From assembly GCF_000315625.1 (NCBI RefSeq), contig NW_005434652.1, positions 634,091 to 698,090 on the forward strand: DNA of 64,000 nucleotides, in the 5' to 3' direction. Position 1 is the stretch's first letter; each line of letters begins with the position of its first letter. Positions 1 through 64,000 of this stretch are shown here, in pieces. Below the pieces are notes generated by a model that worked only from the letters and a program-made list of their open reading frames with translations, made no database searches and had not been told where the DNA came from. Both the position numbers and the translations under genes were made by a program. Origin of the DNA: Guillardia theta CCMP2712 (Eukaryota > Protista > Cryptophyta).

Positions 1-247
1 TCTGCTCTGGTCTGCTCTCCTCTGCTCCCTCGCCTCCTCCCTTACTCTCCTTATCTTTTCCCTACGTTTCTTTCATCCTTCCTTTCCTCTTCTCTCCTCC
101 CCTCCCCTCCTCTTCTCCTCGCTCGATCCCTACCCTCTGCCCGAAACATATTTCGGCACGCGCGTAACGGATTTGATTGATTGCAACGGTTGTAACCGCC
201 AAGCACGCACGTGAAGAAAGCCATGCAGGCAAGCGATCTTATATTCC

Positions 248-337
248 ATCTACTTGACTTGTCTCATCTACTTGACTTGTCTCATCTACTTGACTTGTCT
301 TATCTACTTGACTTGTCTCATCTACTTGACTTGTCTT
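248..337. repeat. 18-bp minisatellite, 5 copies (ATCTACTTGACTTGTCTC/T)
   Basis: Five consecutive near-identical units read directly. Confidence 0.95.
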
Positions 338-666
338 ATATTCTATCAAAGCCAACATTATGACTTGAGTAAGTGTAAAGATGAGTGAGTGTGAAGCTTC
401 TATCTTGATATCCATCTCAATCTTTTTACGCGAGAGACACTCTGTGGCGGCACGATTGATGTGTGTCGACTCAATTTTTACTCTCGCAAGAGACGATGCG
501 CATATTGAGACTAGAACTGAATTGTAGTTTCTGTCTTAAAAATGTGCATGAAATCTTTCAGAACAATTTGCTGATTTTCTACCACTGATTTTTCTGCAGG
601 AGAACGTAGAATATGTTTATTGGTTCGATGACGGCTGCACGGATGAGCTCCGATTCACTTTATTTT

Positions 667-2509
667 TCATGTGCGATTTGAAATACAAATGTAACTCTCA
701 ATTCTTGATCGATTTCCCCTTTGTTGTATGTACAAGCAATCCACAATGATCAACTCCGCCTGCTGTCCCTGCACTCTTTTTCCAGGCCTGCGCGCACACA
801 TGAACAAATTGACGTCGGGTGAAAATCCCACCAGATGAATACGGGTCAGAAGACGAAGTCTCTCGAGATTCAAGAAGGTTTTCAACCTGTTCATGTGTCA
901 GGCTGCACGATAGCTAGTGTTGGCAGTCTCAGGACGACGCGAGTGTCTTTGAGCTGAATTGCAGAAATGGAAATGTAAACATTTGAAAACTCACAGAAAT
1001 GCATCGCCTTGAACCATTCTAAACAGTAACTGGCAGCCATATTCCAGGATCTGATGGGAGCAGTCAGAGTAAACGAATCAATATCAATGCACATGAGCTT
1101 CTTTGCCGTGTGCGCATCCTGACTTCTGATCATTGCTTCAATCAATATGTCAACGGAACTACACCATACGTGAATGCCCGAGATGGTAACCAAAACATCA
1201 CGTACTACTTGGTGTATTTTGGTGACCTCTGAGAGTCCTTTAAAGACTGGCATCCCTCAGCAGTGGCGCAAAGATTACAGAGAGCAGCAAGTGAGAACTG
1301 AAACCAGTCAGGATTCTTTCAAGCAAACAATAGCTTGCACCTCCCTGACGGCAGCGCTTTCCATGTGCAAAACGAGGTTGTCGAGCAACAGCCTTCCTGC
1401 ACCAGCCTTGGCACCAGCAATTGTACTGTTGAAAGAATCGAAGAAAAGCGCAGAGAGAGCTTGAGCTCCGGCCACAACTGCAGGTTCCTCCTTGTTGTGC
1501 TCGTGCGAACCCTGAGTGATCATCTCGATGGCTCTCAGATCCAAGAATTCCGATCTACGCTTGTTACTCTCTTCGGCTTCCACGACTCGCACGAGCGAGT
1601 TACAAGCTTCGGTGAACACCTTGCTGCTGTGAAAATGCTGGTGCATAATCTCCATCACGACCAGGGAGTCTCCACTGCGAATAGCAAGTTGCAAGTCCCA
1701 GTCCCAGTCGCTTCGCCCAGGGGCTGCAGGGATCACAACGTTCAGAGTCGAACCCCCCGCCGCTCCCTTAGGCACTTCGACCATGACATCGCCTAAGTTG
1801 AGAATCTTCAACCTGACATGCGAGTTGGTCAGAGTCTTCATGCATCCAAGCGAGAGGACCACCGGAAGCTCTGACCTTCGCTCAGCCCGGCAGGTACCAC
1901 TACTGCATGGTTTCTCTCTACTTGCCCCTGTCGCCCATACTTGAAATCTCCATCAGAAAGCAATACTTTTACCGAACCTGCCTGAGCGGAGATCCGGTTG
2001 ACAGGATACGATACTCGCGCAGCATGGTTCCCTTCATTAAGTTCAGAACGCGGAGAAACTGAAAGCATGCACAGAAACCATTTCCTGCAGAAACCCCGAC
2101 TTGTTACATTGCGGAAATTCTTTGTCCTCCGATCCATGCGAACCATTTGCGTCGTCAGCTGCTAACATCTTAGACCTGTGAATCAATGCTGCTTTTCGCT
2201 TTGTCTGCGATGACCCTTGACTTTATGTAGAGAGGCACAGCAACTAGCTGACCTGTACGCTAACGAGGTGGAATTGATACTCTTCTTGAAATGATCTCTT
2301 GAAATGATATCAGATGGGAGCGATTATCATCTTGAAGCAGATCAACCATCTTTGATTTGCCTTCTACGAGCCCATCACTATCGCGACCGTCTGGGCCAGG
2401 GCACGTGAGCGTCAATGGCTAGGAGAGCGAGTTCTCAGTTGCTAGCACCTTTCTCCGTCAGCGTCTGAGCCATGCAGGACATGGCCAACATCACCAGCAC
2501 CCGCTGCAT
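667..2509 (-). CDS. Multi-exon hypothetical protein with N-terminal signal peptide and ARM/HEAT-like helical region (3' end uncertain)
   Basis: ATG at 2509 gives MQRVLVMLAMSCMAQTLTEK followed by a GT donor. ORF pieces 1838-2146, 1308-1862 (helical; ...ACNSLVRVV...GAQALSALF...) and 891-1253 are separated by short introns. Confidence 0.55.
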
Positions 2510-2692
2510 CGCATATGCGCCTACTGCCACAAGCTCATGCTCTACGATGCTGAGAGCCTGCGGGCTCCCGGTCCTTTACTCAAAGTTAAGTTAAAAATCT
2601 TTACTCTACTACTCCAGGGTGGGTAGTAATTCATGGGGATGATAGGGGTACTAGTCTAGGGTGGGCTTGGAGGCCAAAACCGCACGTGTGCA

Positions 2693-5600
2693 ATGGCAAG
2701 TGGGACGAGGACGGCGACGCTGGTGAGTGAAAGAGAAGAGATGAGCTGCTTGAGCTCCATGTTGTCTCTGTCTTCCTCCTTGCTGCTCCTTTCTTGCAAG
2801 ATGTGGTTCACCGCATCGAACTCCTGCATGTTCTAGGACACAAGCCCCTCATGATGACCTCGTTGACGCTAGGTCGCGGTGCTCCTTTTTTGCCATCTGC
2901 AACCCGCGGGTACGAACGTCTCCATGCCTGCATGAAGTCTTGATATTTTCCTCTTCAGATGCTCACTCTGAATCCGGGGGGCCGAATGTCATGGCAGCGA
3001 GAGGACGAGGAGGAACGCGGGGGGGGCTGCGCGGTTCGGTCCGAGGGATGCGCGGCTTGAGGGGGGGGCCGCCGAAGGGGGAGGTCGGGATGACAAGAGG
3101 ATCTTCATGATTGTAATACTGACATGTGCTTGATAGATCCATGCTCAACCAGCGCCCAAGAAAACCGCCGAGCCAGCAGTCTCACAGAAGGTGGAAGCCT
3201 CGTTGATAGACCAGGTTGCCTCCATTTCACTTCACAAAGAAAAGCCGTCAGGTCTTGGAGCATCTTGTACTTCTTCTCGCCTCACACGCTGCAGACTCCA
3301 AGACTGAGCCTTGTCCTGACCTCGTCGAGAAGATCATCTCATGCACGCGTCCCGAAGAAAAGCAGCCGCTCATCGACGGGTACGTGGAGACGTTGCGACG
3401 TGAGGGGCTCGGAGTCCTATCCAAGGATGGAGCGCTGGACGTCTTGAAGGCTGCTCTTGATGAAGGTGCGAGGAGAGAAAGGCCCCGGTGCTCCCCCTTA
3501 TGAAGTGAAGCAGGAGGGAAGGTAGGAGCTCGCAGGCAGGCTGCCCTTGAGCTCGTCTCAGCCATCGTCAAGGCTTTTGGAGGAGCTGCGAGTGAGTGTC
3601 TCATCAAGTCACAAGAGCCGTCTCCTTCCTCTGACCTTGTTCTAGATGCCTGGATGTTTCCACTCCTTGACCTCGTCATCGACAGCATAGGCCATAAGGT
3701 CTCCGCCGTCAGCAGCCTGGGGCTGGAGGCATCGAAGCTCATTGTGGATGGGACTCATCCAGAGTCCTTCCGCCTCGTCCTGCCCTTCTTGACAAGAGCC
3801 TGCCAGCATGACAAAGCCAAGGTGAAGCTGTTCGGCATGTCGACCATCAGCGAGCTCGCGGAAGGAAGGTGCTCTACTCAAGTCGCAAACGACTTGTACG
3901 AGCTAGTCCCACTCCTCACGGTGAACATGTGGGATTGCAAGGACGAGGTGGTGGAGGCAGCAAGGCGATGCCTCGAAGTCTGCTGCGTTGCGGCCAACAA
4001 TCGTGACCTCAAGCCGTTCATCCCCAAGCTCATCAACTGCGTCCTGCACCCCGAAAACGTTCCTGAGTGCGTTCATCAACTTGCTGCGACCGTCTTTGTG
4101 CAGGAGATCAAGTCCCCGGCTCTCGCCGTCACTGTCCCTCTGCTCGAGCGAGGCCTCAACGAAAGAGACACCGTGATCCGCCGCAAGGCGTGCACCATCG
4201 TCGAGAACATGTGCAAGATGATCGACCATCCCGAGGAGGCGATCGCCTTCATGCCCAAGATCAAGCCCATGGTGAGCAGGGCGGCGGAGGAGATTCCAGA
4301 CCCTGAGGCTCGCGGAGTCGCCGGCAAGACTCTCAAGACGCTCCTTGGCATCGAAGAGGCGGCGATCGAGTCGCGGCAGCTGAACCCGGAGGCTGTCTTG
4401 GAGATCTGGGGGTCTGTGTTCCCAGCTACTGATCCTTCTGAGAAGAAGTTGGGGTACGAGGAGGCAGTCGCGCACGTGTGCAAAGTGTGCTCTAGTCTGA
4501 TCACCGATCGCAACTTCGAACACGCGACGTGGCGGGAGGTGCTCGAGGAGCACATGAAGCCCTTCGCTCCCATAGCCCAGGAGGCGAGCGATCAGCTAAG
4601 AGACCTGTGCTACCGCGAGTCGCGACCCAAGGTGGCGGAGGAAGACTGGGACGAGGAAGGCGAGGATCTCTGTAACATCGAGTTCTCGCTGGGCTATGGC
4701 GCAATGATGCTGCTGACCAACACGCGGCTGCACATGAAGCGTGGGAAAAGGTACGGCTTGTGTGGGCCCAATGGATGCGGCAAGTCGACACTCATGCGGG
4801 CGATTGTGAACGGGCAGGTTGACGGGTTTCCTCCTCCCGATAAGCTGCGGACGGTGTATGTGGAGCATGACATTCAGGGGGCAGACGTGTCGAGCTGTGT
4901 CATCGATTTCGTGCTGTCGGACCCGCGGCTGAAGGAGGAGTCGCGGGATGAAGTGACTCGCGTCCTCAAGAGCGTTGGTTTCACCGACGAGCTCTTAGCC
5001 AAGTCCATCCAGGCGCTCAGCGGAGGATGGAAGATGAAAGTAGCGCTTGCTCGGGCGATGCTGCTCAAGGCGGACATCCTGCTGCTCGACGAGCCCACGA
5101 ACCATCTGGACAAGAACAACGTGCAGTGGTTGGAGGAGTACCTGACGTCGCTGCATAACGTGACGTCGATGGTAGTGAGTCACGACTCGCGATTCCTCGA
5201 TCGTATCTGCACGCACATCACGCACTTTGAGAAGAATCGCAAGCTCAAGACCTACCGGGGGAACCTTGCGGAGTTTGTGCGGCAGAAGCCCGAGGCGAAG
5301 GCGTACTATGAGCTGGCGAGTGAGGAGGTGACATTCACCCTGCCGGAGCCAGGGTTCCTAGAAGGCGTCAAATCCAAGGGCAAGGCCATCCTCAAGATGT
5401 CGGACGTATCGTTCGCCTACCCCGGCAGCTCCAAGCCAACGGTGTCGAAGATCAGCCTACAAGCGTCGTTGCTGTCAAGGGTGGCTGTCGTGGGCCCTAA
5501 CGGGGCAGGCAAGTCGACGATCATCAAGCTGCTGACAGGGGAGCTGAAGCCTGACAGCGGGACCGTGTGGAAGCATCCCAACATGCGCATCGCCTACGTT

Positions 5601-6500
5601 GCACAGCACGCGTTCCACCATCTCGAGAAGCACCTGGACAAGACGCCGAATGAGTACATCCAGTGGCGCTACGCGGGAGGGGAGGACAAGGAGTCGCTGA
5701 CAAAGGAAGGCAAAAAGGTGACGGAAGAGGAGGAGGAGCAGATGAAAAAAGTGCAGATGATCTGGACTGATGATGGAAACGTGGAGAAGCGAGTAGTGGA
5801 AGAGATAATGGGGAGGAGGAAACTCAAAGGAGGCTACGAGTACGAGGTCAAGTGGGTTGGGTTGCAGTCGGACAAGAACTCGTGGCTCGAACGGGAGAAG
5901 CTTGTCGAGATGGGCTTCACCAAGATGCTCAACCGTGTCGACGAGCGCGAGGCCCTGCGACTCGGAACGTCGGGAAAGGCACTGACTGCCAAGAACGTGG
6001 AGGATGTGCTGGGAAAGATGGGGCTGGAAGCTGAATTTGCGACTCACAACAGGATCCGAGGGCTGTCGGGAGGACAGAAGGTCAAGGTGGTGCTGGCAGC
6101 GGCAATGTGGGAGGACCCGCACATCCTGGTGCTAGACGAGCCGACGAACTACCTCGACCGCGACTCGCTCGGGGCCCTGGCGACGGCGATGAAGACGTAC
6201 GGAGGCGGAGTGATAATGATCAGCCACAACCATGAGTTCACGCGGGAGGTGTGCACAGAGACGTGGATATGTGAGGAGGGGCGACTGAAACGCGAAGGGA
6301 AGAGCTTCACTGACGACGTCAAGATAGTCGCGCCCACCAACAGCTTGTTCACGGGAGAGAAGAAAGAGGTGAAGGACTCGTACGGGAACACCATTCAAGT
6401 TGAGAACCAAGTGAAGCTGACGGGGAAGGACCTCAAGAAGTACAAGAAGATGAAGGAAGCGAGGAAGAAGCGAGGAGAGGACGTCAGCGACTCCGAGTGA
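2693..6500 (+). CDS. eEF3: Translation elongation factor 3 (eEF3; HEAT + two ABC-F ATPase domains with chromodomain insert), with spliced N-terminal targeting extension
   Basis: Walker A motifs GPNGCGKST and GPNGAGKST, signatures LSGGWKMK and LSGGQKVK, LLLDEPTNHLD and LVLDEPTNYLD. eEF3-typical FSLGYGAMMLL, IAYVAQHAFHHLEKHL, chromodomain YEYEVKW and basic C-tail KKRGEDVSDSE. 5' exons at 2693-2722, 2873-2909, 2959-3083 and from 3137, then a long terminal exon to the stop at 6500. Confidence 0.95.
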
Positions 6501-6545
6501 TCTGCCTCTCCTTCGCGCTGTCTGTACCATCACCATGTCATATTC

Positions 6546-8694
6546 CTAACCTTGCCGTCTTGTTAAAACGCCACCATGCTGTAGCCCTACCACACCTGCT
6601 CGCTCGTTCCATCCTTCTCCTCTCGTCTCTCCTGCGCATCCCATTCTCTTTCTCATCTTCGCCCTCTCAGGCTCTTCCATCTTTTCCTGCACTGCAGGCG
6701 CAGCAGCAGCAGCAGCAGCAGCAGCCAGAGAAGAAGATGCAATCGCTCCCACAGCGGCCCGTCCTGTCCGGCAAGCTTTGCGATCGCTCCCTCCTCCTCA
6801 CCTGAGCTAGATTGGCCGTGAGCTCTTTCAGCGGTCGGGAGTGACATCAGTTTGGAGAAGACAAGCGAGCAGTCTTCTCGGAAGGCATCGTCCAGGCACA
6901 CGCATCTTCCTTGCAGCAAGCATAAGTTGCTGGGGCTGCAGCCACGTGGACAGGAAGAGAGGGGTTCTAAGCTGCCGCAGCGAAGGCCTAGGAGGGACCC
7001 CGAGCAGGAACATCGTCCTGCCTCAAAAGTTGAGCAGCAGCACACGCAAGCAGCAGATGCACCGCTCGTCCTGTTGCAAATTCCTCTCCATCCGCAGCTG
7101 CCGGGACAATCCCTTGCACTGAGTTGTGGATTGAGCATAGCCAGGTTTCCTATCACCACTTCCCCACCTGGTGCAAGAGCCGTTGCAAGCTGCCGGCATG
7201 AGCTCGCAAGCGATTCCCGAGAAGTTTCCATAGCATGCGCATCGCCCTGTCTGCGGGTTGCAGTCTCCTACTCATACAGTCAATGTCTTCCTCCTTGCTG
7301 TTCTCGTACCATGTCCACTGCACGGGCTGACGTGTCCTCCGGGGCACACACGGCTGCAGGTCCTGCCCTTCCTCCTGCCTGTCAGTCTCCGCAACTCAAG
7401 TTCTCGACGTATCTCACGCACCCAGAAGCCGCTCCTCTCGTTGCAGCGGCAGCGTCCCCGCTCGCACTTGCCACGAGCACAAGGAGGTTCACAACGATGA
7501 AGCCACGGCCTGTCAGACAATGAGAAGCAGGCGAGGAGAGAGCAGAGTTCGCACTCCCAAGTTGAGCCCGTGCACTGATGGTCCCAAAAAAACTCGAAAG
7601 TTGTGCCGTTTGCTTCTGCACTTGGCTGCAGCACTTTGATCTGAGCCTAGGAATCAGCTGGAAGAGAGAGAGGAGCACGAGACCTCCCATCGCACCCTCG
7701 CCATTCCCTCCTCCTTGCAGTGAGAACGGATGTGAAAGACGTCTACCGCCGGAGTCAGCCACCCTGAAGATGAGGAGGCAATCAACATTGAGCATGTGGG
7801 GATAAGTTTGAACACTCGCCAGAGCTCGGGAGGGTGAGAATGGGGTCGAGAGCCTGGATGAGATGAGAAGAGCAGCTGATCGACATCGAGCATACCGAAG
7901 AACTTGAGGAGATGGTCATGGAATACTCTACATCTTCCAAACGCAATGAAACAAGTGAAGGAACTTTGACCTGAAACTCTCACCTTGAGACTCTGTCCAC
8001 CACATGCACTCCATCTCTTGATGGGCTTGCTTCTTGCGAGGCAGCATGCTTAGATCCTGCGAGTAGGCTCAACCATGGCACTTGCTCGCACAGATGTCAG
8101 ACTTGAAGGGAGGTGACTTTTCCCTGGCGGATCAAACTTTGCTGCTGCAAGCGACCACATCGTAGATTTATGGCGGGAACCAAAGAATTTGACGAGGACC
8201 AGCGGGAGGAGGAGAATTGGAGGAGAGACGACGAGCAGTCATCTCCCGTGTATCCGTCATGGCAGTCGCAAGAGGCAGTGAGAGGGTCACAACGCCCTTG
8301 GAGCAACGTCATCGCGAGGGTGCACAAGGAGGCGGCAGACCATGGCCGCTGCAAGGCTTTCCGTGACCTCCGGGACAATCGCGACTGCAGTCAACGCCTG
8401 GAGACATCTCATCTGCATTCCTCCTCCTCCTCCTCCTCCTCCTCCTCCTCCTCCTCCTCCTCCTCCTCTCGCACCTCCATAGCCAGCCCAGCACGCACAT
8501 CTCCCGTCTGCCGGGTTGCAGCTGCCGCGCAGCGAGCATGGTGCAGCTTGTCCTCCAGGGCAGACGTGCTGACAGTCGGGGCCATAAAAGCCATGCGCAC
8601 ACACGCATACAAGACCGCCGCAGCGACCATGCCCCGAACACCCGCCGCTGCAACCCACCATGACCAAGCGAATTTGACCTTTTTTTAAAACCAT
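6546..8694 (-). CDS. Multi-exon tenascin/laminin-type EGF-repeat protein
   Basis: Repeated CSGHGRC..C.C..G..G.DC motifs in several frames (CPGGQAAPCSLRGSCNPADGRCAC, CDPLTASCDCHDGYTGDDC, CPGSCGWRGIC, CPRGCSPSNLC). Both ends are approximate. Confidence 0.75.
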
Positions 8695-8739
8695 GGCGCA
8701 GAGGGACAGGAGGGAGAAAGTAGAGCGAGGAGGTCATAA

Positions 8740-8960
8740 AGATAATCATCATGGTGATGGTGATGGTGGTGATGATGATGATGATGATGATGATGATGGC
8801 AATGATGATAATCATGTCAACGAGGATCATGAAATTCAAAATCATGAAGATGATGATCATCATCATGATCATCATGCTCATGATGGAGCGGAGTTGAAAT
8901 GTTCTTGATCGTAAGTAGGATGATAGCAATGACGAGGATGATCGTAGTTGTGAGAATAAA
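8740..8960. repeat. (GAT/CAT)n-rich degenerate microsatellite
   Basis: Direct reading; long GAT run at about 8770-8800. Confidence 0.85.
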
Positions 8961-11824
8961 GTTGGAGGAATATGGCTGAGATCGATAAATAAGAACAAGA
9001 AGATCAAGAGTGGAAAGAACTTGAAGTATTGCTGATCTTGACACCGGTGTGATGCTGGTGATGCGAAGGGCCAGAACGGTTGAAATTTTGTTGTGAAATT
9101 TCTCACTTGTTTTCATTCGCGAAAATTGTGACAGCAAGGAAAATCATACAAAAGCCAAGCATTGATCACTGCACTAAGCTGTGCGTAAGATATGTCCACA
9201 GTAAATGTTTAAAACTATCATGCGAACGTAGTCCATAGTCTATACAACAAACTGTCTGTCAGCAAACAAACTGGAATCAAGTGGAAAAGATACTGGTAAT
9301 GTAGCTGATTGATCTTCTTTAAAGACTTGTCGTATATAACTCGATTCTTCATATGCTGGCGAGGCATCATGTAAGTTCAGTTGCTATCACCCTCAAACTC
9401 AACATACATCACAGTGTCCGTGGTTGAAAATCTTGTTCCAGCAGCTTTCAGTCCAAGGCATTACCGGACACCAAAATCAAGTCAATGGATGCGATGATTG
9501 AATATGACATGACTGCTAAGAATAGAGAGGCAAAATCACACAAAGAAACGAGGCAACCGGAAAACGTGATACATCATGCTCACACTAGCATATGATCCAT
9601 CATCCTCACAGTGATATGATCCATCATTCGGCCATGTTGCATGTTTCGCGTCTTTTCTTTCACCTTCCAGTCGCGTCCGCGTCTCTTCCGCTCCTTCCGC
9701 CCACCTCGCCGAGCATTCCGAACATCAGAAATAGATCCGTTACTCTCTAGCAACAGACTCATTGCAGCCGTTATTTATAAACCGCCGGGCCTGACGGCGA
9801 GTCACTCAGCGGCCGGGACTCAGTCCTCGGACTCGCCGGGCCCGAGGCATCCGATCCGAGCCATCCGACGGCGATCCGAGGTCGTGTGTTTGAGCCGCGT
9901 TTGTTGCTGTGTTCCGTAATGACGGAACACAAGTTTGTAGCAATGCCCACGGACCCGACCGATGCCGGGGAGGAAGCAGGCGAGCTCGGACCAGCAGCAA
10001 GCACCCCAGTAGTATTAAGTTCCAGTGGTGTCGAGCTCTCCGGAGGCACCCGACGTCACAGTGAGGGACGGAGACGCCTCGCCAGCTCCGCGCCGGTCGT
10101 CGGCGCCACTCGAAGTGTTTCCCCAATCGGAGTCGGAGACCGTCTCCTCGGGCGACTCGACAAACGGTCCGACGGTCCGAGGAGGAGCTGTCCTCTGAAG
10201 TGCTTGCGCCCGCAAGGGCGTCATGCGCCCGTCTCAGCAGCAGGGCCGTCATCAGGCACGAAGTGCCGACCAAACGCCGCATCCTCACACTGGAGGATCA
10301 ACTTGCCAATCTACTGGGGTTGCTCCCCAACCTTTTTGCTTTGTTTTGCTTGAGGCACTTTTTACCTTCTGCCGTCGAGAACGAGGATCCCCGACTGTAT
10401 CGATGACGCTCTGAAGACCAGCTTCGTTCAGCATCGACCGAATCGTACGAGTAAGGTAAAAAAAAAAAAAATACAATGGATTTACTGGCAGAAGGTAAAA
10501 AGTGCCTCAAGCAAAACAAAGCAGGAACAAGCTAAACCTCCTGGCACACAGCGCACAGCGAGAAGCTGCACAATCACACACAAAACACAAGCCCGAAAAG
10601 AACCAGCACTGCTGGCACCCAGACGCGGCAGCGCCAGCCCAAGCGCGAAGCCGCGCAGACAAGCAGCCTATTTTATTCCTCCTGCATGCTCCTGCTACTT
10701 GTTGCTTGATTGCTTGACCCTTCCCTTAGACGCGGTGACCCGGAGGCAGCCGACTGACCACTGTCAGTCGAGACGTCCGCTGCCGCCACAAAGCGGGCGG
10801 GCCGCGGACGGAGAAAGGGCAGCCGCCGACAAGGAGCCGGCGTCGCCCGGGGGTCCGCCTGGGGCAGCGGACGGAGGGAGGCTGGACACAGGAACACGGT
10901 ACCGCTCGAGGTAGTCCTCCTCGCTAGCCTCCGAGTCAGCGGTAGCCGAGTCAGCGGGACTCGGGAGCCGCCCGTGACGGCGGCGACGCCGCAGCAATGC
11001 CCAAGGACCGGCGTGACCCGACCGATGCCGGGGAGGAAGCAGGCGAGCTCGGACCAGCAGCAAGCACCCCAGTGGTGTCGAGCTCTCCGGAGGCACCCGA
11101 CGTCTCTGCGCGTCTAAGGGATGTTATTCCTCCTGCATGCTCCTGCTGCTTGTTGCTTGATTGCTTGACCCTTAGGCTGCTTGTCTGCGCGGCTTCTCGC
11201 TTGGGCTGGCGATGCCGCGTCTGGGTGCCAGCAGTGCTGGTTCTTTTCGGGCTTGTGTTTTGTGTGTGTTTGTGCCGCTTCTCGCTGTGGACTGTGTACC
11301 TGCCGGTTCAGCTTGTTCCTGCTTTGTTTTGCTTGAGGCACTTTTTATCTTCTGCCAGTAAATCCTATATCTCACAGAGTGAGGGACGGAGACGCCTCGC
11401 CAGCTCCGCGCCGATCGTCGGCGCCACTCTGGATGTTTCCCCCATCGTCAGGAGTCTGAGCCTGCTCCTCTTCCGCGACCTACGCTGTCCCTCACCTCTG
11501 CGAGCGAGCGCCAAAGACAGTTGGCGATTCATCAGTTCACTGCGGGTGACCTTCATCGGGCGGTACGGACAGGGATGAACGCTCGAGGAGGAGTAGTCAT
11601 GGCATATGCAGCGCGATGTTTGCGAATCTTCTCAGACGCTGCAACATGGAGGGCGTCGAGGTTGACCTCCCCCACTTGGTCAGGTCGGCAGAGCTACCAA
11701 TGTAAGGGTGGACCAACGTCACGTCCGCCATCAAGCCCTCGTACTGCTCGGACCCTCGATCGCGGATTCCAGGGATGTGGATATCGCCCTTCATCTTGCG
11801 GCCATGAGGATGGGAGGGTAGATA

Positions 11825-12111
11825 TAGGATTTACTGGCAGAAGATAAAAAGTGCCTCAAGCAAAACAAAGCAGGAACAAGCTGAACCGGCAGGTACACAG
11901 TCCACAGCGAGAAGCTGCACAATCACACACAAAACACAAGCCCGAAAAGAACCAGCACTGCTGGCACCCAGACGCGGCATCGCCAGCCCAAGCGCGAAGC
12001 CGCGCAGACAAGCAGCCTAAGGCTCAGGCAATCAAGCAACAAGCAGCAGGAGCATGCAGGAGGAATAAAATCCCTTAGACGCGATACCCGGAGGCAGCCG
12101 ACTGACCACTG
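11825..12111 (-). repeat. Retroelement ORF C-terminus + 3' UTR module (ends ...CTGCCAGTAAATCCTAT); other copies start at ~10478, 13622, 14861, with inverted copies at 10336-10372 and 11110-11369
   Basis: Near-identical sequence GGATTTACTGGCAGAAG(G)TAAAAAGTGCCTCAAGCAAAACAAAGCAGG... is seen 6 times. It follows the stop of ...SKGFYSSCMLLLLVA*. Confidence 0.85.
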
Positions 12112-12129
12112 TTTTGACCAGCACTTCCT

Positions 12130-12940
12130 CTCGTCTCACCCTCGAGCGGTATTTCTCAAGCGCCAGGTGGACAGAGAGGTCAAAGCGACGAATCTGTGAT
12201 TGGACCCGCGGGAGAAACGGAGAAGACCCCTGGAGGAAGAAGCGCAGCTTCTGGAGATGGCTCGCCCTCACCAGCGTCTTGAACATGAAGCCATGCTGGA
12301 CGAGCCCGAGCTTCGAGAGCTCTTCGTTGAGGGTAGAAACCTTCGCTCGGAGCTGACTAGCATGAAATCCATCCGTGCCGATAGGCAGGCCGCCAAGTGT
12401 AATCCCGCCAGTGACGACCTCGAAGTGAAGAAGTTGAGTCTTGAGACGGCGCTTAAGGCTCTTCTTCAGCTGCGAGAGATCAGGGTGTTGATGCCAGGAG
12501 GGGATGTAAACTTTCGACTCGCGAGGTTGAATCTCTAGCTTCAGATCAGCTAACATGTACTTCTTCATAGCGGACGTAGCTGCAACGGCATCCTCGAGTG
12601 GACCGACAAGCACGACGTTGTCAGCATAGGCCAAGACTCGAACAGAGGGAAAAAGCTCTGCGATATGGAGGAGCAGGGGGTGGATACTGTGGCAGAAAAA
12701 TACGCTGGAGGGGACATCGCCCTGACAGACGCCCGAGGTACACTGAACGGAGGCTGACTGACTTTTCAGTCGAAGGTCAGCAGAGTCTCCATAGTAGCTG
12801 GAGAGGTAGGAGGCGAACAAACGGAGATGCTCGCAAGAGGGCAAGCGAGCGCCTTCAGTGATGCTCCCATCAAAGTAGTCGCGACTCGCACGTCCCTCGA
12901 TTGCATCGAAGAGAGCCTGGCGGTCGAGGATGGTACCTGC
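12130..12940 (-). pseudogene. Reverse transcriptase domain fragment (non-LTR), catalytic motif YADN
   Basis: Reads YYGDSADL...GVCQGDVP...YADNVVLVGP...GITLGGLPIG. The thumb part is duplicated at 13960-14285. Confidence 0.85.
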
Positions 12941-15413
12941 CGTCGAGAACGAGGATCCCCCACTGTATCGATGACGCTCTGAAGACCAGGAGCACGTCGG
13001 ACACTGGCAGATCGGCATGCCATGGAGATAGCAGTCGAGCATCTGAGCATAGCGGTGCGGGAAGGCCTTGAGGGGGTAGTAGCTCGAGACTCGCATCGGA
13101 GAGTGGCTCAGGTCTCGCTCAGGAAAATGAGCGAAGATGGTAGACTGCAAGACCCTATCCTGCGACTTGAGCGAGTGTGTCCTGCGGCTGTGCAAGGTGA
13201 GGATATCACGCTGCTGATCGGTCAGCGCAGCGCGAGCATGCACATGGCGAGGGAAGACGCGCATGACAAGAGGAGTCACATTTCGCTGCGCAGGGGGAGG
13301 AATGAAGTGCTCATGAGACGAGTCGACGAGAGCGCGCAAACCAGGGATGTGTACCACAGATGCCGGGGGGCGTCCTGCGTCATCAGGCACAGCAGCCGGG
13401 GCAGGTGGGATCGCCGCGCCATCTGCAGCCGGTGCAGGAGCCTTGACACGACGGTAGAGGATCGCTCCAGCATTGTGAACGAAGTCGTGCGCCTCAACGA
13501 AGAAGGTCGCCAGAGGATGCTTCTGGGCACGGAGAGATCTCGAGCAGTGAACGTCCAGGCTATGAGGAGAGGTCAGCGTCCGGGAGATGGGCTGGTCAGA
13601 GTACCAAGCGAGGAAGGGACGTAGGATTTACTGGCAGAAGGTAAAAAGTGCCTCAAGCAAAACAAAGCAGGAACAAGCTGAACCGGCAGGCACACAGTCC
13701 ACAGCGAGAAGCTGCACAAACACACACAAAACACAAGCCCGAAAAGAACCAGCACTGCTGGCACCCAGACGCGGCATCGCCAGCCCAAGCGCGAAGCCGC
13801 GGAAGCGAGCGATAGCCGTATAGTAAACAGCGGGGTGTAGACCCTCAGAGGGCGTGAACTCGTCCCCTCCTCGACTATGCGGAAGCTCCCGCTTGAACCT
13901 CGCAAACTCTAGCAGGTCGGGATGCGCGGCGAGGTACTGCGAGGAAGGCCAGCGGTGGTATTTCTCAAGCGCCAGGTGGACAGAGAGGTCAAAGCGACGA
14001 ATCTGTGATTGGACCCGCGGGAGAAACGGAGAAGACCCCTGGAGGAAGAAGCGCAGCTTCTGGAGATGGCTCGCCCTCACCAGCGTCTTGAACATGAAGC
14101 CATGCTGGACGAGCCCGAGCTTCGAGAGCTCTTCGTTGATAGGCAGGCCGCCAAGTGTAATCCCGCCAGTGACGACCTCGAAGTGAAGAAGTTGAGTCTT
14201 GAGACGGCGCTTAAGGCTCTTCTTCAGCTGCGAGAGATCAGGGTGTTGATGCCAGGAGGGGATGTAAACTTTCGACTCGCGAGGTTGACTCGCTAGCCTC
14301 CGAGTCAGCGAAAGCCGAGACCAACACCGTCCGTGACGGCGGCGACGCCGCAGCAATGCCCACGGACCGGCGTGACCCGACCGATGCCGGGGAAAGAAGA
14401 TGGATGTACTGGCAGAAGGGGAGGAAGCAGGCGAGCTCGGACCAGCAGCAAGCACCCCAGTGGTGTCGAGCTCTCCGGAGGCACCCGACGTCACAGTGAG
14501 GGACGGAGACGCCTCGCCAGCTCCGCGCCGATCGTCGGCGCCACTCGAAGGGTTTCCCCCATCGGAGTCGGAGACCTCCGGCGAAGACGCGTCGGACTCT
14601 GGCAGATCGGCATGCCATGGAGATAGCAGTCGAGCATCTGAGCATAGCGGTGCGGGAAGGCCTTGAGGGAGCGAAGATGGTAGACTGCAAGACCCTATCC
14701 TGCGACTTGAGCGAGTACGTCCTTCGGCTGTGCAAGGTAAGAATATCACGCTGCTGATCAGTGAGGGCAGCGCGAGCATGCATATGGCGACGAGAGAGCT
14801 CTTCGTTGAGGGTCTCCAGGAGACCTTCGCTCGGAGTTGACTGGCATGAAAACAGGGGGTATAGGATTTACTGGCAGAAGGTAAAAGTGCCTCAAGCAAA
14901 ACAAAGCAGGAACAAGCTGAACCGGCAGGCACACAGTCCACAGCGAGAAGCTGCACAAACACACACAAAACACAAGCCCGAAAAGAACCAGCACTGCTGG
15001 CAAAGCTTGCAAGTGTAATCCCGCCAGTGACGACCTCGAAGTGAAGAAGTCAGCAGTCTTGAGACGGCGCTTAAGGCTCTTCTTCAGCTTCGAGAGATAA
15101 GGGTGATGGTGCCAGAGGAGAAGGAGGAGGAGGTGGTGGTGGAAAGGAGAAATCAGGAGGCCTAATGGAATGAGAAGGAGACGCGGGAAGTCACATGTGC
15201 GACTGCAGCATAGTCTTCGATGGGTTAATGACAATCATATTGTAAAAATGTCAAACACACAATCACAATCATATGAAACAATGGAAGTAAACATGTCAAA
15301 AACTTTCATCTTATCTCTCCATTGGTCAGCAAACAGAACGAATCCAATCATCAGAGCTCTACTCCTTACCACTTCCCTCGCTCTCTTCTCCTCCCCTCCT
15401 GCTTCCCTCCCCT

Positions 15414-17348
15414 TCAACGCTTTACCCCGCACATGTCGCAAAACTCCTCGAAGCTGATCTTCCCGCTCCCGTCCGTGTCGTACCTCGCAAGGTACTCCGA
15501 CAGTCGCCAGGGGGGCACCCAGATCCCGTTGAGCATCAGGCACAGCCCCAGCTCGTACTTGTCGATCGTCCCGCTCCCGTCCAGGTCGTACCTCTGGAAG
15601 GCCCGCCGGGCCTCGTTGAGGGGAGAGAACATGTCCTCGTAGTCGAAGTCCTCATCCTCGTCCTCCTGATCCTCCTCCTCGTGGTGGTCGTACTCTACCT
15701 CCTCCAGCTCTGCCGCACCCGAGTTAGGCCTCGTCGACTCCCCTCCCTCAGCCTCGCACTTTCATCCCTCCTCCTCGATTCTCCCCATCCTACCTTAATC
15801 CCCCCCCCCCCTTTTTCCCTCCCTCTCCCTCCCTTCCTCCCTCCCTCACCGTGATCGTTGGGATCCGGCAGGTCCTCGCCGTCGTCGTCGTCGGGGGTGA
15901 AGTCAGTGTTGGTCAGCCCTCTGATCGCGTACTGTCCAAGAAAGTTGAAGTCCGGGTTGCATACTGACCTTGCAGTCATTCTCTCCCTCCTCCTCCTCCC
16001 TTCTTCCTCACTCTCGCTCTCCCTCGCTCTCCCCTCCCCCTCCCCTCCTCTTACTGTAGTCATACGGAACGTACGCATAGCCACGGTCTCCCCACCTCTC
16101 GCCCCAGCTGCCCCGGCCCACCCCCATGTCAGTCTCTTCCCGCAAGACCGCCTCTCTCTCTCTCTCTCTCTCCCACCCTCACCTGTTCCTCACGATGAAT
16201 ACTCGCTGCCGGTCGCTATAACCCACGATGAGCATCGCGTGCAGCCCGTGCTCCGCCGACTTGGGGTCAGAGGGGTCGGGAGTCTTGATGATGCCTCCCG
16301 GCCCGGGGCGGAAGAAGGCAGCCGTCAGCTTCAGCCCAAAGACGATCGGGTACCCGTCTGCCAGACACTCCCGCATGGCCCCGAGCTCGCAGGGGACGCG
16401 GATCGCCTCGGAGATCTTGTACTCCATCGCCTGCTCGAAGCACTCGTCCGTCGGCTTCTCGTTCACGTTGCCCAGGTCGAAGGGCCAGCGGTTCTCCAGG
16501 CACGCCCCCTTGAGCTGCAGCGACTCGATCGCTCCTCCCAGCGTCATGCCCTCGTCCTTGGGCTTCAGACTCGTGCTCTCCCCGAAGGACGCCTGGTCTC
16601 GCTTCCTCCCGACGTAGTAGATGAAGAGCCGCGAGATGTCTCCCGGCGTGTCGTTAGTCTCCATCGCCCGCCGCTTGCAAATGTACTCGTACGCTCCTGC
16701 GACTGCCCCGGGGGTCAGAACCTCCAATCTACCTCCCGTGCTCGGCTAGGCTAACGCTGCTCTGGTCGTGGCGTGTATCGTCTGCTAAGGCTGCCTGCTG
16801 CCTCGTCTAGGACGGGCGTATGGAGAGGAGTAGGGGTTACCTGCGTTGGCGCAGCAGCTGTTGGACTGGCTTTGGTCCTCGACGGCGGTCATGTAGGGGC
16901 GGAGGTCCACTTTCTCAGGGACGGAGCCATCTCTTGAGGAAGACCAGTCGATGACCTGAGGAGGAAGAAGAAGAGAAAGAAGAGTCAGGAGCTAGATTCT
17001 TGTGAGGTGTAAAGGGAGCAATGAAGATTGTCTTTCAAGGGTCCTCGAGATTCTAGCCATGCGAGGGTGTCACTGGATATCAAGTGACAGATCCGTTGAA
17101 TGCCTTGAAGGCGAGCAGGCTGGGGAATTGCGAGGGATCGAGCGAGAGAGTCGTAGGGAGGTAGAGTAGCAAATCAAGTGCACTGGAGGGAGAGGAAGGA
17201 AGACAAGGAGAGGGAGAAAGAGGAGGATGGTATGTGATAGCAGGTGGCAACAAAGAGCTTGCGCAACCTTCTCGGGGTCTCGAGCTTGAGCCTTCATGCC
17301 TCTGTTGGCGATCACTCGCCCGTCAACTACGACGCTCTGCTTCCCCAT
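15414..17348 (-). CDS. Papain-family (C1) cysteine protease with C-terminal EF-hand pair
   Basis: Spliced reading: VDLRPYMTAVEDQSQSNSCCANA (catalytic Cys), SRLFIYY, GLHAMLIVGY (His), VRNSWGERWGDRGYAY (Asn). An acidic linker precedes EF-hands DLDGSGTIDKYE and DTDGSGKISFEE. Confidence 0.85.
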
Positions 17349-17817
17349 CCCGACGGTGTCTGCCGCTGCGCTTGCTGTTATGACAAATTTGTCTCGTAGG
17401 AGAAGAGCTAGTGATATATTGCTGCCTATAGATATCCATAGGAAGATCCTCTGAGGTGAGCTTGCAGCGCAATCCTGGCTCCTTACCTCAGAACTGGCAG
17501 GAAGCCGCTGAGCGGCGGCATCGTCTCGGACTCGGAGTTTCTGCCACGGTGAGCCCAGCGGCACTGCGGGGCTCCGCGTATCCGGCAGCGGCCGCTGCCC
17601 TTTGAGGAGTCTCCGAGGCTGTTTCTCCTCGGATGTGGCGCCCGGCGCTCCGCTCAGCGGCTGCGGCCAGGGGTTAGCCGCGGCTCGCCGCCGGCCCGGA
17701 GCCGGTCGGCCTGTACATTATTACGCACTCGGGCCCCGGCCCCACCCGGGTGACCTCCCCCGGACCGGTACGAAGAGCTCGTTAGGTCCCTCCACCAACG
17801 GCTATGCGTGTTGAGCG

Positions 17818-17892
17818 ATGGCAATGGCAGAGGGAGAGCATGGTAGGGGGAGACGTGTAGAGAGCGAGGAAGATCGAAAGAGAGGAAGAGCC

Positions 17893-17975
<83 letters not shown>

Positions 17976-20900
17976 AGTGAGGCCCGGCAGGAGGGGACGG
18001 TAGTTGACAGTAGTAGAGTTCAGGAGGAGAGTAAGCGAGAGGTGGGAGGATTAACTAGAAGTGTGGGAGAGTAATCCTGCAAGTGAGTGGATCAATCGAT
18101 AGAGAAAGAGAGAGTGAGGCTCAGCAACCAGGAGGACGAAACTTTCAAAGTCAACGGGGTTGGATAGGACTCAACATTTAGTATTCATAGCACGCTAGAA
18201 GCCGCACATGAAGATTGCATCTTAACGACAAACCTCGAGTCACCATGATTCTTCGACCTGCTCCGCAGCGAAGCAAGTGAGAGAAGTCTCTTGATGTTTG
18301 TGTGGAGTGACAGTCACTGCTCAGTTATCCGTTTGATCCGGACAACCCTCTTCCCAAGGGAGTCCAGCTCTCTCCTGCTGACCTGCGAGCCAAGTACTAC
18401 AAAGTGATCGACCCCGAGGCGAAATTTTACAGCGGTGAAAGCACAAGCTGCTGCTGCACGTTGATGAAGTTTTGAATCTTTCAGGTGATCCAAGATTGCA
18501 CCGAGACCGGAGAGAAGAACGAGACCCCAAACGGACCATGCTGTTCCAGAAACTCCGCTCTAACAGCCAAGAAGTCTTTGAGTATCCGTTGAGTGGCTTT
18601 GAAGTGTCGATTGATTCAATCGCAGCAAAACAAGGAGATATCTTATCGAAGAAGTCGCTCGAGGGAGATGGTACGGGAAGGAGCATCGCGATGAAATCTT
18701 GGAGATGACAGCCGCACCATCCACTCGATCATCGTGAGAATATCTTCTCCCTTCCAACTCCATCTTGACATAGGATGTGCTGCAGGAATGATTCGGGTAA
18801 CGACATGTTTGCGATCCTTTCAAACCAGTTTGGCAGAAGCTATGTAGGGCGAAAGCTTCCTCCTCGCAAAGATTTCATCCAGGCAAACAAGCTTCTGCAA
18901 ACCAGAAAGTCAGAGAGTACCAAGCCTCCTGCACACCGAAGCTCTTCGAGTGCATCAACTCACGATCATAGGAAGCTTGAACGACTCATTGATGAAGCCT
19001 TCGACAAGAATGCGGCACCAGCTGTGATAGAATGGTTGAAGAAGAAAGCTAATGTTGTGGAACGAGACTCTCTCACAAGGATTCTTGAGTCGGTAGACAA
19101 GAAGCGGTCTTCAAAGATGAGTCCACATCAGCAGGCTCTTGCTCAAGCTCAAACTTTGAGGAAACTTCAACGCACTCAAGATTCTGATGTTTCAAACCTA
19201 AAAGAAAACAGAATTCCTTCTCTGCCATCCCACGGATCTGGAACACATGAAAATCAATCTGCCCAGAATCCCGAGGCAAGCTTTCCTGTAGTGTCTGCGT
19301 CACCCAAACATGTTGTACAGACAGAAGTCATGGAGGAACCACGAGATCAAGGTGCAAGTACCTTTTCGATGCCCCCCAAGTCAGGGGAGATCCCCCCCCC
19401 TGAAAGAAGAAAGCAAGGTATTTATCCGTTTGACTGGAAGCCGTCAAGGAGAGTCTTGGAGCTCAAGACAAAGCTACAAGAGATTCTGTCTTCTAAGCAT
19501 CGCCAGCTCAAGAACTCGTGAGGGCACTGCCGCGCTTTGATTCTGAGAGTGACTTGCCTTGCCTGGCAGCTTCCGTAGGTTCGATGAAGATCACCGGGGA
19601 ACGCTGGACCTCAGCGAGCTTTACAGAGTGATGGTGGAGGAGTCCGGCATCGAATGCACCCGAGAAGAGCTTGAAGAATTGTGGGATTTCTTCGACAGAG
19701 ATCGAGATGGTGTGGTCAAATATTCAGATTACGCAAAGACAATGGGAAACGATGCATTGGATGAAAGAGATTACTTTCAGATTGCTCAGCGAAAAGCAGC
19801 TGGGCGCTACAATGAAGCGGTGAAGTTCTACGGTGTGGGATTGAGTTACGTCTCTCCAATATCCGCTGACCCCAGACCGCAGCGAATGTGAATGAACAAG
19901 ACCAAGCACATGTCTTGAACAAGAATTCCGACACAGCAAAGTTTGCCAGTGAAAATCCCGAGCTTCTCAAGAAGTACATCAAGAACGTCGAAGAAGTTCA
20001 CACTGGGCACAACTCACTGTATGTTGCTTCGACTCTCGGTACTCGACTGACAGCCTTCAGGTTCACGCTGCCCAACAAGAAGCTCGGGTACTACCCCTGC
20101 GAAAAGCCGAGACGGCCCGGCAAGACAAGCGTCGGCACCAGCCTCCACAGTTTCCGCGTGGAGGTGGCGGAGAGACTGGTGAGCAAGCATGGCTCGATTG
20201 AGTCAGCGTTCCAGGAAGCTGTGAGAGGTGAAATGAGGGCCCGAGAGGTTGACAGGCTGATGGAGCTTTCAGGGACCGGAAGGGAAGGAGTCAGCCAGTA
20301 CAGCTTCGCCGTCCTCCTCAACGAGCTTGAGATGGACGCCGACGAGCTGCTCACTTTCCAACTCTTCGACACGTTTGACCTTGACTATGATGGCGAGCTG
20401 AGCTGGGAAGAGTTTGACAACTGCTTTAACAACCTGGACAAGACGACGAGAGCATGGATGACCCAGGAGAGCGACTCAGACATCTTGTTCTACGACGTGA
20501 AGCAACCAAGTCACAATATCGACAGCTCTTCTGCTCTCGCGACAATTTTTCGACCCAGAAAAGATGCTGCACGGAAAGGAGAAGGAAGGAGAGGAGCGGA
20601 AGATAAGCGCAAGGAGCACATGGCCCCTCCTCGGCCCCTGACTGCCCTGAGTGGCACCGGCAGGTTTGACGCTGAGCACCTCACTGGGGTTCATGCGCGT
20701 GCATCTTCATCGCTGGAAAGGCTTCAGGAGACACAAATACGTGAAAGCCCCTCCTCTCCTCCTCGCAAGCTCAGACAGCGTAAGTGCCTTCGCCTTGCTC
20801 TCCCTTCCTCTTGCTCTCCCTTCCTCCTGTCTCTCCCTTCCTCCTGTCTCTCCCTTCCTCCTGTCTCTCCCTTCCTCCTGTCTCTCCTCCTCTCATTTCG

Positions 20901-21034
20901 AGCCTCCTAAACCTGCCTGGCCCTTGTGACTGACTTGCATCAGACGTGCGGTCCCGATCTCTCTCGACGAGTGTCAGTCAGCCGCATCAAGTCACGAGGG
21001 AGAAACGGATGAGACCACTATCAGCGATGAATGA
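17818..21034 (+). CDS. Multi-exon EF-hand calcium-binding protein (start uncertain)
   Basis: EF-hands DEDHRGTLDLSE, DRDRDGVVKYSD and DLDYDGELSWEE. ORFs 18775-19521, 19559-19891 and 19888-20910 are linked by short introns. Stop TGA at 21032-21034. Confidence 0.7.
17892..17974. repeat. (CAGA)n microsatellite
   Basis: About 20 perfect units. Confidence 0.95.
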
Positions 21035-21066
21035 ATTTTAAGATCAACTTCATCATTCCCCTCAGC

Positions 21067-23238
21067 TTATCCTTCGCGCAGTACCATGTTGATGTCTCCG
21101 ACTATGTTCACCGGCCTTTTCAACAAGTCTGTCATAATCTGCTTGCAACGTTAGAGCTTGAAAGGAAGTGAACCATCAGCACCGCTTCCGTTCCTCGCTG
21201 CATACTGCGAGTGTTCTGTATCAAGGCAGACAACTTGGGCTGAGGGAAGCATTTCAAAGGCAACCATAGACAAGCCAAACAGACCTGCAATTCTCTTATG
21301 GTCTCACCAAGCTCCTGTCGTTTCCCTACAGAAAAGTTCAATCTCGCATGATATTAGTTTCTGATGTGCGTACTTTGGCAATCTTCAATGCAAGCTTCCA
21401 GCTTGCAGGCGTTGCTTCTCCGCATCTCGAGTGACGAGACGAGCCTCTCACGGAATCTCTTGGAGCACCTAAAGTGTCTCCTTAAATCACCCTCATCTCA
21501 CACCCTCGGCATGCCTGAGCATAATCAGCTGTTGTGTAGTCGGAGAATTGATCTTGTTGAGAAGTTCTTCGATCGACTTTCTACAACTTTTAAGAGTTTT
21601 AGACTCTCTCTCCTCCCCTCCTTCCCATCCTCCGTATCTTCTCAACTTACGATTGCAAAAAGCTCTCGGTCTCCTTGTCGAGCTCAGCTGGTCTCTTCTG
21701 CAACACCTTCAGTCAGAGGAATGCGCATGGCACACGACAGCTATGTCTCTGTCTCTGGTCGTACCTCATCTACGACCGCAATGTACTCGGAAGATTGAAG
21801 TTCAGAGATCTTGCAGCTTTCTATGAGAAGAAGCAAATCCATTTGAAAGCCTTACCCGAGCTCGGACAAACGTGTGGATCTCCATGATGTCGTTGAGTAG
21901 TTTGCTTCTCAACGTCAAACACGAGAGCATGCAGTAGATGAAAGCATCACCTTCTTGAGGTGTTGGTCTTGAAAATCTCTCCGGGAGCCATCTCATCTTC
22001 TTTCTGATCAAACAGAACGGGACTCCCGTTAGATCCTGGCAGCAAACAACAGGACGACCTCCATCGCCGCTCCAACCGCACAGTCTTCCTCAACAGTGAT
22101 GTCAGCCATGTCCGCAATCTCTCCCCAGTCAATCTCTGCTGCTTGCTCGACGTCTGTCGGATACCGAAGTCAGCACAAGAGCAGCCAGCTAACAATTCAT
22201 CTGACCTCCTTGAACAGCCTCCGAGTCCCCCCAATCGATTCCTCCGTCTCCAGCTGCTTGTTCAGGCTCACCCCAGTCGATGCCGCCAGTCTCTTCCTGC
22301 TGTTGCCCAACGTCCAAGTCACCCCAGTCGATCTCAGCAACGGCAGAAGGCTCGACGTCATTCACAAGGCTCTGCATGTCCTCCAACGTCACTGCGTCCT
22401 CGGCAAAGGCGATGCTCTGATGACGAGGTCAAGCAAGGGAGCAAGTTACAAGCTTCACCTCCATCTGTTGTAGCGACGGAAGAGGTTCTTGTGTGATTTT
22501 GCTGAAATATCATGTCATGAACGAGCTGTCACAAACGTCTAACCTCAAAGATGGCAGCAGATCTTTCAGTTCCGAATCCTTCTCTGTGATGTATCTCACG
22601 TAGCAAACATACAGCTCACAAGCTCTCCGAATTTCATCTGATTTTGCTGTCTCAATCATCTCCAGATAGAGCTTTGGAAGCTCTTCTGATCGCTTCAGCA
22701 GTTCTTTCATCAGATTGCCGCCCTCGATTCCAAGTTTGAGGCACTCAGCTTCGAACCTCGCCTTGTATTCTCCCGCACCCCGCTTGTATTCGTTTTCCTT
22801 TCTATGGAGCTCTTGCTGTTGTCTTGTGCATTGCTGGATCATCTTCTGGATCGCAGGGATCTCGAACTGAACGTTCTGCGCCAGCACCTGCGCGGCTTCG
22901 GCAAGGTGCACGTTGTCCTTGTGGTAGAGGGAGAGGATGGTCTCCCATTCTTTGGTCGCCTGGTTCTTGTACTGTCCAAGCCAGTTCTTCTGCGAGGTGT
23001 CTTTGTCTGACGTGAGGATGTCCCGCAGCTTCCGGCACAGCAGGTAGTTCACCTCCTTGACGTTTATCCCCTCCTTCACCTCCGCCAGCGCCTCGTTCTC
23101 CGGCAGCCCTTCCAGCGCTCTCCCCACCTTGTCTTGGATGGCCTGGAGGGACGCGCGCCAGTCGTCGCGGATCATCTGCCGCTCCTTCAGCCACTCGCGC
23201 ATGCGCGCCAAGTTCACATCCAGCGGCTCCTCCGCCAT
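21067..23238 (-). CDS. CDK5RAP3: CDK5 regulatory subunit-associated protein 3 (C53; UFMylation/ER-phagy adaptor)
   Basis: N-terminus MAEEPLDVNLARMREWL...KNWLGQY...W..I..LYHKDNVHLAEAAQVLAQNVQFEIP, IDWG motifs in an acidic linker, and C-terminus RPVNIVGDIN. Confidence 0.92.
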
Positions 23239-23639
23239 GCCGGCCTCTTAAAAAAAAGAAGAAAAACAAAAAAAACAATAAAAACAAAAACTGATCGGCA
23301 AGAAACACTAGGAAGAGAGATGCAAAAAAGAAGATGGCTGAGGGTCATGTATCGGGGTATGGCTTCTGGTATTAGTCTCATACTTATAACTTCCTAAGGG
23401 TTTGGCGAACTCTCTTTCAAAAGTTTCAATCGTTTACGGTGCCGTGGTGCGGTGAGGTGGGGGGTCGTAAAAGACTGGGGGGGGGGTGGGGTAGTAGACC
23501 AACGTGCCCCACCTGTCCAGATGCAAATGAAAGACAAAAGTAGGGTAGAGTGGAGGGCTAGGGGGTAGGGTAGGTATGCGATGTTGGTCAATGGGGCTGG
23601 GGGCTGCATGCCGACAAAATTCTGGGCAGTACATGCTAA

Positions 23640-23900
23640 GAAGATGTAGGGAAGCGAAACAGAGAAGAGAAACAGAGAAGAGAAACAGAGAAGAGAAACA
23701 GAGAAGAGAGACAAAGAAGAGAGACAGAGAAAAGAAACAGAGAAAAGAAACAGAGAAGGGAAACAAAGAAGAGAGACAGAGAAGAGAGACAGAGAAGGGA
23801 GACAGAGAAGAGAGACAGAGAAGAGAGACAGAGAAGAGAAAGAAAGGAAATAAGACGAGGGAAGGGGAAGAGGAATGAGGTAAGAAGGGGAAGCGATGAA
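23640..23900. repeat. Purine-rich degenerate tandem repeat (AGAGAAGAGAAAC-like)
   Basis: Direct reading; it produces spurious LFSVSLLC ORFs. Confidence 0.85.
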
Positions 23901-24173
23901 CGAGGAAAGATCGACCAATGCAGTCGAGAGAAGGTAAACGAAGATTTGAAGATGGAAGAGATAGGATGTTCTGAAGGAGAAGGGAAGGGTGGAGGGATAG
24001 ATCAACGACCACAGACAGTGAGAGAAAGACCGTGAGAGAAGAGAAATGGAGAGCATTCTCAGTTGAGGGGCCAAGGAGCAACTGAAGGTTCCCTGAAGTT
24101 TTCTAGTTGCTACAGGTTCATCGATCACTGGTTCAAGTCGGAGTCATGTGAGGGATAGGGCCTCTCCTAAACC

Positions 24174-25281
24174 ATGTTGAGCTCCAACAGCCTTTGGGCC
24201 GACATGAATAGAGATACCAAGACGCGGAGAGCCGCCGCCACCGAGGCTGCTCAAAGCAGTGAAGGGAACTTCTATCCTCCTATTCTTGGCTGTGCGTTGG
24301 AGGCAAGACCGTGTGAAGAATGTGCTTCAAACCATCCATGCCCCGCCTTGATGGCATCCCTCAACATCGCAGAGCGCGACAATGCTCTGATAGCGGCAGA
24401 TGACACAGCAGAAGGCGGCAGTCATACTTCAAGTGGGGTCAAGCATGTGGTCGCGCAAAGCGAGCGAGTGAACCAGGAAATGTTTGGAAGAAGAGACAAT
24501 GAGGAATCTCCTTCTTCTCCTTCTCCTTCTCCTTCAACAGCTTCTGCTCGCGTCAGCGCTTGGTTCTTGCCCTCGCCTTTGCAGGCAGGCAGACCTTGTG
24601 TAGCGTCATGCGGGCTCTCCTCTAAAGACGCCAAGTCAACGGGGAGGAAGTGGAAGTCTCTTGCGCGCAGGCTGATCTTCAAGCGCGGCGATGAGCGTGC
24701 GATCCGGGCTGAGCGAGTAGCGATCAACCGAAGGTGACGAGCTTCACGCTGAGGAGAGACTGAGATTGCGACAGGCCTAGTAGCTGCTGGATCATCGCCA
24801 ACCGACTGGTGTTTGATGTAACCCTCTTTCTACATCTCCATCCTGCTGGGCCTCAGGTGTAATGTCTTCCCCTCTCCCTTCCTCTCCTCGTCTCTTCCTC
24901 TCCTCGACTCTTCGTTTCCTTTGTTCTTACCCTCGCCTTGTGCTTCTGGCGATACTGATCAAGACGTCAGGTGCTGCTGAAGTACTCAGGGAGCGACTGC
25001 TCGGAAGACTTCATCCTGCACTCTGCTAACGCCAAGGTGAGGAGGGCGGGAGGGTGGAAAAGAGCGGAAGGGAAATCATGGAGGCATGAGATGATGTGGG
25101 AGGCGATGGGGAGGAAGCGTTTTCACACTGGTCGCAGCTGATGTGGAGCAAGTATGCCATCGGGGTACTACAAGAATGTGAGGAGGAGAAGGAGGAGGAG
25201 GAGGAAAGCAATCGATTTCTCAAGGGAAGACTAGCGGCGATACGGAAGATGCACGAAGCGCACAAGCACATAACTAGCTGA
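24174..25281 (+). CDS. Hypothetical multi-exon protein
   Basis: 187-aa ORF 24174-24737 plus downstream exon-like pieces; no recognisable domain. Confidence 0.35.
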
Positions 25282-25373
25282 AGTGAGCAAGTCGGTACAC
25301 GCCTGATGACACTCGTCTCGCTTTCGTGTCAGGACTTGTTTTAAATCCTTGCATACGATTCGATCCCCTTGTT

Positions 25374-28300
25374 TCAGAACCTTTCAGCGACTATGATGTG
25401 ACGAGGTTTGCTGCCGCATGCGTGCACCTGAAAGGACTCAGGAGAACAACAAAAGGATTCAAGCGAGGGCAAGAGAAAGAAAGGCAAGAGAAAGGAAGGC
25501 GAGGGAAGGAGAAACAGGAGGGCAAGAGAATTGAAAGCAGGTGAGGTGAGGAGGGCAAGGAGCAGCAAGTGAGAGAGCTCTGAAACCTCCCACATCATCT
25601 TCATGCTGGTCTCGACATGAGAAGTAAGGAGACTGGTGGCAAAGAGCGGCAACCGCTCTCGTTCTCTTCCTAGCAGTCTCTTCATCTCCCTCATCTCCTG
25701 TAGAGAAGCCAGACGAGAGGTCAGAAGGTAGTCGCCAGCCAACGAAAGCAATCAGTGATCACCTTCGTCTTGCGGCATAACTTGGTCGCAACATGCGCAT
25801 AGTCTGGGGCAGGATTAGAAAGCAGCAGGATGAAGAGGGAAGAAGGAGCGGAAAAGTGAAAAGAAGAGGAACCATGGAAAGAGGGAGAGAACGGGGGGAA
25901 TGAAGTGAAAGGGCGAGCCGAGAAAACAGAGGAGAAGGGAAGAAGGCGAGGAGGAGGAAGGTAGCTGATTGCTCACCGTCTAAGTTTCTGACAAGCGAGA
26001 CGTTACTCATTCGCACCGAGCGGATCAAACCGCCCGCCACCCTCTGAGTGACAACTGAAATGAGCGGCAAGAGAGGAAGAGTTGCAAAACCAAAGGAGAA
26101 GAGAGGAGGGTAGCAGGGGGTTGCGAGACAGCAGAGGAGGAGATAGAGTCTCGCACTAGATGAGCACCTGAGCGAAGTTCTCTCCGGGAAGGCTGAGCAT
26201 GGGGATCCCAGCCCACAGCACGTCACCCCCAGTCGTGTGCGCGTTGAACTGCTTGCAAGACTCAACGAGGGAAGGGAAGAGGAAACCATCACAAGCGGCG
26301 TGTCGAGAAAAAGATCCGCGTGACTCTTAGCCAGCAGCTCAATATCTGCAGCATCCTCTCACCTTTCCCCTGCTCCTCTTCTCCCCATCCCTATGCTCAA
26401 CCTTTAGGGAATTTGGAATGAAATACGAGCCGATCTTCCTTCACCCCTGCCGCAGCTGCTTCCTAGTTCAACAGCGATGAAGATTAGCCGATAGGTAAGA
26501 CAAGATCGAGCTGAAGGGAGAGGAGTGGGGGGTGAGGGGACAAGGAGGGAGGGAGAGATAGGAGATAAGGAGGGTGAGAGAGGGAGAGGGAGGGAGAGGG
26601 AGAAAGAGAGGGGGGAGGAGGTTGGAGTCCAGCATTACCTTGAGCAAATATTTGCTTGCAGCCTTGGAAAACTTGAGGAGCCAAAGTTTCGACTTAGGGA
26701 CCTGAGCAAGAAGAAGCGATTCAACGGACACGCGAGAGAGGGGGGGGGGGCATACGGACCTGCCTCATGACTTCCATCCACACGTTGAAGATCTGTTGAC
26801 TGCGTGAGACGATCTCGACAAGGGAAGATAACCGGATGGTCGAGAAGTTGAAGGAGACGGCGAGGAGAAGAAGACTTTCAAGTAGAGGGGAAAAGCCAAT
26901 GGAGAGGGCGGGAGCAGAAAAAGCATGAGGAAAACAATAAGGAGGAGGAGGAGGAGGAGGAGGATGTGTGTGACCTTTGGCTCGATCTTGTAGAGCTGAT
27001 TGAAAGAGGCGAGGATAATGTCGTCCTCACTGATGTTCCAACAGTGAGACAAGAAGGCAAGAGAGCAGGAGGGAGGAGTAGCGGTTGAGGAAGAGGAAGA
27101 GAAGATGGATGCTAGGGAGGGAGAAGGTAGGGAGGAGCAAACGAACGCTAACNNNNNNNNNNNNNNNNNNNNNNNNNNNNNNNNNNNNNNNNNNNNNNNN
27201 NNNNNNNNNNNNNNNNNNNNNNNNNNNNNNNNNNNNNNNNNNNNNNNNNNNNCCCTCCTTCCTCCTCCTCCTCCTCCTCCTCCTCCTCCTCCTCCTCCTC
27301 CTGGTTGAACCCACTCGTGCTGCAAGCTCTTGGTCTGTCATGCTTGAGCCATCCACCCATCCTCCACTGCAACTTTTCTTGATCGAGTCCCTGCGGCAGC
27401 ATAAGACAAAGAAGACAGAGAGTCCAGTCGAGGAAAGTGCAGAGTGGAGGGGAGGGGAGGAGACGAGAGAAGGCGAGAAAAGACGACAGGAGAGAAAAAG
27501 CAAGGGGAGGGAAGAGGGGAGATGGAGGTGAACAGGTCAAGGGTCACGGAGGAATGGCTGAGAAACATCGCTTGGGTCTACCTTTCTTTTGAGCTGTCAT
27601 CGCTGGAAAGCGCATAGCAGACAATCTATAGAGAGGAACATGAACAGTGCCAAAGAATGTTGTAGAAGGCAAAACAAGATCGTAAATCGTGGATTATGAT
27701 AGACAAGAGCGGGGGAAAGAAGAGAGGAGGGCCGAGGGAAAGGGAGATGATCTGAGCGAAGAGGATGCAGTGCGGGGGAGGCAACCTTGACACTCTTGCT
27801 ATGATAGCTGAACATGCTTTGCAGACATCTCGCAGTTGTTGTACCGTTGCGGAAGCCAGCACCGTTCACCTTCACTCCGTTAGCTTGCTTCCCCTCTTCC
27901 CCTCTCTCAAGTTCCTCCCCTCTCTCCCAATAACACCCTTCCTCCCCTCCTGCCTCACGTATCCGATCTTGAGCTGGAGGGAGTTGCTTAGATTTGAAGC
28001 TGCGGGGTTGGGTGGCACGAGTCGCCTCTGCTCCTTCACAGCTTCGCCTATCCTCATCGACAGGTACCTGCTCCTTGTCAGCTCACGTTCACTCCAGCAG
28101 CTGCCCACTTGCTGTTGACGAGAAGCTCCTTGGGCGAGTAGCCAAACTCGATGGCGTGGAAAGGAGGAGCAAAGTTCTCTTTTCTCGACGCTCTGCGGGT
28201 GAATCAAGAGAAGGAGGAGGAAGACAAATGGAGGGCAGGGGGGGGAAGAGGACGAGAAGAGACCTTTCTCGCAGCGCTTGTTTCATCGCCTTCAGATGCA

Positions 28301-30197
28301 CATCCCTCAACGACCAATCGCACACGCGATTCTACAGCAAGTCAGAGACGAAGTCCTGAGATGTCCTCACCTCCGCCATCACGAGGTTTGAGAGCGTGAC
28401 CATGCTAACGCATCGGTGAGGAGGAGCGAAGAGCAGAGCAAGGACTTCTCACTCCTTGGGCTGCAGCTCCATGACTCTCCTCAGGGCGAATATCGAGCCT
28501 GACATGCAGCTCAGCCTCTCGACATGTCTCTTCTCTCCCCTTCTCTGCTGCTCCCTCCCTCTCGCTTCCTCCATCTCAAGACCTTCATCATAACTGTCGT
28601 ATTCCTCGGGTTTGCCGTCAGGGAGCACGTGTTCGAGGTACCTGAAGAGAGACTTAGGAGTCAATGGGAGGACGGCACGAAAAGTGACGATCAGAGCAAG
28701 ACAGGGCACATTCTCTCACATCCAAGCGATCCCCAAGCCGCTCCAGCCTGACCAAGGTTTGAAATTAGAAAGAAGAAAGCCGGGGGAGCCCTGTGTGGAA
28801 TGAGGGAATGGGGGGAGACAACAAGGAGGAGGAGGGAGGCGGAATGGGATGGAGTTTATGCTTTCAGATAGTCGGATATCATCGGGTCCAGCGGAGTGAG
28901 GCGAGAGAAGGAGAAGCAGGAGGAACCTTGAGGGTTGATGGGATCAAGTTTCACCGCTGATTGGAAGTCCTGTTGACACCTGCATCACTGTACTGTCTTT
29001 CTTCCCCACTCGTCGCCTTCTTCCTGATATCACTCTCCTACCCCGTCTTACTCTCCTACCCCGTCTTACTCTCCCTCGTCTTACTCTCCCTCTTCCCCCA
29101 CTATTCCTCCAAACCAGCCATTTTTACACTAAATTTGCTCCTTCCTTTCCTTCCTCCTCCTTCTCCATTCACTCTCAGCAGTCCCTCTTCGATTCTCTCG
29201 CTCCATCCCTGCTCTAACCTTCTCAGCTTGCTCGTAGGCATCGAGCTCTTGATTCAGAACCCCTCTTTGTTGAAATACAGATGCCTGTAAATGTTTTTTA
29301 GGTGTTGTCCGAACACTGCCTCCCTCCTTGTCCTCTTTTCCACTGCCCCCCCCCCTTGTCTTTCCTGGCCTCGTCCTTTCATCACCTGATTGGGTGAAAC
29401 TTCCAGCGCGGCATCGTATGCGCGCAGAGCTTGTGTGAAGTCACCTGCAGGTCGAGGTGACTAACGGGATAGATGAGCACGCGGACAAGCGCGACGAATA
29501 GATTTGAGCGCAAGGATGAGAAACGGAAGAGAGACAAGGAGGAGGACTGGAAAGCCAAGAGGCTCAAGCGGAAGAGAGGAGAGCGTAAGGAGGAGGTGAA
29601 GGAGGAGTAGGAGCTGGGAGAGGGTAGAGGGTTTGAGGCAAAATACCGGCTCCTTTGAGCAAATCTCCGATCTTGAGGTAGACCTCCCACACTTGAGGAT
29701 GGAGGTGCCCGATAGCTGCTTTAGCTCTAAGCTCTCTCTCTGTCTCTGCTTGTCTTCCTCACCCGCTACCGCCGCCTGCAGCTCATCCAGCGCTGCCTGG
29801 ACGTTGCCCATGGCTTGATGTGTCTGAGGACCGTAAGGGAAGGGAGGATGAGAAGAAGGAGAAGGTGATGACCTGCGCGATGGCGATGAAGATCTCATGG
29901 TTTCTCGGCTGAAGTTTCTTCAGCTCCTGGAAGCCGCGGAGAGCGGCTGAAAATCTCTGCTGATTGAAGTCCAAGAGAGCTTGCTGCCTACATATTCCTC
30001 ACCGATCTGTCTATCCACAACAAGCAATACAATCATTCATCTCAAAAGCAACCATTCATATAAAACATCTTATTCAACATCCATCTCTTCATGTCAAGCT
30101 TGATATTCGATCCAAAGGAATTATCATACCCGATTCTCTCAAACTCTCCCGCTGCAACAAGTCCAGCAAGCATAAGCAACGCTGTCGCTACCCGCAT
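25374..30197 (-). CDS. TPR + GT41 O-GlcNAc transferase-like protein with N-terminal signal peptide (spans N gap)
   Basis: Spliced motifs CDW, PFHAIEF, LKIGYV, FNQLYKIEP, VPKSKLWLLKF, NAHTTGGDVLWAGIPMLSLPGE, RVAGGL and PLFATSLLTSHVETSMKMMWE match OGT/SEC catalytic halves. TPR-like exons lie at 29650-29990. Start is MRVATALLMLAGLVAA. Confidence 0.85.
27153..27252. other. Assembly gap (100 N)
   Basis: N run next to a (CCT)n repeat. Confidence 1.
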
Positions 30198-30285
30198 GGC
30201 TGTCTGTCTTGGTTGTCCTAGCATGCCATCCCTTTCGTCTCGGTCTATACGAACATCGGCAAACTAGACAATCAGCCAGGCGGGC

Positions 30286-30470
30286 CAGCAGGAGGAGGGG
30301 TAGCAGATGCGATGAAGCAGCAGGAGGAGGGGTAGCAGATGCGATGAGGCAGCAGGAGGAGGGGTAGCAGATGCGATGAGGCAGCAGGAGGAGGGGTAGC
30401 AGATGCGATGAGGCAGCAGGAGGAGGGGTAGCAGATGCGATGAAGCAGCAGGAGGAGGGGTAGCAGATGC
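30286..30470. repeat. 32-bp minisatellite, ~5.8 copies (GCAGCAGGAGGAGGGGTAGCAGATGCGATGAR)
   Basis: Direct reading. Confidence 0.9.
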
Positions 30471-30605
30471 GCCCTGTCGCCCCATGTTTTTTATAAAAGA
30501 GGGAGGGGGACGAGCAGGTGGAAACCGAGGCGGGGGGCGGGGCGGGGCTGGGGGCGGGGCGGGGCGGGTTTAGTGGAGAAGAGAAGGAGCCAACAGAAGC
30601 TCTCA

Positions 30606-30775
30606 TATCAAGCAAGGTCTTGTTTCAGAGTATCAAGCAAGGTCTTGTTTCAGAGTATCAAGCAAGGTCTTGTTTCAGAGTATCAAGCAAGGTCTTGTTT
30701 CAGAGTATCAAGCAAGGTCTTGTTTCAGAGTATCAAGCAAGGTCTTGTTTCAGAGTATCAAGCAAGGTCTTGTTT
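30606..30775. repeat. 25-bp minisatellite, ~6.8 copies (TATCAAGCAAGGTCTTGTTTCAGAG)
   Basis: Perfect tandem units. Confidence 0.95.
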
Positions 30776-30811
30776 ATCATTGTTTTTCATCAAGAGCAGG
30801 ACAGGCACGAG

Positions 30812-33240
30812 CTATCGATCTCTCAGATGAGCTTTCATGTGGGCATGGACTGTCTCGATCATGTTTGCGTTGCTCCTTGAGATGTCTTGAATCGCCTGTA
30901 TTTCCCTCTGACCCCCTTCCAGCTGCTGCTCCAACTTGCTACACAGCATGTGAGTCCCTCGCTTCGCCCAGTAGACGCACCTCAGCTTCTCTTTCAGCTC
31001 CACCACCCGATGGCCCTGACTGCAGACCTCGTTCTCCAGCACGTCCACTTCCTGCTCAGGCCCTTGAGAGAGTCAACTCAACGGGAGGAGCACCTGAAGG
31101 ATCTCGGAGAGAAGAAGCTCTGTAGAGAGATCACTTTCTTGTCTCGTCTTCAACTCCTTTCGAATTCGAGCCCATCTCTTCCTGAACAAGCTCTCCTCAC
31201 AACCAATCAAGGTCTCGAAGAGGGACCTTGCTGAATTCCATTGAGAGTACAAGATATTTTCCTGTGTCGAGTTCCACTCAATGTTCTCCACACGAGTTCC
31301 ATCTCCAAGACTCTGGCTCGACTCGTATTGCATATCTCTTCTCTTCTTGGTGTCCTGATAGAACTTGAATAGACGATACCTGCAAGAACACGTCTATTCC
31401 ACTCGGAATAACAGCACGTTTGAAACCTTACCATGCTATGATGTACCTCTGTGCTGCTTTCTGTCCAACAAGCATGCGATAGTTCTTCACGAAGACGTCT
31501 GCACATCTTTCTTCTGTCTTGCCGAGTCGGACGAATCGCGTGAACACGGTCAGCATCATGGACGAGATAACAAATCCCATGATGAAGGAGATTGCCGAGA
31601 CGAAACGACCCAACCGAGTCACTGCCACGGAGTCGCCTGTGCTGAGGTGTCACGTGCAGGCATTCAGTAACGGGGAGAGGTACCGTAACCGACTCCAGTG
31701 AGAGACACTGTGATGAGCCACAGCTGGTTGGAGAAGTCGCCAAGGTGATTGATAGCAGCACGATCAGCGTCTTGGAAGGATTCCATCAGCCGCAGCCAAT
31801 ATGCCATCAGGCAAATGATGGAAAGGCTGCCAAGGGCAACCTGTTGACATCATGCGATAGGAATGCAGCCCTTGTCAAAAGGAAGAAACTCGCATAGGTA
31901 AAAGTCACCGTCCGTAAAGGATACACCGAGATACAGTATCTGCAACGACATCACTGTAGGGCTGTATCGGACTGGAAGAAGAGAATCAAAGATGTGCTCA
32001 CTTGGTCCAGAAAGAGATTGAGTTGAGGTCAATCGAGCTACATCGAGAAGCCACTAGCGATTGGACGTCATTGATCGAAAGAATCTCGAATGTTGATAAT
32101 CAGCCGGAAAAAATCGAGTGAATTCATCAATGCATCACCTGCCTTATCGATCTGACACAGAAAAATATTCTCAAGGTTGACAATGCTGTTAGAAGATTGT
32201 CCAGGGGAAATTTGATCACTGGAGGTCCGTCGAAGATATGCTTCGGGATGTTGGGCTGCTCGATCGTGATGTCTGTGACGATGCCAGGAGGGCAGTGCAC
32301 GAAGCTGACGAGAACCTCCACGGCGACTCTGAGCTGATGGTCAACGTCTGCCGTGCATGATCAACAGACACTGGATCGAACCTCAACAGCTTCGATTTGG
32401 TCCATACGGTCTGGCGACTTCCGGACTTGTAAATCCTTTCTCTCATACGTTATACACCGCAGAATAGCATCAAAAGGAACCGAACATGACAATGTTAGCT
32501 CGCAATAAGTGATAGCTCAACACCGCATAAGCAAGCCTGAGTGAGAAAGCTAGTACCTATCATGCAAATCATGCAAAAATGTCAAAAATCTACATTTGCC
32601 ATTCGAGTCCATTTGAGTCCAATTGGAAGGAATCTCACCGCGAATCTCAATATGAGCACAATACTTTTGGCGCTTCCATGAAACATCATGTTGATCTCTT
32701 GAGCAACGACGGACAGGAACAAGGAGAAGAACGATAAAGAGCTTATGAGGTGGATCAAGTAGCTCTGGGCGTTGAGAGATTCATTCATCTTCACTATGCC
32801 TTTCAAGGCATTCGAGACTTCGTGGTTGTCCGAAGGCAAATCTTCTATCCCTGCTCAAGATGTTAACTTCAGACATGCCATGATGTGCACTGAGCAGGCT
32901 GCTTCAGAGTCAAGACTGAGACCTTGTATTGATCTTCTCTGTTTATCGATCCTCAATCTAACAAACTCAGGCCGCGTGACTCTTGACGAGTTCGATTCAA
33001 CGTTGGTTCGAACATACCACACTGCTTCAACATTTAGTCTCGCACTAACATCTACTCTTGTGTACCTGGTTTGAAGTTCTGTTCAAGCCTCGAGGTGACG
33101 ATTTCTTCTTGCAACTCGGCATGGCCCTTGGCATGGACGTAGCTCGTGAACCAATCTCTCACCTCCACCTCTCCTCCGGGACCGCCTCCTTGCTGCCCCT
33201 CCTCCTCCCCGGCCTCCTCCACTTCATCATCCTCAGCCAT
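30812..33240 (-). CDS. Small-conductance Ca2+-activated K+ channel-like (SK/KCNN family)
   Basis: S3 EVLVSFVHCPPG, S4 LSTLRIFFCVR, and pore WLITVSLTGVGYGD (split by an intron). S6 LGRFVSAISFIMG is followed by a calmodulin-binding-like segment LGKTEERCADVF...QKAAQRYIIAW and a C-terminal coiled coil. Confidence 0.8.
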
Positions 33241-33916
33241 CACTCACTTGGAAGCCTTGATCGATGTCGTTACGAATCGTAACCGTAGCTTGCCATGCTG
33301 ACTCCGACGGCCCGGGTGAACGGCCCGGGCGGCAAGTAGCAAGATAACGTTTTGTAACGGATTTCGAAGAGGCAAGGCAACACTTCGCAGACATGCGAAG
33401 ATTGGGACGAGGGAGTGAGAGAAGAGAAGTGAGAGGACTGGAATGATTGAGAGAAGAGAAATGAGAGGAGAGAAATGATTGAGAGAAGAGAAGTGAGAGA
33501 AGAGGCGAGAGTGGGAGAGTTAGAAGGTTGGAAGAGAGTTTGTTATTCAGCTTTTTGTAGTAAGATAATGATATGGTGATCAAATCATGTATCCTGGCTG
33601 AAACACCTTTGAGATCCTCATATAAGACACATGTGACAAAGCATCAGAGTGGTCTGAATTCATGTGGGTGGGTGTACATGCACCGCAAACTCTGCTATTT
33701 TAGCTCTTGTGGCCAAAAGGCGCAGTGAGGCTAGGAGTAGATAGTCGAGCGAGGCGCTTGGCATCTACCGGGTTGCAGGAGAGGGTTGATTTCATAGTAA
33801 AGCCAGCACGTTGTTCGAAATCGAATCACGAGAGGAGACCAGACAGCGTTTGTGCGTCTGACTCCCTCCCTTGCACAGGCCCGATGGTCGAAGCTGGCCA
33901 TGTCCGAATAGGCCTG

Positions 33917-35099
33917 ATGCATGGAAACGATGCGCCTGTCAACAAGAGGCGAAAGGTCATCTTGTTGATCCATTGACTGCTGGAGTTCACGTTTCCTTGT
34001 CAGATCGCTTTTATCGCGTTATCGTCGGTGGCTATTTTGGTCTCTGCCTTGTTAGTGGGGAGGTCTAATCCGCGCATTGAGATGCAAGAGAAAAAAGCCC
34101 GCTTTGAGCAGCTCTCTGGGGATTTGCTTGGTAGTCTGGAGCAAGCGATGGATAGCTCTGTTGACAACAAAGTTCAAAGCATGATGAGTACGCGTCCTGT
34201 TCAGCACGTTTCGTCGGTGCAGGGATACCACAAGCTTCTCCCATTTGATCCTCATCCCTACGTAACTCAAACTCAGTTGGACCGACTGCTTGCTGAGAAG
34301 AGGGAGCTGGAAACTAAGCGTGAAGCCATTCTCCGCACTCTTCGATTGAGGAGGGAGGCGGCAGCAGCCAAGGCAGCCAAGGACGCGGCTGCGTTGGATC
34401 GCATCCGCTTAGAACGCGCTGTGACTGCAGCGAAGAAGAGACAACTACAAGCTGCGCAACGAGCAGCTCGTGCGGCCGCATCCGAGATGAAACAAGCTGC
34501 AATCGCCAAGCAGCAGGCTATTCATGCAGCTGAAGTTGCATCAGCTAGACAAAAGGAGCTTGAGTACATGAGCGAAGTCAATCATCAACAAGCGGAAGAA
34601 TCCGCGCAGTATGCGGCGAAGGAAAACGTTGCAGATGACATGCAGTATCAGCAGGATAAGTCAGCTGTGGACAGCAAGCTTAAAGGATACCTTCTCCAAG
34701 AGAAAGACCTTCTAAGAAAGATTGCTGCTGCTGAAAAAGTGGCTGCACATGGTGGAAAATGGCCAGAGACTGGCATGCCGAAGACTTTGTCAGCAAAGGC
34801 TGCACAGGGTCAACTCAGGCAGACAACCACAAATGCGAATAGTGCGGAAAGTCAAATCATTGGATCGATCGCACAGGCAATTACGAACAATAAACGCCAA
34901 ATTCAGAGGGATCGCGTGCAGGCTCAACAACTGCAGGCCAAAGAGATCAGCATCAACTCCAACGTTGAGGTAAATTCACTCTGCTCTCTTGCGTGTAAGT
35001 TTTGGGGTGTGACGTGATGTGCAGGCACTCAAGGCAAGCGACTTGCGATTGTCAAAGGAATTGATTGATGCAGAACTCAAGAGAGTTAGGAAACAATAG
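33917..35099 (+). CDS. Hypothetical membrane-anchored Ala/Gln/Lys-rich coiled-coil protein
   Basis: Short exon MHGNDAPVNKRRK, hydrophobic segment (AILVSALLVG), 329-aa ORF and a short terminal exon. Confidence 0.6.
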
Positions 35100-35271
35100 A
35101 TAGCGAGAGATGCGAATTTTCTTAAATCATTAGATGTGGACACATTCCCATGAGCTTGACACAATTTGTTTTCCACATGTTGCTTGTGCTGGAGTTGGTA
35201 AGTGAAGCATCGTCTCATGTAGTTTAGGATTGAGAATCAACGCGTGTATAATGCTCCTTGGCCTTAACCTC

Positions 35272-36942
35272 TTAAGGCTTCCGTTTGCCGGTTATGAGAA
35301 CCCATCCCTGATCCTCCTGTGCGGCAGGTCATCGGAGAAGAGATTCAAGACTTAGATTGCCTGCTCTACCCGAAGCTGCTCGTAGAAGGGCTCGTAAGCT
35401 TCTATGACGCGCTCTGCCTGCCTCCCACGCTCAGTTCGTTCTCAGCTAGATGAGACTCAATCACGTCGTACCTGCTCGTGCAAGATCCCCGACAAGCCCA
35501 GCAGCCCTTGAGCTCGGCTCAACCTATAAGGTGTCAGTCACGTGAGCGTGAATTGAGGGAGAAACCTTGCAAGCTCTGGAGCAAGGCGGATTAGAGGCCC
35601 AGCAAGGATGTTTGACACCACGACGTCATACCCTACATGCATGTCAAGATGAGAAGCAGCGACAGCAACGACCGTGGCAGTCATCGGGAAGCGTCTCAAG
35701 CATGTCATTCCAGCTGAGCATGCCACTGATGACAAATTATTCGCCATGAAGCGTCAGATCAACTGACCTGAGTTGGCGAAGCTGAGCAGCGTACCGCAGG
35801 TCTTCGATGAGCTCAGCGTCCTTGGCCTGCAGCAGCGTCAACCACTCGCTGCCTGGCCGAGCTCTTGCTGACGGTTGAGGAGGGCAGGTAGACTTTGAAC
35901 GACTCCATGCCGTTTAGTCTTGCATTCGAGTGCGCTGCCACTATCGAATCTACCAGAGGCTTAGCAGCGATTGGAATCAGCTTGGGGCTCGTTGCCTGGG
36001 TCTATTTCAACACCTACTGCTGCTTCCGCACCGAAGCGCAGGCTCGTCAATCCCAAGACCTGAGACTCGAACTCAGCCTCCTCCTCCCAGCGTCTCATCT
36101 CCTACTCCACTTCCTGCGCCGTAGTCCATCACCCTCACTCGCTGTCCGTGCTCCAGGGCGAGCTTCTGCTGCAACCACCTGCAACACAGTCGGGTAGTTG
36201 GATGCTCTCCTGTACCGAAAGCCATTCCTCCTTCAAGCATCAACTCGTGGATTTCGCTGTCCTGCAGGACGACAGAGTCGATGTCTTCCTTGCTGTGCCA
36301 TGGGAAGCGGAGTAGGAGGTGATCGATCAAGATGGGCTTCCAGGACTGCTGCACAAGCTTCACCCAGTCCTGATCTCTGACCTCATCCACTGCATATCGA
36401 GGCACCACAGGCAAGTCCATGCTCTTGACCACCATCTCCAAAACAGCTGGAATGTCCCATCCATGCGGGTAGAAGGCCGTGACGTTGCAATTGTTCCAGT
36501 ACCTCTCCGCTCGTCCAGGCTCGTTGAAGATGGGCAGCTCCTGCTCTGTCCCCCGATCGGCGTCCTCGACGATCACGCTGAGAGCGCCTGTCTCCATCAG
36601 GAGCTCGGAAAGCTCGTCCGCATCGATCGTCCTTCCGTTTTCATCGTCTTGTCTCACCACTTGGATTACTAGAGTACAGAAGCTCTTTGCCTCTGAAGCT
36701 TGCATCCGTAAGTCATGCGATCTTCTCAGCCTGCAAGGGTTTATTCCACGCAGTCTGACTGAGATGGAAGCAAGCTTAACGTCCGAGATTCCTGTCCTTG
36801 TGATTCTTGTGCTCCGGCTGAGTAAGGGAGAGTAATTGACATATCCCATGCTTGAGATCGGACATCCGAGAATCGCAACAATGAGAAAGATGAGGAAAAA
36901 GCAGCCAGGCATTGTGAATCCTGCCATGTATATCAACTCCAT
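35272..36942 (-). CDS. prmA: Ribosomal protein L11 methyltransferase with signal + transit-like presequence (likely plastid)
   Basis: QDWV...W.PI, GMAFGTGEHPTTRLC, VMDYGAGSG, YDVVVSNILAGPL, LSGIL and terminal GWVLITG. Confidence 0.92.
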
Positions 36943-37043
36943 ATCTAGAAAGCTTGAATATTCATATAAACATTTTTTTTTCGTTGCAAAATCACTCGTA
37001 CTATCAACTCCTCATCAAGCTGACTCTCAACAATGTCCTTATA

Positions 37044-37192
37044 TCATCAAGCATCTCATATCTTATCTCATCAAGCATCTCATATCTTATCTCATCAAGC
37101 ATCTCATATCTTATCTCATCAAGCATCTCATATCTTATCTCATCAAGCATCTCATATCTTATCTCATCAAGCATCTCATATCTTATCTCATC
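37044..37192. repeat. 24-bp minisatellite, 6 copies (TCATCAAGCATCTCATATCTTATC)
   Basis: Perfect tandem units between divergent genes. Confidence 0.95.
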
Positions 37193-37305
37193 GTGCATTG
37201 TTCCCTCATTGTGGGGGTTGGCCCCCTTTCTACCCCCACCCCAATTTCAAATGATTAGGGGGGGTACTATACAAGACCGCTGCCTCAGGACCTGCATGGG
37301 TCGCC

Positions 37306-39680
37306 ATGCTGAGCGTCTTGCTGCTCCTCTCTCTGCTCCCCTTGAGCGACGAGACACGCGGAGCAGAGCCCTCCCCATGCTCAGCCTTGCTGCGCCTCCG
37401 AGGAGGAGGGAGCGATGCGTTGAAGGAGGTGAAGTCCGCCATGCAGTCTGGTTACGTGAGCTCGATGGTGTTCTCGGACGAGGATGAGGTGGTGTCAGAG
37501 GACATGTGAGGCCTCCTCTCTCTCAACTCTCACTCACTCGCCATCAGAGTGCCAGTGCAGGTGCTGCCTGTGGGGTACGAGAACAGCTCGAGCCTAGAGA
37601 GGGATCTAAGGTGTGCGAGGGGAGTAGGACAGTTTGGCAGACTGAAGCGCAGCCAGGGAGATGAAGGAGAACTTTCCTGATCTGACCGTGAGCAGAGGGC
37701 ATCCAAGAACAGGCACGAAGAAGTTCGAAGCTCTCTGCCTTCAGTATCTCAAAGTGTCTTGCCAGGAAGAGAGTACTTGGCAGCGATTCGAAGGGAGTAT
37801 GAGGAGTCCGACGCTGTGGAGGCGCAAGCCATCAGATCGCTCATTCTCGACAAAGGTAGTACATGCTTGTTGGTCGTGCATTGCGATCGCTCAGTTGACC
37901 ATGCGCTCTAGATGGATACATCCCCAAGGCGTTGTACGGGCAAGAGAGCGGAGCAGCGTCCAAGGAGGAAAACGAGTTGAGGTAGAGAGGGTTGTCGCCT
38001 GTAAAGCACCTTATGCGTCTTATGCAGCAATGGTGACTTCCCGAGTGTGAGTCAATTCTATCCAGGTGGTCAAGATGCCTCGACACCTCCCTCATGCTGT
38101 TAAATCTCTGCAGAACTCCGCAAACACAACCAAGTACCAAATGCCAAGGGCTCCAACAGCAGCAGCTCAGTTCAAGCCGGAGATGATGGTGATTTCGCCG
38201 TCAGACGTCTGAGAAGCGAAGGACAAGCTGTGAAGTGGGCAGAGGCTGAGGAGTTCCAACGAAGATGGAAGCGATTGGACTACAGGATTCATTTGGCTCG
38301 CACGCGACGAAACCTCGTGCCTGGGAACCTTTCAAGCCAAGTAGCGTGAGATTTGCTTGCTGCTAGCATGCTGATACGTCCAAGGTACTCCCCGTGCTGG
38401 AGGAACTCAACATCCGGCTTAGATGTGTCAGCAAAGAGAAGATAGTGATGATCGCTGGAGAGCTGTTCGAGCAGTTGATTCGAATGAGAGAATCGGTGAT
38501 GGAGTGGGAGATTGATATAAGAAGTGTCTTTCATCGTCTGCTTCATACTTGTTCCTTATGGCGTGTGAAGTTGCTAAAGCAACTGGCAGAAGCTGAAGCA
38601 GACAACTGTCACCCCTTGATCGAACGAGTCGCAGCATTTGACCTGGTCACGATTACTTTGAATTCGATGCTGAGAGGCAACGAGACAAGAACGTCGTTCG
38701 AGTCTCCCTGGATTCTTGACAGCATCGCTAAGACAAAAAGATCGACCAAGCAGCGCAAGTATCGCTCCTCAAGGAAGGAGCATGCGCTTCCGGGCATGAA
38801 GGATCTCTCAGCCTGTTGTTGGGATACTGAAGTGATCTGTCGCAACGCTAGTAAGAGTTGCTACAGCGCTGGCGGTTCTGACGGTTCTGACGGAGCTCCA
38901 GAAATTTCAGAAGGAGGTCGCATTGTGAAGATCGTGGGGGAAGGAACTGTCCTTGTCCAAGGTGGTCTGACTTTCTTCATCTGCCACTTAAATGTCTGCA
39001 GAGCCGCCAGAGCAACTCTCAGCAGAGAGGAGGATGGTTTTCATCTATGCCCAAGACATCCAAAGCAAAGACGCATTTGTCGGGGTCGTGAACCTCAAGG
39101 CTTGCAAGAGTCTTGGCGCCGATCGGTTGACCTTCCTCTCCCTCTCCCTCTCTCTCCCTCCCCCCGTTTGATCAGCTTGTTCAGTTACCTCCCGGAGATC
39201 GGGTACGGCGTGCGCGGCGGCAGCAGCAGGAACGGTCGGTTGAAGAGCACGCCGCAGGTGCGTGGAGGGGAGTGAGGGTGGGGCGAGCTCGCTCATGATG
39301 CCTTGCAGTACCTCAAGGGGTCTCGCACGGTGGAGCGCGACTTCTTCGTCTCAAACTTTCGGACGGGACAAGTGAGTGTCTCAACTTTTCATCTTCTGTA
39401 GTTGAGAAGCTTTCAAGATCATATGCTTGCTCCTTGACAAAAACACCAAAACTCTAGATTATTTCCTCGATGGAAAGTTCCAGGTCGTGGCAAAGTCTCC
39501 GATCTTTGCTCTGACTTCACTTTGCTGACCAGGGCACCGTGTTCAGCGACTTGCAGGTCGAACAGCTCAGGTTCGCAGTCTCAAACGGATGGTATACGAT
39601 GCTTGCCGTTCTCTTATGAATGACAATCGAAATCAGGCAGGGGTCAAGCGAATTTGCTGTAGTCGGCTGTTTCATGTAGA
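37306..39680 (+). CDS. Hypothetical multi-exon protein with signal peptide followed by LRLRGG
   Basis: Starts MLSVLLLLSLLPLSDETRGAEPSPCSALLRLRGG, with many short GT-AG introns and a 293-aa ORF at 38394-39275. End approximate. Confidence 0.6.
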
Positions 39681-39768
39681 ATAGAAAGAACTTAAGATGC
39701 TTGGAGTATAGTACAACAAGAAATGCTTGTAGCGTAGTACAACAATCCCTTGCCCGCGTTTGTTAGAT

Positions 39769-42700
39769 TCATTCTTGATGTGTCAAGAACTCCTCTGAGC
39801 GGGATGTCAGTGCAAGAACAAGACGACAGAAGCTCGGCTGACCGATAGTGGCGCGCAGCCCATGGTTCGGAATGATCTGCCACTCACCGTCAACGAGAGC
39901 ATGGTGAAGTGCGAAGGTTCAAGGAGTACTTGTTTCGATTTCAATCTCAAGTTGGTCAGAGGGTCGGTGTTGTGGTCCTGAACGAGTTTGATCTGCTTGT
40001 TCGCGAGCAAGCTGGAGTACCTGCAGCCATTGAACTATGGCGCTCTTCTCGTAGCTCAGGCCGGTCTCAGCCACAATGTGAGGGTCTCGCATGACCTCCT
40101 GCTCAAGCCTCGTCAACCCTCAGACTGGTTTCACTTGCCTCCCACCTGTGTGATGGGACATCGAAATCCATCCGGCACGTTTTGCTGTCACACGAATCTC
40201 TTGTCAATGATTTCGTCACTCAAGGCCTCTCTTGCCTTCAATGCCCTTCGCGCCTTGTCAAGTTTCTGCGCAAACGCTTTCGTTTTCCCCTCCTTCTTGT
40301 AGTCACGACCAGAAAGAAGCACAAAGTTCACACCATGAGTTCGATTTGCTTCAAGGAGATGTTGACCATGTCGCTTTCAAGAAGCATGTCGAGTATCTGT
40401 AGCGGACTTAAATCTGAGTTTCTCCTGCAGTCACCGTCAAGTATAGCAAGTCTTTGCAGTCACTCCAGGTGTTATACTTGACATCGTCTCTGTGTAGCGC
40501 ATTCTCCGCCATAAGCTGTCAGCACAACGTCAGAAGGGTGGGAGGTAAAAGGCACGACTACCTTCTCTTGCTGCAATTCCATCGAGGCATTGACAGCGAG
40601 CAGCTCTTCGATCCTCTCCTACGCAAACCATGATGAGATCACAGCCGTCAGTCAGGTGAAGTTCTGACTTGCAACGAGCGATGCGACACCTCAAGCTGAG
40701 AAGTCAGAGGTCAGAGGCGATGCTGAGAACCGCGCGAGAGACCTGCAGGTTTGAGCTTGTCAAGGAGTCGACCTGCACCAGGAGCTCAGCGGCAACAGCA
40801 CGTGACTCGTCTTGTCTTACTTGAGTCTCCAAACGTTCAATCTTGTCGTTTGCAACGGATTGTAACTCACTCAGTTGGACCTCAAGCATTCTGATTGTTT
40901 CAAAGAAGCTCTCGCTCTCTGCTCCATCCACTGATGCGACGCTTGCAAACTGTTTCATTTGATTCTCCAGCGATCTCTTCACCAAGTCGATGTCCAACTC
41001 ATGGGACTGGGGCTCTTCTCGGTTGTCCTTGGCTTCGAGAGGTAACAGAGCGTCGTCAGGGTATTGCATGAGATAGCCGACATTGCTTGTGTTTGCTGCC
41101 TTCAAGATGTTCTCTGACGCTTCTTCTAGCCGCGCGTTGTTCCCTTCAGCTACGCGATCGCTTCTAATTTCTATGCCAACGAAATCACCATAACCCAAGT
41201 CATGCTGGGAAAACAAGGCAGCGCGGTCAGCCAAGGGCTTTATAGTAGCTCCCAGCCCAACGACGTGCAGAGAGAGCTGCAAGGCAGGCGATCAAGTGTG
41301 GCAGGAGGAGGCAGGGAACGCACCTGGTCGGAGCTGAGGTCAAGTCTCGACGCGATCCTTCGCTGAGGTTCGTCACGCTCTCGCTCATCCCAACCGACAG
41401 CAGCATCGGATCCCCAATCAGCTCAGGCGGCAGTTCACCGCAAGTCGAGCTGTCTCGTCGGATTCTCACAAACTCCACGTATTGATGGGGCAGCTGAGCG
41501 CTGTAGTCGTCGCCCGCGACCTCCTCGGCTCGCAGGGTCACGCGGTCGGGATTGAAGGAGATGATCTCGTCAGAGTCCTGGCGCATCTTTCAGCTCCTCC
41601 CTCCCCTCCCTCATCTTTCTACCTGGAAAAAATGTAGAATGCGGTGATCGTGCACTGCTAGCAACCGCAGATCTCCTGCTCCTCGCACTGGAGCCATCTG
41701 CCGTAGTTTTCGCATTATGTCATCAAGACAGGTGTTGGTTGATAAAGTCACAGTGAACGCAAGCTCTCTGGTTGCTTTCGGGCCGTACCATGCGATAGTC
41801 GTATCTATGCTTTCTCGGTCTTTCAGCACTTGCATGTACAACATGTAAGGAGCCTTGTGGCTGAAGCCGAACTTCTCTCTGCCGAGACGCTGCCGAGCAA
41901 GAAGATGCAGGATGCTATTAGAGGTCCTGCCTTGAGTCTGTGCGCAAGAGTCATCCCATAGCAAGGTCGCTGCTGGGGAGTTTGTAGCCACATCATGGTC
42001 GCAGAGCAGCAAGCGAGTCCCTGCCTCTGAGGCTGCAGGAGAAGAGACTCTGATCGTGTCCAGGAGCTCAAGAAGAGGAGCCCTTGCCTCCATGGTAAGG
42101 AAGAAAGGTTCAAGCCTAAGATCGTTCGATCCTCTTGTGAGTTGCAGTTTCTGAAGCAGCAGGTGCACCTGTTGAGCATCGGTTCTCTGGCCTCGCAAGT
42201 AGAGCGTGCTGCCGTCATGCAAGCCTGAGAGTCTGACAGGCTTGGAGTCCATCAGAGGTTTCAGACCCCCGTCGGCTTCTCGCCAGCCAAAGATTTCATC
42301 CCCCCTTGACAACCTCCAACTCTGCATGACGTTTATGTACAAATCGCGTAGAAGTGTCTCGTCATGCACAGTGTAGCATCCTGCATACTTGAAAGATTTG
42401 AGAGATTCATCATGCACTTTGACAAACAATCTCTTCGATCTCTCTGACAGCAAGCTCTCTTGCTTCAAGAAGATCAATTGCAGGCTATCACCCGCATGTT
42501 CCAAGCAGTCTAAACCATGGTATAACTCTGCTGATGTAATTCTTGCACACCTTGAAATTCCATCTTTGCACCTGGCGTTGTACAACACAAACTGCTCTTT
42601 CTGAATCCATGTATGATCTTTCGACAATTGATCGACAACATCGATGAGTCGGCATCTAGCAGATACATTCCTTTGAGCGACAGTGGACGCATCAAACAAA

Positions 42701-43263
42701 TCAATTCCCAGGTGAGATTTCAAGTCGCTTTCAAAGATCGCACAGAGCTTGATGGTCTGCGTGTCTCTGACCTCAGAAATGACCTCGGGAATGGCATCAA
42801 CACGTCGGAAAACACCATGCACAATGATATTGCTGTCATTCATGTATCCTGCATGCACATCCTTCAACAAATCAAGAGTCATGAAAGTTTCAAACCCAAA
42901 TCTCCTTTGAGGAGACCCTCCAGTTTGCGAGAAATCAGCCACTTCATCCATACTGATTGAAAGGTTGTCATCTTTTTGGTTTCTTATGGTCAGTCGATAT
43001 TCAAACACATGCGCCTCTTGTGACAAGTCGCAAGCATCGCAAAACTCCACGAACAAGCCAACAACAGGAGTTCTCCTCATCTTCATCCCAGTCCCTGCAG
43101 AAACTTCTTCCTTCATCCTTGGTGCAAGAACTAAGCGGCAGTTCCTTCCGAATGCTTGAAACTCTCGACTATACACATCTGTTCGCGTTTCTTGTGCGGA
43201 CAAATTTTCAAAATTCCAGTTAATTGGATCTTGCAATGTCCAGTGAAATTCTGTTACCCCCAT
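39769..43263 (-). CDS. MATH + USP7-like C-terminal UBL domains + coiled coil + U-box protein
   Basis: MATH: EFHWTL..F....VYSREF..FG..CRLVL.P...GLFVE...RFGFETFM. USP7 C-terminal-like motifs follow. Spliced U-box VPDGFRCPITQEVMRDP..AETGLSYEKSAIVQWL.DHNTDPLTN...IIPNHGLRATI. The 5' end may extend toward the gap. Confidence 0.8.
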
Positions 43264-43585
43264 CTGGATTTTAGCGCTCGATACAGCGAAGAAAGTCTCA
43301 AGAAGGTGGAGATGTTGTGAGAATTGGAGAAGCAAGCGGGAAATGAGAGGGAGAGAGAACGATCTGGAAGGGGAGAGAGGCGAGAGAGAGTGATTGATTA
43401 GCTGGAGATCAGCAGCAGGGGAGAGGAGAAGAGGCAAGGGAGAGGGAGAGGGAGAGGGAGAGGGAGAGGGAGAGGGAGAGGGAGGAGGGAGGAGGGAGGA
43501 GGGAGGAGGGAGGAGGGAGGAGGGAGGAGGGAGGAGGGAGGGGAGGGGAGGGGAGGAGGGAGGAGGTAGGAGGAGGAGGAGGAGG

Positions 43586-43685
43586 NNNNNNNNNNNNNNN
43601 NNNNNNNNNNNNNNNNNNNNNNNNNNNNNNNNNNNNNNNNNNNNNNNNNNNNNNNNNNNNNNNNNNNNNNNNNNNNNNNNNNNNN
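43586..43685. other. Assembly gap (100 N)
   Basis: N run within GGA/GGGA repeats. Confidence 1.
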
Positions 43686-43990
43686 AGGAGGGGGAGGGAC
43701 GAGAGTGAGGCGTTTGCTGCAAAGCCGAGGGACTATATGGAAACTTCAGAACATCAACCGGACCTACTCACTGACAAGGCTCAAAACTTCCTCGAACTTG
43801 AAACATTGAAAGTTGCCGCGACAGAGGTCGAGCGTAAGCTCTCAAGATGAAGAAACATTATTTTACGTGGTCACGTACAAACTTAAAAACAAAATACACC
43901 TAGCTTTTCTGTCCCCGAGAGTTTTTCCACTTGTCTCTTTGTAATCCATCAGTCTTCACGCCAACCAAAATACATTCCACACCGCTAGTC

Positions 43991-46532
43991 CTAGAACCGT
44001 TGCTGCTGGTTCATGTATAAATGCCGTTGCAAAGGGTCCTGAGGCATAGCACTTTGAGGAGGGTAGAAGTAATACTGATCCATCCCGTATGGCACTGACG
44101 GGTCATTCATCATTCCAGGCTGAGGACCAGGAAGCACAGTTCCTTGCGCTAGCATATCGTAAGACTGACTTGTGTCTGGTCGACAGTTCGATGGAAACGG
44201 TTGCATGCTGTCATTCATCATTCCATTCAAACCGAGATTGCAGCTTGTTGGAAGATAACAGTCTTGCAAAGAACCGTCGCCTGTCGCAGTAGAAGGGGCT
44301 TCAAAGAGCCTGATTTTGTCTTCTTGACTCAACCCAATATCATCAGGATGGAAAGGCTTGTCCATGTCCTGGAGGGCCTGTGCAAAACTAGTCATGTTGT
44401 TGTTGATCATGTAGCTATAGTTGGAGCCATTGGAGCTTGGAGTTGGAGGGATCTGTGGAAATTCTGCTTGAGCTGTAGGAGAAGGTAGGGGAATTTCCAT
44501 CTGGGCTACCCGCAGATTAGTAAGATTGTCGGGTCTTGGTTGTTGCTGTCTGCTTCCAAGCTGATAAGGATTCTCTTGTCCAACCAAATGAGCACTCTGC
44601 ACTCTACGAGGTTGTGGAGTGAAGTTCGGAGGTAAAAATGAACCGTTTTCAGCTGCAATCAACGCTTTCCTCTCGCTCTCGGTGAAGATCGAAGCATCCA
44701 CATTCGCCGCAGAGTTTGGTGGATGGATACCATCCTTCGAGCTCTTCTGCATCAGGTATGATCAGAAGAGGTCACTGCAAAAGTCAAGTACCTCTGCTGC
44801 TACATTCCCCATGTTGCGATTCAGATTTGAGGCAGCTTCGACCAAAGGAGCAAATCTCCTTTCGAGGCATTTGCAGAGGAGATTAAGTTGGTGTCTTCCT
44901 TTTGGGGTCTTCTGCATGTCAGCGATACTAGTGTGAAAGTCCTCTTGATATGAGGCAAGCAACTCTCGCGCAGATCTATCATCGTCCATGTCGATAGACA
45001 TTGGTCTCGTCATTGCTGGATTTCGTAGCCTGGCTTGATCAAATTGCTCAGGTGTGACTAGCCTGAAGAAGTGCCGGATTTGTTCAAGTCTTCCCACACA
45101 GTCGAATTGTTTTTGAACGCTGTAGCATATCCTGCGTCGCAAAAAAAAAGAAAAAAGTAAAACGTCCATTCCCATTGATTGAAACAAGAAGAGAGTACTC
45201 ACAACGAACAGACAGAGTCATCGTTCCAATTCATTCTCCATCGAAGGTAACGAGAAATGGTTGCTTCCCTTGTTCTGAGTATTTCATCCATCAAATAGCA
45301 TAAGAACTCTATTTCCGACATGAGAAGTGGAATATCTCTCCTTGCTATGCGATCCAACATCACCTGAAGGACGAGGAATGAACAGAGCATCGGTCAGTAT
45401 CATGAGCAATGCAACCGTCACATTTCACCTCTTTGGTCATTCCAAACATCTCCGCAAGTTGGTTTGTGACATGAACGCCTTTACGTTTTTTCTTTATGGG
45501 ATCCCAGATCATGCGCATACATCCAGTGTCGACACTCTTCTCCCACATGTTGTTTTCCATCTGTTCGACTATGCTGCCACCCGAATACTCATGGCAAGTC
45601 ATGCTGACTTCCTGTTGAACAGGTGCCTAAAAATTAAGTGAACTGGTGATTACAGACTAACAAGCAGAAATATGTTCTTACTGCGCTCTTTCTTGCCAAA
45701 ATAATTGCATCGACTGCGGAGAGTCCAACCTTAATGACACGTTCAAGATCCTTTGGCAGTGACGAAAATATTCGAATCATCGATTCAGCCTCTAGCCCTG
45801 TTTCCCAATACCTTCATGACGAAAAGAAATTCAGAATCGCAAACTTGCTTTGACTTTCTTTTTTACCAGTGCAATATTGCAAAGGGCCATCCAAGCTCAT
45901 GCATTCTGACAGTAAGCGAACACTCGCTTGAAAAAGAAATCGCAGCATTCAAACTGTGCAATAGACAGAAGTCAAGTCACACTCTAAAGGTCCACAAGAT
46001 ACCTTGCACTTCTAGGGATTTGAGCAAAACTTTGTGCTGTAGAGTCTTGTTTATGAAGAACCGGAGCTCCTGCAATGGATTCTGCATACCCCGGAATTTC
46101 CTTTCTATTTCTCCCATAACGATCATTTGCTTGGGTGTAAGATTCTACGTATTCGTCTCGATCATCATAACGATCGGACTTCTGCCATTCTGAGCACAGT
46201 TCACTCTGTCCATTCCTAGCACAGCGTCCACATGGTCTGGCCTCGTCACACTTCAGCTTAGATTTTCTACAATTTTCGCAAGCTCTGGATACAAGTCTCC
46301 TTCTCTTCTTGCTTCCACCAGGGCCATCATTGTAATCCTGAGTATCAGAACCATCTAAAGTCCTTGATCCTGAATCACTATCAAAGGGAATATCTGCCGG
46401 GATTCCTGAAGAACTATGTGTCTGATCTGGTGATGTCGAGACTTGGATATCATTCACACTTTCCGGAAGCCAGTTGGCAGCGCCATCCAGCCCCATCTCA
46501 GGCAGTCCCCAGTCCGAGTAAATATTTGCCAT
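43991..46532 (-). CDS. Zn(II)2Cys6 (GAL4-type) transcription factor with possible PAS-like domain and P/Q/N-rich C-terminal activation region
   Basis: KRRRLVSRACENCRKSKLKCDEARPCGRCARNGQSELC, then downstream exons to a low-complexity C-terminal ORF at 43991-44752. The start may be further upstream. Confidence 0.85.
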
Positions 46533-48044
46533 GGGATCTATTTCAAAAAACTGTGCGTTGGTGTATGTTTGTCTGTTTACCTGAAGTGTTGGGGTTGGTG
46601 AGGTAAGATCTGATTTCTGCAGTTGCATTTGATTGGGTGACTATTGCGACTGCAATCTCACAGCGATGACAGACTTTCTGCCTACACTCGACGGCCATTC
46701 CTTGACCTGAACATGGCCTCGATGAAACGCTTGAGCGAACGATCCCTTCAGTGCCTAAAACTTGAAAGACAATCAGTAAGAGACGTTGGATATGAACAAA
46801 TGGCTTTCAAAAACTCTCCAACCAAACATAGATGTTGGTGTAACGATCTTGAAGGAAACAAAAGAGCAAATTCTACAAATAAAATCGAACATTTGCTTTC
46901 GAGGATTGAAAGAGAAATCTTTGACAAGGAGGGTTTACAATATTGGGCATGCAATATCATCATGTGTAACACAAGATGAGACGAGCTGTCGCCAGCAAGT
47001 GAGAATTGCATCGCATTCACGGGTCGAAGGGACTGAAGATACTCTGTCAGAGAGACAGGGTTAAAAAAAAGTGGAGCCTAAGAAGAAAGAGGGAAGACAA
47101 ACATTGAAAGAAACACAGGAATCCATTCATGAGGAGAGAGAGAGAGAGAGGAATAAGGAGGGAGGGAACGAGTCGACAGCCAAAAAGTGAACGCTCCAGG
47201 AGCAAGGAGCCATGAGAATGGTCTAGCGCGCAAGGATGGTGTGGAAGGGGTAGGGGTGGGTAAACTTTCAGTAAAATGGCAGGGGTGGGGGTAAAAGAGT
47301 TATACAAATGGGGTACTTCGAAGGGGAACTATGGGGTAGGGAATGAAGTTGTTGAAAATTGTGAGGGTGGGGTACTGTAAGATTTGTACAGGGGTACTTA
47401 TACATGTATTGTAATTTAAATATAGCAGTGGCAGTACTGAAAAGGTCATGGGTATTCCTAGGCGGTACTAGAGAAGTGGAGGGGGGGGGGAGGTGGTACT
47501 AGCGTAGTTGTATCGATGTAGATGGTTTATACCAGTGTTTTCAGTTAAAAATACTTATTACTTTTAAAAACTTAAGGTTGGCCAATCTGATACAATAACC
47601 CTACCCTCCTCCAAATTTCAAGAGCAGTAAAAGAACGGGGTACACACCCCTCAGCTACCTCTGTGGAGAGGGAACAGGAAGCGACCCTCTAAAAAAAAAA
47701 AGGTCTCGGGGATGGTTTATAAGTCAATTCCAGTACTGTAAGGAAAATCCCGGTATGAGATATCTACAAGGTATAGTACTATAGCATAAAAAACTTTTGC
47801 TTATAAAAAAGGCCGAAATAACTCCACTGGCTGTACCCCCACCCTACCTGGTGACCTTATCGTACACCTGGAATCTCTAGATCGCGCGAGGGTCTTTTTT
47901 AAAACCTTTTACTCACCACCGTACCCCCTGCCATCCCGGCTTTACGGTTTTACTACTAAAGCCCCCGGCCGGGCCCGTCCGGGCCTCCGAGTTGACTGCA
48001 CAACTGGAAATTGCCAAGTTGTCCCGAAATAGACTCCCCTTGAG

Positions 48045-49775
48045 ATGGCGAGAGGAGAGTGCGACGAGAGCGACGAGCGGCATGCTTTCGTCGTCTACAC
48101 CAGCTCTGTAAGGCTCTGCTCGACTTTTGATATCCCATATCTTTTGTTTCCTATTTAAGTTGCCTCCTTGTCTTGCCATGATCTCCCTTGTTCTGCAATA
48201 ATTGTATTCTGAAGGATTCGACATTCGCTGGCGGAGAGTTCAAGACAGCGGCAAAAGATAGAAAGAAGCTTGTATTTGGTGGCCTGGCTATCCTCCTCTG
48301 CATTCTTACTTTTGCGGGAGTCACAAACACATGGAAAGACAAAGAAGAAACTGCTAGCCGCGATGTACTAATGGCGTTTTTTCGAGCTCCTGAAGTCGAG
48401 TTAGCTGGAAAGGTATTGCGAGCGCAATCACCTGATTGTATTTTGAATCTTCCTCATGTTATTTATCAGGGATGGAAAGTCTCGCGAAGTCCGAAGCTCT
48501 CGAGCTCGAAGATCGGAGGACTTGCAGGGCTTGAAAATCGTTTCACCCGACAGGAATTAGTGGAGTTGGACAGTGTTAAACCTTTGCTGGACGCATCTGG
48601 GACAGAGAACCTTGCTGCAGTCACTGCTGCAGTTAGTCATAGAAAAGCTGGACAGAGTATCACATTGAAGGGTAGGTTATTTCCATTCTCGAGATTTTTT
48701 CGTGAGTGTTTGATTTCAGGTGTTCCTACTGAACTCACTTTAACGCTGCCCGAAGATATTACCTTGAAGAAGTATTCTAGTTCCCGTGGAATTCTTCCAA
48801 GTACAATGTTAGCAGGGAATTCTCGCAATGCCAGATCTCAAGCGCTCCTGGAATGGACCTACAAGAATGATGGTCCGTCTATTTGGGGGAAACCAATTGC
48901 CCAGGGGGATTGGAAGGCGTGTGCGTCTGGAAAAGAGCAATCACCAATTAACATTGTATTGTCAAATGTCAAGAGTGGTACAGATATGGCCCCACTTGAA
49001 TGGAAATGCGATGGCAAGCCATGCCAGGGGGATCAGAATGTTACCGTATCAACGAGCAAGGCCAAGATAGCATACGATGGCCATTTCCTCGAGTTGACAG
49101 ATTTTGCGGACGACAAGAATCCATCGGTCTTTTCTTTTGAAAGAGTGGTCTAATCATTCTTATGCATTTGCAGATGAAAATCGATGATGTAGAGTACAAA
49201 TTGACTGCCATTGATTTCCATACGCCATCCGAGCATGCAATTGATGGAGAGTTCTACGATATGGAAGTGCAGTTGAAGCATGTTTCTGATGACAACAAAA
49301 CAATGATTGTATCGGTTCTTTTCAAGCAGGTACCTTTTCTGTTTCCGTGATGATCAATATCTTGCTGATAGAATTTTATCAGGAAGCGGTGATGAGAGCC
49401 CGATGTGGCTCAGCGACATCGCTGATGTGATTCGACCGTGTCATCTCTCAACTGATAGGACGAAATGTCTTCTCTCAGGAACTCCGCACCATTTGACCAC
49501 AAAGTTTAGCTTCAAGGCAGTCGCAACTTCCATTTCTCTGGAACACTTCTACAGGTGATACAACTGCTGAGATGGCTAGGGTGATTTCCTTTAACCTGAC
49601 TTCAAGGTATACGGGTTCGCTCACTTCTCCTCCATGCACTGAAGGGGTTATGTGGAACATTCTGAAGTTCCCAATGGATATGTCCCAGGATGATTGGACA
49701 GTGATTGCAGCGCTCCAGGGCAAGAACAACAGACCTAGGCAAAGCATTCATGATAGGCTAGTGTACGTACAGTAA
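48045..49775 (+). CDS. Alpha-carbonic anhydrase-like protein with N-terminal transmembrane anchor
   Basis: WTY...GPSIWG, C.SGKEQSPINI, FHTPSEH, YTGSLTSPPCTEGVMW and NNRPRQ. TM segment LVFGGLAILLCILTFAGV. Confidence 0.9.
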
Positions 49776-49812
49776 AATATTGTTTCTTTCCCGAGCTCAA
49801 TCTTAGCAATGA

Positions 49813-50769
49813 TCAGATTTTACAAAAATCCTCTTTAGCTTCAATTTTATTCACATTTGTTGAAAGTTGCCGTAGAAGAGATCCGTGTGGCATCAGAGGT
49901 ATACTTACTCTTTCCTTGAAGATAGCTTGTCCACAATGTTCTTCTTGACCCATGGCCTGGACCGTTGCATAAGTGATCAAAGGCAAAAAAGAAACAATAT
50001 GAGACTGATCATGTCTCACGTGATCGCAAGTGCAGCACCGAGTCGAACAGGAAGGAAAAACCTTGCAGCTGTCCAGAAGCCTAGAGCAGTGACTGCTACT
50101 TTGGTGGCACCGACTGGGAATAGAATCAAAGTAGGAGATATCCATTCACCAGTAGTCTAGAATAACAATAAGAATCAAATCATAACATCGCATCCCTGCA
50201 TGATGACGTACCTGGTGATACGCATAAACGATTACTGTCGAATCATCTAGACTATCAGAACAGCGAATCCATAACAGAGAAACAGTAACTGACCAGGGAT
50301 ATACAGCGCCCAAAATATTCCACCGACTATGATGATGGATATGATCCCGGCAGGACCGTATCCTTTGACCGTTGCATATAGCTCATCCTACAAGTAGCTC
50401 AATGAACATGTTTCACACATTGAACAAAAACCTTTTGCATCGCAAAAAGCTCGTTCCAGGAAATTTTCTTTTCTGAACCTTCTGTTGCGGTGCCTATTGT
50501 TTGTTGTTTGCTCTGCTCCAGCTTCTCCTGTCTTGTATCTTCTGCAGTGTTGAGCATGATTGTTGATCTCGGGACCCGCAGCTGCGACGATGAGCGCCTA
50601 GAATGAGGCCAACCTTGGAAGGAGAGGAGCTTTGAGGCGTGAACCGTATCATTCCTGGTGTTGATGTGAAGCCTGTCGACACGTGTATCTCCAAGAGGAG
50701 CATCACAACCACCGCTCCCATCTGCGCTCCTGGCATCTCCTGTCCCATCAGCTGTCCCATCTCCTCATG
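49813..50769 (-). CDS. Small membrane protein, DUF1279/FAM210-like, with bipartite (signal + F-start transit) presequence
   Basis: MGAVVVMLLLEIHVSTG|FTSTPG presequence; KGYGPAGIISIIIV; PVRLGAALAITPWV. Confidence 0.6.
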
Positions 50770-51886
50770 CATCTCCTTATATCTTACTCCTGTCACCCAG
50801 CATGTGCGGAACCCGCCGGGCCAGGAGTACAGTGACTACCTAGTACCGTAGTACGAGGCTTGACTCGGACGGCGAACGGTCACCGTAACTGTAACGCGTT
50901 CCGGCGGGATCGGACCGTACCGAGTACTTCGGTCCCGGGCCCGACCGTACTAGGGAGTGTACCCGGGCCCGGGACCTGTCGTGGCGAACTTATGATGATC
51001 GGAGTACTACTGTGGCAACTTTGTAACTTGACCTATTTTACTATGGCAAGTATATTCTTGAAACTCTAGCAGGCCTGAAGAATGTGTATGGGATGAATGG
51101 ATTGCTGATTCAGTGCTGGGGGAGATATGACTCAGGTCTGAGGATCTCTCTTGACTAGCCCTCAGCTCTCGCCCTGCTGTGAGCTTGCTGGATGTCTTTC
51201 GCATCAAGATAGCTGGGCTCCACGTAGGCGTGATAATGTTGACAATGACTTGATGAAGCTGGAAAGATGAAGAGCTTACGGCACAGATAACTCTCATTAT
51301 CAGCTTTTGTTCCAAACAATCACCACCCACAGCAGTTTCTGTCTTCTAGTCTCACATACTGTAGCAATTCAGTTTTGAGTTTGTATTATATGTTTCAAGT
51401 GCAATCGGTCTTGGACTTTAAGCCTCCATGATGCAAGCTGCTGCTACCATTGCTCCCTCTACAACGCTGTCTTACTTCTTTGCTCCCTCCATCCTCCGTC
51501 CTAGTTTCAGTCCTGGTAGGAAGAGGCATCAGGCTCACTCATCACTTGTGCCAGTAGTGACCCTCCCCCTTCCTCCCTGGCTCCCTCCCCGCCCTTCTTT
51601 CCCTCCCTCCTCCTCCCTCCCCTCCCCTCCCCTTCCGTCCTCCCTCCCTCCCTTGCTCCCTCCCTCCCTCTCCCCCCCACCTTCCCCTCCCCTCCCCTCC
51701 CTCCCTCCCTCGCTTGCTCGCTCGCTCGCTCCCCTCCCTCCCTCTTACGGGAGTCGCTCGCTCCACCCCCGCCTGCCTTGCATTCCTCCCCGCCATCTTG
51801 AGCGCAATTGTAAAGCGATTCAGCCGGGAGCGGCCCGACTCGCGGAGGGTTGCAATGAAGGCCTTCCGACCGCAGTGAGGGAGGGG

Positions 51887-53912
51887 ATGGCGAGCGAGGG
51901 CGATCGCGGCGCTGCGGGAGGAAGGGAGGGAGAGCTCAATGCTCTCATGCGCGCGAGAGAAGCTGCAGGTCCAGGCAGCGAGGCAGGAAGGATCTTTCGA
52001 GTCTCCTCAGCACCACAGAACAACTCCACACCATGGCAATCGGCACCAAACTTCAGCAACGAGTGTCCCGACGATCGCGATGGCAGACAGAGAAGAAACT
52101 CTCTCAACATCAAGAAGTTTCGAAGAGCAGAGCTAGAGGTGCTCTCGTTTGCTCCCTGCTCCGCGTGTCACCATCTGTTTGCAGGTTGCAGAGAGGATAG
52201 GGAAGGGCGCATATGGTGGAGTTTGGCAGGCAACAGTGTTGGACACTAAAGAAGAAGTTGTTGTGAAAGTCGTCTGGCCTGATGCAGATCTTGACCCCGA
52301 GGACGCAAAGACAGAGAGCCCGGTAACCTTCAATCATGCGAGTTTGCAACTGTTCTGGTTGACGACTGCCATAGGGAAAGTTGAGAAGAGAAGCTTTCAA
52401 GGTGAGATAGGCTGCTTAGATGTGCTGCTCTGAAGGATGATCAGCGAGAGATCGCAATGATGAAACTTGTTGGAAGTCATCCAAACATTGTTTCCATGCT
52501 TGGCGCCACTGCAGATTCAACTGTGATTGTGTTTGAAGAAGCCCTGACAGATCTGCACGTCATCATCAAGAAGCAACAGTAAGCCTTGTGGACACTGACA
52601 GCAAACAATTGACACGTTCCTCTTTTGCAGGCGCAATTTGAGTTTCCAGATGATACTCAAGTGCACAACTGACATTCTCAAAGGAGTCGAGTATCTCCAT
52701 TCGATAAGGGTGGTTCATCGCGATTTGAAACCTGCAAACATCCTTGTTTTCAAAGACTTAACTGTTAAGATTGGAGACTTTGGCCTGGCACGAGAGTTTG
52801 TAAACGACAAGATGGTAGTGAGAGATGAAGTATCGACGCTGTGGTATCGGGCACCAGAGCTGATCATGGGAGCCGAGTCTTACTCATCCAAGATTGATGA
52901 ATGGTCAGTTGGGGTCATCGCTCTGGAGATGCTCAACGGTCAATGTCCTCTGATGGGCAAGGTAGACTACGGATGCAAATGTTCGGAACCATCGCACTTC
53001 AACTACAACAGCGACCAACTCAAGAGGATCTTTCATCTGCTCGGCAGTCCAAGGAATCCGAAATACCTGCTGGGTTTGAACTGCTTGAGGCACTTCAAAG
53101 ATTGGCCCAAGCAGACGAGGACACTGGAGGAAGTCATCACAAGCCTCTGCCTCAAGAGAAGATTTCAGTCCAGCAAGGGGATTGAGGTCCAAGAGCAGCA
53201 GCTTGAGCATGTACGACAGCAGCTGAGGGGAGTCGTTGCACTGAAATCTGCTGTAGGTCAAACGAATCTTTGTCGAAACTCTCAGCGTGCTCCTCACGCT
53301 AGACCCTCACGACCGAATGCCGGCACATCAAGAACGTTCTTGCTTGGCAGCTTTTCCCTGCCTGACTCCTTGCGCAGGTTTTGCAGCTATCATGGTTCAG
53401 TTCTGTACATGTTACTCAGAGAGCAGACAACCATCTCACGTTGCCAAGTGATGAGGCTTCTGACAGCTCGCAATCAGCTCTGACTACCCTGCAAGACGAT
53501 GCGTGCAGAGAGAACCTGTCACCGTCGATGGTCTGCTGAGAGAGATGAAACGCGGTACCCTGACCTTGAAGTCTCAGGTCAGCCAAGACCTCAACCAAGT
53601 CGCAGGGGCGAGACGAAGAGAGACAGAGAGCTGGTGATTGCCTCTTCAGGTCTCTCTCGGTTGACCTGTTTCTCCAGCAACGCCTCCCTGCTGCACACCG
53701 AGTTTGACAAGATGGCTCTACACAGGTATGATGAGAGGACATGGAGGGTTGAAGAAACAATTGAGTGGTTGAGGGTCAGGCCGAGCGATCCGACGGATTC
53801 AGCAGATACAATTAAGCAGACCGCAGACACGCATTCTTCGAACATGCACAAGGTTGAACATCAGTACCAACCGTCACGTTCGTTGCGACTATCCTCCAAC
53901 ACTACTTTTTGA
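51887..53912 (+). CDS. CMGC Ser/Thr protein kinase, CDK-like
   Basis: IGKGAYGGVW, VVVK, REIAMMK...HPNIV, HRDLKPAN, DFGLAR and EVSTLWYRAPE. 3' end approximate. Confidence 0.92.
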
Positions 53913-54034
53913 AGAAAGAATTTCCCTTGTTTCATTAGAATGCTTCTACTTCAAGTAAATCAATGAGATTTATCAACTAAAAGGACTGTGACATGCGAGG
54001 ACATCAAGTCGAAGTGAATCACAACTCCCTCTCA

Positions 54035-56277
54035 CTAGACAGACACCAGAAGTCGTTTCATCATTCTTGATTGGGTGTCAGTTGCCATTTTCTGTTCGTC
54101 GACAATCGCAGAATAAGTCAGTATGTGTGGTGATTTCGATGAATTCATACCTCATTGACAAGCTGCTTGACAAGGGAAATGAATTTCTTCTGTAAACACA
54201 ATCGTGAGAAACCTTGTATTGAAAACCTTGCAAGGACACATTCTTGCTTGCCAGACCCGCTCGAATCAACAAGAGAAAGAATACTTCCTGTAAAGATAGG
54301 TCACCTTCTCCAGCAAATAGCCAGTGAGATTTCACCCGTTGAGCATTGCTGCCACCTGTACGAAGAGAATGAGGTTGGCAGTGGACAAAGAGAAGGAAGT
54401 AGAAAGACCGATCATGTAGAGTTGGTAGCGAACTCTGAGAAGTTCATTCACGCAATCGTCAAACCGACAACTCCTGCCAAGAATTCAGATCAGACCAGAT
54501 CGGCATGATCCCGAGCAAACCTGTATGCCAACACTGCACGAAGAAGGGGAATGCACACATTACGAAGATTGACAAGCGATCTGCAACAGAAGTCAGCAGC
54601 ACAATCACTGAACATCTACTCCTTACGCTCGAGAATCATCCTTCCTATCAAGGCAAAATTTCTCCCAAGCAGCAAGTGTCTCCCTTTGAATGACGAGATT
54701 GCCACTGGTGCAACTCGTCATTACTGCCGCATGAACTGAACAGCGTCACCTCGCTCCGACAGCCAGCGCGATGTGAGCATCGTTGAAGGCAAGTCTGTGA
54801 TCCCCGGCATGCTTCATCCACTCCAAGCAGTCGTCACATGCTCCCCTCAGACCTCCGGCATAGCAGCGGCTTACCAGCGGCCAAACTGCTTCCCAACGAT
54901 TGCCCACTTGAAACCCTTCGAATTCTAATCGCTGTGTCAAACGTCAGTGAAGAGCTGGCAGCAATACACGATTACTTGTAGCAGTTGAGAGCAGTCTACG
55001 AGCGCAAAAACCCCAAGAGATTCTATATTCGATGCTTGAAACACATTATGACTGAACAAGTCACGAATGAACTCAGTACCTATTTGCATATCGTACACGC
55101 TCAAGGCTTGATCATATTGGCCTGGAACCAAATAGCTAGAATCAGCTGTTAGAGGAAAGGAACAAAAACGATACCAAGATCAACATAGCATAGCGCTAGA
55201 TGCCAACTGATGTGACACCTGTTGGAAATTCATTCTTCATTGAGCGCGAGAGTAACATGCTCAATTCCTCAAGTTGGAATCTTGCCAATGCTCTTTGCTC
55301 TCTTCAAGGAGTTTGATCATCTCCTCCGCCTTCCCCTACAGCTCAAGATAAGAAGGCACATCTGCATGTCAAACCAGTTTCATCCACCTGCATCTCCAAC
55401 GTATGCGCCATCGCATGAATCGCCCACACGTCTTTCGAGTTTTTCCTGCAGGCTGCGGATCAGCAACAGCTCAGCATTGTCTTCACGTGAAGTTACTGCA
55501 AGGCTCTTTGAGCGTACTGCTGCGCCTGCGATCGACGTCACTTCACCCTTGCAAGGCCTCGCAAGTCAGTTCGACCTTGTCGTAGTCGAACGCCTCTTCT
55601 AGCACAAAAGCATACATCCCCAGCATGTACCCGTAAAACCGCGTCTCGTCATCAAGGTCAGGCAGGCATCGAGCCACTCCATCCCTCATGCGGAAGTTCT
55701 GCCCAGTGAAGTAACAAAGATCATTCTGAAGCTTCAAGCCCATCGCATCCGACGGGTACTGTAACAGATAATCTTCAACAAGAAGCAGTGATTCTTCAAA
55801 CTTCCCCTCACTCAATTCTTTCAGGCAGGTGAAGAGGAGGATTTCTCGTTCACTATGAGCTCGTTCACTTAGCGCCTTCTCTGCCTTGCCTATGGTTTCA
55901 ATGATCACAGGATCGTCCTCCCCCGCTGAAGACCCCAGGTACTTGAGCCACAGCATGATGCAGTAGGGAACCACACAGCATGGATCAGCCTCTGAAGACA
56001 ACACTGCAGTCTGGTAAGGATCTCCGAACCATCCGATCACTTGCTCTATCGACAAGTCGATCAGTCTCGCTGCATCGTCGCTGCAGGATGATAAGGTCAA
56101 CCCGCACGAATTCCAGCCTTGCACATCCCTCCTTCCCTTTAGCTGAGCGCGGCCGTTGCCGGAATGCAGCGGAAGGACGTCGGTCGAGTGTTCGATGAGC
56201 CTCCGAGGCTTCTTCGCTGCCGTCTCCTCCTCTCTCCCGCCCATCTCCTCCGCCTCCTCCCGCTCTTTCGTGGGCAT
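54035..56277 (-). CDS. TTC38: Tetratricopeptide repeat protein 38
   Basis: RDVQGW...GLTLS..S..AARL.D, YPSDAMGLK, RMRDGVARCLP, Y..GMYAFVLEE, ALVDCSQLL and FNDAHI. Confidence 0.88.
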
Positions 56278-56616
56278 GGCCAAGGGTTCAACTACGACCT
56301 TCAGTGGTCAGCCTGTGAGTAAGCCTAACTAAACCAACAGAACAAGCCTAGCTAAACCAACAGAACAAGCCTAGCTAAACCAACAGACTCGTGACAAGCC
56401 TAGCTAAACCAACAGAACAACTAACAAAACACTGAGCCTAGCTAAACCAACAGAACAAGCCTGACTAAACCAGACTAAACCACAAACAAGCCTAGCTAAA
56501 CCAACAAAACAAGCCTAGCTAAACCAACAGAACAAGCCTAGCTAAACCAACAGAACAAGCCTAGCTAAACCAACAGAACAAGCCTAGCTAAACCAACAGA
56601 ACAAGCCTAGCTAAAC

Positions 56617-58140
56617 TGATGGAACGTATGCCAGCCGTGCCAGTCAGATAGCGCCGAGTTAACAAAAACTCTCCTGTAAACCAAGACGACTTACGTGTTT
56701 GCGAGGCGGCCAATGTAGCGTGTGTGGACGAAGAGGCGTCTTGCTAAGGTCCTCTCATGTCTGGATGCTTGGGTTTCACATCCTAGCATACAGTCTATCT
56801 CTCATGTGCTCCTCAATTCTGGATTTGTGTGCATTAAACTCGGTCTTGAGCAAAAACTGTCTTGTTACAACTAAGGTCGATGTGAGATCTGCGTGACTTT
56901 GGACTAGTACAAGTCTAACAAACTTGTATTCCGTCGGTTATGAGCCTCGATTACATGCTCAATCATGTTGATCTTATATTTGGTTAGTTGAATTGTTTAC
57001 TGGAGTTTTTTCTTTCTTGGTATTGTTTTCCCGTTGCTGTTGAAAATTCATGCAAATTCTATCAAGCTGTACACATTCGGATGACTCCTCTCTTCAATCA
57101 GGCTCTCTTTCTAGCCGCAAGTTGTTTAGGCCTATCTCAGCCTCAATTTGTTTGATTGATCTTCGAATAGGAAAAACAAGCCTTTCCCCAGCCAGATTGG
57201 TCGGTCGAATATCTGCTTAACCGTGTGGAAACGCACTTGAAGCTGATTCGATTTTAATCTTCTTGATCTTTGAGTAGGATCAAATGGAACTACCAGGAGA
57301 TCTGGCGGAAGTTTTCATGTCATGGAGCTAGGCTGTGGCATGCATAACTGGAGCTACTTCTGGATCGGCGAACAAGGTACAACTGCACAACAATCTTCGA
57401 ATGCCTTGAAACGGATGTTCCATCTCGCGGCAGCAATCTCTGGTCACAAGTTCTTTACGGTTCAAAATTTATCTTTTGGTCTTCAAATGCCGGCGGGCAC
57501 GCTCTCTCTCTCTCTCTCTCTGTTATCTGAACTCCGAAGTTCTCTCCTCAGACTCTCTTATCTTATCCTCCTTCTCTCGTCATTGCATCAGCTCGCCAGG
57601 CATCTCCCTTATCTCTGCACTAGCCCTGCATGAAATTCTTCTTCAGAATGGACAATCCTTGAATGGTTATTGCCCACTCAGCATGACTGTGAACTTGACG
57701 TTGTATCATCGTATCTTGACTTGGAACTCTGCTGACATTCTCTTCAAGCTTGTTTGTGTGACTTTCTGACGTCCGATGTAACGTACTATTTCAGAAACTC
57801 GGGGGGAGGATGGAACGTATGCCAGCCGTGCCAGTCAGATAGCGCCGAGTTAACAAAAACTCTCCTGTAAACCAAGACGACTTACGTGTTTGCGAGGCGG
57901 CCAATGTAGCGTGTGTGGACGAAGAGGGGGCTTTCCTAGCCGTCTTGCTAAGGTCCTCTCATGTCTGGATGCTTGGGTTTCACATCCTAGCATACAGTCT
58001 ATCTCTCATGTGCTCCTCAATTCTGGATTTGTGTGCATTAAACTCGGTCTTGAGCAAAAACTGTCTTGTTACAACTAAGGTCGATGTGAGATCTGCGTGA
58101 CTTTGGACTAGTACAAGTCTAACAAACTTGTATTCCGTCT
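56617..58140 (+). mobile_element. Non-autonomous (internally deleted) Ty1/copia-type LTR retrotransposon, 1524 bp
   Basis: LTRs at 56617-56935 and ~57809-58140 are identical except a 13-bp indel. PBS GGTTATGAGCC at 56936-56946, PPT GGGGGGAG at 57801-57808, and 5-bp TSD TAAAC (56612-56616 and 58141-58145). An RNase H-like remnant (YCPL.M...ADIL.K) lies at ~57640-57750. Confidence 0.9.
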
Positions 58141-58354
58141 TAAACCAACAGAACAAGCCTAGCTAAACCAACTAGCTAAACCAACAAAACAAGCCTAGCT
58201 AAAACAACAGAACAAGCCTAGCTAAACCAACAAAACAAGCCTAGCTAAACCAACAAAGCCTAGCTAAACCAACAGAACAAGCCTAGCTAAACCAACAAAA
58301 CAAGCCTAGCTAAACCCGGTCAACAAAACAAGCCTAGTTAAACCGTTGAAACCG

Positions 58355-58500
58355 TAAAACTATCCTGTAAACCAAGACAGGACCTTCCTAGCCGTCTTGC
58401 TGAGACGGTGCTCCAGGCTGTGGCATGACGGTCTGGATGCTTGGGTTTTACATCCTAGCATGCAGCCTCTATCTCTCAGTGTGCTCCTCAACTTCTGCTT
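58355..58500 (+). mobile_element. Diverged fragment of the same LTR family within the satellite
   Basis: Shares CCTGTAAACCAAGAC, TTCCTAGCCGTCTTGCT, GTCTGGATGCTTGGGTTT-ACATCCTAGCAT and TGTGCTCCTCAA with the intact LTRs. Confidence 0.8.
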
Positions 58501-59010
58501 TCAAAACAAGCCTAACTAAACCAACAAAACAAGTCTAACCGTCTAAACCAACAAAACAAGCCGCTAACTAAACTAACAAAACAAGCCTAACTAAACCAAC
58601 AGAACAAGCCTAACTAAACCAACAGAACAAGCCTAACTAAACCAACAGAACAAGCATTCAACGAGGCGACCAAACGGCCGGGCCTCCCGGGAGTCCGTCA
58701 GTCTGTCTCAGTCCGGGGCCGGCCTGGGGGCCGGCGAGGCACTGCGGTACTAGCTTTCTGTCACGGCCTCGCCTCTGTTTCCACTTCAAGACAGTTGTCG
58801 ATATGTTGACAAGCACGAAGCTTAGGGGGGTAGGGTCATCAAGCACCGGTAGTTTCAGCCTCATTGCATAGGGTCTTTTATAACTTTGAACGGCTGTGGG
58901 TGGGTCAACGATACAACGACTTATCCTACAACCGAGCTGCGCTGCTAGAAAATGTTGAAGAATCAGCTCAAGACGCCACGAGGAGAAGACAAGCGAGGCA
59001 GAGAGACAAG

Positions 59011-59250
59011 CAAGGAAGAGAGACAGTGACACCAAGCTAAGAGTCGGTCACCACGAGTCAAGGAAGAGAGGCAGTGACACCCAGCTAAGAGTCGGTCACC
59101 ACGAGTCAAGGAAGAGAGGCAGTGACACCCAGCTAAGAGTCGGTCACCACGAGTCAAGGAAGAGAGACAGTGACACCAAGCTAAGAGTCGGTCACCACGA
59201 GTCAAGGAAGAGAGGCAGTGACACCCAGCTAAGAGTCGGTCACCACGAGT
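59011..59250. repeat. 48-bp minisatellite, 5 copies, two variant types (A-B-B-A-B)
   Basis: Unit CAAGGAAGAGAG(A/G)CAGTGACACC(A/C)AGCTAAGAGTCGGTCACCACGAGT. Confidence 0.92.
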
Positions 59251-59342
59251 CACGACGGCGTCACTGGGAGTTTGTACGAGCGAGGTCATGTCACCCTTTC
59301 ATTGATTGCAGGTTACCTGATATCACCTTGGATTCCCTTACG

Positions 59343-62300
59343 ATGCGCAAGCTTGCTTTAACCTGCATCGTTGTCATTCTCGCGGCAAGGTTTTATTCTT
59401 CGATAGGCTGTCCAGTCTTCAGTCAAAGCGGGGATTGGACTTACGGCCTCCTGGCGTCAAACTACAACATTTCGGCATCTGATACAGCCACTGGAATTGA
59501 ATCTGGATATCTTGTGATCTTGGGAGAAAGCTTCAAAAGCCCGGAGATCGTAGATCAAGTGTTATCTTCAGGATCTCTTGAAGTAGATGTTTATTGCGCC
59601 CAGGTTGCTGGAGCAGGATGTGACGGTGATGAGACGTCAGGTGTTGGGGTATGGGGCAACGAATCTCAATGTCTGGGCTGCGTGGGTGAGGTACAAGTCG
59701 AAGTGACAGGAATAGGTGAGTGGTACATCGGGTCGTCCAACTGCAGTGGGTGCAGCTGCAACGGATCTGGTGTTCCGTTTGTTGACGGGGTTGAAGCCCA
59801 GGGGTTGTGGAGCCCTCAGGGTTCTTGCAACGACCAGATAGCACGAGGAAACTGCTCGTGTACAGCATGGGACGGTGTCGCAATCACTCCCTCAGGGAGG
59901 TTCTATCCTGTCGGCAACTGCAGCGGAGGTGACCGAAGCTGCTCTTGCAATGAAACAGGCTATGCCATCACTCCGCAGACCATCTATGAAGTCCAAGGTG
60001 ATTCACCAGATTGTAACTGTTCTAGCGACGGAGTGCCTATCACTCCCCCAACGGTCTACAATGCTTCTGGAAACCACTCGGGCTGCAACTGTTCCGTGGA
60101 TGGAATCCCATACACACCGCCGTCAGAGAACAATGAGACATACTACTGTACTTGCATCGCAATCAACTACTCTTGCAGTTGTATCCCGAATCCTTGCAGC
60201 TGCGGTTGCCAACAGTATTCCTGTGGTTGTGATTGCGTCAAGACTTGTGACTGTCAGTGTGAAAGAAGGCAATGCGGATATGAAGTGTCCGCGGATGGAA
60301 AAAAGTTCATCGCGACCGGAGGAAATACTTGTTCTGTACGTGCGAAATGTGTTTCTAGCTCAAGCGGCAATCAGTTTCCAGGTGATTGTAGCTTTTTCTA
60401 AAAGTCATATTGGGGCACTAACATTGATCTTTGTTGTTAAAGGTTTCTACGACGGAAAGATCTATTCCACTTATGCCAACGGAATGCAGGCTTACTTGTT
60501 GCAAGATGGTTCGCTCCTGAACAGCACGTACTTGACAGGGGCTTCCCCAAGCTCCCTCGTCAATGGGAAGTTTTCCTTTGCAAATGTTGCTGTAACGAAA
60601 GCTGTATCATCAGCTTACCCATTCAATCTTACTTTTAAGACCGACAATGATGTGGTTCAGAAAACAACAGCGTCATCTTTCTTGGTGAGGCCTACACTTA
60701 TCAAGGTATATCAGACAGGGACCAGCTCATCACAACACTCGAGTGCTGATTATCTTGTGCAAGATGCAAACACTTACTTGGGAAACTACACTGTTGAGCT
60801 CTGGGGCTCAAATCGAATCGAGTACATTCACTCGAATGAAAATGTCGCGGTCAGTGCCTACTTGTGGACAGGATTAAAGGCTGGAAACATGGACTCATCG
60901 ACGTCTTCGGACCTCTCCTACAACCTTCAGAGCTTCTTGAGCGTCCAAGGCTCGACTGATCACACATCAGCAGTGACGATCAGCTCATTTCATGGCGTTT
61001 CAGCGAATTTCAAGTTATACATGAGCGGTCTTGCAGGGCTATACTTCCAGCTGGGATATGAGTTGTCGTTTCTCAACTATTCCTTTGCTGTGCGGACAAC
61101 AGGAACCTTTCAATTGAGCCCGGCCAAGATGGTTTTGAGTTACAGCGAGCAGTATGTCTTGTATGAATACAGTGAGTCAGATGTGAGAAATGTTCCATCC
61201 GTCGTGCATCTTGATGGAGCTAACAACGACACTGCGAACGTGGCTGGTCTTCCCGGCATCATCAACGTCAACCTCACTGATTCATCAGGTGCCACTCTTA
61301 CAGGCTCCAATTGTGACTCCTGCATGCTTGTTCGCCTGTTCAAGTGCCAGGACAGTTCACCTTCAGCTCAGTCTGCCCCGTACGACTACACTGTTCCTCC
61401 CTGTGCCTCTGTGGCCCAGGCCTACTGTGCGACTTATAAGTTAGGAAGTTGTTCTAGTAGTACAAGCTATTTGGGCACTTTGCAAGGTACGACGCTGGTG
61501 AGCGTTTCGGAAGGGAAAGCGACGTTCTCAGGCCTCATGGTGAAGTATGTGTTCGGAGCCGGCTATCGTCTGCGATTCGTCTTTGACTCCTCAAACTCTC
61601 TGTCGTACAGCGTTACTAGTCAGCATAGCACTGGAGTGCAAGACATGCCTGATCCTAAGTGGCAAGCAGCAGGAGTCAACAACAGCTTTTTCGTGCTGCC
61701 GACATTGTCTGTGACTCAAAGTCCTGGAGGGGAGGGACTCGATGTCGGGCTGCTCGGAGGTGACTTCACGCTAGGGACTCCTGACGGTGTTCCCTATGGC
61801 TTTGCGTTCAAGAATCAGCCCATCATCAAGGTCCTTGGAGACGGCTACACCTTTGACAGGAACTGGGGCAGGCATGGGCATGCCCCCTTGACAGCGATCA
61901 TCAAGTCAGATGCTTGCGGAGGAGGAGGGTGCGCCGGTCAGGGCCTTGTGCTCACCGGCTCCTCTTCTCCTGTCTCTCAAACTTACTTCTCTGCCGTTGC
62001 CCAGAGCCTGGCAGCCGGCAATGGCCCTTATTACGCCACGTTTGCTGACGAAACAGACCGCAACTACGGGGTTGAGTTGAAGTGGAGCGACAGCTTGCAA
62101 TTTGTTGGATTTCAATATCTGGACCTTCGGATTGACGGGGCTCTCAACGAGACAGTGCAGGTCGACTTGAAACTTTCTTTCCTCTGCGGCATCAGCACCT
62201 CCGACCCGACGGGGTACAACAAGCTCTTTGCTGTGGCGGACTCGAGCTTCTTTGATCTGTTCGGCCCTCCTGACTCTCCGTCCAACTTCAAAGTCTCCAA

Positions 62301-63688
62301 CTACGGATCTCTCGGATTCCGCGTGGAGTTTGATCCTCCCTCCATCAGCGGCGCGAAGCCTCTCTCCGGTTTCATCCTCGAGGTTGACCGTTGCTCGGAC
62401 TCTTCTTGTCTTCCTAAGACACAGCACGTGCATCCCAACTTTGCCACTCCCAAGCAGCTCGGATCCGACTATCAGCTTGGGGGAGGTCGCGGGGAAGAGG
62501 TTCTTGTCAAGTACAACCAGAGCTCTTCTACGTCATTCGCTCTCACGCTCAATCTGATTCCCAGCAGGCAAATGCTCGCTGGCGACATGCTTGTGCTGCC
62601 GCTGCCCAAGTTTACAGCAGATTTAAGGCTGAAATCATCGTACACATGCGCGTTAGCTGAACAGAGTCCTTTCTCGTTGGAGGTTCTTCCGCAAGAGTCT
62701 TTGCTTCAGCTCACAGTGAAGGAGGGTAGAGAACTGATCATGTACGCCCCGCTCGATGTTGTCGTTCCTGACAACTGCAACATCTCGCTCGAAATTCCTT
62801 ACGGTCAACAGTCCTCAAAGATTTGTTCCGGGATGAACTACTCTCGTTCTTTCTGCTTGTCCATCTTCTCTCTCGGAGGCCTCCGGTGCTGTGATTGGGA
62901 CGCCACACAGCAAACTTGCCAGGCCAATGCACTTGTAGACATCTGCCTGCCCTCTGCAGTTCCTGACTCCATCTTGCAAGATGGTTTTGTATCCACCAAC
63001 GCAAGTCAGATAGGCACTTTCTTGTATCCAAATGTTTTGCAAGGAGTCTTCGTGGGCAACTCATTGCAAACTGATACCTGCTTCTCAAACAGCACCACCT
63101 ATCAGTCTTGTTTGTCAGAAGATACCTTCATCCTGCCCAAGATAGAAGACGCAAGCCCGTCGGATCTGTTCTGGAGCGGTCCCCTCCGAGTTGGATCGAC
63201 AACGAGCTCAGCCCAACTCAACGCTGGCTGTGAATCGCTGACGTCATCGTCTAACCCGTGCATCCTGACCGTCGGTACTGATCGCTCCTTCCTCCTTGTC
63301 GCGACCAACGCTTCCTCCAACTCGTCGTCAACCTTGGGGATGAGGATGAAGGGCATCAGACGCCAGGCGATCAACGCTGGTGACGTCCTCTTCCTTCAGT
63401 TCCCCGCTCTCTCGACCAGCTCCCAGCTTTCCATTTCCACTTCTAGAGTTTCTGTGGACACGGAAAGTTTCGAATGGCCTTCTACTTTCAACTCGTCCGA
63501 TCTGTCTCTCACTATCGTCGCTCAGAATGCAATTCCAGCGGAGAAAACTTTGATTTTTGAGGTTTCCGTGCAATGACTCAACAGAGATACCTGACGGCAT
63601 ACGAGCAGGTCACAAACGTCGTGCTGTTGCAGCCTTACTCATCGTTGACTGTCAAATGTGAAGTATTCAGCAGGTCTGTTCCTTACTG

Positions 63689-63723
<35 letters not shown>

Positions 63724-64000
63724 CGCTCCCCCTCCCTCCCTCCCTCCCTCCCTCCTGTCATTCCATTCTTCTTCCCAACCATAGGACATCATGTCCTCTT
63801 TTGACACTCTCCATTTTCCCTCTACCCGACAAGCTTCTGTTGCCTCCACTCGTTGCGCTTCTGTCTCTGATGTCTCGAGTGCAGGAAGAAAACCACCGTC
63901 CTCTTCCATCAGGGCAGCAGATACTCAAACTTCACCTCGCAGACTGGCAGTCCGTTGCAAGGGTACCAAGAGTTTCCGGGGGGCGTCAACTTCATCTTGG
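59343..64000 (+). CDS. Large secreted/cell-surface Cys-rich protein with fibronectin type III-like domain (continues beyond window)
   Basis: Signal peptide MRKLALTCIVVILAA and a Cys-rich region to ~60380. An intron at ~60382-60442 joins the long ORF to 63576. FN3-like PDSPSNFKV....GFRVEFDPP...G.PLSGFILEV, many N-glycosylation sequons. Confidence 0.8.

Follow-up and report, generated by a model that had tools for sequence, protein, structure and literature searches.

The elongation factor eEF3 is usually regarded as peculiar to fungi, and the reason why certain 80S ribosomes require it is unsettled. The function presumed to be common to Saccharomyces cerevisiae eEF3 (YEF3; PDB 2IX8, 7B7D, 8YLR) and the protein described here is ATP-dependent release of E-site tRNA on 80S ribosomes (PMC7957392). 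The client of the yeast factor is the host cytosolic ribosome, whereas the presumed client of our protein is a relict endosymbiont ribosome: the periplastidial compartment (PPC) has its own translation, carried out by a second population of 80S ribosomes (PMC6559170, PMC4494062). In Guillardia theta, PPC aminoacyl-tRNA synthetases are host-encoded, carry bipartite leaders and have separate cytosolic copies (Gile et al. 2015, PMC4494062). EF3 is not among the proteins named in a re-evaluation of nucleomorph proteomes (PMC6559170), and our literature search for eEF3 in a periplastid, nucleomorph or Guillardia context found nothing relevant.

A non-aromatic residue at position +1, after the signal peptide, marks a PPC protein rather than a stromal one (PMC12136025, PMC4494062). 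The ASAFind2 reference set (PMC12136025) contains G. theta PPC leaders that end in (LR)LRGG, those of RRM1, Ubc8, EF-1alpha, 14-3-3, CyP and Cdc48, of which RRM1 and Ubc8 are entered as GFP-tested; a literature search for the LRLRGG/LRGG motif in a periplastid or Guillardia context found nothing.

We describe here a gene that we read, with good confidence on the strength of its sequence, as the nuclear gene for a PPC version of eEF3 in G. theta. It lies in a 64,000-nucleotide stretch of contig NW_005434652.1 (the window). Splicing of seven plus-strand exons (2693-2722, 2873-2909, 2959-3083, 3137-3251, 3295-3465, 3514-3591 and 3646-6500) yields a single open frame of 3411 nt, encoding 1136 residues plus a stop codon, with about 100 extra residues at the N-terminus. 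Exon 1 (aa 1-10) holds the start codon, the n-region and the beginning of a hydrophobic core; exon 2 (aa 11-22 plus 1 nt), the hydrophobic core and c-region; and exon 3 (aa 23-64), a predicted cleavage site (ADA/HS), an RG-repeat block, an LRGG motif and the start of a linker. The linker occupies exon 4, with a conserved SQK(V/L) motif. The EF3 N-terminal HEAT domain begins in exon 5, HEAT sequence makes up exon 6, and exon 7 supplies the remaining HEAT, ABC1, ABC2 with its chromodomain insert, a basic C-terminal tail and the stop codon. Introns 1 (2723-2872, 150 nt) and 2 (2910-2958, 49 nt) are both GT..AG, and intron 3 (3084-3136) has 53 nt; the splice flanks read GTGAGT after exon 1, TAG before and GTACG after exon 2, and CAG before and GTCGG after exon 3.

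Transcript evidence comes from assembled contigs of two independent studies, X1 (study P1, organism A) and X2 (study P2, organism B). Spliced contigs of both contain all six GT..AG junctions: 2722/2873 and 2909/2959, on which a sequence-only reading of the window had based its leader, as well as 3083/3137 and three more downstream. The three small 5' exons proposed in that reading are therefore confirmed, and the first 64 residues of the spliced product match those it had written out. Transcripts starting only downstream of 2910 had been named as evidence against the leader; the X1 contig reaches upstream to 2679, the most upstream base in any transcript contig, and thus extends 14 nt 5' of the ATG at 2693, giving a minimal 5' UTR at 2679-2692 (plus strand). 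As assembled, the transcript has ATG 2693 as its first ATG. The X1 contig also carries, ahead of 2679, 13 loose letters that are the reverse complement of 2961-2972, probably an assembly artefact.

A further eEF3 exon upstream of 2693 is not likely. A minus-strand neighbour, arranged head-to-head, lies upstream of the gene and its transcripts end at 2529-2546. The 5' part of this neighbour (1926-2546) has five small CT..AC introns, and a Pfam search of its ORFs gave zero matches. Another contig, X4, covers eEF3 only from the last bases of exon 3 onward. We rejected it as evidence of an alternative start: a beginning in the last bases of this G-rich exon fits an assembly break, to which the exon's G-runs probably led at low depth. 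In the raw RNA run X17, of which about 6% was read, two reads fell on the stretch.

Judged by its sequence, the mRNA is that of a complete eEF3, with HEAT domain, two ABC ATPase domains, chromodomain insert and basic tail. Pfam detects HEAT_EF3_N (E 4e-17), HEAT_EF3_GNC1 (E 7e-33), two ABC_tran stretches and Chromo, the latter inserted in ABC2 (E 4e-9, residues 714-753 of the main exon). The ABC motifs are intact in both domains: GPNGCGKST and GPNGAGKST, LSGGWK and LSGGQK, LLLDEPTNHLD and LVLDEPTNYLD. Yeast eEF3A structures match residues 92-1032 (E 1.6e-244), and the yeast protein has the same domain order and aligns end to end. Unlike yeast eEF3, the G. theta protein has the additional N-terminal residues, with a signal peptide-like segment and the RG block, and falls among the protist proteins that Murina et al. 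2019 grouped as 'eEF3L'.

The first 24 residues resemble a cleavable ER-type signal peptide. Their coding span (2693-2963, plus strand) is split by introns 1 and 2, and the assignment is based on hydropathy, an A-x-A motif and counterparts in all five relatives described below. The 9-mer TLVAVLLFC forms the hydrophobic core, with a Kyte-Doolittle hydropathy averaging 2.9, and A-D-A stands directly ahead of His25. We placed the cleavage site after Ala24 by eye, and the assignment of His25 as the +1 residue rests on that site. The transit-peptide-like part that follows (aa 25-59; 2964-3068, plus strand) begins with this His and has a net charge of about +6. Within it, the RG-repeat block (aa 37-59; 3000-3068, plus strand) comprises 7 RG dipeptides and 3 RGG. 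All 7 RG dipeptides of the 42 residues between the hydrophobic core and PPKG fall in this block, versus 6 in the 1031-residue mature part. The leader ends with a ubiquitin-tail-like LRGG (aa 56-59; 3057-3068, plus strand), part of a GLRGG at aa 55-59 that precedes a Pro-rich linker. The sequence-only reading had described an Arg/Gly-rich, transit-like stretch here: the Arg/Gly richness is present, while in place of a generic transit-peptide composition we find a conserved RG-repeat block ending in LRGG.

The leader can be read in six members of its clade: the G. theta gene itself and five cryptophyte-like genes of environmental origin (L005, L004, L006, L003 and L009). Every one of the six displays the same build: hydrophobic core, small-x-small cleavage site, non-aromatic +1 residue, Arg/Gly-repeat block and GLRG(G/A/P). 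Such a build, kept in all six, is not due to chance. Hydrophobic cores of the relatives score 2.7-3.3 on the Kyte-Doolittle scale, and their predicted cleavage sites are SDA/H (L005), AEA/Q (L004 and L006), VSA/E (L003) and AGA/E (L009). With cleavage at these predicted sites, position +1 is occupied by His in G. theta and L005, by Gln in L004 and L006 and by Glu in L003 and L009, in line with the earlier proposal of a non-aromatic residue at this position, which is hereby extended to the clade. Each relative leader contains 7-10 RG dipeptides, with GLRG(G/A/P) ahead of SQK; RG richness is common to the six members, with 12-18% R and 16-37% G. In L003, leader and eEF3 lie within one unbroken genomic ORF. 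Among the 223 full-length eEF3-family proteins fetched, a signal-like N-terminal start occurs in a single one, which belongs to the leader clade. Over its C-terminal half, a Teleaulax transcript (P0007) shares 92% identity with P0003, one of the five environmental members, which identifies the clade as cryptophyte.

The same G. theta assembly (GCA_000315625.1) holds, on another scaffold, the second, leaderless eEF3 that the sequence-only reading had suggested looking for. This protein of the same family, GUITHDRAFT_155320 (P0013), differs from the leader-bearing one in being encoded by a single exon and in having no signal peptide or other hydrophobic N-terminus. It is the nearest sequence to the leader clade in our trees (SH-like 94, SH-aLRT 93); identity between the two G. 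theta proteins is only 29% over the HEAT domain, compared with 63-66% over the ABC domains. The analysis covered these two; Murina et al. list six eEF3L entries for the species. The leader-bearing copy may have originated by host duplication or by red-algal transfer. No red-algal eEF3L was identified among 270 retrieved proteins; cluster look-ups for one named only cryptophytes, greens, fungi, oomycetes, ochrophytes, Mesostigma and Chromera, and a protein atlas search gave giant-virus and fungal clusters only.

The layout of the window eEF3 leader matches that of the G. theta PPC leaders listed in the ASAFind2 set. PPC EF-1alpha (gt_84077), likewise an elongation factor encoded in the nucleus, starts with a signal peptide, has a non-aromatic residue at +1 and carries a leader that ends in LRLRGG immediately before the mature domain. 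Unlike eEF3, EF-1alpha is a GTPase and its leader is devoid of an RG-repeat block; its placement in the PPC is that of the ASAFind2 listing, while that of eEF3 is predicted. RRM1 (gt_85468) shares with eEF3 a signal peptide and an RG-rich block ahead of an RNA-related domain, together with an LRLRGG motif. It is a small RRM protein, however, with LRLRGG before the RG block, whereas the exact LRGG of eEF3 comes after the block. According to the ASAFind2 record, RRM1 was tested as a GFP fusion in Phaeodactylum. The PPC aminoacyl-tRNA synthetases resemble eEF3 in their genetic arrangement and differ in being tRNA-charging enzymes that are not ribosome-bound.

Because the transcript-confirmed N-terminus has the build of a PPC leader, the second 80S ribosome set, in the relict endosymbiont cytoplasm, probably receives eEF3 from the host. 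The nucleomorph and PPC that this reading presupposes exist in the source organism, since the assembly is that of G. theta CCMP2712. On the established import route of cryptophytes, the signal peptide would direct the nascent chain through Sec61 to the lumen of the ER that surrounds the plastid and be cut off after Ala24; the transit-like part would then bring the protein across the periplastid membrane through the ERAD-derived SELMA machinery. As the +1 residue is not Phe, Tyr, Trp or Leu, there should be no onward passage to the stroma and the protein would remain in the PPC, where the leader would probably be trimmed at an LRG(G) site. Mature eEF3 may then serve nucleomorph-type 80S ribosomes by ATP-driven release of E-site tRNA late in translocation, as in yeast, acting beside imported EF-1alpha.

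Other destinations and products have to be weighed against this reading. Many 80S ribosomes, on which eEF3 acts, are seated at the ER, and the N-terminus is hydrophobic; it could in principle be an uncleaved signal anchor that holds the factor on the cytosolic side of the host ER for membrane-bound host ribosomes. We consider this highly improbable: the core in G. theta is only about 10 residues long and therefore too short to span the membrane, a small-x-small motif stands right behind the core in all six clade members, and the leader matches the PPC leaders of the ASAFind2 set. Stromal proteins, too, have bipartite leaders of this general type, and dual or ambiguous targeting has been described for G. 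theta aminoacyl-tRNA synthetases (PMC4494062), so that the leader might direct the protein on to the plastid stroma, or to mitochondria by an ambiguous signal. Both organelles have bacterial-type ribosomes, however, and eEF3 is not known from ribosomes other than the 80S type; furthermore, all six members have His, Gln or Glu at +1, never Phe, Tyr, Trp or Leu, and an acidic +3 residue is typical of PPC leaders, not of stromal leaders. Such a destination seems extremely unlikely. The sequence-only reading had also suggested a second, cytosolic isoform from the in-frame ATG at 2991, beside the PPC form from ATG 2693. The internal ATG has G at -3 and +4, and G. theta tyrRS is a proposed case of use in both PPC and cytosol. 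Yet ATG 2693 likewise has G at both positions, a strong context that should leave little room for leaky scanning; the relatives do not retain Met34, zero transcript contigs begin between 2723 and 2990, and the genome has a dedicated leaderless eEF3 gene. Two products are thus very unlikely, and the second isoform is both unsupported and unnecessary.

A different question is what becomes of the RG block once the protein has reached the PPC. Instead of being removed with the leader, it may stay on the protein as an RGG/GAR-type RNA-binding module, cleavage taking place upstream of the block, and be adapted to divergent nucleomorph ribosomes or mRNAs. RG richness is found in all six clade members, while the other G. 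theta PPC leaders of the ASAFind2 set are rich in Ser, Thr, Ala and Pro. Exact LRGG precedes the block in L005 and L006, and the GFP-localised RRM1 also has its LRLRGG before an RG-rich block adjoining an RNA-binding domain. On the other hand, the sole exact LRGG of the G. theta eEF3 leader lies at the end of the block, where the five relatives have LRGK, LRGP, LRGA, LRGA and LRGA, and positive charge and an absence of acidic residues would also be expected of a transit-like sequence. We therefore regard retention of the block as possible but doubtful. The same tentative standing applies to the fuller proposal of a dedicated cryptophyte eEF3 for endosymbiont ribosomes whose RG block is kept as an RNA-binding N-terminus on the mature factor. 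If true, elongation in the PPC would rely on eEF1A plus eEF3, in parallel with the eEF3 of the host itself, and two co-evolving ribosome/eEF3 pairs in one cell would make the determinants of eEF3 dependence mappable.

A PPC-targeted eEF3 would add a ribosome-bound factor to the translation components supplied to this compartment by the host, which already include aminoacyl-tRNA synthetases and EF-1alpha. Its leader, unusual for its RG repeats, would be a further example of the LRGG-ending leaders, which may mark a processing step of periplastid import. The cell would also offer a natural pair of eEF3/ribosome systems, with paralogues that have diverged most visibly in the ribosome-binding HEAT domain. 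That a dedicated, probably imported paralogue is kept in every readable member of the clade suggests that nucleomorph-type ribosomes, too, depend on eEF3.

We aligned the transcript contigs of four public RNA runs to window positions 1900-4300 (2401 nt). The sequence-only reading had placed three small GT-AG exons, encoding a targeting leader, ahead of an eEF3 gene; these plus-strand exons (2693-2722, 2873-2909 and 2959-3083, each bounded by GT..AG, with an ATG at 2693) are present in the sequence, and the two junctions that it had proposed to look for in RNA, 2722/2873 and 2909/2959, are both found in contigs of runs X1 (study P1) and X2 (study P2). All six introns of the gene (2723-2872, 2910-2958, 3084-3136, 3252-3294, 3466-3513 and 3592-3645) are skipped exactly in the contigs of both runs, which must come from RNA because the genome retains those introns. 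The last three junctions also occur in a contig of run X4, from a third study. As this contig starts at the 3' end of exon 3, an exon with long G runs, we take its start as an assembly break and dismiss a second transcript start at that point. Joining the seven exons yields 3411 nt, or 1136 amino acids plus stop, and the 64 N-terminal residues of this reading frame are those predicted beforehand. The X1 contig has its 5' end at 2679, upstream of the ATG, preceded by 13 unaligned letters, 12 of which match the reverse complement of the exon 3 start (2961-2972); these letters probably arose during assembly or by template switching, and a spliced leader is the less likely explanation. Roughly 200 nt past the stop, in the 3' UTR or intergenic sequence, CAG is repeated about nine times in a row (6699-6726).

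A neighbouring gene on the minus strand (1926-2546; five CT..AC introns of 47-58 nt each) is well expressed in X1, X2 and X4. Its transcript contigs terminate at 2529-2546, and it therefore stands head to head with the eEF3 gene, whose assembled transcript has its first ATG at 2693. The gap of about 130 bp between the neighbour's transcript end and the eEF3 transcript start suggests a bidirectional promoter. A Pfam search with the open reading frames of the neighbour gave no match.

The main exon (3646-6500) carries Pfam matches to HEAT_EF3_N, HEAT_EF3_GNC1, two ABC_tran domains and a Chromo insert, and yeast eEF3A structures match it end to end (E 1.6e-244). Walker A, signature and Walker B are intact in both ABC domains. 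In the alignment, yeast eEF3A residue 92 pairs with residue 5 of the main exon, and the window protein thus has about 100 more N-terminal residues than yeast eEF3. In assembly GCA_000315625.1, that of the model cryptophyte Guillardia theta CCMP2712, the protein predicted from this exon maps to scaffold JH992986.1. A search of the genome for a second, leaderless copy, as had been advised, was successful: GUITHDRAFT_155320 (P0013), on JH993079.1 of the same assembly, is a single-exon eEF3 of 1077 amino acids without a hydrophobic N-terminus. Our paralogue comparison took in these two genes, against six G. theta entries among the cryptophyte eEF3L in Tables S1 and S4 of Murina et al. 2019 (PMC6723617), where eEF3L, EFL and eEF1A are all recorded as present in G. 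theta. In the passages of that study searched here, targeting peptides are treated for bacteria-like eukaryotic ABCF groups only, not for eEF3L.

The closest relatives of the window protein are environmental sequences (64-67% identity). Gene calls are truncated in most of them, and the contig DNA shows an in-frame upstream start in every one. We read five relatives from their contigs: L005 (P0002), L004 (P0003), L006 (P0004), L003 (P0005) and L009, the last from a metagenome scan. In L003, leader and eEF3 body form a single uninterrupted genomic ORF, so that their fusion is independent of any splice inference. The signal-like segment and the Arg/Gly-rich, transit-like stretch described in the sequence-only reading both recur across the clade. 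All six leaders share a hydrophobic core (9-mer Kyte-Doolittle mean 2.7-3.3), a small-x-small site, placed by eye (ADA↓H in G. theta; SDA↓H, AEA↓Q, AEA↓Q, VSA↓E and AGA↓E in the relatives), and a block of Arg/Gly repeats that contains 7-10 RG dipeptides (R 12-18%, G 16-37%). After the block, clade members have GLRG with G, A, P or K as the next residue, and a Pro/Ala stretch with a conserved SQK(V/L) motif precedes the HEAT domain. In G. theta, the 42 residues between hydrophobic core and PPKG contain seven RG dipeptides, all within residues 37-59, and the remaining 1031 residues contain six. A signal-like start was seen in one of 223 full-length eEF3-family proteins, itself a clade member, bearing in mind that gene callers may truncate leaders elsewhere. 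The Teleaulax amphioxeia transcript P0007 (EukProt Tamp_02990) is a chimera of two eEF3 paralogues: up to about residue 575 it equals the leaderless Teleaulax eEF3 P0021 (100% identity), and from about residue 580 to 1051 it follows the leader-type P0003 at 92% identity. Because of this match in its C-terminal half, we assign the leader-bearing clade to cryptophytes.

eEF1A normally starts with GKEKHH; in the EF-1alpha of the periplastid compartment (PPC; gt_84077), a signal peptide and leader of a build similar to that of eEF3 ends in LRLRGG directly before this start. Comparable leaders end in (LR)LRGG in G. theta 14-3-3, CyP and Cdc48 and in PLRGG in Ubc8. In RRM1 (gt_85468), a signal peptide is followed by LRLRGG, and an RG-rich block separates this motif from the RNA-binding domain. 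The last five residues of the eEF3 leader, 55-59, are GLRGG (LRGG codons 3057-3068). The motif (LR)LRGG falls exactly at the leader/mature junction in EF-1alpha, 14-3-3, CyP, Cdc48, Ubc8, a starch-synthase-like protein and RRM1 (PMC12136025, supplements 16, 19 and 25). These G. theta proteins come from the ASAFind2 PPC reference set of that study, where RRM1 and Ubc8 are recorded as GFP-fusion tested in Phaeodactylum and a diatom TrxH has SLRGG. A literature search did not find the LRGG motif described in connection with periplastid or Guillardia. Bipartite signals with an aromatic or Leu transit start lead to the stroma and those without to the PPC (PMC4494062; PMC12136025), and acidic residues close to the cleavage site are compatible with a PPC leader (PMC12136025). 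With the site placed by eye, +1 of the eEF3 leader is His, in line with the non-aromatic residue claimed for it, and +3 is Glu. Elsewhere in the window, a short plus-strand ORF (37306-37410) opens with a signal-like, Leu-rich segment and continues with ...ALLRLRGGGSDALKE; it is a further leader of the type signal peptide plus LRLRGG.

The origin of the leader type was approached with two phylogenies, one by FastTree (113 sequences) and one by IQ-TREE (LG+C20, quick search; 49 sequences). The leader clade has a support of 100 in both and stands beside a leaderless cryptophyte clade (Guillardia, Teleaulax, Rhodomonas and Baffinella; SH-like 94, SH-aLRT 93). Since the two clades adjoin, in sequence sets where no red-algal eEF3 was identified, the simplest reading of the trees is a duplication within cryptophytes. 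By domain, the affinity of the two clades resides in ABC2 and the chromodomain, where the leader type is 66% identical to leaderless cryptophyte copies, versus 56-63% to others; over ABC1 its identity to fungal and green algal sequences (65-68%) is on a par with that to the leaderless G. theta paralogue (63%), and HEAT-domain identity between the two G. theta genes is only 29%. Transfer of the leader type from the red-algal endosymbiont is possible; Chondrus has an eEF3L according to Murina et al. (PMC6723617). We also noted an eEF3-like gene (P0128) with an unusual amino-acid make-up in marine metagenome contigs L007/L008 (MDTC01272860.1, Ga0211576_10011394), where it adjoins thioredoxin and an RNA polymerase Rpb10-like gene in a very compact array; these contigs are probably from a giant virus or a picoeukaryote. 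The protein atlas holds many eEF3-like clusters from Nucleocytoviricota.

Beyond the ER membrane, the PPC is the only compartment known to contain 80S ribosomes, which makes other destinations implausible for this protein. An organism with nucleomorph and PPC had been presupposed, and G. theta has both (PMC6559170, PMC4494062), the cryptophyte PPC having its own 80S ribosomes (PMC6559170; PMC4494062). The transcript, domain content, conserved leader, paralogue pair and organism are evidenced here, and the leader-type eEF3 is a sound candidate for a PPC-targeted translation factor. By the established pathway, the nascent chain would enter co-translationally the ER lumen around the plastid, lose its signal peptide at the predicted site after Ala24, cross the periplastid membrane in a SELMA-dependent manner and, for want of an aromatic +1 residue, stay in the PPC. 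There its leader would be trimmed at an LRG(G) site, and the imported factor may release E-site tRNA, the activity known for eEF3 (PMC7957392), on nucleomorph-type 80S ribosomes. The exact LRGG lies after the RG block in G. theta and before it in L005 and L006, as in RRM1. The conserved RG richness of the clade, which is not general in reference PPC leaders, lends some weight to a less likely alternative in which the block is kept as an RGG-type RNA-binding N-terminus of mature eEF3.

Our literature search returned nothing linking eEF3 with PPC, nucleomorph or Guillardia, and EF3 is not among the proteins named in a 2019 re-evaluation of four nucleomorph proteomes (PMC6559170). About 2,400 PPC proteins have been predicted (PMC4494062), and import of host-encoded translation components is itself known, for instance for aminoacyl-tRNA synthetases (PMC4494062) and EF-1alpha (PMC12136025 set); what stands out as most original here is that the leader is a conserved RG-repeat variant. 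That a PPC-type EF-1alpha with a leader figures in the ASAFind2 set raises the question of whether the PPC pairs eEF1A with eEF3.

What the first reader, a model, noticed from the sequence alone, without database searches (positions are those of the whole stretch)
39769..43263. USP7-like scaffold with the deubiquitinase domain absent and a U-box E3 ligase appended
Seen: within one uninterrupted ORF the MATH domain runs almost directly into sequence resembling the USP7/UBP12 C-terminal UBL array (IKLCAIFESDLKSHLGIDLFD, RLFVKVHD..KSFKYAG, LRLLAVHDHRILHFF, TLRAEEV, PMLLSV..SESV..L, DFVGIE). No USP Cys-box or His-box is present. A coiled coil and a complete spliced U-box follow. Established: USP7 is MATH-catalytic-UBL1-5. 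Inference: the substrate-recognition modules of a DUB have been rewired into a ligase, which could ubiquitinate USP7 clients or antagonise USP7. The UBL similarity is judged by eye and is divergent.
Basis: partly seen in the sequence, partly recalled or inferred. Interest (0 to 1): 0.75.

Follow-up and report, generated by a model that had tools for sequence, protein, structure and literature searches.

The report
USP7 chassis turned U-box ligase
The alga Guillardia theta expresses a gene whose protein keeps the two binding modules of the deubiquitinase USP7 (MATH domain and ubiquitin-like domain array), lacks the protease domain entirely, and ends in a U-box ubiquitin-ligase domain; this build recurs in other protists and appears in no paper that my searches found.

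Summary
The window is from Guillardia theta. The gene is GUITHDRAFT_136887, annotated only as a hypothetical or U-box protein.

- **USP7 homology:** a profile of this protein and seven relatives hits only human USP7 in the PDB (E 1.8e-26). It matches three colinear stretches: MATH 112-207, UBL1-2 560-774 and UBL4-5 871-1055. The jump from residue 207 to 560 skips exactly the catalytic domain.
- **Independent support:** profile-profile comparison with canonical USP7s gives 99.65% probability over 464 columns. AlphaFold models retrieve USP7 structures first.
- **No protease domain:** no UCH domain lies in the protein or on the whole contig.
- **One transcript:** spliced transcript contigs from two studies join the long exon to the U-box exons through 13 introns.
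- **Model errors:** the reads show a 1-base deletion in the reference, a false intron and two missed exons in the database model. The real protein is about 958 aa.
- **Relatives:** the same build occurs in Hanusia phi and in divergent environmental eukaryotes (25-30% identity).
- **Canonical USP7:** Guillardia also keeps one.

USP7's client-binding residues (D164/W165 and E759/D764) are replaced, so shared clients are unlikely. Ligase activity is inferred, not shown. The scan has not noted this on other DNA.

The parts
39769..43263 (-). Whole coding region: 14 exons and 13 short introns (41-53 nt), about 958 codons once the reference's missing base is counted
   Evidence: Joints in transcript contigs X1 and X2, absent from the DNA-like run X14. 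Splice sites and exon frames were checked by script.
41623..43263 (-). Exon 1 (547 codons): MATH, linker, UBL1, UBL2, the UBL3 region and the first part of UBL4
   Evidence: Translation. It is 100% identical to P0001 residues 1-547 and contiguous in transcript contigs.
42820..43215 (-). MATH/TRAF-like domain (residues 17-148)
   Evidence: PF22486 at 35.2 bits. The Foldseek search of the exon-1 model matched USP7 TRAF domains at TMt 0.68-0.75, ahead of SPOP.
42757..42819 (-). Linker of about 20 residues at the place where USP7 carries its 350-residue catalytic domain
   Evidence: The profile alignment jumps from USP7 residue 207 to 560 across profile positions 133-139. pLDDT is below 50 at residues 157-166.
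42190..42756 (-). UBL1-UBL2 pair (residues about 170-358)
   Evidence: Profile match to USP7 560-774. Local pLDDT is about 80-90. Foldseek matches USP7 UBL1-2 structures 4pyz and 9a0x at rmsd 3.5-3.7 A and TMt 0.60-0.72 (0.61-0.73 for the Hanusia model).
41854..42189 (-). UBL3-equivalent region (residues about 359-470); divergent and modelled with low to moderate confidence
   Evidence: hhalign aligns it colinearly with the USP7 UBL3 region. HMMER finds no separate hit, and pLDDT is 51-85 and low.
41169..41853 (-). UBL4-UBL5: the end of exon 1, exon 2 (41324-41577) and the first 36 codons of exon 3. It contains two introns.
   Evidence: Profile match to USP7 871-1055, USP7_C2 Pfam hits and translations.
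41363..41364 (.). A one-base deletion in the reference assembly. All three contig runs carry an extra T on the + strand here, which restores the frame.
   Evidence: table 4. Protein P0005, from a near-identical organism, reads straight through this point. The Hanusia transcript aligns across it.
40236..41168 (-). Linker between UBL5 and the U-box, probably helical or coiled-coil, spread over exons 3-9
   Evidence: Weak coiled-coil Pfam hits. The heptad script found segment 713-758 but was not specific. This part is inference.
40669..40695 (-). In-frame 27-nt exon present in the transcript contigs but missing from database model P0001
40236..40292 (-). In-frame 57-nt exon missing from P0001. 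Its 19 residues match the segment just before the U-box in relatives P0006 and P0020.
   Evidence: relatives' sequences.
39772..40178 (-). U-box domain over exons 10-14 (four introns inside it); the intron just upstream, 40185-40235, uses GC-AG
   Evidence: PF04564 at 65.8 bits, covering profile positions 1-71 of 73. phmmer hits to solved U-boxes of plant PUBs, LubX, CHIP and UFD2, best E 6e-14. Joints.

Best explanation
This is a real, expressed, single-copy Guillardia theta gene of 14 exons and about 958 aa. Its order of parts is MATH domain, short linker, five USP7-type ubiquitin-like domains, a helical (probably dimerising) linker, and a U-box.

It descends from a USP7-like gene whose catalytic domain (human residues 208-559) was removed cleanly. 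A U-box ligase module was added at the C-terminus.

The most likely mechanism is that the U-box recruits a ubiquitin-charged E2, while the MATH domain and the UBL array act as the substrate- or partner-binding platform. The protein would then write ubiquitin where its ancestor erased it. Its clients are probably not those of USP7, because the known USP7 client-contact residues are replaced.

Shown: the architecture, the homology, the transcript structure and the conservation in other organisms. Inferred: ligase activity, dimerisation, and the role of MATH and the UBLs as receptors.
For: - **Identity:** exon 1 is 100% identical to GUITHDRAFT_136887.
- **Homology to USP7 with the catalytic domain missing:** the family profile hits only USP7 chains in the PDB (E 1.8e-26), in three colinear stretches that skip residues 208-559. 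hhalign against canonical USP7s gives 99.65% over 464 columns.
- **Pfam:** thresholds are passed for MATH_2, USP7_C2 and U-box in Guillardia, and for USP7_ICP0_bdg and USP7_C2 in Hanusia.
- **Structure:** the AlphaFold models' best PDB matches are USP7 UBL arrays (2ylm, E 7.9e-24), near-full-length USP7 (9a9w_O, E 1.2e-17) and the USP7 TRAF domain.
- **One transcript:** a single 4.7-kb transcript contig (X2), and X1 from another study, carry all 13 minus-strand introns. The DNA-like run X14 carries none.
- **Conservation of the build:**
  - On contig L004, a MATH+ICP0_bdg+USP7_C2 ORF is followed 40 nt later by a 72.7-bit U-box ORF.
  - L006 has the same order of domains.
  - P0006 and P0020 end at the start of the U-box, at the same intron position as in Guillardia.
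  - P0007 has USP7_C2, then a linker, then a U-box.
- **Not a replacement for USP7:** a canonical USP7 with a UCH domain exists elsewhere in the genome.
- **U-box quality:** it matches active, solved U-box ligases.
Against: - No biochemical evidence of ligase activity or of any client.
- The UBL3 region is weakly conserved and poorly modelled.
- The coiled coil is not rigorously shown.
- The RNA status of X1 and X2 is the tool's guess. It rests on their spliced joints. The one certified RNA run (X19) gave only 8 reads.
- The full corrected protein was never searched or folded as one chain.
- The organisms behind the environmental relatives are unknown.
Confidence: 0.72

Rival explanations
1. 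The protein is a ligase-dead scaffold or decoy. It uses USP7-like surfaces to sequester partners or to regulate the canonical USP7, and the U-box serves only as an interaction or dimerisation module.
For: Nothing here shows activity. USP7's UBL45 regulates its own catalytic domain, and Guillardia keeps a canonical USP7. The P0007 contigs carry a truncated U-box.
Against: The U-box scores 65.8-72.7 bits over the full profile in Guillardia and in L004. It aligns without gaps in the core to active PUB, CHIP and LubX U-boxes. It is kept across relatives only 25-30% identical overall, which suggests selection on the U-box itself.
Confidence: 0.15
2. It is a ligase that targets the same clients as USP7, or USP7 itself. 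This would make a writer/eraser pair built on one recognition scaffold.
For: The MATH domain and UBL array are homologous to those of USP7. The two genes coexist in the genome.
Against: - D164/W165 of the MATH peptide groove are R/F here, and the W position is L in relatives. All four canonical USP7s aligned keep DWGF (PMC7873624).
- UBL2 E759 and D764 are G and S here (PMC4457826).
- The protein is only 14-20% identical to USP7 UBL regions, and no closer to Guillardia's own USP7 than to others.
Confidence: 0.1
3. It is an annotation or assembly chimera: two neighbouring genes (a MATH-UBL gene and a U-box gene) wrongly merged.
For: Gene callers that do not model introns split the environmental homologues into separate ORFs. 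Transcript contigs can merge overlapping genes, and X2 does merge a convergent plus-strand transcript at the 3' end.
Against: - Thirteen same-strand canonical introns link all exons in frame, with no stop codon, from the ATG at 43263 to the TGA at 39771-39769.
- The same domain order recurs on one strand in L004, L006, P0006, P0007 and P0020.
- The exons between UBL5 and the U-box are conserved in sequence with the relatives.
Confidence: 0.03

Closest known systems
USP7/HAUSP (plant UBP12/13), peptidase family C19
   Same: It has the N-terminal MATH/TRAF-like domain and a colinear array of five C-terminal ubiquitin-like domains (Pfam USP7_ICP0_bdg plus USP7_C2). USP7 is its best sequence, profile and structural match.
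   Different: - The USP catalytic domain (human 208-559) is entirely absent.
- D164/W165, E759 and D764 are replaced.
- No recognisable C-terminal activation peptide.
- A helical linker and a U-box follow UBL5.
U-box E3 ligases (CHIP/STUB1, plant PUBs, UFD2, Legionella LubX)
   Same: It has a full-length C-terminal U-box with the conserved core. As in CHIP, the U-box follows a helical region that could dimerise.
   Different: The substrate-binding part is a USP7-type MATH plus UBL array. CHIP, plant PUBs and UFD2 use TPR, ARM or the UFD2 core instead. I found no paper describing this combination.
MATH-containing ligase systems: TRAF proteins (RING, coiled coil, MATH), TRIM37 (RING, B-box, coiled coil, MATH), SPOP/BPM (MATH-BTB adaptors of CUL3)
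   Same: It follows the same logic: a MATH peptide-binding domain tied to an E2-recruiting module through an oligomerising helical region. This comparison rests on my own knowledge of those families.
   Different: - The order is reversed, with MATH at the N-terminus.
- It has a U-box instead of a RING or a BTB.
- Five UBL domains are inserted.
- The MATH domain is structurally closest to that of USP7 rather than SPOP.
Pseudo-deubiquitinases such as USP39 and PAN2/USP52
   Same: They too are USP-family descendants that no longer deubiquitinate. This comparison rests on my own knowledge.
   Different: Those proteins keep a degenerate catalytic fold. Here the fold is gone and an opposing enzymatic module has been added.

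Membership tests
USP7/HAUSP deubiquitinases | N-terminal MATH/TRAF-like domain | tested here: met
   PF22486 at 35.2 bits, above its cut-off. USP7 TRAF structures are the best MATH matches, TMt 0.68-0.75.
USP7/HAUSP deubiquitinases | USP (UCH, PF00443) catalytic domain with Cys and His boxes between the MATH domain and UBL1 | tested here: not met
   No UCH hit at E<=1 in P0001 or P0002. Only about 20 residues separate MATH from UBL1. The profile alignment skips USP7 208-559. None of the genome's 47 UCH matches lies on contig C22.
USP7/HAUSP deubiquitinases | Five C-terminal ubiquitin-like domains (USP7_ICP0_bdg + USP7_C2) | tested here: met
   Pfam hits are above cut-off in the orthologue and relatives. 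hhalign gives 99.65% over 464 columns. Foldseek hits 2ylm at E 7.9e-24 over the whole array. UBL3 itself is weakly supported.
USP7/HAUSP deubiquitinases | C-terminal activation peptide that inserts into the catalytic domain | tested here: inconclusive
   The alignments end at UBL5. The segment after UBL5 is conserved only between Guillardia and Hanusia and shows no evident likeness. No dedicated test was run.
USP7/HAUSP deubiquitinases | Client-contact residues D164/W165 (MATH) and E759/D762/D764 (UBL2) | tested here: not met
   In Guillardia these are R/F and G/D/S, and the relatives keep even fewer. The roles of these residues come from PMC7873624 and PMC4457826. Guillardia's own USP7 keeps DWGF but also lacks the UBL2 acidic residues.
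U-box E3 ubiquitin ligases | Complete U-box domain of about 70 residues matching PF04564 | tested here: met
   65.8 bits against a cut-off of 21.4, profile positions 1-71 of 73. Best solved match is the plant PUB 7c96_B at E 6e-14, followed by LubX, CHIP and UFD2.
U-box E3 ubiquitin ligases | E2-dependent ubiquitin transfer | not testable with these tools
   This needs an in vitro ubiquitination assay.
U-box E3 ubiquitin ligases | The U-box is on the same polypeptide as a substrate-binding module | tested here: met
   Spliced transcript contigs join all 14 exons in frame. The same domain order is seen in L004 and L006.

The most novel reading that the evidence does not exclude
The family is the ligase counterpart of USP7. 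It would be a writer built on the eraser's own recognition scaffold, acting on an overlapping set of chromatin or DNA-repair clients, or on USP7 itself, in cryptophytes and related protists. One ancestral recognition module would then serve both directions of ubiquitin signalling.
Probability: 0.1. Interest if true: 0.8.

Novelty: new variant of a known kind. Interest (0 to 1): 0.6.

Why it matters
Ligases and deubiquitinases are usually thought of as separate lineages that meet only as binding partners. USP7 itself pairs with ligases such as ICP0 and UHRF1.

Here the non-catalytic chassis of a deubiquitinase has been kept, its protease removed along domain boundaries, and a ligase module attached. 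The result has been conserved long enough for relatives to diverge to about 25% identity. This is a natural experiment in swapping the direction of an enzyme while keeping its recognition scaffold.

The case is useful in three ways:
- It offers a test of whether the USP7 UBL array works as an autonomous interaction platform.
- It adds an undescribed U-box ligase class to a poorly studied algal lineage.
- It corrects a public gene model (one assembly indel, one false intron, two missed exons).

Its limits are that the function is untested and that the known distribution is narrow.

Tried and rejected
- **Single-sequence search of the PDB:** phmmer with exon 1 found nothing at E<=1. Only the family profile reached USP7.
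- **Word-index homologue search, three tries:**
  - Exon 1 and the family alignment found only the Guillardia protein itself and its Hanusia orthologue.
  - Guillardia's USP7 found only Hanusia's USP7.
  - So I got no named survey across eukaryotes and no deep USP7 alignment for a rooted tree. I therefore did not attempt a phylogeny of origin.
- **ESM Atlas:** the search by features gave no usable hit. By structure it gave USP7 clusters at low TM.
- **Identifying the organisms behind the environmental contigs:** comparing their neighbour genes with the Guillardia genome was inconclusive. The PDI was 25-35% identical and a carrier fragment 69%.
- **Heptad script for the coiled coil:** it also passed windows in the globular part, so it is not evidence.
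- **Pseudo-DUB with a degenerate catalytic domain:** considered and rejected, because there is no room for one.
- **Recent duplication of Guillardia's own USP7:** considered and rejected. Identity to it (15%) is no higher than to other USP7s (17-20%).
- I used exon references, the database model P0001, and the Hanusia orthologue P0002 for the complete UBL5.
Full report
**What is there.**
The finding lies on the minus strand of a Guillardia theta CCMP2712 window. Exon 1 (41623-43263) is 100% identical to the first 547 residues of GUITHDRAFT_136887. This is an 894-aa database model named only "hypothetical protein" or "U-box domain-containing protein". The ATG is at 43263 and no in-frame ATG lies upstream. 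The stop TGA is at 39771-39769. A 100-N assembly gap at 43586-43685 lies in CT-rich sequence upstream of the coding region.

**Is the middle really USP7-like?**
Exon 1 alone gives only sub-threshold Pfam hits to USP7_ICP0_bdg and USP7_C2, although they are in the right order. The evidence becomes strong as more sequence is used:
- The full database model passes the USP7_C2 cut-off. The Hanusia phi orthologue (P0002, 56% identical) passes both USP7_C2 (57.5 bits) and USP7_ICP0_bdg (32.5 bits).
- An exhaustive profile search of 1.84 billion representatives found six more divergent relatives: P0004, P0006, P0007, P0018, P0020 and P0039. They carry the same domains and no UCH domain.
- A profile of these eight proteins, searched against all PDB sequences, hits only USP7 chains. 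Full-length human USP7 scores E 1.8e-26 in three colinear stretches:
  - profile 37-133 to USP7 112-207 (MATH)
  - profile 139-337 to USP7 560-774 (UBL1-2)
  - profile 433-608 to USP7 871-1055 (UBL4-5)
- The jump from residue 207 to 560 is exactly the catalytic domain.
- hhalign of the family against four canonical USP7s gives 99.65% probability, E 4e-25, over 464 columns. The match runs from UBL1 to the end of UBL5.

**Structure.**
An AlphaFold model of the Hanusia UBL array has mean pLDDT 63.7. UBL1-2 are near 90, the UBL3 region is low and UBL5 is about 80. Its first 22 Foldseek hits in the PDB are all USP7 UBL arrays, led by 2ylm at E 7.9e-24. UBL1-2 superpose at about 3.7 A.

A model of the window's own exon 1 has mean pLDDT 72.8. 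Its best match is near-full-length USP7 (9a9w_O, E 1.2e-17). USP7 UBL arrays come next, then USP7 TRAF domains (TMt 0.68-0.75), ahead of SPOP MATH domains. The ESM Atlas's own model of the protein also has USP7 clusters as structural neighbours.

**Is the protease really absent?**
- No UCH hit appears at E<=1 in either orthologue.
- About 20 residues, modelled as disordered, separate MATH from UBL1.
- Exon 1 is contiguous in transcripts.
- None of the genome's 47 UCH matches lies on this contig.
- The genome has a separate canonical USP7. It is an intronless 1150-codon ORF on contig C14 with MATH, UCH, USP7_ICP0_bdg and a weak USP7_C2. Hanusia has one too (P0155).
- The family is single-copy in Guillardia.

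**Is it one transcript with the U-box?**
Contigs of two probable RNA runs from different studies (X1, X2) lie on 39500-43400 with 13 minus-strand joints. A DNA-like run (X14) is colinear with the genome. One X2 contig of 4.7 kb carries every joint from exon 1 to the last U-box exon.

A script placed the splice sites. Twelve introns are GT-AG and one is GC-AG (40185-40235). They are 41-53 nt long. All exons are in frame. X19, the one run certified as RNA-seq, gave only eight reads. The few reads inside the gene body have the orientation expected for a minus-strand RNA in the usual stranded library.

**Corrections to the public model.**
1. All three contig runs carry an extra T after 41363, so the reference has a one-base deletion. 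With that base, exon 2 (41324-41577) reads through continuously. This agrees with the Hanusia transcript and with protein P0005 from a near-identical organism. The database model avoids the frameshift with a false intron, which deletes about 35 residues of UBL5.
2. The transcripts contain two in-frame exons missing from the model: 40669-40695 (9 aa) and 40236-40292 (19 aa). The second is homologous to the segment just before the U-box in P0006 and P0020.

**The U-box.**
PF04564 scores 65.8 bits over profile positions 1-71 of 73. The domain is split over five exons. It matches solved, active U-boxes: plant PUBs (E 6e-14), LubX, CHIP and UFD2.

**Conservation of the build.**
- **L004** (9.1 kb, metagenome): a 933-aa ORF with MATH, USP7_ICP0_bdg and USP7_C2 is followed 40 nt later, on the same strand, by an ORF with a 72.7-bit U-box.
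- **L006**: MATH+ICP0_bdg, USP7_C2 and U-box ORFs follow one another on one strand.
- **P0006 and P0020**: both stop at the first U-box residues, at the same intron position as in Guillardia.
- **P0007**: USP7_C2, then a linker, then a U-box.

These relatives are 25-30% identical to the Guillardia protein and form at least three deep groups. I could not identify their organisms.

**How it probably works.**
The best-supported reading is a U-box E3 ligase whose substrate- or partner-binding platform is the USP7-type MATH domain plus UBL array. The two parts are joined by a helical linker that may dimerise. The coiled-coil evidence is weak. Ligase activity and receptor function are inferences from domain identity.

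- D164/W165, on which P/A/ExxS binding centres (PMC7873624), are conserved as DWGF in all four canonical USP7s, including Guillardia's. In this protein they are R/F, and the W position is L in the relatives.
- Of E759, D762 and D764, all required for KxxxK clients (PMC4457826), Guillardia keeps only D762.

The protein is also no closer to Guillardia's own USP7 (15% identity) than to other USP7s (17-20%). It is therefore not a recent duplicate.

**Novelty.**
Four literature searches turned up no description of a USP7-type scaffold fused to a U-box, or of this gene. The Pfam domains are precomputed in public databases, so the parts are visible, but the architecture has not been discussed in the papers searched.

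I class it as a new variant of a known kind: a U-box ligase with a new, USP7-derived recognition module. Earlier notes of this scan report other unusual U-box and RING fusions in the same genome. That is context only and I did not test it.

Noticed in passing
window 41363-41364: The reference assembly lacks one base that is present in contigs of three independent runs. This frameshift caused the false intron in GUITHDRAFT_136887.
   Followed up: yes
window 40185-40235: A GC-AG intron among twelve GT-AG introns. All 13 introns are 41-53 nt long.
   Followed up: partly
window 39529-39892: The transcript contigs also carry a joint at 39590/39636 with GT..AG on the plus strand. The few stranded RNA reads at 39631-39892 have the opposite orientation to those in the gene body. 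A convergent plus-strand transcript therefore seems to overlap the 3' end and last exons of this gene.
   Followed up: no
G000:C14 (L003:3299-6748, minus strand): Guillardia's canonical USP7 is an intronless 1150-codon ORF in an otherwise intron-rich genome. Its UBL4-5 region is divergent (USP7_C2 only 19.2 bits), and it also lacks the UBL2 acidic residues E759 and D764.
   Followed up: partly
L007, L008, L009 (JGI sample 3300017172): Three contigs share the P0007 gene but differ downstream of it. The encoded U-box lacks its middle part, which may reflect an exon-skipped isoform or a mis-assembly.
   Followed up: no
window 43401-43700: A 100-N assembly gap (43586-43685) sits inside a long CT-rich low-complexity tract, just upstream of the gene's 5' UTR.
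   Followed up: no
window 43991-45202 (minus) and 38394-39275 (plus): The neighbouring long ORFs have no Pfam match at E<=0.01.
   Followed up: partly
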